A stretch of 60,000 bases of DNA, from assembly GCA_038087875.1 (NCBI GenBank), contig CM075989.1:19532001-19592000 (forward strand), read 5' to 3'. The notes under the pieces were generated by a model, which saw only the letters and a list, made by a program, of their open reading frames with translations, did no database searches and had not been told where the DNA came from. Positions 1-60,000 of the stretch are shown here, piece by piece. This DNA is from Malacoraja senta (lineage: Eukaryota). Position 1 is the stretch's first letter, and each line of letters begins with the position of its first letter. A program made the position numbers and the translations under genes.

Positions 1-166
1 GAATGAAGATGGGGGATGAAATCGGAAATTTTAAGACAGATTGAATATAATGATTCTGGTCTTCTAATTTTTATTTTCAAACATATTGTAGGATGTGCAC
101 ACCAATTAATCCCTTGCCAATCTTAGATGTTGTGGGTAGATATATATGGATATTTTACGAGCAGTT

Positions 167-570
167 GGCAGCATAGTGGCGCAGCAGGTAGAGCTGCTGC
201 CTCACTGTGCCAGAGACACGGGTGCAATCCTGATCTTGGTTAGCTGTCAATGTGGAGTTTGCACGTTCCCACTGTGACCACATGGGTTTCCTCCCACATC
301 CCAAAGACGTGCGGGTTGGTAGGTTAATTGGCCTCTGTAAATTGCCCCTGGTGTGTAGTGAGTGGATGAAAAAGTGGGATAATGTAGAACTCATTTTAAT
401 GGCTGAAGAAGGGTCTCCACCCAAAACGTCACCCAATCCTTCTCTCCAGAGATGCTGCCTGTCCCGCTGAGTTACTCCAGCATTTTGTGTCTGTCTTCAA
501 TGGGTGAACATTGGTCGGTGTGGACCTGGCGGGCTGAAGGGCCTGTTTCCTTGCTGTATCTTTCAATCAG
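167..570 (+). mobile_element. tRNA-derived V-domain SINE (HE1-like), interrupted by a hammerhead-core repeat at 403-498
   Basis: tRNA-like head ggcagcatagtggcgcagc, V-domain gtggagtttgcacgttc...ttcctcccaca, CR1-like 3' end gggcctgtttcc; the insert is flanked by aatgg at 398-402 and 499-503. Confidence 0.85.
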
Positions 571-577
571 TTTAGTT

Positions 578-705
578 TAGGAAGGAACTGCAGATGCTGG
601 TTTAAACCGAAGATACACACAAAAAGCTGAAGTAACTCAGCGGGACAGGCAGCATCTCTGGAGAGAAGGAAAGGGTGACGTTTTGGGTGGAGACATTTCT
701 TCAGC
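578..705 (-). mobile_element. ~130-bp Penelope-like repeat with degenerate hammerhead-like core
   Basis: Matches the family consensus taggaaggaactgcagatgctgg...ggtgacgtttcgggtcgagacccttcttcag seen about 25 times in the window. Confidence 0.7.
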
Positions 706-848
706 TATTCAAATGAGTTCTACATTATCCCACTTTTTCATCCACTCTCTACACACCCGGGGAAATTTCCGGAGGCCAATTAACCTACAAACCCACACGT
801 CACTCATTCCTTCTGTCCAGAGATGCTGCCTGTCCCGCTGAGTTACTC

Positions 849-1242
849 CGGGGAGGAAGCGGCCGCTCCAGACATTTCCAAGCTGCTGAGGACTGTTCAC
901 CCGACGCTGGCGTTCCATCTTCCCGGCAGGTGGGCCTATAACATCGGGCTGCCGTTGCGGTGACTGGCTGCGGAGGCCTCAAATAGGCCCCGACCTCAGG
1001 TGGACTAGGAGGAGGAGGAGGACTGGATTTTTTGGTGCCTTCCCTCACAGTGGAAAGTGTTGATTCTGCTGTTGGGGGGACGTTCATGTTGAATCCTATA
1101 GTGTATTGTGTCTTTTTTTTCTTCTTTTTTATTTTATATGGATGTATAGTAATCTAATTTTTTTTCTCTGTAAAGCACTCTGGCTTCAACATGATTTTGA
1201 TTTAAAAGTGCTATATAAATAAAAATTACTTACTTACTTACT
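849..1242 (+). mobile_element. GC-rich non-autonomous retroposon with L2-like 3' end and (tact)n tail
   Basis: Ends aaagtgctatataaataaaaa(ttac)n; splits the host repeat gagttactcc|cagcattttg; related copies at ~10796-11081 and ~24680-25033. Confidence 0.7.
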
Positions 1243-1977
1243 TCAGCATTTTGTTTCAATCAGTTTAGTTTCGTTTGGTTTATTATTGTCATGTGCACCG
1301 AGGTACAGTGAAAAGCTTTTTGTTGCGTGCTAACCAGTCAGCGAAAAGACTCCACATGGTTACAATCAAGCCGTCCATCAAAGTCTAGACCGGGGGCGGC
1401 GAACTGTCCCGTAGGAAACTGCAAAAATCAATAAAAACCAAGGTCCTCAACCTTTCTGTTGAAATACCAACATTTTATTGTGAAATATGTTTTTCACTTA
1501 TCTTGGTCCATGTGACAATAATAAACCAATACCAGTACCAATGTGGAAACTGAACTCAGCAGAATTGCCCATGTCTTTTCAGTACCTTTGGCCCGTGGTT
1601 TAAATTGACCCACCGGCAGAGATATTCTCTCCACCTTCTGCAGCTTTCCATCCAGGGTGCGCAGTAGGAGAGGAGGGCTGGTCTCCGCGCAGTACAAAAG
1701 GGGCCTTCCACCCGTGCTGTTTGCGCACTGCTGACTTTTGTGTCTTGACACTGGGTAAACTCCGTCCCTTGATAAGCCACGGGCGGTTCACCGCGTTCTA
1801 TCTGGTCGGAGTGCTTTGCTTTGCTTCAGTAAACACGGTGAAACAAGGCTGTTGACTCCTGTCCTCCAACAAGGGACTCCAGCAACAGAGCAAGCCCGGC
1901 CATCGCAAACAGAAAACTAAACTTGCTGAAAAAAAGGAAGGTTACAAAGTAATTCCACGCCTTGAAAAAAGTTTGTT

Positions 1978-2385
1978 AATCATAATCATACTTTATTAGC
2001 CAAGTTATTACGAGGAATTTTATTTGCCATACAGTCATACTAATAAAAAGCAACAGAACACACAAAGTACATTTTAACATAAACATCCACCACAGTGACT
2101 CCTCCACATTCCTCACTGTGATGGAAGGCGAAAAAAAGTTAAATCTGTCCTCCAGCGGTCGGGGGCCTCTAACCTTTCGTTGATGGGACGATCTTACTCC
2201 CGTAGCTGGCGGCGGGCCTCCTCGTCGTGGCGATCAAGCTCCTGCATCGGGGGGGGGAATCTCAGCTCCCCCGCGCCAGGCGATCTACCCCGTGTCGTGG
2301 CTAGTCGAACATCGTGCGGTTTTGGAGCTTCCCGACATCGGTCTCTCCCGAGACTGCGAGCTCCTTGATGTTAAAGTCCGCAGGC
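1978..2385 (-). mobile_element. GC-rich non-autonomous retroposon fragment (different tail)
   Basis: Short-repeat tail (aatcat)n plus tttatt at the left end; body resembles the elements at 16887-17745 and 45425-46272. Confidence 0.55.
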
Positions 2386-2540
2386 TGCCGAAGGGTTCTG
2401 ACCCGAAACGTCACTCATCCCCTTTCTCCAGAGATGCTGCCTGGCTCGCTAAGTTCCTCCAGTACTTTATGTCTATCTTTGGTGTAAACCAGCATCTGCA
2501 GCTTGTACAGTTACTTGTGGCCTTTGACTTGTAATTCAAG

Positions 2541-3012
2541 TTTATTTGGAGGTTGCCGTGTTTAACAGCCTAATGGCTGGAGGGAAGAAGCTGTTCCTGA
2601 ACCTGGATGTTACAGTTTTCTGGCTCCTGTACCTTCTTCTCGATTGCAGGAGTGAAATGAGTGTGTGGCCAGGGTGGTGTGGGTCTCTGACGATGCTGGC
2701 AACTTTGGTAAATCCGTTCGATGGTGGGGAGGTCAGAATCCCGCAATGGACTGGGCAGTGTTGACAACTTTTTGCAGTCATCTTCGCTCCTGTGCATTCA
2801 AGTTGCCGAACCAGGCCATGATGAAACCAGTCAATATGCTCTCCACCTGTAGATGTTCAAGAGAGTCCTCTCTGACATACCGAATCTCCGCAACCTTCTC
2901 AGGAAGTAGAGGCGTTGATGGGCTTTCTTTACAATAGCATCAGTGTGCAGGGTCCAGGAAAGATCTTCAGAAATATGCACGCCCAGGAATTTGACGTTAT
3001 TGACCCTCTCCG
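2541..3012 (-). mobile_element. Rex1/Babar LINE 3' fragment (degenerate RT C-terminus)
   Basis: Translations VKFLGVHISEDLSWT...AHQRLYFLRRLRRFG and DPHHPGH...SRFRNSFFP. Confidence 0.85.
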
Positions 3013-3537
3013 CCATTTTGAAAATACGGTATCTAATTGTTCCGTGTCCAATAATCCCTCTTCACCTGAAGCCCAAGATAGGCCATGTCCCATTGAGTTC
3101 ACCACAACAGGAAGACAAGCAGATTGCTATTAAAACACAAACAAGTGCAAGGAATCGTTAATAAAACGGATGGGAGATGATATTTCGCCGGAAATGATGC
3201 ATTAACTATCAAAAACAGATGGTGAATGCTAACAAAATTAGCCTTTTCTACCTCATTACTAATTAGAATCCATTTCCGGGACACGACCAGGGTAAATTTG
3301 TTAAATGTCACCAGGGAAGAAAAGCATAAAACACACAGCTATGGGGTTGAACTGTATTTGTTTAACTCCCTCACGCAAACGTCCTTTTCAGTGCACTGGT
3401 TTAACAGCGCTGTCAGCTCTGTGGTATGGCAGCAGTGTTCAACATTACCTGAAACATTGGCCTGTGTTAGGAGTATGGGCATCTCCAGGCACTACGAATA
3501 CAATGACACTGGAATTTAAATGAGTATAAAGATTTCC

Positions 3538-3810
3538 GGGCGGCATGGTGGCATAGCGGTAGAGTTGCTGCCTTACATCCTGACAACGGGTGCTGTCTGT
3601 ACGGAGTTTGTATGTTCCTCCCGTGACCGGGTGCTCTGCTTTCCTCCCACACTCCAAGTTTGAAAGCTAATTGGCTTGTTATTAATGTAAATTGTCCCTA
3701 GTGTTTGTAGGATAGCGTTAGTGTGCAGGGATCGCTGTTCAGTGCGGACTCAGTGGGCCGAAGGGCCTGTTTCCGCACTGTATCTCTAAACTAAAATAAA
3801 ATAAACTAAA
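3538..3810 (+). mobile_element. HE1-like V-SINE
   Basis: tRNA-like head, V-domain, 3' gggccgaagggcctgtttcc and (taaa)n-type tail. Confidence 0.85.
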
Positions 3811-4231
3811 TTTCCAGCATTAACAGAAGTCAAGGCACACGACCAACATTCTGTTAATGAAAGGAAAGCAAGACTACTTGTTGCACTAGTCATTAAATAT
3901 GCTTAAAATAATCAGTCATTGAGTCTGACACATGGAAATAGGCCCTTCGGCCCAACTTGCCCATGCCGACCAACATGTCCCATCTACATTAGTCCCACCT
4001 GCCTGTGTTTGGTCCATATCCTCTAAACCCATCCTATCCATTAAGATCTTTAAAAAAATATTACATTATAAGACACAGGAGCTGAATTAGGCCATACAGC
4101 TGATCTATCTTTCCCTCTCAAACCCATTCTCCTGCCTTCTCTCCATAACCCCTGACACCCTTACTGATCAAGAATCTATCCATCTCTGCCTTAATAATAT
4201 CCATTGACGGCCTCCACAGCCGTCTGTGACA

Positions 4232-4480
4232 ACCAGCGATCCCCACCACTTACACTATCATAAACACACGGGACAATTTTACATTTATACCAACTCAATT
4301 AACCCACAAACCTGTACGTCTTTGGAGTGTGGGAGGAAACCGGAGCACCCGGAGGAAAACCAACGCAGGTCATGGGGAGAACGTACAAACTCCATACAGA
4401 CAAGCACCCGTAGTCAGGATCAAACCCGGGTCGCTGGCGCTGTAAGGCAGCAACTCTACCGCTACACCACCGTGCTGCCC
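4232..4480 (-). mobile_element. HE1-like V-SINE
   Basis: Reverse complement of the SINE head and V-domain. Confidence 0.85.
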
Positions 4481-5119
4481 AAATGTTGTCTGACATACAA
4501 ATCCTCCTTGACTATCTCTTAAAAGCCAATCATCGAAAGGATACAGATGTCTCTTTGGAGCTAATATCTGACCCCTATCTATCACATTACTCCTCTAAGT
4601 GAACCCTTTTATACCACATCGTCAATGGTACCCCCTTCATTGCGCATCAACCTCACCTCCAGCTCCAAAGATCCCCACTGTTTGTTTGTAACAGAAGGCC
4701 CTCCTTATACGGATTTATACTTAGCATGGAAACTTCTGTAGTCTGGGACTCACACACTGAGACCAAGAGGGGGTTGCAGCAATGACAGGAATAATGTCCT
4801 CTTGCCTTCCAGATAGGTAAACTGAAGCACAGAAGTTTAATTATTTATCAAACTGATCAACTAAGGCATCTGTCAGAAATGTCTGGAACCTTTGAGGAGA
4901 GAGCAAAGTGTGCCTGGACCCAAAATGCCCCCACGATATTCAATATGCCGTTTGCACCCTGACAAATCATATATAAGTTGGCAAAGAGCAACTTTGAGCA
5001 AAGTTTCTTAATTACCAAAGGAAAAATGCATAATTATCGCTAAAAATCCGCACATTCAATAAAATAAATGTTGCAAAGAAGAATGCATATTTCCAGGTTA
5101 TATTATTAGAAACTCTTTC

Positions 5120-5428
5120 GACTTTACTTTAGACTATAGAGATACAGCACGGAGACAGGCCCTTCGGCCCACCGAGTCCGTGCCGAGCAGCGATCACCCC
5201 GTACACTAGTTCTACCCGACACACTAGGGACAATTTTACCAAAGCTGATGAACCTACAAACCTGTACGTTTTTGGAGTGTGGAAGGAAACCAGTGCACCT
5301 GGAGAAAACCCATGCAGTCACAGGGAGAACGTACAAACACCGTACAGGCAGCACCCATAGTCAGGATCGAACCCTGGTCTCTGGCGCTGTCAGGCAGCAA
5401 CTCTACCACTGCGCCACCATGCCGCCCA
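5120..5428 (-). mobile_element. HE1-like V-SINE, near full length
   Basis: Head, V-domain and tail all present on the minus strand. Confidence 0.85.
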
Positions 5429-5916
5429 GTTGATATCAGCAAGTAGTTATTGACTTAGCAATTCATTCCTGTTAACAGTTAATAACCTGCAGAGGAAGTT
5501 GCACATACTGAGTAAGTGACAAAGTGCTGTGATACAAGTTGGTGACGCATTAAAGGTAATCGTTTCCTGTAATCAGCCTAAACCGATCAGAACGTATCTT
5601 AATGAGAATGGAGCTCAGAATGGACGAGACTTTAATCATCTTTGATTGTGAGCAGTTCATTAGATTCTGCCAGTGCAAGGTTCCGGTTTGCCTAAAGCAT
5701 TAGGTTTAGGTTTATTATTGTCATGCATACAGAGTTTGGTTCAGATTAGTTTATTGTCACATGTACCGAGGTACAGCGAAAAGCTTTTGTTGCATGTTTT
5801 CCAGTCAGCGGAAAGAAGGGACTCGACCCAAAACGTCGCCCATTCCTTCTCTCCAGAGATGCTGCCTGTCCCGCTGAGTTACTCCAGCATTTTGTGTCTA
5901 TCAGTGGAAAGACTAA

Positions 5917-6143
5917 TGGGCCTGTCCCACCTCGGCGATATTTTAGGCAACTACAGGCGACTAGTTTGTCATCACATGTTCGCCGGTGATCGCCGGGAGC
6001 CGTCTCCTCAGTCGCGCAAAAAGTCGTAGCATCTTTCTGGTTGCCGCTAAATTTTCAACATGTTGAACATTTTTCGGCGACAGTGGGTTTGATGCCAATG
6101 GGCGTAGCTTGACTTCTCCTGATGTAGGTGCTGTCGTAGATTG
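5917..6143. mobile_element. Truncated PIF/Harbinger-type MITE, same family as 47548-48174
   Basis: TAA followed by TIR tgggcctgtcccac; body similar to the reverse complement of the right end of 47548-48174; second TIR absent. Confidence 0.65.
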
Positions 6144-6619
6144 TCTGGTCTGTGTGACGGACTGGGCTACATTCACAACTCTCTGTGATTTGTTACGTTC
6201 TTGGGCTGAGCTGTTCCCAAACCAAGCAGAGATGTAACCCAACAGTCAGCTTTCTCTGGTGCATCTGTGGAAGTTTGTAAGAGTCACTCAAGACATGTTG
6301 AATTTCCTCTGTCACCTCAGAAGGTCCATCCCTTTTTTACTGCCCTTAAGGAGAGAAGATTTGTCTCTCCTTTCCTATAGTTGCAGAAGGTCCATGCCAC
6401 CGTCATTGTGTCTGCAGAAGGTCCATCCTTCCCTCTTACTCTTAATCGGGACTGAGCCATCAGTTGAGGAGTCCCTCCACATTCGCCAAGAACGGAGCAT
6501 TAGGCACATCCGTAAAGTATTTAAACACCTTGGTCTGGTCTGGATTCTGTCATGGACTGCGCTACATCTACAGATCTCCGCAATTTCTTCACACCAAGTA
6601 GCCCTATATTTTACCACAT

Positions 6620-7300
6620 GGACCAAGGAACCGCAGATGTTAGTATACAAAAAAAAACCACACAAAGAGCTGGAGTAACTCAATGGGTCAGGCAGCATCC
6701 TACGAGAACCTGGATGGGTGATGTTTCGGGTCGGGACTCTTATTCAGACGTTTGCAAAATTTGCTAAATCAGATGCTAAATTTTACCAGTCTGAAGATGG
6801 GTTTCTGCCTGAAACGTTGCCTATTTCCTTCGCTCCTTAGATGCTGCTGCACCCGCTGAGTTTCTCCAGCACTTTTGTCTACCTTCGCTAAATTTTACCA
6901 GTCTGACGAAGGGTTCCCACCCGAAACATCATCCATACTTCTTTCTCCAGAGATGCTGCCTGAACTGTTGAGTTACTCCAGCACTTTGTGTCTATCTTCT
7001 GTATAAACCAGCATCTGTAGTTCCTTCCTACATACTAAATTTTACTTAAATGTGCGTAGGAAGGAACTGCAGATGTTGGTTTTCTCCAAAGATAGACATA
7101 ACATGCTGGCGTAACTCAGCGGGTCAGGCAGCATCTCTGGAGAAAAGGAATAGGTGACATCTCGGGTCGAGGTCCTTATTCAGACTGGTAAAATTTAGCA
7201 TCTGAAGAAGGGTCTCGACCTGAAACGTCATCTATTCCATTTCTTCAGAGATGCTGCCTGACCCGCTGAGTTACTCCAGCATCTTGTGTCTAACCTTGAC
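6620..7300. mobile_element. Cluster of five hammerhead-core (Penelope-like) repeats in mixed orientation
   Basis: Copies at ~6623-6749(-), 6788-6886(+), 6899-7033(+), 7051-7186(-), 7200-7296(+). Confidence 0.75.
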
Positions 7301-8582
7301 CACATTTGTTGCGAACAGAAGACTCACGATACTGGATGCTTTATAATTGTCTTTGGATTGAGGGATGAGAGAGCAGAGAACAAATAGCACGTCCATTCAA
7401 AATCACTATAATTTGTGTATTTTACACCCTTTTCATATACATGTCTGGTTACAAGATATTGGTTAAACACTTTGATGAAAAGCCAATGAACAGGGACATT
7501 TGCTCACATCGCTGCTGTTAAGTTTAAGTACATCCTTTAAAGGGATGAGCATGAGTACTTTTAATTGTTACCCATTACAGCCTATGTACACAACCGTGCA
7601 ACTGTAAACCCTGCACATAAGGCCTCTGTTCTCTGGGGAATGCCTATTCCATGATCCATCAGGGACTTAGGTCAGTACAGCAACACAAGAACAAACCCTG
7701 ATTAAGTCACAGAATATGAATGAACCCTTGTCTCAAGTCCTGGCTTTTTTTTCCCCTTCTCTCTTTTGGAAGTGTCGACCTTTAATGTACACACACACAC
7801 TAACAAATCACAATATGTTACCAGGGGAAGCGAATGGTGTTGCCTCATTGTACTGCAACAAAGGGGGGAATTTGCTGGAATTATGTGGCGCTGTAATCAA
7901 TCTGCGTTCAGTTATCAGCTGAGTGACATGACAGAGATTCATATACAACTCCAGCACTTAAGAGTTCCTTGGGTGAAGGCTTCCACTCTCCGAGTTTTCC
8001 CAGCCTTACCCAAACAACGCCGTAAATCATACAAGCCCTCCCTCGCCACAGCGTTCTGGTCACCCACTGATTCTAATCAACCTCCCTGCTATTTGTACAG
8101 AGACGTCTAAACTGCCTATAAACCAGCGGCTAATTGCTGATCGGCTTAATTAAGGCAAGTCTTTGAAGTCAGTCTTACAAAGATAAATGAAATAATCAGC
8201 ACTGACCTAATGAGAGATAATTAGATTATGCTCAACAATAAATAAAACACAATGCTCTGTATCCGCGTGTGTCATTGAAAGACGTCTCCTCATCCCACGT
8301 TCCCCACACACCAGTCACACCACCAGAGTTATTTTCATTCAGACTGGAAGGATTGCACTGAGATTTATAAATATGCAGAACTTTGCCTATTATTAAATCA
8401 CATTTGCAAATTGATCATTTAGCCAACGTTTCTTTAGACTATGTTGCATCGACTAGCTCCATCAAGCCATGAAGCTGAACAAAACATTTCAAAAAGATGT
8501 TCGCACAGATTTACAACACGCACTTTAAATGTGCACAGAATATTTCTGAAGGTTTTCATATTTTTTCCTCACATTTAGTAAA

Positions 8583-8603
8583 GGGGGGGGGGGGGGGGGG
8601 GGG
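8583..8603. repeat. Poly-G tract (21 G)
   Basis: Seen directly. Confidence 0.95.
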
Positions 8604-9621
8604 CTGATCGCTGAAGGATCCAGAAGATAATAATATGAAGTTGGTTAATCATTTTAATGCACAAAGTAGCGCAGAATTGACGATTGTTTTATATCAGAAT
8701 GGGTGTGTAAAATTGTGAGGCAGTTTTTAGAAATTTCAAATATAGCCATGCCTCTGCCGGCAAGGAAGGATATCGACCTCCTTCCCCTGCCTATGCCCGC
8801 CACACTCATTAATTATAAGGATATATGTGTGGTGATCGCACAGTCAATAAGCCTATCAATTGCACTACAAAGCGAAAAGAAATTATAAAACCAGGAAAAA
8901 AGGTTGTAGCTGCACCATTTTAAAAGCTATTTGTGTGCATCATGACAGAACAATAAACATTTAAGAAATGGTGAATTCTGTACTAGGAGGGGACAAAAAA
9001 AATACCAATGGCTTCAGCAGGGCTGCAGTAATAAGACACTTAAAATGTTCTCATTCGACCAAAACAGAGGTTAACTATTACACTCACTCAATCATCGGCT
9101 ATTGGGTTTGTCTGTATAAATGCAGATTAATTTTGCAGGTACTGTATGAATTTTTGATAAAAAGGATAATTTTGCTGGAACTCATGTGGCCCAGACATTG
9201 TAATTGACCCTGGGATTATTGATTTCTCTTTGTGCCTCGAAGCACGGCAACATGTTTTCTGGCAGATAATAGCTTCAAAAAAATGGACTTTGTACATTTA
9301 TCATCATTCACGTTTAAAAGAACGATGAAGAGGGAAGGCAGATTGCATGGGACACATCAGCCGCGATATCATTTTCTGAATGAGCTGAAAAGTACCTGTC
9401 ATTGTGGTAATAATAGCAATTCATAACAGTTAAAGAGTAATAAAAACACTTAAATTCACATGCCTCAAATTACAGTAGAGTAAACCTTGGGATTCAGATT
9501 TGGGTAGACCACCCGTGCAAATACGACCACCTATTGTGTCAGTGGTGTGCAATTCGCACTCGCTGACACGTCTTATCATTAGTTCTAGTTATAATTGCAA
9601 CATAAGGGGCAAAAATCCCTT

Positions 9622-10100
9622 TTCAGGCTGGAAAGGGTACAGAGAAGATTTACGAGGAGGTTGCCAGGACTAGAGGGTCTGAGCTATAGGGAGAGGTTGA
9701 GTAGGCTGGGGCTCTATTCATTGCAGCACAAGAGGATGAGGGGTGATCTTATAGAGGTGTATAAAATCACGAGAGGAATAGATCGGGTAGATGCACAGAG
9801 TCTGCTGCCCAGAGTAAGTGAATCGAGGAGGAATCATAGGTTTATGGTGAAGGGGAAAAGATTTGGTAGGAATCTGAGGGATGACTTTTTCACACATGGG
9901 TGCATGGAACAAGCTGCCAGAGGACGTAGTTGAGGCAGGGACTATCCCAACATTTAAGAAACAGTTGGGCAGGTACATGGATAGGACAGGTGGGATATGG
10001 GCCAAACACGGGCAGATGGGACTAGTGTACCTGAGACATATTGGCCGGTGTGGGCTAGTTGGGCCGAAGTGCCTGTTTCCTCGCTGTATCAATCTATGAC
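9622..10100 (+). mobile_element. CR1 LINE 3' fragment
   Basis: LERVQRRFTRRLPGLEGLSYRERLSRLGLYSL...RMRGDLIEVYKI. Confidence 0.9.
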
Positions 10101-10795
10101 TCAATAACATACACATATATCCGTTTATATTTCTGTAACAAAATATTTGCTGAAGAAATTATTGGGAATGGGCTTATCTCTATAAATGCATGTAACTAAC
10201 CTCCCATAGACAATAGACAATCCATTTTGTGTAGGAAGGAACTGCAGAAGCTGGTTTACACCAAAGATAGACACACAAAACGCTGGAGTAACTCAGCAGG
10301 TCCGGCAGCGTCTCTGGAGGAAGGGAATAGTTTTGGGTCAAGTCCCTTCATCCTGTTCCCCAAGAATCTGATATATTGTGGTGGATTTGATAACACCCTT
10401 GCCTAGGGGAGAATAGTCACTGTGTTAAAAAAAATAATTCATTAATCAAAGTGCTTGTTCCAACATTTCAACATGAAGTGGCGCCTTGTAAAATTTTATT
10501 TACTTGTCGGTGTAATGCTGTTTGCATTTTTAATGTTTGCTTGAAATATATTTCAATAAACACTTTGCTATTTATGTCAAATCTCAGCATGTCAAAGCAA
10601 AGCTGGTGCAGTGCCTTTCTGCTCATTACACAGTGATAACATTATGAGCAGGCATCAAACTGTCTGGACCAGTGTACTCATAATTAAAAGACCCTTCATT
10701 TTTGGTTTACGCATCCAAATTCAGGAGTCAAGAGTATTTTATTGTCGTGTGTCCCGAAACAGAACAATGAAATCCTGACTTGCAGAAGCACAACA

Positions 10796-11081
10796 GCCTG
10801 AAATCATCGGACTGGCTGCGGAGGCCACATGTAGGCCCCGAGGAAGTAGATCACAGAGGAAGAGGACTATACTTTCTGGTGCCTTTCCCCACAGTGGAAC
10901 ATTTTGATTCTGTTGTGGGGGGGACGTTCATGTTGAATTCTATAATGTGTTGTGTCATTTTTCTTTCTTTTAAATTTTTCTATGGATGTACGGAAACTTA
11001 ATTATTTTTTCTATGTAAAGCACTTTGGTTTCAACGCGAGTTGATTTAAACGTGCTATATAAATAAAATGACTTACTTACT
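10796..11081 (+). mobile_element. L2-tailed GC-rich retroposon fragment
   Basis: Homologous to 849-1242; (tact)n tail. Confidence 0.7.
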
Positions 11082-11117
11082 AAACACAGTAGTCTGTAAG
11101 ACGCATACGTAATGGGT

Positions 11118-11340
11118 GGGGTGGCGCAGTGGCACAGCGGTAGAGTTGCTGCCTTACAGCGCCAGAGACCTGGGTTTCATCCTGAGTACGGGTGCTGACT
11201 GTACGGAGTTTGAACGTTCTCCCGGTGACTGTGTGAGTTTTCTCTGGCTGCTCTGGTTGCCTCCCACACTCCAAAGACATCTGTAGATTAATTGGCTCTG
11301 GTAAGTTGTCCTCAGTGTGTAGGATAGTGTTAGTGTAGTG
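11118..11340 (+). mobile_element. HE1-like V-SINE
   Basis: tRNA head and V-domain. Confidence 0.85.
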
Positions 11341-11344
11341 TTAT

Positions 11345-12270
11345 GTTTTTCTAAAGTTTAAACAGAACAAAAAAAAGTTCAGCATAGATAAAAAAACACA
11401 AAGAGACAAATAAATAGACAATAATAGTGCACCATCAAATATAATGTCCCAGAGCCTATATTGTTCGGAACCTATCTGGAGGTTGTTGTGTTTCAGAGTC
11501 TGATGGTTGCAGGGAAGAAGCTGCTCCTGAACATGGACGTAACATTTTTCTGGCTCCTGTTCTTTCTTCCCGATGGCAGGAGTGAAATGAGAGCGTGGCC
11601 AGGGTGGTGTGGGTCTCTGATGATGCCGGTTGCCTTTTTGAGGCAGCGACTCCTGTGGATCCCTTCGATGGTGGGGGGGGTCAGTACCGGTGATCGACCG
11701 GGCATTGTCCACCACATCTTGCAATCTTCTTTGTTCCTGGGCATTCGAGTTGTTGAACCAGGCCGTACAGTAACCAGTCAATATGATCTTTATTGAGTGC
11801 CTGTAGAAGTTTGAGAGACTATTCATTTACAGACCGAATCTCCGTCATCTTAGTTAATTATCTTAGTTTATTGTCACGTGTACCAAGGTACAGTGAAAAC
11901 CTTTTGTTGCATGCTAACCAGTCAGCGGAAAGACTATTCATGATTACATTTGAACCATCCACAGTGTACAGATACATGATAAAGGGAATAATGTTTAGTC
12001 TAAGATAAAGTTCAGTAAAGTCCAATTAAAGATAGTCTGAGAAGAGGGAGTGACCAGGGTGCGATTATGCTGCTGACCTTGCCAAGGCAGCGTGATGGTG
12101 TGGGCTGCGTCCACAATTCTCAGCACTTTCTTGAGGTCTTGGATGGAGCTGTTCCCAAACCATGCCATGACGCATCCCGATAAAATGCTTTCTACGACGC
12201 ATCTATAGTTGGTGAGAGTTGTTGGGGACATGCCAAACTTTCTGAGCCTTCTAAGGAAGTAGAGGTGTTG
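11345..12270 (-). mobile_element. Two adjacent Rex1/Babar 3' fragments
   Basis: FYRHSIKIILTGYCTAWF, IIRDPHHPGHALISLLPSG and YRCVVESILSGCVMAWFGNSS motifs. Confidence 0.8.
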
Positions 12271-24443: not shown

Positions 24444-25115
24444 GGGCTGGCAATGTGGTGCAGGGGTAGAGTTGCTGCCTTACAGCACCAGAGACCCCAG
24501 TTCTATCCTGACTACGGGTGCTGTCTGTACTGAGTTTGTACGTTCTCCCCGTGACCTGCGTGGGTTTTCTCCGGGTGCTCCGGTTTCCACTCACACTCCA
24601 AAGACGTCCAGGTTTGCAGGTTAATGGGCTTCGATAAATTGTATAAAATTGTCCCTAATGTGTGTAGGATAGTGTTAGTTTTCCATTTTCAAAGCCGCTG
24701 AGGAATGTCCATCCGACGCCGGAGTTCCAGCTTCACGGCAAGAGGGCCTGAAAACATCGGACTGGCTGCAAGGCCACAAATAGGCCCCGACCTCGGCTGG
24801 TCACGGAGGAAGAGGACTAAACTTTCTGGTGCCTTTCCCCACAGTGGAAAATTTTGATTCTGTTGTGGGGGGACGTTTGTGTTGAACTCTGTAATGTGTT
24901 GTGTCAATTTTTCTTTTACAATCTTTTTTCTATGGATTTACGGAAACTTATTATTTATTTTATGTAAAGCACTTTGGTTTCAACGCGAGTTGATTTAAAA
25001 CGTGCTATATAAATAAAACTTACTTACTTACTTAGAGTGCTGGGATCGCTTGTCAGTGCGGACTCGGTGGGCCAAATGGCCTGTTTCCGTGCTGTATCTC
25101 TAAACTAAACTAAAT
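24444..25115 (+). mobile_element. HE1-like V-SINE interrupted by an L2-tailed retroposon (~24680-25033)
   Basis: The SINE resumes at gtgctgggatcgct after the (ttac)n tail. Confidence 0.85.
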
Positions 25116-25489
25116 CTGCTATTGTCCTAAACTGCAATTGTTGCACTAATTTACCAGTACTTACGTATGATTATATTTATCTATAATATGATTTTACTGG
25201 ATTGTACGCAAAACAAAGAATTTCACTGTATCTAGGTACATGTGAGAATAATGTACCTATTGACTTACAATTGGAAAGGAACACGATCACATTGGCAGCA
25301 GGAACTTATACCTAAGTTTAGTTTAGTTTAATTTAGTTTAGTTTAGAGAGACAGCACGGAAACAGGCCATTTGGCCCACCAAGTGCAGGTTGACCATTGA
25401 TCATCTGGTCACGCTCATTGTATGTTATCCCACTTTCTCATCCACTCCCTACACCATAGAGGCAATTTACAAAGGCCAACTAACCTACA

Positions 25490-26135
25490 CTTATCCTGGA
25501 CCAGACACAATGGAGCAATGACCAAGAAAGCACACCAGCGCCCCTACTTCCTTGAGAAGGCTTTGGAAGTTCAGCATGTCCCCAACAACTCTCACCATCT
25601 TCTACAGATGCGCCGTAGAAAGCATTTTATTGGGGTGCATGACAGCATGGTTTGGGAACAGCTCCATCCAAGGCCGCAAGAAATTGCAGAGAATTGTGAA
25701 TGCAGCCCAGACCGTCACGCAAACCAGCCTCCCTTCTGTTGACTCCATCTACACCTCACGCTGCCTCGGCAAGGCCAGCAGCATAATCAAGGACGAGTCG
25801 CATCCCGGCCACTCCCTCTTCTCCCCTCTCCCATCAGGCAAGTGTGAAAACGCTCACCTCCAGATTTAGAGATTTCTTCCCAGCTGTTATCAGTCTACTG
25901 AAGCATCCTACCAACAAGAACGCGGTCGGTCCTGAGCTACCATCTACCTCATTGAAGACCCTGAGACTAACTTTAATTGGACTTTGTCTTACACTAAACG
26001 TTATTCCTTTTATCATGTATGTACACTGTCGACGGCTCGATCGTAATCATGTATAGTCTTTCTGCTGGCTGGTTTAGCATGCAACAAAAAGCTTTTCACT
26101 GTACCTTGGTACTCGTGACAATAAACTAAACTAAA
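25490..26135 (+). mobile_element. Rex1/Babar 3' fragment
   Basis: FYRCAVESILLGCMTAWFGNSS...IIKDESHPGHSLFSPLPSG; (taaac)n tail. Confidence 0.88.
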
Positions 26136-26162
26136 CTTAACCACAGTTAGAATACAGATCTC

Positions 26163-26441
26163 TCCTCTTTCTCTTTCTCTTTCTTTTCTAGGGTCTATTT
26201 CTTAACTCTTTTTCTTTTGTTTTTAATTTTGTTCTTATAGGGTCTTCGTCCTTTTTTGTTGTCACATTTTCTACACTCTCACTTTTTCCTTCACTTTCTT
26301 CTTTCTTTCAATCTTTTCCTTTTCTAGTGTAAAAAATAAATGGAGTACATTAATTGTAAGAAGACATAAGTGACGAGTACTAATGTATGTGGTTGTAATG
26401 TAATGTACTTCTAATAAATAAAAATTTAAAAAAAAGAAAAA
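26163..26441 (+). mobile_element. 5'-truncated L1 (3' UTR only)
   Basis: 14-bp TSD agaatacagatctc (26149-26162, 26442-26455); A-rich tail; same 3' UTR as the 44148-47234 element. Confidence 0.88.
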
Positions 26442-26784
26442 AGAATACAGATCTCAGCATTATAGCGTAATAGTTCTATGGACAAAGTACAGTCCACAAT
26501 GGGGTAGATGTGAATCTGAGAGTGTCATAGCTTATGGAAGGACTGTTCAGAACTGATAACAGAGGGAAAGAAGCTGTCTCTGAATCTGGAACAGCTTCTT
26601 CTCATCAACCATCAGACTGTTGAACACTACACAATACTATTATGAACTTCTTGGGTTGCACTAAGGGCTTTTATTTGGATTGGCATCATGGTTATTAACT
26701 TATTCAATTGGACGAGTTGGGCCAAAGGGCCTGTTTCTGCACTATATGATGTTAAGCCTCGAAATGCATCAGATTCAATATATC

Positions 26785-27082
26785 TTTAGTTCAGTTTAGT
26801 TTAGAGATACTGTGCCCAAAACAGGCCCTTCGGCCCACCGAGTCAGTGTCGACCAGCGATCCCCGAACACTTACACTATCCTACACACACAAGGGACAAT
26901 TTCCTATGTAAAACGAAGCCAATTAACTTACAGACATGTAGGTGTTTGCAGTGTGGGAGGAAGTTGGAGTTCCCGGAGAAAACCCATGCAGGCCATAAGG
27001 AGAACGTACAAACTCCGTACAGACAGCACCCGTGGTCAGGATCCAACCTGGGTCTCTGGCGCCGTAAGGCAGCAGCTCTACC
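26785..27082 (-). mobile_element. HE1-like V-SINE
   Basis: V-domain and tail on the minus strand. Confidence 0.85.
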
Positions 27083-28522
27083 TCAGCTTGAAAGATTTTA
27101 AGATAATACCACTGGTGGCAATGATCTTTCTGCTGATTGAAGTGTCCTGGTATTTGTAAAGAATACATAGCATATCGGTCGAACATTAACTGTGAAGGTT
27201 AACATGAAGGCACAAAGATATTGAAACCCACCAAGGTGGACCTTTCCCCTGTGCTGAGACCCATGCCTTTGACCATCGTGTGTGTGAAGTTGGTCCCGCT
27301 TGAAGCTCAACCCGCTGGTGAGTTTGCAGAGACCTGCAGTTGGGAAGACCTGTACTCTCCAGGACTGTTGGCTGGCATGGACGGGTTGGGCCGAAGGGCC
27401 TGTTTCCACACTGTAAGTCTCTGTGACTCTGAATGGTAGCTTTACGGAATCCAGCCAAGTTGAGTCCAATGGATGCAGTAGGCTGTTCAGGTGGTCATGG
27501 GCCAAGATCCAGGGCTCTTAGCGTTTGCCATGGATTGAATGCCCATATCAAAAACATGGTCATCCCCCTTTTATAACAGGTAATTTCTGAGAGCAACGAT
27601 AACATTGAATGAAGGCATGCTGCCTTCACTTCACATTTCAAAACTGAGTTGACACGTCCATGAAAAGAAGAGAGAAGCATGCATCTCAAAGGGTGTCATT
27701 TTGTGACTGAAGGTTACCAAAGTCTCCCTAAAGGGTTAAACAACAACACTGAATGTGGCACTGCGAGAGGGGAGGAGGGAGGAAAGGGCAAGTGAAGAGA
27801 AGAACGGGAACAGTATTGATCAGTGAACCAATAATCAAATATGGGCTTCTTGTAATCTATCACCATAATTTGTAATGATTACAAGCCTCTCCCTAACATG
27901 ATTATTAGGAGTCAGACCAGCCATAAATTCAGTCGCTGGGACTGCTCCCTTTGTCTTGCTACATGAGAGCTAAAAATAATCCAGCGGTAAAATTTAAAAC
28001 TAAACGCGCCAGGTGCCCAGGGTGTATGAAGCGTGTGCTGTGTGGCCGTCTTAGAATTGAAGCATGTAGAGTGACCTTTGCAAATCATAACTAGCAGCTC
28101 TCCCCGGCAAGAATATTGCTCGATCAGTTGTGAAAGGAATAATCGGATTTGTAGGGATGCCGGCCAAACAGATGGACAGGGAAGTGCGCACTGAGTGGGG
28201 GGTTGGGAAGAGAGCCATGTATCTCAATCTTTAAACCCAGTTAAATAAATGACCCTTTCAATGGGTTGTACATTTGTTACAGCCATTTGCTTACCGATAG
28301 GCAGGCCAGACGTTTAAGATGGAAGGAATTTATTTTCAGCACTGTACATGGGAGATGAGCATGAATCTATAGAAATTGTGTGTGCTATTTGCTAACGATA
28401 AAATAAACGGAATAGTATACTGCTCGGGGAAACTGGGGCCTTGTTTTTGTAAAGCTATGTTTATTGGCACCTGGTCAAAAAAAGAAATGGTGCATTATTA
28501 TCACAATGTGAGCCATACAATA

Positions 28523-29167
28523 TGGGTGGCACAGTGGCGCAGCGGTAGAATTGCTGCCTTACAGCGCCAGAGACCCGGGTTCGATCCTGACCACGGGTGC
28601 TTGGCTGTCTGGAGTTTGTACTTTCCCCCGTGACCTGTGTGGGTTTTCTCCGGGAACTCCAGTTTCCTCCTGCACTCCAAAGACGTGCAGGCTTGTAGGG
28701 TACTTGATGCGGTATAATTATAAATTGTCCCTATGTAAAATGTCAACATAACATCCCCACTTTGATATCCTCTGCCTCTACCACTGAAAGCAAGCATGCC
28801 TTTTGCCTTCTTCACCCACTGCACTAATTTGGGCGACAGGGTGACTCAACTGGTAGAGTTGCTGCCTTACAGCACCACAGGCCCGGGTTACATCCTGACT
28901 ATGGGAGTGCTTGTCTGTACGGAGTTTGAACGTTCTCCCCGTGACCACATGCGTTTCCTCCAGGTCCTCCAGGTGCTCCGGTCTCCTCCCACATCCCAAA
29001 GGCATGCAGGTTTGTAGGTTAATTGGCCACTCTAAATTGCCCCGAATTTGTGAGGAGTATATGAGAAAGTGGGGTTAACTTAGAGCTAGAGTGAACAGGT
29101 GCTCAATGGTCGGACTCTCTGGGCGGATGGGCATGTTTCCATGCTGCATCTCTAAACAAACAAAATT
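28523..29167 (+). mobile_element. Two HE1-like V-SINEs (28523-28735, 28830-29167)
   Basis: Two tRNA heads and two V-domains. Confidence 0.8.
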
Positions 29168-29381
29168 AACACATGATAGCAGTAACTATCAACGACTAGA
29201 TTTGTGCGACCAGCTCAGAGTGACGTTTACAAATCTGAATTACACTTTGCAACACACCTTGGCTAAACAAGCAGTTTTCTAAGCAAGATAACCTATTCTT
29301 GTTTCTGTGACTGAATCAGTCTGAAGAAGGATCCTGACCTGAAATGTCGCCAGTTCATTTCCTCCACAGATAGACTTCACA

Positions 29382-29657
29382 CTTTAGACTTTTGGAACCT
29401 GGCCCTTCAGCCCACCGAGTCTGCACTGATCAGTTAACCCCTTACACTGGCACTATCCCACACACCAGGGACAATTTACAATCTCTATCGAGGCCAATTG
29501 ACCTATAAACTTGCACATCTTTGGAATGTGGGAGGAAACTGGAGAAAACCCACGCGATCCCAGGGAGAACGTAAAAACTCCGTACAATCAGTACCCGTCG
29601 TCGGGATCGAACCCGGGTCTCTGGTGCTGTAAGGTCAGCAACTCTACCGCTGCGCCC
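29382..29657 (-). mobile_element. HE1-like V-SINE
   Basis: Reverse-complement head and V-domain. Confidence 0.8.
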
Positions 29658-30210
29658 TAGTGAGACCACATCTGGAGTATTGTGTGCAGTTTTGGTCTCC
29701 AAATTTGAGGAAAGACATTCTTGCTATTGAGGGAGTGCAGCGTAGGTTCACGAGGTTAATTTCCGGGATGGCGGGACTGTCATATGCTGAGAGAATGGAG
29801 CAACTGGGCTTGTATACACTGGAATTTAGAAGGATGAGAGGGTATCTTATTGAAACATATAAGATTATTAAGGGATTGGAAACATTTTCCTGATGTTGGG
29901 GAGTCCAGAACCAGGGGCCACAGTTTGAGAATAAGGGGTAGGCCATTTAGAACGGAGATGAGGAAAAACTTGTTCACCCAAAGAGTTGTGAATCTGTGGA
30001 ATTCTCTGCCTCAGAAGGCAGTGGAGGCCAATTCTCTGGATGCTTTCAAGAGAGAGTTAGATAGAGCTCTTAAAGATAGCGGAGTCATAGGATATGGGGA
30101 GAAGGCAGGAACGGGGTGCTGATTGTGGATGATCAGCCATTATCACAGTGAATGGCAATTGGTCGAATGGCCTACTCCTGCACCTATTGTCTATTGTCTA
30201 TTGTCTATTG
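29655..30210 (+). mobile_element. CR1 3' fragment with (tattgtc)n tail
   Basis: RPHLEYCVQFWSP...EGVQRRFTRLI; QRVVNLWNSLP. Confidence 0.9.
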
Positions 30211-31214
30211 CTGCACCACTATGCCGCTCTGCCTGATCCACTGAGTTCCTCCAGTACTTTGTGTTGTGCAGCAGTTTCCAGCGTTTGCAATCTCTCGTGT
30301 GTTTCCTGTGCTCAGCGTTTGGCCTTCAAGCTTCTAATCATCAATTGAGAAAGTAACATCAGACAAGACCCAGCCAATAGTCACACTGATCTCTGCTTCT
30401 TTAGCTGAACCAGGACAGATACTTTAACCTTGAGATGTTACACACACACACACTATGTTATTCATCATACACGCAAGAGTCTTTTATGGCTCAGATTGAA
30501 AAGAAAAAACTGTAATAAAAAGGAACTGGAGATGCTGGTTTATAACAAAGATAGACACAAAATGCTGGAATAACTCAGTGGGTCAGGCAGCATCACTGGA
30601 GAACATGGAGAGGTGATGTTTCGGGTTTTGGAATTTGAAATTTGGTGAAAGGGTCCCAATCCGAAACGTCACCCATCCTATTTCTCCAGAGATGCTGCTT
30701 GACGCTCTAGGTTATTCCAGTATTTTGTGTCCACCATTGAAAAGAGGAACCTTCCATTAGCAGCATGCTGTTCAAACCAGCCCCTAGTTTTAAATATGAG
30801 TCTTCTCAATTATACTGCGGGCATTGCAAGCTAGTTTCCGGCAGTGAGATTTAGAATGATGTGAATCTTACATCAACTTTGGGACTATTGATGGCTTGAT
30901 AATTTGCAGCATAAAAGTCAATATATGTACACTTAATCTAAGACCTGGGGCAAAATTGGATTCTGCAGCACCTGTTCTTCAGGTACTGTGAGAGTCTTTT
31001 AAGGTTCAAGCAACTGTGGAATGTCCCCACAATTACTGACCATGCTCTGTCACTTGTGTCATAGTGAGGACAATTGAGTTTGCACAGTGAATGGCTCACA
31101 GGACACCTCGAGGATTAAAAGCCAGTTCAAAATTACTCGGGTGATTTAGGATTCCAGGCAGATTGTGATTTCTTTATGTGATTCCAGTGCGGTGATTTTG
31201 AATCTCAACAGTCC

Positions 31215-31519
31215 AGTTTAGTTTAGATACAGCACAGAAACAATCCCTTAAGCCCACCGGGTCCGCGCCGACCAGCGATCAGAACGTACACTAACACTTT
31301 CCTACACACTAGGGACAATTTACAATTTTTACCAAGCCAATTATCGTACAAATCTGTACGTCTTTGGAGTGTGGGAGGATACTGGAGCACGCAGAGAAAA
31401 CGCATACGGTCACAGGGAGAACGTGCATACTTCGTACAGACAGCAGCTGGAGTCAGGATTGAACCCGGGTCTCTGGCGCTGTGAGGCAATGACTCTATCG
31501 TTGCGCCACCGTGCTGCCC
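31215..31519 (-). mobile_element. HE1-like V-SINE
   Basis: Full head-to-tail match. Confidence 0.85.
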
Positions 31520-31741
31520 AGTTGATGCTCTCTCTGCCAAACACCTGCAGGAAAACATAAGGGAGCCTCCATCATGCACCTCAATGCCCATCATTACCTC
31601 ACCATCACCCTGTCAGTACCCACCACTACTGCCCATCTATCACCTGCCCACTACACCATAACTGACCCTCTATCACCCTCAAAGCCCATCTCTACTCTCC
31701 ACCAACACCCTCTACAATGCCTACCTCTACCCAGTGTGTTA

Positions 31742-32269
31742 AAGGCCTGTCTCACGGGTTTGCAGTCATTGGCGGTGAAACAGGAAGTTTCTACCGCTCG
31801 TGGACCGCCAGAGACCGCGGGGTCGGTCCAACGCACACCGCAGGGGCCGTGCGGTGTTGATCCCAACACCGCACGGTGCTCACAAAAAACCAACAATGTC
31901 GAAAAAACTATTCCTACCGCACAGCCGCCGCCAGTGAGGCACGAGTGCGGCACGGGCACCGCCACAGCCGCCGCCAGTGCGGCACAAGCGCCGTGAGTCG
32001 AACTTTCACCGCCACAGCCGCCGCCACAGCGCCGCGAGCAGCACTACCGCCGCCACAGCCCCGCGATCCGAAATGATGTCATCGCGTAGCGCGTCGAGTT
32101 GCACGATGTCGTCATTACCCGACGCCGCAAGCTCGTGGAACCGGCCGTACGGAGATCACTCGGCCCCCGCGCAGCATCTGTGCGGCGCTCTCGTGGTTGC
32201 CGTGCGGTCCCCTCTTCCGGCGACACCGCGCTTCACCGCCAATGACCGCAAACACGTGAGTCAGAGCCT
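31742..32269. mobile_element. GC-rich PIF/Harbinger-type MITE
   Basis: TTA on both flanks; ~38-bp imperfect TIRs aaggcctgtctcacgggtttgcagtcattggcggtgaa / ttcaccgccaatgaccgcaaacacgtgagtcagagcct. Confidence 0.8.
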
Positions 32270-32306
32270 TTAGTAGCTCTATCTCTACTCCTCTGGCCGT
32301 GTGTAA

Positions 32307-32664
32307 AGGGCCTGTCCCACTGTACGATGGTAATTCAAGAGTTGTCCCGAGTTTTCCCCTGATTCGATCTCGGAGAATGTCCGTAGCGAGTCCGTAGGAG
32401 TTCGTGGATGTCTCGTAGCGGCTCGTCCGAGTAAAAAGTAACTATTTTTTTCATCACGAGTATTTTTTTACTCGTGGACATTTTTCACAGAGTTGAAAAA
32501 ACGTCACGAGTTTACTAGATTTCCCGAGTACCTACCGTTACTCGTACAAGCCGCTACGGGACATTCACGAACTCCTACGGACCCGCTACGGACATTCTCC
32601 GAGTTCGAATCAGGGGAAAACTCGGGAGAACTCTTGAATTACCTCGTACAGTGGGACAGGCCCT
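32307..32664. mobile_element. PIF/Harbinger-type MITE with ~125-bp TIRs
   Basis: TAA TSD (32304-32306, 32665-32667); agggcctgtcccactgtacga...tcgtacagtgggacaggccct; same family as 20448-20767. Confidence 0.9.
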
Positions 32665-32895
32665 TAAGGGCATCATTCATGAAGGTTGATATATCCTCCC
32701 CAGCCGTTGCTCCAAGTCTACTGGTCCCAGTCCCTACAGAAGTTGGCTCATGTTGCACAGACCTACAGGGAGCAGCGTACAGATGCAGATGGACATTATC
32801 GTGGATTTGGGCTCATAGAAGATCCAACAGTACAGCACAGGAGCAGGCCCTTCGGCCCAACGTGCCTGCGCTGAACAAGATGGCAAGTTAAACTA

Positions 32896-33200
32896 AGGCG
32901 TGGCACGGCGGCACAGCGGTAGAGTTGCTGCTTTACAGTGCCAGAGACCCGGGTTTGAACCTGACTACGAGTGCTGCCTATGCAGTGTTTAAACCCTGTG
33001 ACCACGTGGGTTTTCTCCAAATACCCCGGTTTCCGACCACACTCCAAAGACATGCAGGTTTGTAGGTTAATTGGCTTCGATACAGATTGTAAATTGTCCC
33101 CAGTGTGTGTAGGATAGTGCTGGTGTACGGGGATGGCTGGTCGGCGCCGACTCGGTGGGCCGAAGAACCTGTTTTTACATTGTATCTCTAAACAAACTAA
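32896..33200 (+). mobile_element. HE1-like V-SINE
   Basis: Head, V-domain remnant and tail. Confidence 0.82.
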
Positions 33201-33477
33201 CATCCTCTGCCTGCACATAATCCATATCTCTCCATTCCCTGAACATCCATGTGCCTATGGAAAAACCTCTTAAACATCACTATCTGCCTCCACCACCACC
33301 CCTGGCAGTGCATTCCAGGCACCCAACATCCTTTGTGTGAAAAACTTGCTCCGTACATCACCTTTTAACTTTGCCCCTCTCTCCTAAAAGCTATGTTGTC
33401 TAGACTTTGACATCTCTAACCTAGGAGAAAGGTCTTGACTGTCTACCATATATCTGCCTCTCATAATTTTATGTACT

Positions 33478-34082
33478 TAGAAACATGGAAACATAGAAAA
33501 TATGTGCAGGAGGAGGCCATTCGGCCCTTCGAGCCAGCATCGCCATTCAATGTGATCATGGCTGATCGTCCCCAATCAATAACCCGTGCCTGCCTTCTCC
33601 CCATATCCCTTGATTCCACTAGCCCCTAGAGCTCTATCTAACTCGCTCTTAAATCCATCCAGTGACTTGGCCTCCACTGCCCTCTGTGACAGGGAATTCC
33701 ACAAATTCACAACTCTCTGGGTGAAAAAGTTTTTTCTCACCTCAGTCTTAAATGGCCTCCCCTTTATTCTAAGACTGTGGCCCCTGGTTCTGGACTCGAC
33801 CAACATTGGGAACATTTTTCCTCCATCTAGCTTGTCCAGTCCTTTTATAATTTTATATGTTTCTATAAGATTTCCCCTCATCCTTCTAAACTCCAGTGAA
33901 TACAAGCCTGGTCTTTTCAATCTTTCCTCATATGACAGTCCCGCCATCCCAGGGATCAATCTCGTGAACCTACGCTGCACTGCCTCAATCACAAGGATGT
34001 CCTTCCTCAAATTAGGAGACCAAAACTGTACGCAATACTCCAGATGTGGTCTCACCATAGCCCTATGCAACTGCAGAAGAAC
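33478..34082 (-). mobile_element. CR1 3' fragment
   Basis: ORF 33576-34070 encodes the CR1 RT C-terminus; (tttctatg)-type tail. Confidence 0.92.
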
Positions 34083-34364
34083 CAGTTGTTTCCAGACATA
34101 TCAGCATTTGTGGTCACAATGTAACCTGACTGGGGAACTGCAGGAAGAGGGGGGTATAATCAAGGAGAATATTTGGTGAGTGGGGTATATGGAAAGCAGG
34201 ATACTTGCTCTCGGTATTTTCCCAGTGATGATCAATACCGCACTTGGAAGATTGTGTTCTGTTTTGGTCGCCCCACTATAGGAAAGATGCCATTAAGCTG
34301 GTAAGGGTGCAGAGAAGATTTACTTTTCTTTTTGCAACCTAATCAACAATGTCAGGATTAAGAA

Positions 34365-34938
34365 GTTTAGAGTTTCGAGAGATACAGCGTGGAAACAGAC
34401 CCGTTGGCCCAGCGAATCCATGCCGACCATTGGTCACCCGTTCACACTAGTTCTATGTTATCCCACTTTCACATCCACTCCCTACACACTAGGGCCAATT
34501 ACCTTACAAGCCTGCATGTCTTTGGAGAGTACAGGAGTAGGCCATTCGGCCCTTCGAGCCAGCACCGCCATTCAATGTGATCATGGCTGATCATCCACAA
34601 TCAGTACCCCGTTTCTGCCTTCTCCCCATAATCCCCCGACTCTGCTATCTTTAAGAGCCCTATCTAGCTCTCTCTTGAAAGTATCCAGAGAACCGGCCTA
34701 CACCGCCCTCTGAGGCAGAGAATTCTACAGACTCACAACTCTCTGTGTGAAAAAGTGTTTCCTCATCTCTGTTCTAAATGGCCGACCCCTTGTGGGAGGA
34801 AACTGGAGCACCCACGTGGTTCCAGCACAGTACAGACAGACAGTACAGACAGACTCCGTACAGACAGCACCCGTAGTCAGGATCGAATCTGGGTCTCTGG
34901 CACTTTGAGGCAGCAAGTCTACCGCTGTGTCACTGTGC
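34365..34938 (-). mobile_element. HE1-like SINE interrupted by a CR1 3' end (~34530-34787)
   Basis: SINE halves flank a CR1 3' segment encoding RPFRTEMRKHFFTQRVV. Confidence 0.75.
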
Positions 34939-35585
34939 ACATCTTTAGATGAACAAATAAAATGCATCAGTCCACAGTACGATAGTGGGCACACTTCATG
35001 ATCCCTGGGTGCAATTTAAGGGGCTTTACAATGCAGTACCGGCATGCCTTCCATCAATGGCTTACCGGGAGGGCACCACGAGGATTTAAAGCCTGCTCAA
35101 AGCTACTTGTGTGAAGAAATACATTGTTAATCTGGACTGCTCTTGAAGTCAGAGAACATGGCAGCTCTTCTGTTTAACAAAGCCATTTTTACTTTATTCC
35201 CTAACTCACACGGAGTACATTTTTCATCAACTCCCCAGGGTGCAATAAACCCTTTGAAGCCTGCAGTAGGACTGGTATACCACGAAGCATCCATGATGCT
35301 CGCCAACATTTCCCTCCTCTTCTGGATGGTCAAATGAAAAGGTCATTAAGGAACTATCCACAACAAAAACTGCGTCAAATATGGTGTATATATGACTGGA
35401 GAACGATTCAGATGTTTGGATTTTAAACCTTTGTAGATAGGCTCAGCGATGCTTCAATCTGTGCTGTTATCGTTAATGCAGCACAAAAATAAGAAAGGGA
35501 ATTTTGTATTACATCCCTAAGCCCACATTTCAAAACAAGCACTCACTTTCTTTCACATTTGTTTCCACAAAAGAAATATTTCAAT

Positions 35586-37136
35586 CATACATAGATACAT
35601 AGAAATTAGGTGCAGGAGTAGGCCATTCGGCCCTTCGAGCCTGCACCGCCATTCAATACGATCATGGCTGATCATCCAACTCAGTATCCCGTACCTGCCT
35701 TCTCTCCATACCCCCTGATCCCTTTAGCCACAAGGGCCACATCTAATTCCCTCTTAAATATAGCCAATGAACTGGCCTCAACTACCCTCTGTGGCAGAGA
35801 GTTCCAGAGATTCACCACTCTCTGTGTGAAAAAGTTTTTCCTCATCTCGGTCTTAAAGGATTTTCCCCTTATCCTTAAGCTGTGACCCCTTGTCCTGGAC
35901 TTCCCCAACATCGGGAACAATCTTCCTGCATCTAGCCTGTCCAACCCCATAAGAATCTTGTACGTTTCTATAAGATCCCCTCTCAATCTCCTAAATTCTA
36001 GCGAGTATAAGCCAAGTCTATCCAGTCTTTCTTCATATGAAAGTCCTGACATCCCAGGAATCAGTCTGGTGAACCTTCTCTGCACTCCCTCTATGGCTAT
36101 AATGTCCTTCCTCAGATTTGGAGACCAAAACTGTACGCAATACTCCAGGTGTGGTCTCACCAAGACCCTGTACAACTGCAGTAGAACCTCACTGCTCCTA
36201 TACTCAAATCCTCTTGCTATGAAGGCCAACATACCATTCGCTTTCTTCACTGCCTGCTGCACCTGCATGCCTACTTTCAATGACTGGTGTACCATGACAC
36301 CCAGGTCTCGCTGCATCTCCCCATTTCCTAATCGGCCACCATTTAGATAATAGTCTGCCTTCCCGTTTTTGCTACCAAAGTGGATAACCTCACATTTATC
36401 CACATTATACTGCATCTGCCAAACATTTGCCCACTCACCCAGCCTATCCAAGTCACCTTGCAGTCTCCTAGCATCCTCCTCACAGCTAACACTGCCCCCC
36501 AGCTTAGTGTCATCCGCAAACTTGGAGATGTTGCTTTCAATTCCCTCGTCCAGATCATTAATATAAATTGTAAATAGCTGGGGTCCCAGCACTGAGCCTT
36601 GTGGTACCCCACTAGTCACTGCCTGCCATTGTGAAAAGGACCCGTTTACTCCTACTCTTTGCTTCCTGTTTGCCAGCCAGTTCTCTATCCACATCAATAC
36701 TGAACCCCCAATACCGTGTGATTTAAGTTTGTATCCTAATCTCTTATGTGGTACCTTGTCGAAAGCCTTCTGAAAGTCCAGATACAACACATCCACTGGT
36801 TCTCCCCTATCCACTCTACTAGTTACATCCTCGAAAAATTCTATAAGATTCGTCAGACACGATTTACCTTTCGTAAATCCATGCTGACTTTGTCCAATGA
36901 TTTCACCACTTTCCAAATGTGCTGCTATCCCATCTTTAATAACTGACTCTAGCAGTTTCCCCACTACCGATGTTAGACTAACTGGTCTGTAATTCCCCGT
37001 TTTCTCTCTCCCTCCCTTCTTAAAAAGTGGGGTTACGTTTGCTACCCTCCAATCCTCAGGAACTACTCCAGAATCTAAAGAGTTTTGAAAAATTATCACT
37101 AATGCATCCACTATTTCTGGAGCTACTTCCTTAAGT
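35586..37136 (-). mobile_element. Young CR1 LINE with RT frame uninterrupted up to the assembly gap
   Basis: GNYRPVSLTS, LDFQKAFDKVPH, GVPQGSVLGP and KFADD motifs; no stop between 37136 and 35681; (tctatgta)n tail. Confidence 0.95.
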
Positions 37137-37336
37137 NNNNNNNNNNNNNNNNNNNNNNNNNNNNNNNNNNNNNNNNNNNNNNNNNNNNNNNNNNNNNNNN
37201 NNNNNNNNNNNNNNNNNNNNNNNNNNNNNNNNNNNNNNNNNNNNNNNNNNNNNNNNNNNNNNNNNNNNNNNNNNNNNNNNNNNNNNNNNNNNNNNNNNNN
37301 NNNNNNNNNNNNNNNNNNNNNNNNNNNNNNNNNNNN
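37137..37336. other. Assembly gap (200 N)
   Basis: Seen directly. Confidence 1.
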
Positions 37337-39077
37337 TAGATGTGTATATAGATATATGTATATATGCACATATATATAATATGTGTGCGCGCTTGTGCTG
37401 TTACACAAATGGCCGAGCGCTGAAAATCATCAGTGAGAAGCAACAACAACACTGGCTGTCGAAGAATAGACTGCTGCGTGCATCGCCTGCGTGAAAGATT
37501 CTCCTGCATCAAAACAAAGCAGTCCTCAATGCAACCGGGGAATGGCCTGGAACCGCCTGGCAACCCCAAGAATAGAAGGCAGCTCTTGCAAGTTAAAAAA
37601 AATGACGGAGGACAAACACCAGGCCACAAACCGAGTCCCTAAACGAACACGCCACTCGCTAATTCCAAAGCTGCAGGCCCCAAAACACATCTCTTCTCTC
37701 TCCCACCAGCCTCCCCTCTATCCCCTATTCTATATGCATTCAATTTACACAAAACTTATGTTTTTCGTCTTCATCCTGATCGATGACCCGAGAGTTCACC
37801 TTATATTGAGCCGAGAAACAAGGATGAATTCATTGCTGAAGTGTAGCTCTTTAAGCCGCCGCTGTACAGATTTGCTGCAAATGCAATGCGCCTGGTAGCA
37901 CAAAGTCTGTACAGTAACTAATCAGCGTCTGATTGAAGCTTTGACTTCTACGAGTCCAAGCAAGGCCAGAGCAATTTTCTTGGTCTGAGTGTCCAGGGTT
38001 TGGGTTGGCTCCCCAGGGGAAAGGCAGGAAATACCAATAGATAGAATTAAGAGCTGCTGCTTTCTGCAGCTTATTAATTCAGTGCCTGCATTACAGAGAG
38101 TATTACTGTACAAAGGCTGACGAGAGTTCTCAACCCATGAAGGTTTACACTGCTTGCTCGGTTAAAGACAGCGAAAATAAATTAAAGCAGAAAATTGGAA
38201 TTATTAAAAGAACAAAAATTGCGCAAATATTATTTGACAATTTAAAAAAAAAGCTAAAGAGCTTAATACAGTGAATTAAATATTCTCCTAAAGCCTGCTG
38301 CATAATTTTCAACATTGCCAGTATTTTGACAATGTTTCTCTTATCCCCCGACCCGGACCCTGAATGTGAATGAACAAACAAAAAAAAAATCTATAGAATT
38401 TTCTAGATTCAGTCTTGTGGTCACAAAGGATACCAATCTGTGAGCAAGGAAGCATGGGCTATGGTTCCCACAGGTCAATAAAATGACGGATGGGTCTCAC
38501 TTCAGCAGCTGCAGAGGGCACTGACTCAATTCTCTGCTGAAATAGCTGAAAAGACAAATTAATACTGAAGTAGACAATATTGGATTGGACTGGCCAGAAT
38601 GCACCAAAATAGACTGGAGCAGATGACTAAAACAAGGCTTCGTTACTTCAATCAGACAACAGGCCATCCCACTATGCGTTGAGGTATGTACACAGAATCG
38701 CGCCCATCTCGAAAGGCAATCTGCGCCTCGTATTCATGCTAATTAATTGATGACACCGAAGACATCCTCTATTTAAAACACTTCGCTAATGCAATTCGCC
38801 ATGGCGATGGGAAGAATTTCATTTGCTGCAAAGTACATCCGTCTTTAACATCCGATTTCATGCCAATCATCTGTTGGTGTACTTGATCACACTTAGCCAC
38901 TACTTTCAGCTCAACCACAAGCCCCAAAGGTTTGACCAAAATCAACCTTCTGGTCGCTCACTGCGTGTTGTGGTATTTAACGGCCATGGCAATTACTGCA
39001 AATTATTCCCATCTAGATGGTTCCCCCCCCCCCCTCTTCCATCTCCCAACCCTCTTGTAATTTTCTTCTTGAGACTC

Positions 39078-39778
39078 ATAGAAACATAGAAACATAGAAA
39101 GATAGGTGCAGGAGTAGGCCATTCAGCCCTTCGAGCCAGCACTACCATTCAATATGATCATGGCTGATCATCTAAAATCAGTACTGCGTTCTTGTTTTTT
39201 CCCTTGATATCCCTTGATTCCCTTAGCCCTAAGAACTAAATCTAACTCTCTCTTAAAAACATCCAGTGAATTAGCATCCACTACCTTCTGAAGCAGAGAA
39301 TTCCACAGATCAACAACTCTCTGGGTGATTTTTTTTTCCTCATCTCAGTCCCAAAATAGCCTACTCCTCATTCTTAAACTGTGACCCCTGGTTCTGGACT
39401 CCCCCAACATCGTGAACATTTTTCCTGCATCTAGCCTGTCCAATCCTTTAAGAATTTAAAAATGTTTCTATATGATCCTCTCTCATCCTTCTAAATTCCA
39501 GTGAATACAAGCCCAGTCGACCCATTCTTTCATCATATATCAATCACGCCATCGTGGGAATTAACCTGGTGAACCTATGCTGCACTCTCTCAATAGCAAT
39601 AATGTCCTTCCTCAAATTGGGAGACCAAAATTGCACACAATACTCCAAGTGCTGTCTCATCAGGGCCCTGTACAACTGCAGTAGGACCTCCTTGCTCCTA
39701 AACTCAAATCATCTCGCAATGAAGGCCAACATGCCATTAGCTTACTTCACTGCCTGCTGTACCTGCATGCTTACTTTC
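39078..39778 (-). mobile_element. Degenerate CR1 3' fragment
   Basis: catagaaacatagaaa tail; homologous to 35586-36280. Confidence 0.9.
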
Positions 39779-41280
39779 TGTACCTTTCTAGACCATTCAC
39801 TCTTTTAATCCTGCCTCTTAAGTTAAAGAAAGAATGTCTATTTATTTTCAACAAAAAGAAAGACTTGGTTATGACCCTGAAAGTAAGAGTCAACATTTTT
39901 GGGGTGGACTCCAGAAAACTTTCCTTCTGAGTTTACAATAGTTTAGAGATACGGCATGGAAACCTTCGTCCTTTCGTCCACTGAATCCATGCTGACCATT
40001 AATCACTCATTCACATATCTGTAGCTGGCCCTGATTTGTCCTGGTCTTTTCTTGCTTCCCTTTTCACCCCCTCCCTCCCCCCCACCCCCCCCCCCCCCAC
40101 CCCTCTATCTTCGGTTTTAACCAGCATCTGTAGTTCATTCCTACACAGCCCAGATACAGGCCCATCGTCTCAACGCATCCATGTCGACCAACATACCCCA
40201 TCTAACCTAGCCCCATTTACCCATGTTTGGCCCCTATACCTCTAAATCTTTCCTCTCCACGTATCTGTCCAAATGTCCTTCAAGTGCTGTTATAGCACCT
40301 GCCCCAACTACCTCCTCTGGCAGCCCGCTCCATTTACCCACCGCCATCTGAGTGAAATAGTCGGCCATCAGGTACCTATTAAATCTTCCCTCTCTCACCT
40401 TAAACTTATGCCCTCTAGTTTTTGATTACCTTATTCTGGGGAAAAAGACTTTATCCCTTACCCTATCTATTCCCCCCATGATTTTATACGTGCCAATGTT
40501 TGGTATCAGAAGGATGACAACCATTAACAGCTTTGGTATCGTTGTTTTAGGAAAGTTCAGGTGAAATGCTGCCTATGTTTAAAATGTCCAGCAATGTTCT
40601 GCATTATCCACCTCATAAATTGTCTCAGCCAACATTCTACCCTAACCCTTCTTCAGACTGAATAAGGATCTCAACCTGAAGTGTCACCCATTCCTTCCCC
40701 CCAGTGACACTGCCTGGACACATAATGCTGGAGTAACTCAACGGGTCAGGCAGCATCTCTGGAGAAAAGGAATAGGTGACGTTTTGGGTCGGGATCATTC
40801 TTCAGACTCAATTCACCGAGACTGGTTGCAAGGTACCTCTTGCTCAATGCTGATACCTAACTGACGTAGCACGTAATGTCCTTTGAAGTAATTCATAGTG
40901 AAAATGACAATAAGCAGATTAAACAAACATAAGGGCTCTTTCACCAGTTTATAATTTATATTGGAAACTCACATGAAGTACTATTTGGATTTCACTACTA
41001 AAAAGTCTATATTTGGAAAGATGTATGGATAGGAATGGTTTAGAAGGCTCTGGGCCAAATGCAGGCAAATGGGACTCGCCCAGAATGCCAACTTGGTCAG
41101 CATGGACATGGTGGGTTGATGGGCCTGTTTCCATGCTGTACAACTCCATTTTGTGTCTATCATCGGTGTAAACCAGCATCTGCAGTTCCATCCAACACAT
41201 TTCATCTGCCCCACTGCAAAATCTCCTCAAGAAGTTCTCCTCCTCTCTCCGACGAGAGTTCTGCAATATTCTCTCTCGCT

Positions 41281-41417
41281 TCAGTCTGAAGAAGGGTCTC
41301 GACCCGAAACGCCAACCATTCCTTCCATCCAGAGATGCTGCCTGTCCCCGCTGAATTACTCCAGCATTTTGTGTCTATCGTTGGTGTAAACCAGCATCTC
41401 CAGTTCCTTCCTACACA
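41281..41417 (+). mobile_element. Hammerhead-core repeat
   Basis: tcagtCTGAAGAagggtctcgacccGAAAcgcc. Confidence 0.75.
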
Positions 41418-41569
41418 TCACTATTTATCCCTATGTTTAGTTCCGAAATACAGCATTGAAACAGGCCCACTGAGTACATGCTGACGACCCAACGACCCAT
41501 TTACACTTATTCTACACTAATCTAATCCAACTTTATACTCTCCATGTTGATCTCAATTTCCCCCAGATT

Positions 41570-41710
41570 TTACCGCTCACCCACACACTAGGGACAATTT
41601 ACACCAAGGCCAAACCGACCACCGATCACCCGTTCACACTAGTTCTATGTTATCCCATTTTCCAATCCACTTTGTTCACACTGGGGGAAATTTACAGAGG
41701 GCCAATTAAC

Positions 41711-41746
<36 letters not shown>

Positions 41747-41893
41747 TTGGGATGTGGGAGGGAACCGGAGCACCAGGAGGAAACCTGAGAAGTCACAGGC
41801 AGAACGTGCAAACTCCACACAGACAGCACCTAAAGTCAGGATCGAACCTGTGTCTCTATGGCGCTGTGAGGCAGCAGCTCTACCAGCCACCCA
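41570..41893 (-). mobile_element. HE1-like V-SINE containing a (CA)n expansion
   Basis: V-domain; CA run at ~41714-41743. Confidence 0.8.
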
Positions 41894-42286
41894 CTTAAAA
41901 CACTTCCATTTCCATTTCTCAAACATTATCATTGTGAATTAGCAAAAATATGATTTTACTATTTTACATCTTGCAATTTTCTTAAATAGGTGATAGTGGA
42001 TACTGTGTTACTACCGCCTGTAGTAATATGGACAGAGAAGAGAGTGACAATATTACTCTACAAGCTGCTTTAATGATGAACATAATGAAGGAGCAAAATG
42101 GTGTGGTAATCTAGGCGGAGCTACAGGGTCAGGCTAGGATATTATTCATTGGAGCACAGGAGGGTGATCTTACAGAGGTCTATAAAATAGGTAAATTGGC
42201 CATTGCAAAATGCCTCCAGTGTGCCAATATGTGGTAGAATCTGAGGGGGGGATGGGGTTGATGGGAATGTGGGGCAAATCAAACAT

Positions 42287-42752
42287 GGGTTCACGAGGTT
42301 AATTCCCCGGGATGGCGGGACTGTCATATGAGGAAAGATTGGAAAGACTGGGCTTGTATTCACTGGAGTTTAGAAGGATGAGGGGGAATCTTATAGAAAC
42401 GTATAAAATTATAAAAGGACCGGAAAAGCTAGATGCAGGAAAAATGTTCCCAATGTTGGGGGAGTCCAGAACCAAGGACCACAGTCTAAGAATAAAGGGG
42501 AGGCCATTTAAAAGTGAGATGAGAAAAAACTTTTTCACCGAGATTGTTGTGAATTTGTGGAATTCTCTGGATGAATTTAAAAGAGAGTTAGATAGAGCTC
42601 TAGGGGCTAACGGAATCAAGGAATATGGGGAGAAGGCAGGCACGGATTACTGATTTTGGATGATCAGCCATGATCACAATGAATGGCGGTGCAGGCTTGA
42701 AGGGCTAAATGGCCTCCTCCTGCACCTACTTTCTATGTTTCTATGTTTCTAT
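42287..42752 (+). mobile_element. CR1 3' fragment
   Basis: ORF 42312-42653; (tttctatg)n tail. Confidence 0.92.
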
Positions 42753-43099
42753 CACCCCGTGACTCTATAAAAGAATTAAGAAAAATTGGTTAGAAAAAAA
42801 GCAGCTAACACGGAAAGACAAATCGACGAATTCTCCTCCGCACTTGAAAAATGCTTAAAGTACAGCGTTTTTCACTGAGTGACCAAGCTTGTTATTTATA
42901 GCATCAGTTCTCGGCATCACTTGGAACATTTTCTTACAAAATTCACTGTGACTATAAACTCTTCAATCACCACTCGCGAACACATAACTTCACCCTGAAA
43001 ATTCACTGCACTTCTCAGAGAAATAACCGAGTTACTGAGCGTACGGTGGATCTGTACGGAAATGCTGGGGACATGGATGCTCCTCATGACAACCTTTCA

Positions 43100-43823
43100 A
43101 TCACACACACACACACACTCATTCAAACACACACACACATGCACACACACACGCACATTCATTCAAACACACACGCGCATACACAAACACACACACACAT
43201 TCAAACACACACACACATGCACACACACACATTCATACACACACATGCACACACACATGCACACACACACACTCATCCAAACACGCACACACATTCAAAC
43301 ACACACATTCATTCAAACACACACATGCACACACACATTCAAACACACACACACTCATTCAAACACACACATGCACACACACACTAATCCAAACACACAC
43401 ACTCATTCAAACACACACACACACACACACACTCATTCAAACACACACATGCACACACATATATGCACACACACATGCACACACATACATGCACACACAC
43501 ACATTCAAACACACACACACACACACACACACATTCAAACACACACACACACTCACATTCAAACACACAAATGCACACATAGTCATTCAAACACACACAG
43601 TCATTCTCAAACCACATAGTCATTCTCAAACACACACACACCCAGTCACACTCAAACACACACACACTCTCAAAGACAGAAGTCACACCCACAGTCACTC
43701 AAACAAATACACACACATAATCACTCTCAGACACACACATACAGTCACTCACACTCACACACACACGCACAGTCACTCAAATGCATACATGCACGCACAG
43801 AGTCACACTCAAACACACACACA
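43100..43823. repeat. Compound CA-rich satellite with attcaa and agtcac spacers
   Basis: Seen directly. Confidence 0.95.
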
Positions 43824-44012
43824 CAAAATTCATTTCTGGGAAGAAAGTTTTCAATCCACATTTTTTGTAAAAGAGATTCATTTACAAACAAACTAGCAAC
43901 CAAGTGGAATTCACCTGTTATCAGAACCTTTAAATAAACCCAGAATAGCAGTGACTATTTATTGTATAAAGTGTTTGCTTCACAGCTGAGGTCCTAACAT
44001 TGGAATTCCTAA

Positions 44013-44137
44013 TGTGTAGGAAGGAACTGCAGATGCTGGTTTACATCGAAGATAGACACAAAATGCTGGAGTAACTCAGCGGGACAGGCAGCATCTCTGG
44101 AGAGAAGGAATGGGTGAGACGTCTGAAGAAGGGTCTC
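44013..44137 (-). mobile_element. Hammerhead-core repeat, with a short inverted core remnant
   Basis: tgtgtaggaaggaactgcagatgctgg...gggtga then gtctgaagaagggtctc. Confidence 0.75.
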
Positions 44138-44147
44138 TGGATACTTT

Positions 44148-47100
44148 CTTTTATTTTTTATTTTTTATTTTTATTTATTAGAAGTACATTACATTACAAC
44201 CAATTACATTAGTACTCATCACGTATATCTTATTACAATTAATGTACTCCGTCATTTTTTACACTGATAAAAAGGAAAGGTTGAGATTAAGAAAAAAGAG
44301 AAAGTGAAGGAAAATAGTGAAGGTGTAAAAACGTGACAACAAGAAAGAACAGAGACCCTGTAGAAAAGAAATTAAAAAGAAAGGATTAAGAAATAGACCC
44401 TAAAGAAGAAAGAAAAGAGAAAGAGGAAAAAAGAAAAAAACAAATACTTTGTTATAAGCATCACGCAAATGGGATATACCAACTCTCCAGCTTTCATCCC
44501 CCTTTACCTGACCTCAGTTTTTTTTAAAGTACTTTTGCGCCCTATACTTGTAATAATTCTATAAATGCAGACCACGTCAGGTGGAAGTGATCTGGTTTAC
44601 CTGCCAGGAGGAGTCTTATCTCTTCTAGGTGTAATGTTTCAAACATATTTGAAATCCACATGTTTATAGTTGGTATTGGAGCGTTTTTCCAGAATTTTAG
44701 GATTAACTTTTTTCCAGTTATTAACCCGTAATCTATTAATTTCTTTTGAAACACATTTAGTTCAGGACTATCATCCGTTGTTCTGAAGAATCCATTCTGC
44801 TTTTGGTATCAGTTTTATTTTAAATAATTTTGTAAAGATTTCAAAAATTTCAATCCAAAATTTTTGAATTTTTGTACAAAAAACAAATGAGTGCGCTATA
44901 GTAGCTTCTTGAGATTGACATTTATCACAAATGGATGATACATTTGGGAAAATTTTATTAATTTTAGTTTTGGAATAATATAATCTATGTAAAATTTTAA
45001 ATTGTATTAAAGTGTGTCTTACATTAATCAAACATTTATGCACGTTTAATAAATGTTCATTCCACCTTTCCTTTGAGATTTTAACAGCTAATTCTTGTTC
45101 CCAGTCTCTTCTAATACCTTCCGTAGATGGTATTTCTACATTTAAGATAATATTATACAAATATGATATTAAGTTTGCTGATTCAGCCTTTATCTGCATT
45201 GCTTCATCCAATACATCTGCTGGGATATTATAATGATCTTTTGTATATTTTTTCAAATAGTCACATATTTGAAAATATTTAAAATATTGATTATTTCCCA
45301 GTTTATATTTTATTTGTAATTGTTGGAATGATAGTAATTTTCCAGTTTCATACAAGTCACCGAACATTTTAATTCCTAGTCTATCCCATTGTATAAAAGA
45401 TTTGTCTGTAATAGAGGGATTAAAGGACAAAGGACAAAGGACAAAGGACATTTATTGTCACATACACCAAATGATGTAGTGAAATTTGTTCTTGCCATGC
45501 AGCACAAATAGACACAACATTAAAGAAATTTAACATAAAACATAAAAACATCCCCCCACAATGGATCCCACAGTGGGGGAAGGCACAAAGTCCAGTCCAT
45601 ATCCCCTTGTCCTCCCATAGTCTGGCCTATATAGGCCTCCACAGTCGCCGCTACGGGGGCCGATGTTACAGGCCCTTCTTCGCCGGGTGATGGTGCTCCT
45701 GCGTCGGGAGAACCCTCTCAGCAGCTTGGGACACCTGGAACGGCCGTCTCCCTACTGGAGTCCGCGGCTTCCGAAGCCGACAGGCCGCGCTCGATGGAGC
45801 TCCACTACTGGCGATCTCGTCGCGAGATCCCAGGCTCCCGATGTAAAGTTCAGCGCCACTGCCTGCAGCTGACCGCTCCACAGACCTATGTTCACCGGCG
45901 GTCCCAGCTCACCGGAGTTCCAGCGCGGCGACCCGGGCAAGGCATCGCCCGCTCCGCTCCGCGATAGCGCTCCAGCACTGTGCCGCCGCCGAAGCCGAGG
46001 TTCTGGGCGGTCCCCTCAGGAAACGCTGCTCCAGGCCCGCTGGTAGGCCGCGAGGACAGGTCGAAAGTGCAGCCCGGAGAAAAGCTGCCTCTCCGACCAG
46101 GTATGGACCCTAGAAAGTAGTTTCCCCCTCCCCCCCTCCCCCCACACCCCCCCCCCATAAAAAAGAATAGAACTCCTAAAAACAAAACAACTAACTAACT
46201 AAAAATTAAAAGAAAGATGAAAAACAGACAGCTGCAGGCTGGGCAGCCATACCACACAGGACGGCGCCCTCTATTAAACGAAGGGTTATTAACTATTGGA
46301 GATAAAAGCTATAGATTTCTTAATTTTAAATTTTGTTTTATTTGTTTCCAAGTTCTGATTGTACTATGTATAATTGGGTTTTTGTTATAATTTATGTTAT
46401 TCAGTTTCATTGGTGAGAGGAGGATCGCTCCAATGTTACCAGAGGAGCAGTCCTCTCTCTCCATTACAATCCAGTCCACTTGCTGGGCAGAGTTGTCCAT
46501 CAGTTGGATCATATTTTTAATATTTACTGACCAATAATAATACATGAAGTTAGGGAGTGCTAAGCCCCCTAATAATTTAGCTTTGTTCAAGTATGTTCTT
46601 TGTATTCTATGGGATTTATAGTCCCATATAAAATTAGTAATGTCTGAGTCCAATTAAAAAAAAAACTTCTTTGGTAGGTATATAGGAATCGATTGAAATA
46701 GGTATAAAATTTGTGGTAAGAAGATCATTTTTATTGCATTTATTCGGCCTATTAAAGACATCGGGAAGCGTTTTCAAAAATTTAATTAATGTATTTAATT
46801 TATTAAGTAGAGGATCATAATTTGCTTTGAACATGCCTTGATATGTTCTGGTGATTTCAATACCCAAGTATTTAAATTTTTCTGTAGCTATTTTAAAAGG
46901 GAATTTTAAAAGATGTGTTGAGTCTTTCGGTTTTATTGACATAATTTCACTTTTATTCCAATTTATTCTGTATCCAGAAAAGGATCCAAAGTCCTCAATT
47001 AGATTTAATATGTTTGGTATAGTAATTTGAGGTTTTGTAATGTACAATAATATATCATCCGCGTATAAAGATATTTTATTATTTGAGTATTTAATATTAT

Positions 47101-47234
47101 ACCCATGGATATCTGGATGTGTTCTAATTTTTTCTGCTAAAGGTTCAATTATGAGAGCAAACAACTGTGGTGATAATGAGCACCCTTGTCTGTTTCCCCT
47201 TGATAGTTGAAATTTCGAGGATAATATGTTATTA
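44148..47234 (-). mobile_element. 5'-truncated L1-clade LINE (frameshifted ORF2 RT plus C-terminal Cys/His domain) with nested insert
   Basis: ISLYADDILLY, FSGYRINWNKS, GGLALPN, CDKC...H...C; 15-bp TSD gtctctggatacttt (44133-44147, 47235-47249); T-rich tail. Confidence 0.93.
45425..46272 (-). mobile_element. ~850-bp GC-rich non-autonomous retroposon nested in L1
   Basis: TSD attaaa (45419-45424, 46273-46278); removal restores L1 codons NNPSFNPSITDK; (ggacaaa)n tail on the + strand. Confidence 0.88.
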
Positions 47235-47547
47235 GTCTCTGGATACTTTTAAGAGAGAGCTAGATAGGGCTCTTAAAGATAGCGGAGTCAGGGGATATGG
47301 GGAGAAGGCAGGAACGGGGTACTGATTGGGGATGATCAGCCATGATCACATTGAATGGCTCAAAGGGCCGAATGGCCTACTCCTGCACCTATTGTCAACC
47401 TGTAACGTCACCCATTCCTTCTCTCCAGAGTTGCTGCCTGACCCACTGAGTTACTCCAGCATTTTGTGTCTATCTATTGGAATTCTTAACATGTTTACCT
47501 CTGAAATACCTGACTGGTGCTGTAAGGCAGCAACTCTGGCGCTGTAA

Positions 47548-48174
47548 AGGGCCTGTCCCACTTAGGCAATGTTTTAGGCGACTGCTGGCGACTGACAATG
47601 TCTACGACAAGCTACAACAACTTACCACCTAGTCGATGTCAAGCTACAGCAAGCTACCGACAACCGGCGACCCATTAGGATGTCCACCTACGACCACACC
47701 TACGAAAACCTACGACCACACAGGCGACAACCTACGACAACCGAAGTCAACCTACGTCCACCCGCGACAAGCTACGACAAGCTGTGACCCTGTCGGCGAC
47801 AACTGAAGACAATTCAGTCGCCGGTACCTGTCGCCGATTGACGTAGGTAGTCGCCAATGGAATTCACCGCCGTCAGCACCAGCGACAACCTATGTCACCT
47901 GGCAACAACCTATGACATCCTGGTGACCTACTACCACCGCACGTACGTCACAAGAATACAAGCTACGATCCATGGGGTCAAAACAAATGTCCCCGCTAAT
48001 TTTTCATCAAATTAGCGGCGACCAGAATGACGTTACGACTTGTTGCGAAACTGAGGAAACTACTCACGACCCTGCAGGCGACACCCCGGCAACCACCGGC
48101 GAACATGTGGTGACCATGTGGCGACCGCATAGTCTCCTGTAGTCGCCTAAAAAATCGCCTGTGGGACAGGCCCT
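47548..48174. mobile_element. PIF/Harbinger-type MITE with internal cgaca/ctacgac repeats
   Basis: TAA TSD (47545-47547, 48175-48177); TIR agggcctgtcccac / gtgggacaggccct. Confidence 0.88.
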
Positions 48175-48211
48175 TAAGACAGCAACTCTACCGCTGTAAG
48201 GCAGCAACTCT

Positions 48212-48662
48212 GATATGAAGAAAGACTGGATAGACTTGGCTTATACTCGCTAGAATTTAAGAGATTGAGAGGGGATCTTATAGAAACGTACAAAATTCTT
48301 ATGGGGTTGGACAGGCTAGATGCAGGAAGATTGTTCCCGATGTTGGGGAAGTCCAGGACAAGGGGTCACAGCTTAAGGATAAGGGGGAAATCCTTTAAGA
48401 CCGAGATGAGGAAAAACTTTTTCACGCAGAGAGTGGTGAATCTCTGGAACTCTCTGCCACAGAGGATAGTTGAGGCCAGTTCATTGGCTATATTTAAGAG
48501 GGAGTTAGATGTGGCCCTTGTGGCTAAAGGGATCAGGGGGTATGGAGAGAAGGCAGGTACGGGATACTGAGTTGGATGATCAGCCATGATCATATTGAAT
48601 GGCGGTGCAGGCTCGAAGGGCCGAATGGCCTACTCCTGCACCTATTTTCTATGTATCTATGT
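48212..48662 (+). mobile_element. Young 5'-truncated CR1
   Basis: TSD aactct (48206-48211, 48663-48668); nearly identical to the 3' end of 35586-37136. Confidence 0.93.
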
Positions 48663-49134
48663 AACTCTACCGCTGTAAGGCAGCAACTCTGGCACTGTGC
48701 AGTCACCCCTCTCTTCTGATTAAATACACAGTATATACCTGAGGTATGGTTTTTATCAGTGGAGCACTTACTGTAGTATTTTTTGCCAAGGTTTAAAGCA
48801 CCACAATAGATAAAATGCCCAGGTTGCAAGTGACAGGTGTACTGTCAGAGTTACATAATGAGATATGTCTTTCCTGATGGAGGTTGCAATGAAGGGTATA
48901 TCCCAGAGGAGGGTCTTTCTTTGTCGTTGACCTGCAGTGATGTACAACTGTTTTATTGCAGATATTTACAGGTAGAATAAGTCAACTGGACAGAAACATT
49001 GAAAAACAGGTTCGAAAAACACAGAAGCTCTGAAATTTATAAACGGTTGGTGCGTTTAATTTACCGTACTTTGCAAAGAAAACAATCAAACGCCTCACTG
49101 TGAGCAAACAGTGAGACAGGACTATCTCTGGCAG

Positions 49135-49976
49135 ACGACGGCACGGTGGCGCAGCAGTTGAGTTGCTGCCTCACAGAGCCAGAGACCCAGGTTCGATCCT
49201 GACCATGGGTGCTTGTCTATATGGAGTTTGTACGTTCTCCCCGTGACCTGCATGGGTTTTCTCCAGGTGCTCCGGTGTCCTCCCACACTCCAAAGACGTC
49301 CAGTTTTGTAGATTAATTGGCTTAGTATAATTATAAATTGTCCCTATTGTGTGTAGGATAATGTTAGTGTGTGGCATGAACTCGGTGGGCCGAAGTGGCT
49401 GTTTCCGAGCTGTATCTCCAAACTAAACTAAACTACAGCAGTGTGCAGAATGTGCAAATAAGCATTAGTGTCACAGAGTCACAGAGCACAGAAACAGGCC
49501 CTTCGGCCCAACTTGCCCATGCTGACCAAGGTGCCCTGTCTATGCTAGTCCCACCTGCCCGCGTTTGACCCAAATCCCTCTGAACCTTTCCTAACCATGT
49601 ACCTGTCCAAATGTCTTTTAAATGTTGTTCTGGTTTCTTAAAAAGGAAAATAGGGCGGCACGGTGGCGCAGCGGTAGAGTTGCTGCTTTACAGCACTTAC
49701 GGCGTTGGAGACTCAGGTTCGATCCTGACAACGGGTGCTCTCTGCACGGAGTTTGTACGTTATTCCCGTGACCACGTGGGTTTCCTCCAGGATCTTCGAT
49801 TTCCCCCCGCACTCCAAAGACGTACAGGTTTGTAGGTAAATTGGCTTGGTATAATTGTAAATTGTCCCTAGTATGTGTAGGATAGTGTTCATGTGCGGGG
49901 ATCGCTGATCGGCGCGGACTCAGTGGGTCGAAGGGCCTGTTTCTGTGTTGTATCTCTAAACTAAATTAGACTAAAC
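49135..49976 (+). mobile_element. Two HE1-like V-SINEs (49135-49433, 49652-49976)
   Basis: Heads, V-domains and (taaac)n tails. Confidence 0.85.
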
Positions 49977-50034
49977 TCTTGCTAAGAAAATTGATACCAG
50001 GAATTCTAGGGTTAACATATTCTGAGGCTTGATA

Positions 50035-50450
50035 CAAGGCACTGGGCCTGTACTCACTGGAGTTTAGAAGGACGAGGAGGGACCTCATTAAAACACTGAA
50101 TAGTGAAAGGCCTGGATAGAGTGGATGTGGAGAGGATGTTTCCACAAGTGGGAGAGTCTGGACCAGAGACCACAGCCTCAGAATAAAAGGACGAACCTTG
50201 AGAATGGAGATGAGGAGGAATTTCTTTAGTCCGGCGGTGGTGAATCTGTGGAATTCCTTGCCACGGATGGCTGTGGAGGCCGTCAATGGATATTTTTAAA
50301 GTGGAGATTGACAGATTCTTGATTAGTATGGGTGTCAGGGGTTATGGGTAGAAGGTAGGAGAATGGGGGTGAGAGGGAGAGACAGATCAGCCATGGTGGT
50401 GTAGACTTGATGGGCCGAACGGCTTAATTCTGCTCTGATAACTTATAAAC
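50035..50450 (+). mobile_element. CR1 3' fragment
   Basis: ggcctgtactcactggagtttagaagg...gtgaatctgtggaattccttgcc. Confidence 0.82.
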
Positions 50451-50554
50451 ATGAACTAACTGACACAAAACCTAATGGGCAAATTGACCCTTTTCAGTGC
50501 TTTAGTATTGTACAATTCAATTGTGTTCTGTTGAGAATAGAACCTCCAATATTA

Positions 50555-50582
50555 TTCTCCCTCTCTCTCTCTCCTTCCTCTG

Positions 50583-50635
<53 letters not shown>
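50555..50635. repeat. (CT)n microsatellite
   Basis: Seen directly. Confidence 0.95.
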
Positions 50636-50638
<3 letters not shown>

Positions 50639-51202
50639 ACGCTCTAGTGCAAGAACTATTCCAGGATAATACAACAGAACATTTAGGTAGAGACTAGAAT
50701 TACGAATGTGGGCCCAGAGTGTGCCTTGTAAATGCTGCAAATATCTCATCTGCTAACCGAAAAATCAATTCTTATGACCGAATACCAATATACACCAAAA
50801 AGAAGCACCCCTGACAATTAGTGTGGGCTTTCTGGTACACACCTCTTGATAATTTGATATCGATCCGATCTGTATTTAACCAGAGGAGTATTTGGCGAGC
50901 GCAGCCTCAAAAATAAAACATCTGCGCAGAGGATATCAATTATTTAAGCAGAAAGCTGAAACCAGTCAGAAACTTTCATCTCGTTGTTTGGCTTCAAAGC
51001 TTAATGTGAATGGTATTCCTTTTGAACAGCCTCTGGTAACGTATAATGAGGAAAGGCATGAGGGTTCTTACTCAAACTAACTTTGATGAGTGATGAGTTT
51101 ATCACATATGATGTCCATCTTTCCAGATACAGATATGAGTATTTATAATTCGTTTGTACCGCAGGGTTTTAATTTTGGAATATTTGTTTGTATTAGACAC
51201 TA

Positions 51203-51466
51203 CTTTAGACTTTAGAGATACAGAGCGGAAACAAGCCCATTTTGACCCACTGAGTCAGTGCCAACCAGCGATCACCCCGTACACTAGCACTATCCTACAC
51301 ACTTGGAACAATTTATAATTTTTTACCAAATCCAATTATCTTACAAACCTTTACGTCTTTGGAATGTGGGAGAAAACCAGAGCACCCGGAGAAAACCCAC
51401 AAGGTCCAAACAGAAGTCTCTGGTGCTGTGAGGCAGCAGCACTACCAGCTGCACCACAGTGCCACC
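51203..51466 (-). mobile_element. HE1-like V-SINE with internal deletion
   Basis: Tail, partial V-domain and head. Confidence 0.8.
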
Positions 51467-54188
51467 TAAATTGTTGAGGGAGGGAATTAGTTACTGAGAA
51501 ATAAGTCGGGGAGCGGAATTGCTCGGAGCTAGCAGAGCGGCGATGGACTAAACAACCCCGTTCTGCGTTGTAAGAAAAATACATTGGTGCATTGATGTCT
51601 TGCCCCGCGTTGCCTTCAAACACATCGCAATGCCCTTTGAGAGAAAGACTCTTGCACGCAGGTCTCACCAGCTATCTTGATGTCCTCCTTCCCCATTGCC
51701 CTATTGATCGCCCTTCATGATTTACAAAGCAAGTGGCACTTGAGAAGGGGGGGATGAATGGTCAGGACAGCCCGCTGTATGCCCTTCTTCCCTGCTAATC
51801 ACCGAGGAAATAGTGAATCCGCACATCACATCATACTGGGGTCAATAATGAGCCAGCCTCGCAATACATAAACGCCACTAAGTGGATTTTTTAGTGGCAC
51901 AGTCGCTGGATGGGAAACAAATAGGTTTAATTCTAATGGAACACATTTTGCAATGGAGAGAGCGGTGACAATCTTAATCTAACATCCAGGTATGCAACAA
52001 GCATTGAAGTTACGTTTTCAAAAACATATTTCATTTATCCAAGAAATCCATAGGCAATTTTCACTTCAGGGAGCATACAATAGGGTGAAAACAGATGGAA
52101 TTTAGGCTTTTATAAGAAATCTTTTATTTTCTCCCACATAGAACAGATTAAGTTATCATTCATCAAATCAGTAAATTAGACAAAGTATAATTGAATAGTC
52201 TGAAGAAGGATCCCGACCCAAAACGTCACCCATCCATGTCCTCCAAGGATGTTGCTTGACCCGAAGAGTTACTTCAGCATTCCTCTGTCATTTATTAATT
52301 CTACATTCTTGTGCTTTTTTTCTGCTGATAACATTATTGTACTAAATTCATTCTTGACATAATGACTACACAGCTGTTGGAATGTCTTTCCGTAGTAGAA
52401 ATTGGTGAACTAATTCTTTTAGAATTCTTAAGTAGTTTACAATATGCTTTATTTTTCCATTCTGGTCAATATTTAATTCTGTTGTCTTCTGTAAGTTATA
52501 ATTTGCCAATTTTAGCATTTTTATGACACAACTCGGTACACTCTAACATTTTTAGTGCTGTTGCCAAGGCAACGGTATTGAGGCCTTGTTCTGTGGAGCC
52601 TCCTTCCTGAGAACCTCAGACTTACCTGTTTTCTCTCTTTGAAATTCATCCCCAAATTTATCTTTATGGCAAAGCTTTCAATTGCTTCTCTCCCCAGTAG
52701 GTAGTGTCCAACAGATACAGGATGAAGGGAACAATGTCCAGTGCAAGATAAAGTATGGTAAAGTTCGACTACAGATAGTTTGAAGGTCTCTAATGAGGTA
52801 TTTTGGAGGTCAGGGTCGTTCTCTAGTTAGTGAGAGGATGGTTCAGTTGCCTGATAACAGCTGGGAAGAAACTGTCCCTGAATCTGGAGGTGTGCTTTTT
52901 CACTCTTGCCAAATGGGAGAGGGGAGAAGAGGGAGTGTCTGGCTCTGCAAAGCAATCTCATCTCTTCACTTTCGTCTCGTTTCAAACGTCTCGGGATATT
53001 TCCTCGGTTATGGACGCTATTAATTTTATCATGGGATCTAGATTAGTGCACACAAGTGCTTCGCATTTCTGATAGCACTCCAGTGAATTCAAGGCACTGA
53101 CTGCTTCAAGGTTTCCATCACCCAGTTGAAATACATCTATTCCTCGTGACCAATTTTAAACTTTTTTCAGACCCAGCCTTGGCAATTATCATCATCGTCA
53201 AACAGCAGGAGAAAATGACAAGTTATGTAATGCAGAATTGATTTTTCGCACATTAATACTTGGCTGCCAGTACCAATTTGGAAAAAGTCTGAGTCTGTTA
53301 CAAGATACAGAACTGTTTGGCCATTCATTTCATTGGCCTTGAAGTGATAAACTGGGATAACAATTACTGCAAGTTATCAAGGAAAAGGTATCTTGCTATT
53401 TCCCCTGAACTGCTTGCAAGAACCAAATCTAATGGAGCTATCTTGAAGTTTTAAGTACAGTTTTAAAGACACAGCATGGAAACAGGCCCACTGGGTCATG
53501 TGTACATCCATCACTCACCCAGTTCACACTAGCTCCCTGCTATCCCACTTTCGCATCCACTCCCGCACGCCAGGGGCAGTTTACAGAGGCCAATTGACCT
53601 TCAAACCTGCACGAATTTTGGAGGAAACCGGAGCACCTGGAGGAAACCCATTCGGTCCGATGAAGAACGTGCAAACTCCACGCAGAGTGGATATGAAAGT
53701 GGGATAACGTAGAACTAGTGTTAACGGGTGATCGAAGGTCATCGTGGACTCGATGGACTGTAGGGGCCTGTTTCTATGCTGTCTCTCTAAACTAATCAGC
53801 AATCAGAGTGCAGCGAGGTAATCAGAGTGTAGCGAGGTAATCAGAGTGCAGCGAGTAATCAGTGGCAGTTGGAACGGAAGGGACGTCACGACCGCGGTGC
53901 CACAGGTGCCACAGGTGCGGCCCAGGGTTGTCACCGAGGGAGGAAGGACGGAGCCGCGGCTCGAGAGGCTAACAGAGCTAAGAGGTAGGCCACGCACTGC
54001 AAGGGAGCAGTGGACCAGACAGAAAGAGCGGACGGAATTACCACTAGACAGCCAAACCAGTAGGTAATTTACGGCTGGGGTAAGTACTTTCCCATTTATA
54101 GGAGGTAGGATTATATAAATAAGGGGTGTTTTAATACAGTAATCCGGGTAGGGGATTCTTAATAGGACCAGTTAATTACTTATATAAG

Positions 54189-55141
54189 ATGGGCGGCCAG
54201 GAGATGTGCCAATACTGTGAGATGTGGGAAATTGTCGACACCATTGATGTAGATGATCCCTACAGCTGCAGTAAGTGTTTGAAGCTAGCGGAACTCGAGC
54301 TCCGCATTGATGAGCTGGAGACCCAACTTCATACGCTGCGGTGCATCAGGGAGGGGGAGTATTACCTGGATGTTTTGTGCCAGGGGATGGTCACACCGAC
54401 CAGTTTAACTAATTCAGTAGTTAGTGAGCAGGGAAAGGAAGGTGTGGCCATAAGCGAGGCAGGTAGGGGGAACCAGGAGGAGATGCGGCAGGAGCCACAG
54501 CCCTTGTCCCTGACGAGCATGACCGAGGCTCTTACTCAATGTGAGGACGGGATCAGGGGCTGTGGGAGGGATGAGCAACCTGGCTGCAGCACCGTGGATC
54601 AGGGGGCCATTCAAGAGGGGGGAGTTAGAAGAAATGCCGTGGTGATAGGGGATAGTATTATTCGGGGGGTAGATAAGGTTCTCTGCGGCCAGCAGAACAT
54701 GTCCCGAAGGCTGTGTTGCCTACCCGGTGCTAGGGTTAAGGATATCTCTGCGATGCTGGAGAGAAATTTGCAGAGTGAGCGGGAGGATCCAGTGGTCGTG
54801 GTCCATGTGGGGACCAATGACATAGGAAGGACGAGGAAGGAGGATCTGCTGAACGAGTTTGAGCAGTTAGGGAATAAATTAAAAAGCAGAACCTCGAGGG
54901 TACTGATCTCCGGATTGCTACCTGAGCCACGGGCCAAATCGGCGAGGGTACGAAAAATTAAAAAGCTGAATGCGTGGCTCAAAGACTGGTGTGGGAAAAA
55001 TGGGTTTGGTTTCTTGGGCCACTGGCACCAGTACTGGGACAGGGGGATCTGTTCTGTAAGGACGGACTTCACCTGAACGGTGCTGGGACTGGGGTCCTGG
55101 CAAATCATATAACTAGGGCAGTAGAGAGGTCTTTAAACTAA
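54189..55141 (+). pseudogene. CR1 ORF1: CxxC...CxxC zinc finger, coiled coil and SGNH/GDSL esterase domain; one frameshift near 55042-55046
   Basis: CQYC...CSKC, LAELELRIDELETQL, VIGDSII, HVGTND; the missing DxxH (KDGLHLN) appears in the -1 frame after a G5 run and ends at TAA 55139-55141. Confidence 0.88.
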
Positions 55142-58084
55142 GTAGCGGGGGGGAGGTATCAAGGGGGGTAATAACGGCAGGGGTAGAGGAAATAGAGCAG
55201 GGTATCAGTGGGGAAACGGAAAATCAAAATGTGACAGGAGGATCCAGAATGTGTGAAGATAAAGCTCTAGATGTAAAAGGGGCAAAAACAGAAAGGAAGG
55301 GTAGTAAAAATCATCTGAAAGTGCTGTATCTAAATGCACGGAGTATTCGAAATAAGATAAATGAATTAACGGTGCAATTAAGTACATATAGTTATGATAT
55401 TGTGGCCATTACGGAGACATGGCTGCAAGGGGATCAGGATTGGGAGTTAAATATAGAGGGGTACTCGACAATTAGAAAAGATAGACAGGAAAGAAAGGGA
55501 GGAGGGGTGGCCCTTTTAATAAGGGAGGGAATAACGGCAATAGAGAGGAAGGATATTGCGTTGAAGGATCAGGATAGTGAAACAGCTTGGGTACAGATAG
55601 AGAATAACAAGGGGAAAAAAACACTAGTGGGTGTAATTTATAGACCTCCAAATAGCTGTGACGCTGTTAGTCAGAACATAAATCTGCAAATAGTTGACGC
55701 ATGTAAAAAGGGAACTGCTGTAATCATGGGGGACTTCAATTTTCATATTAATTGGGCAAACCAAACTGGGCAGGGTAGACTAGAGGAAGAGTTTATAGAA
55801 TGTATTAGAGATGGGTTCCTAGAACAGTATGTCACAGAACCGACAAGGAGGGAGGCAATCTTGGATCTGGTCCTGTGTAATGAAGCAGGATTAATTAAAA
55901 ATGTCATAGTTAGGGACTCGTTGGGAACAAGTGACCACAATATGGTCGAATTCCATATTCAAATAGAAGGGGAGCAGGTTGAAACTCAGGCTAGGGTACT
56001 TAGTCAAAATAAGGGGGATTATGAAGGTATGAGGACTGAGCTGATCAAAGTTGACTGGGATAGCAGACTCAAGAATAAGACGGTACATGAGCAGTGGTGT
56101 ACGTTTAAGGATCTACTGTATAACCTTCAAGAAAAATTTATTCCTATGAAGAAAAAAAGGGGTAAGGGAAAGAACAGTCAGCCATGGCTCAGTAAAACTA
56201 TAAAGGATAGTATTCGGCTGAAGGCAAGGGCATATAAGGTAGCTAGAGATAGTGGGAGGGTAGAGGATTGGGAAGCATTTAAAGGTCAGCAAAAAATAAC
56301 TAAGAGATTAATTAAGACGGGGAAAATAGACTATGAAAGGAATTTAGCGAACAACATAAAAACTAATAGTAAGAGTTTTTATAGCTATATAAAAAGAAAA
56401 AGGGTGGCTAAGGTGAACGTTGGTCCATTGGAGGGTGAGACTGGAGAGTTGTTGGTGGGGAACATGGAAATGGCAAAGGCATTAAACGAGTATTTTGTAT
56501 CAGTCTTCACCATAGAAGACACAAAAAATATTCCAACGCTGGATAAACAGGGGGCGGTAGGAATGGAGGAGCTAAATACTATTAAGATCACCAAGGAGGT
56601 GGTATTAGGGAAATTAATGAGACTGAAGGAGGATAAATCCCCTGGGCCTGATGGATTACATCCAAGGGTCTTGAGGGAGATAGCGGTGGGGATTGTGGAT
56701 GCATTGGTGATAATTTTCCAAAACTCCCTGGAGGCAGGAATGGTCCCAGTGGATTGGAAAATGGCCAATGTAACACCTATATTTAAAAAAGGAAGTAAAC
56801 AGAAGGCGGGTAACTATAGACCGGTTAGTCTAACATCGGTGGTGGGTAAAATGTTAGAGACAATTATTAAAGAAACACTAACGGGGCACTTGGATAAACA
56901 TGACTTCATCGGACAGAACCAGCATGGTTTTGTGAAGGGGAAGTCCTGTTTAACGAATCTGCTCGAATTCTTTGAGGAAGTAACAACCCGGGTGGATAAA
57001 GGGGAACCGGTGGATGTGGTATACTTGGACTTCCAAAAGGCTTTTGACAAGGTGCCACATAAGAGACTATTGCTAAAAATAAAAAAATTATGGGATTGGG
57101 GGTAATATATTAGCATGGGTAGAGGATTGGCTAACAAATAGGAAGCAGAGAGTGGGGATAAATGGTTCATACTCGGAATGGCAACCGGTAACTAGCGGGG
57201 TTCCGCAAGGGTCGGTGCTGGGACCCCAGTTGTTCACAATTTATATAAATGATTTGGAGGAGGGAACCAAGTGTAATATATCAAAATTTGCGGACGATAC
57301 AAAAATGGGAGGAAAAGTAGGGGATGAGGAGGATAGGAAGAGTCTGCAAAAGGATATAGATAAGCTAGGTGAGTGGGCAACAACTTGGCAGATGAAATTT
57401 AATACTAATAAATGTGAAGTCATTCACTTTGGGAAAAAAAATGATAGGGCAAGTTATTTTCTAAATGAGGTGGAGCTGCGTTGTAATGCAACGCAAAGGG
57501 ATCTAGGGGTAGTAGTACATGAATCACTAAAAGTTAGTATGCAGGTGCAGCAAGCAATCAGGAAGGCCAATGGAGTTTTGGCCTTTATTGCTAGGGGGAT
57601 TGAGTATAAAAACACGGAGGTCTTGCTGCAGCTGTACACAGTATTAGTGAGACCACATTTGGAATACTGTGTACAGTTCTGGGGTCCATACTTAAGAAAG
57701 GATGTACTGGCCCTGGAGGCAGTGCAGCGAAGGTTTACAAGATTAATTCCTGCAATGAGGGGATTGACATATGAGGAAAGGTTAAGTAGGCTGGAACTCT
57801 ACTCTTTGGAGTTTAGAAGAATGAGAGGCGATCTCATTGAAACATATAAGATCGTGAGGGGCCTTGATCGGGTGGATGCACCGAGTTGTAGAATAAGAGG
57901 GGGCTCTTTTAAAACTGAGATGAGGAAGAACTTCTTCACCCAGAGGGTGGTTAATTTATGGAATTCACTGCCCCAGGGAGCAGTGGAAGCAGAAACATTA
58001 AATATATTTAAGTCTAAAATAGATGGTTTTTTAGCTGCCAAGGGGATAAGGGGCTACGGGGAGAGGGCAGGGATATGGACCTAG
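55117..58084 (+). pseudogene. CR1 ORF2: APE endonuclease plus reverse transcriptase; +1 frameshift in an A7 run at 57081-57087
   Basis: YLNARSI, ITETWL, GDFN, SDH, GPDG, NYRPVSL, DFQKAFD, VPQGS, FADD; ~14-codon in-frame deletion near 57880 relative to other copies. Confidence 0.93.
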
Positions 58085-59759
58085 GTATGGTTAGTATAGT
58101 AAGACCTGAGTGATCTCCTGGACAACTGTCGATCGCCTGGATTGGGGTCGGAGAGGAATTTCCCGGATTTTTTTCCCGAATTGGACCTGGGTTTTTATCC
58201 GGTTTTTTGCCTCCCCCAGGAGATCACGCGGTTCTTGGGGTGGAGAGGGGTGATAGCGATATAAAGGGGAGGGTAGTGTCTTGTGTTCTGTGTCTTGTGT
58301 CTACTGTTTGTGGGTAAGGGTGTCTGTTTAGTGTTCAGCCATGAGCGAATGGCGGTGCGGGCTCGATGGGCCTGGTGGTCTACTCTCGCACCTACTTTCT
58401 ATGTTTCTATGTTTCTATGTAAATACATTCCATAATGGGGGGCCACCGGCCCAGGCAGACAGTGAACAAATGTTCGGCAAAAAACAAGTTTGGAAAAGAG
58501 TGGTCTGCTGGAGCAGTGATAGAGTTGCTGCCTTACAGCGGCAGAGAAGCGGGTTCCACTAATCTCCTCCACCTGCACGTGATCCATATCTCTCCACTCC
58601 CTACATATTCACGTATTCGCACATCCAAAGACCTCTTAAACGCCACTGTTGTATCTGCCTCAACCCCCACCTCTGGCAAACACGTTCCAGGCACCCACCA
58701 CTCACTGTGTTAGAAAGAAAAACGTTTGCCCCGCCCATCTCCCTCTCACCTTAAAGTTATGCCCTCTCGTATTCGACACTCCGGGAAAACGTTTCTGACT
58801 GTCGATCCCACCTATGCCTCCCCAAAACCGCTTTGTTTCATATAAACGGAAGATTTTATGTGCTTTCAAGATGACATGAAGAGAATCTGCTGGTGGTGGG
58901 GAATGGGCAATTCTCCACACATAATAAATGCAAGATTGTAAGTGGCTATAAATATGCTTTTCCTCACCAGCTTACATGTGCGTCATAGCGTCTAAGGGTC
59001 CTTGGGCCCATCTTCCCAACACTGACCAACATGCCCCATCTACACTAGACCCACCTGCCTACATTTGGCCTCTATCCCTCTAAACCTGTCCTATCCGTGT
59101 ACCCGGCTGGAGGTTTCTTAAATGTTGCAATAGTCCCTGCCTCAAATACCTCCTCCGGCAGCTCGTTCCATACACCCACCACCCTTTGTGTAAAAAAAGT
59201 TACTCCTCAGGTTCCCATTAATTCTTTTTCCCACCCTCACCTGAAACCTATGTCCCCTGGTTCTCGATTCCACTATTCTGGGCAAGAGACTGCCTGTTGT
59301 ATGCATGCACAGCCAGTACTTTGACTGTTGGGTGAACTTTTGTAACTTTGTCCCCACCACAATGTGGAGACAATTGTGTACTGCCTCGGTGGGGACTGCG
59401 ATATGATTTTACGGGTTCTATGCTAAACAAAGCCTTTCACTGTACCTAGGTACATGTGACTATAAAAAAAATAATTGAATTATATTTCAGGAGTAAAACA
59501 ATAAGGGACATTTCAAGTAAATGTTGTATGCACAAACCTTTCCCCTTGCAACAGTCAAAACAAAAAGGACTGTGGGTTAGAAATGATAAAATCAATGCAA
59601 GCAAATGTCCATTTGATAATATGGGTCCTAGGTAGACACAAAATGCTGGAGAAACTCAGCGGGTGAGACAGGATCTATCGAGAGAAGGAATGGGTGACGT
59701 TTCGGGTGGAGACCCTTCTCCAGACTGGGTCTTTTGGTATATGGGTCGTTTGGTAACTG

Positions 59760-60000
59760 ATTTAGTTTCGTTTTTTAATTTAGAGATGCAGCGTGGAAAC
59801 AGGCCCTTCGGCCCACCGTGTCCGCACTGACCTGCGATCCCTGCACATTAACACGATCCTGCACACACCAGGGTCAATTTTACATTCATACCAAGCCTAC
59901 AAACCTGTACGACTTTGGAAACCAAAGATCTCGGTGAAAACCCACGTGGCCATGGGGAGAACGTACAAACACCAGACAGGCAGCACCCGTGGTCAGGATC
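59760..60000 (-). mobile_element. HE1-like V-SINE cut by the window end
   Basis: Tail and V-domain. Confidence 0.8.

What the first reader, a model, noticed from the sequence alone, without database searches (positions are those of the whole stretch)
55110..55260. Candidate programmed -1 ribosomal frameshift joining CR1 ORF1 to ORF2
Seen: after correcting the G-run slip at 55042-55046, ORF1 ends TCT TTA AAC TAA. The heptamer TTTAAAC (55132-55138) is therefore in exact X_XXY_YYZ phase just before the stop. The -1 frame is the ORF2 frame; it is open from 55117 (stop at 55114) through the APE domain. Eight nt downstream lie G-tracts (G7 at 55147-55153, G6 at 55163-55168, G4 at 55180-55183). Established: UUUAAAC is the slippery site used by coronaviruses, and downstream RNA structures, including G-quadruplexes, can stimulate -1 frameshifting. 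Inference: this LINE may make an ORF1-ORF2 fusion in gag-pol fashion instead of reinitiating. Caveat: an in-frame ATG at 55249 offers a conventional start, and I cannot confirm whether this has been described before.
Basis: partly seen in the sequence, partly recalled or inferred. Interest (0 to 1): 0.75.

Follow-up and report, generated by a model that had tools for sequence, protein, structure and literature searches.

The report
Conserved frameshift signal in vertebrate LINEs
A jumping gene (CR1 LINE) in a shark-or-ray genome ends its first gene with the same seven-letter slippery sequence that coronaviruses use, relatives from sharks, bony fish, a frog and crocodilians keep it letter for letter, and so its copying enzyme is likely made when ribosomes slip back one base and fuse the two proteins.

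Summary
Observation confirmed. ORF1 of this CR1 LINE ends T_TTA_AAC_TAA (55132-55141) and the -1 frame runs open into the endonuclease. The missing G at 55042-55046 is copy-specific.

The signal is conserved. 53 of 66 ORF1 relatives end in Leu-Asn-stop. TTTAAAC stands at all 9 junctions found without searching for it and in L001 (33% identity). All 8 FKL words in 83 ORF2-type proteins sit in the linker as FKLxxxGxG, the -1 reading of heptamer plus G-tract; 3 of these and L001 lack Met before the catalytic Asn.

Most likely (about 0.75) a programmed -1 frameshift makes an ORF1-ORF2 fusion; untested. The first G-tract is conserved (15 of 19 junctions); a four-tract G-quadruplex is not, and no hairpin is predicted, so the stimulator is open. 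Against: this family keeps ATG 55249, and 3 of 17 consensus junctions have a SART1-like TAATG.

Not found for CR1 in 10 literature searches; older subscription papers were unread. Dictyostelium TRE5-A is a precedent. This scan found the same signal before on other DNA (e1-8041403, e1-9568866).

The parts
53801..54188 (+). 5' UTR of the CR1 element, starting with a 19-nt tandem repeat (3.3 copies); exact 5' end not fixed
54189..55141 (+). ORF1: N-terminal Cys pairs plus SGNH esterase domain, ending ...ERSLN-stop; broken in this copy by a 1-nt loss in the G5 run
   Evidence: Pfam PF13472 E 1.4e-10; 95% identical intact relative P0001
55042..55046 (+). G5 run, one G shorter than in the family majority (copy-specific frameshift mutation)
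   Evidence: extra G behind 55041 in 4 of 4 runs
55114..55116 (+). TAG in the -1 frame, 25 nt before the ORF1 stop; limits the ORF1/ORF2 overlap to 22 nt
   Evidence: L001 has TGA at the same offset
55132..55138 (+). Slippery heptamer T_TTA_AAC in X_XXY_YYZ phase (candidate -1 shift site)
   Evidence: conserved
55139..55141 (+). ORF1 stop TAA, directly 3' of the heptamer
55147..55156 (+). G7-A-GG tract 8 nt after the heptamer; the conserved downstream element (candidate stimulator, nature unknown)
   Evidence: run of 4 or more G within 10 nt of the stop in 13 of 17 consensus junctions read by eye, L001 and this copy; FKLxxxGxG in 8 of 8
55163..55213 (+). Further G-tracts (G6, G4, G3, G4); family-specific, G6 polymorphic
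55229..55234 (+). Out-of-frame ATG-TGA lying between the ORF1 stop and ATG 55249; would intercept scanning reinitiation (inferred)
55249..55251 (+). First in-frame ATG of ORF2, 26 codons before YLNARS; kept within this family
55117..58084 (+). ORF2 (linker, APE endonuclease, reverse transcriptase); broken in this copy by a frameshift near 57084 and a 14-codon loss
   Evidence: Pfam PF03372, PF14529, PF00078; continuous 958-aa sister protein P0089, 99% identical; N of NARS aligns to L1 endonuclease N14
58396..58420 (+). 3' tail (TTTCTATG)3, an 8-nt repeat end of the CR1 type

Best explanation
This is a dead copy of a young cartilaginous-fish CR1 LINE whose ORF1 ends on U_UUA_AAC followed at once by a stop, with ORF2 open one base back, and a minority of ribosomes likely slip -1 there to make an ORF1-ORF2 fusion of about 1,300 residues while the rest would stop and release ORF1 protein. 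Shown: sequence, phase, open -1 frame, and conservation of heptamer, TAA/TAG stop and a G-tract 7-10 nt downstream across jawed-vertebrate CR1 families. Inferred: tandem slippage of tRNA-Leu and tRNA-Asn from UUA-AAC to UUU-AAA, then decoding of CUA as Leu; a low ORF2:ORF1 ratio as in gag-pol. Least certain: the stimulator. I favour the single conserved G-tract acting with the stop codon next in line, through a bound protein or a distant pairing partner, over a local hairpin or a four-tract quadruplex.
For: (1) 53 of 66 ORF1-type proteins with the DGLH-like motif end in Leu-Asn; 3 more have LN and run on, 2 run into FKL, 8 are other. The residue before LN takes 12 different values. (2) DNA: 17 of 23 'tttaaacta' hits in the consensus table of PMC13343379 are ORF1 ends (sharks, rays, chimaera, bowfin, coelacanth, bullfrog, crocodilians, one row labelled Crack). 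(3) A heptamer-blind search (30 hits, all shown) gave 10 ORF1 3' regions; 9 show the junction, all 9 have TTTAAAC, 8 with TAA/TAG. (4) Synonymous or X-position variants fell at no ORF1 end in the rows shown (24 of 73 hits, 23 of 38). (5) L001 (33% identity) keeps heptamer, -1 phase and 22-nt overlap, and its first in-frame Met lies after NARS, whose Asn aligns with L1 endonuclease N14. (6) All 8 FKL words in 83 APE-type proteins (23,365 residues) lie in the linker as FKLxxxGxG (0 expected from 300 shuffles); linkers are 46-108 aa and open; 3 of 8 have no Met. (7) A decoy ATG-TGA precedes ATG 55249. (8) U_UUA_AAC is among the shiftiest heptamers on mammalian ribosomes (PMC5009743, passage). (9) Distant relatives use another recoding-type junction: TGA in 32 of 34 loci, next codon CTA or CCA in 30, ORF2 in frame and open to the endonuclease in 17.
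Against: No translation data. No classical stimulator: MFE -4.3 kcal/mol over 99 nt, z +1.15, 180 of 200 shuffles fold as well; no Rfam frameshift element. This family keeps ATG 55249 in fair context (A at -3), which would give a complete endonuclease, and a second family has a Met at the same distance (P0078, P0082, P0083). 5 of the 8 FKL linkers contain a Met. 3 of 17 consensus junctions have TAATG with the ATG in the ORF2 frame, and P0086 and P0088 appear to start at such an ATG. The Met-less cases are single copies that may have lost an ATG. The 36 open codons before ATG 55249 could be chance (P 0.13). Related families share ancestry, so the counts are not independent trials. The two LINEs studied best (L1, SART1) make ORF2 by a new initiation (PMC2881922, passage).
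Confidence: 0.75

Rival explanations
1. Ribosomes terminate at the ORF1 stop and reinitiate, at an overlapping UAAUG where there is one, otherwise at the next AUG (55249 here) or at a non-AUG codon, as in SART1 and L1. The heptamer would then be kept as a pause or termination context.
For: Known mode for SART1 and L1 (PMC2881922; PMC5009743). TAATG in ScyCan CR1-1a, SquAca CR1-17a and CR1-6c. ATG 55249 unchanged in 4 of 4 runs. A UGGGA word lies 55 nt before the stop, like the reinitiation motif of caliciviruses (recalled).
Against: 14 of 17 consensus junctions, this copy and L001 lack TAATG. L001, P0141, P0160 and P0165 have no Met before the endonuclease. Reinitiation does not need an exact X_XXY_YYZ word, nor ORF2 fixed in the -1 frame. 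A decoy ATG-TGA lies at 55229. UGGGA is at -81 in L001 and absent from several consensus rows read by eye.
Confidence: 0.15
2. The frameshift is real and an intramolecular RNA G-quadruplex made from the G7, G6 and G4 tracts is its stimulator. This is a sub-case of the best explanation.
For: The 25-nt window at 55144 has the highest G4Hunter score in the element, 2.2. The spacer is 8 nt, and synthetic G4s stimulate -1 shifting at UUUAAAC best at 6-8 nt, to about 7% (PMC3919603, passages).
Against: Loops of 9-15 nt, whereas efficiency follows G4 stability. ViennaRNA with quadruplexes on finds none here though it folds a control. G6 is broken in X5 and part of X2. L001 scores 1.16. Only the first tract recurs across families.
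Confidence: 0.15
3. Leu-Asn-stop and Gly-x-Gly are kept for protein reasons or by descent, the codons reflect A-rich composition, and the slippery phase is incidental.
For: The C-terminal Leu could pack on the esterase fold (inference). The sense strand is purine-rich (GC skew +0.34), so G-runs are common.
Against: Joint codon chance 0.007-0.02 per lineage, yet 9 of 9 blind junctions keep it while neighbouring columns vary. Distant relatives end 7 residues later in variable residues, so the fold does not need LN.
Confidence: 0.06
4. ORF2 is made from a spliced mRNA that joins a 5' UTR donor to an acceptor near the junction, as retroviral env is.
For: Donor-like words in the 5' UTR (54064, 54080) and in several shark consensus 5' UTRs seen by eye. 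TAG-ending families offer an AG.
Against: No pyrimidine tract; TAA families lack the AG; L001 would still need an AUG. The laid runs are contigs over 54900-55500 only and cannot test it.
Confidence: 0.04

Closest known systems
Dictyostelium TRE5-A / TRE3-A (APE-type non-LTR retrotransposons)
   Same: Two-ORF LINE whose ORF2 is said to need a -1 frameshift (PMC5911963, figure-legend passage; primary papers not read).
   Different: A different lineage of element and host; here an esterase ORF1, a defined U_UUA_AAC-stop site and a G-tract kept across jawed vertebrates. I did not see the TRE shift site or its evidence.
Coronavirus ORF1a/1b and retroviral gag-pol -1 frameshift signals
   Same: X_XXY_YYZ heptamer, U_UUA_AAC as in IBV (PMC5009743); structural protein upstream, enzyme downstream in the -1 frame.
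   Different: No pseudoknot or hairpin predicted; stop codon directly after the heptamer; no protease domain found, so the fusion would stay whole or need a host enzyme.
SART1 UAAUG coupling and human L1 ORF2 reinitiation
   Same: Bicistronic LINE RNA with ORF2 dependent on ORF1 translation (PMC2881922); some shark CR1 families have UAAUG.
   Different: Most CR1 junctions seen, this one included, have no overlapping AUG but do have the heptamer.
Paramecium non-LTR elements, groups 1-3
   Same: Consensus layouts suggest +1 frameshifting, reinitiation or readthrough for ORF2 (PMC5405496, passage); group 3 resembles the in-frame TGA-CYA relatives found here.
   Different: Different clade and phase; suggestion only.
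Vertebrate canonical CR1 with esterase ORF1
   Same: Domain layout and junction match published consensus rows, the closest by eye being SquAca CR1-17a (PMC13343379).
   Different: That paper's main text has no occurrence of frameshift, overlap, start codon or translation.

Membership tests
CR1 LINE with esterase ORF1 | ORF1 with SGNH esterase domain | tested here: met
   PF13472 E 1.4e-10
CR1 LINE with esterase ORF1 | ORF2 with APE endonuclease and reverse transcriptase | tested here: met
CR1 LINE with esterase ORF1 | Short tandem-repeat 3' tail instead of poly(A) (feature recalled) | tested here: met
   (TTTCTATG)3 at 58396-58420
CR1 LINE with esterase ORF1 | Placement in the CR1 clade on a reverse-transcriptase tree | not tested
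   No tree built; assignment rests on domains and by-eye likeness to named consensus rows
Programmed -1 frameshift signal | X_XXY_YYZ heptamer in the phase of the upstream ORF | tested here: met
Programmed -1 frameshift signal | Downstream ORF open in the -1 frame from the heptamer | tested here: met
   window and L001 as DNA; 8 linkers as protein
Programmed -1 frameshift signal | Conservation at nucleotide level beyond amino-acid need | tested here: met
   (variant searches only partly displayed)
Programmed -1 frameshift signal | Hairpin or pseudoknot 5-9 nt downstream | tested here: not met
   MFE -4.3 kcal/mol, z +1.15; L001 also weak; no Rfam match; pseudoknots are not modelled by these tools
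Programmed -1 frameshift signal | Some other 3' stimulator (G-quadruplex, bound protein, distant pairing) | tested here: inconclusive
   G-tract conserved in position; quadruplex not general
Programmed -1 frameshift signal | Transframe product and measurable shifting | not testable with these tools
   needs reporter, proteomics or ribosome profiling
SART1-type UAAUG coupling | ORF2 AUG overlapping the ORF1 stop | tested here: not met
   TAAGT here, TAGAA in L001; met in 3 of 17 consensus rows

The most novel reading that the evidence does not exclude
Jawed-vertebrate CR1, a dominant LINE group, makes its polymerase as a Gag-Pol-like ORF1-ORF2 fusion through a -1 frameshift that uses no folded RNA. 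The stimulator is a short G-tract 7-10 nt downstream, read by a protein (possibly ORF1 protein itself, giving feedback control) and helped by the adjacent stop. Sister lineages reach the same fusion by UGA-CYA readthrough, so the fusion itself is under selection across the clade.
Probability: 0.3. Interest if true: 0.87.

Novelty: new variant of a known kind. Interest (0 to 1): 0.72.

Why it matters
How LINEs translate ORF2 is an open question answered for only a few elements, each by new initiation (PMC2881922, PMC5009743). CR1-group elements dominate most vertebrate genomes (PMC13343379, abstract). A conserved frameshift would mean their endonuclease-reverse transcriptase is born attached to an esterase ORF1, would move the annotated ORF2 start upstream, and would make CR1 sensitive to host anti-frameshift factors (inference). 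A shift site without local structure would be a new kind of stimulator. A 100-nt reporter insert tests it directly.

Tried and rejected
No whole genome is held, and no second copy in the window covers the junction. No relatives in viral contigs or plasmids; prokaryote genomes gave none or one unrelated-looking bacterial esterase locus, L081. Only 1 of 80 metagenome loci (L001) is of the LN-stop type. Local structure: rejected; Rfam gave one sub-threshold CRISPR repeat hit, taken as chance. Long-range pairing of the G-tract with the 3' UTR near 58200-58217 reached -22.2 kcal/mol, matched by 2 of 60 shuffled targets, but a site near 54700 scored as well with a longer query; post hoc, one family, kept only as a lead. 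A reinitiation-type UGGGA was not at a constant distance. A further blind search with six longer motifs gave 2 hits, neither at a CR1 junction. The Suh 2014 supplement gave 3 hits, the 2 shown lying in the 3' part of ORF2 (one file not searched). Alignment A1 (49 of 77 proteins) was chosen by me for intact C-termini, so its 49 of 49 Leu is not a fair count; one search is. No structure or complex prediction was run. Supplement cells are cut at 400 characters, so only consensus rows that start near the junction could be read, and their dropped bases prevent reading phase or ATGs reliably; full sequences could change the counts.
Full report
What the element is. The stretch 53801-58420 is a near full-length CR1-type LINE on the + strand. 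ORF1 starts at ATG 54189 and carries an SGNH esterase domain (Pfam PF13472, E 1.4e-10); ORF2 carries an APE endonuclease and a reverse transcriptase; the tail is (TTTCTATG)3. The nearest named proteins come from rays, sharks and a chimaera, so the host is most likely a cartilaginous fish. No whole genome is held. The copy is dead: one base is missing in the G5 run of ORF1, and ORF2 has a frameshift near 57084 and a 14-codon loss against P0089, a continuous 958-aa sister protein that is 99% identical over its first 612 residues.

The observation. TTTAAAC lies at 55132-55138, directly before TAA. Past the G5 run ORF1 reads ...AVERSLN-stop, so the word is in T_TTA_AAC phase. One base back is the ORF2 frame, open from 55117 through the endonuclease, with its first ATG at 55249. 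Four runs from four organisms all carry one more G behind 55041 and list no change at the heptamer, stop, G7 or ATG 55249. So the slip is specific to this copy and the junction is the family's own. The heptamer is the only in-phase X_XXY_YYZ word in ORF1, and the chance of T, TTA and AAC together from the element's codon usage is 0.007 to 0.02.

Conservation in proteins. Of 227 proteins held, 66 have the DGLH-like motif of the esterase C-terminus. 53 end in Leu-Asn, 3 have LN and run on, 2 run into FKL, and 8 are other: one LK, four truncated or mis-modelled, three distant types (the reading of the eight is mine). Named sources include sharks, rays, bony fish, Xenopus, lizards and turtles. Median pairwise identity in my 49-row alignment is 37%, and the columns just before LN vary freely. 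On the ORF2 side, 83 proteins have the endonuclease start motif. They hold the word FKL 8 times in 23,365 residues, always in the linker and always as FKLxxxGxG, against 0 expected from shuffles. FKL is the -1 reading of TTTAAACT. In P0078 and P0041 ORF1 runs directly into it. The linkers are 46-108 residues and open. P0141, P0160 and P0165 have no Met between FKL and the endonuclease; the other five do.

Conservation in DNA. L001, with 33% ORF1 identity, ends CAT TTA AAC TAG. Its ORF2 is in the -1 frame with the same 22-nt overlap, and its first in-frame Met comes after NARS. The Asn of that motif aligns with N14 of the L1 endonuclease, an active-site residue (recalled), so starting at that Met would cut the enzyme. 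In the consensus table of PMC13343379 (supplement, cells cut at 400 characters), 17 of 23 'tttaaacta' hits are ORF1 ends; the other 6 are L2, Rex1 or 5' UTR (read by eye). Because that search presupposes the heptamer, I searched for upstream Asp-Gly-Leu codons instead. Of 30 hits, 10 were CR1 ORF1 3' regions and 9 showed the junction. All 9 have TTTAAAC and 8 have TAA or TAG after it. Searches for synonymous or X-position variants gave no hit at an ORF1 end among the rows displayed (24 of 73 hits; 23 of 38). These families share ancestry, so the numbers are not independent trials, but the depth of divergence makes drift an unlikely cause.

The stimulator. The 99 nt after the stop are predicted unstructured (-4.3 kcal/mol, z +1.15), as is the L001 region, and Rfam has no match above threshold. 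What recurs is one G-tract. A run of four or more G starts within 10 nt of the stop in 13 of 17 consensus junctions, in L001 and here, usually followed by one or two bases and more G. That is the spacing at which stimulators act (5-8 nt; PMC3919603). A quadruplex is possible in this family, where the region has the top G4Hunter score of the element (2.2). But L001 scores 1.16, ViennaRNA finds none though its control folds, the loops are long, and G6 is broken in run X5 and in 18% of X2. A pairing with the 3' UTR is a weak lead (2 of 60 shuffles reach it).

Mechanism. Most likely a ribosome with Leu and Asn tRNAs on UUA-AAC, facing a stop, slips back one base in a minority of passes, reads CUA as Leu and continues through the linker, endonuclease and reverse transcriptase. 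This gives a fusion of about 1,300 residues beside abundant ORF1 protein. Sequence, phase and conservation are shown; slippage, its rate and the stimulator are inferred. I put this at 0.75.

Against it. Nothing was measured. ATG 55249 is kept in this family and lies 26 codons before YLNARS, and a second family has a Met at the same distance. Three consensus junctions have TAATG with the ATG in the ORF2 frame, as in SART1, and P0086 and P0088 appear to begin there. The open linker in this copy could be chance (P 0.13). The Met-less examples are single copies. On the other side, an out-of-frame ATG-TGA at 55229 stands between the stop and ATG 55249, and reinitiation does not explain an exact slippery word or a fixed -1 phase. 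Some families may use both routes.

A parallel. Most of the 80 metagenome loci are distant relatives (24-38% identity over the matched part; host not established). In 34 loci with the stop 33 residues from the start of the DGLH motif, the stop is TGA in 32, the next base is C in 32, and the next codon is CTA or CCA in 30. ORF2 is in frame and open to the endonuclease in 17, 14 of them with a Met on the way. UGA-CUA is a known leaky stop context (recalled). These loci look like a few related families, so this is one or a few observations, but it suggests that fusion by recoding is a theme of the clade.

What is known. L1 and SART1 make ORF2 by new initiation (PMC2881922, passage; PMC5009743, passages from the first 300,000 of 449,034 characters). 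TRE5-A and TRE3-A of Dictyostelium are said to need a -1 frameshift (PMC5911963, passage). Paramecium LINE layouts suggest +1 shifting or readthrough (PMC5405496, passage). I found no statement for CR1 in ten searches or in term look-ups in PMC11835228 (first half held), PMC13343379 (also abstract, section 15 and supplement rows), PMC3905857, PMC4120745, PMC5006619 and PMC13405545. Kapitonov and Jurka 2003 is not held, and the early turtle, chicken and pufferfish CR1 papers and Repbase notes were not read (their existence is recalled), so an earlier suggestion in print is quite possible. This scan reported the same signal on other DNA (e1-8041403, e1-9568866) and the in-frame UGA-CUA type (e1-7495550); these are unchecked notes, not support.

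Verdict. A real, deeply conserved feature; a new variant of a known kind of recoding; the frameshift likely, the quadruplex unlikely as the general stimulator. Interest 0.72.

Noticed in passing
L003, L004, L007, L008, L018-L020, L026 and others (ORF1 stop): Distant relatives end ORF1 with TGA followed by CTA or CCA (30 of 34 loci) with ORF2 in the same frame: candidate stop-codon readthrough. L005 and L046 also show in-frame TGA-CTA.
   Followed up: partly
window 55114-55116; L001; consensus rows: A -1-frame stop sits exactly 25 nt before the ORF1 stop in this copy (TAG), in L001 (TGA) and by eye in about six consensus rows with different amino acids. Not universal by the protein column. It may confine entry to ORF2 to the slippery site.
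   Followed up: partly
window 54064-54088: Two splice-donor-like words in the 5' UTR, followed by an AT-rich stretch ending AG just before the ORF1 ATG; similar words appear in several shark consensus 5' UTRs. Possible 5' UTR intron.
   Followed up: no
SquAca CR1-18 and CR1-3 consensus rows: A second TTTAAACTA(A/G) followed by G-rich bases lies in the 5' UTR of two dogfish families.
   Followed up: no
window 55143-55158 with 58200-58217: The first G-tract can pair with a C-rich word in the 3' UTR (-22.2 kcal/mol; 2 of 60 shuffles as good). One family, post hoc.
   Followed up: partly
P0210: A distant relative has esterase and endonuclease in one frame with no stop: a natural or mutational ORF1-ORF2 fusion.
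   Followed up: no
window 55241-55245: Losses of 1 and 2 nt occur at equal depth (about 9%) in run X3; if linked they remove one codon upstream of ATG 55249 and keep the ORF2 frame.
   Followed up: no
window 58085-58340: The 3' UTR has a stretch of roughly 250 nt that other CR1 3' ends in the window do not match.
   Followed up: no
window 35589-37135 and others: Older 5'-truncated CR1 fragments of about 70% identity, one cut by a 200-N gap at 37137-37336, and many short interspersed repeat copies fill the window.
   Followed up: no
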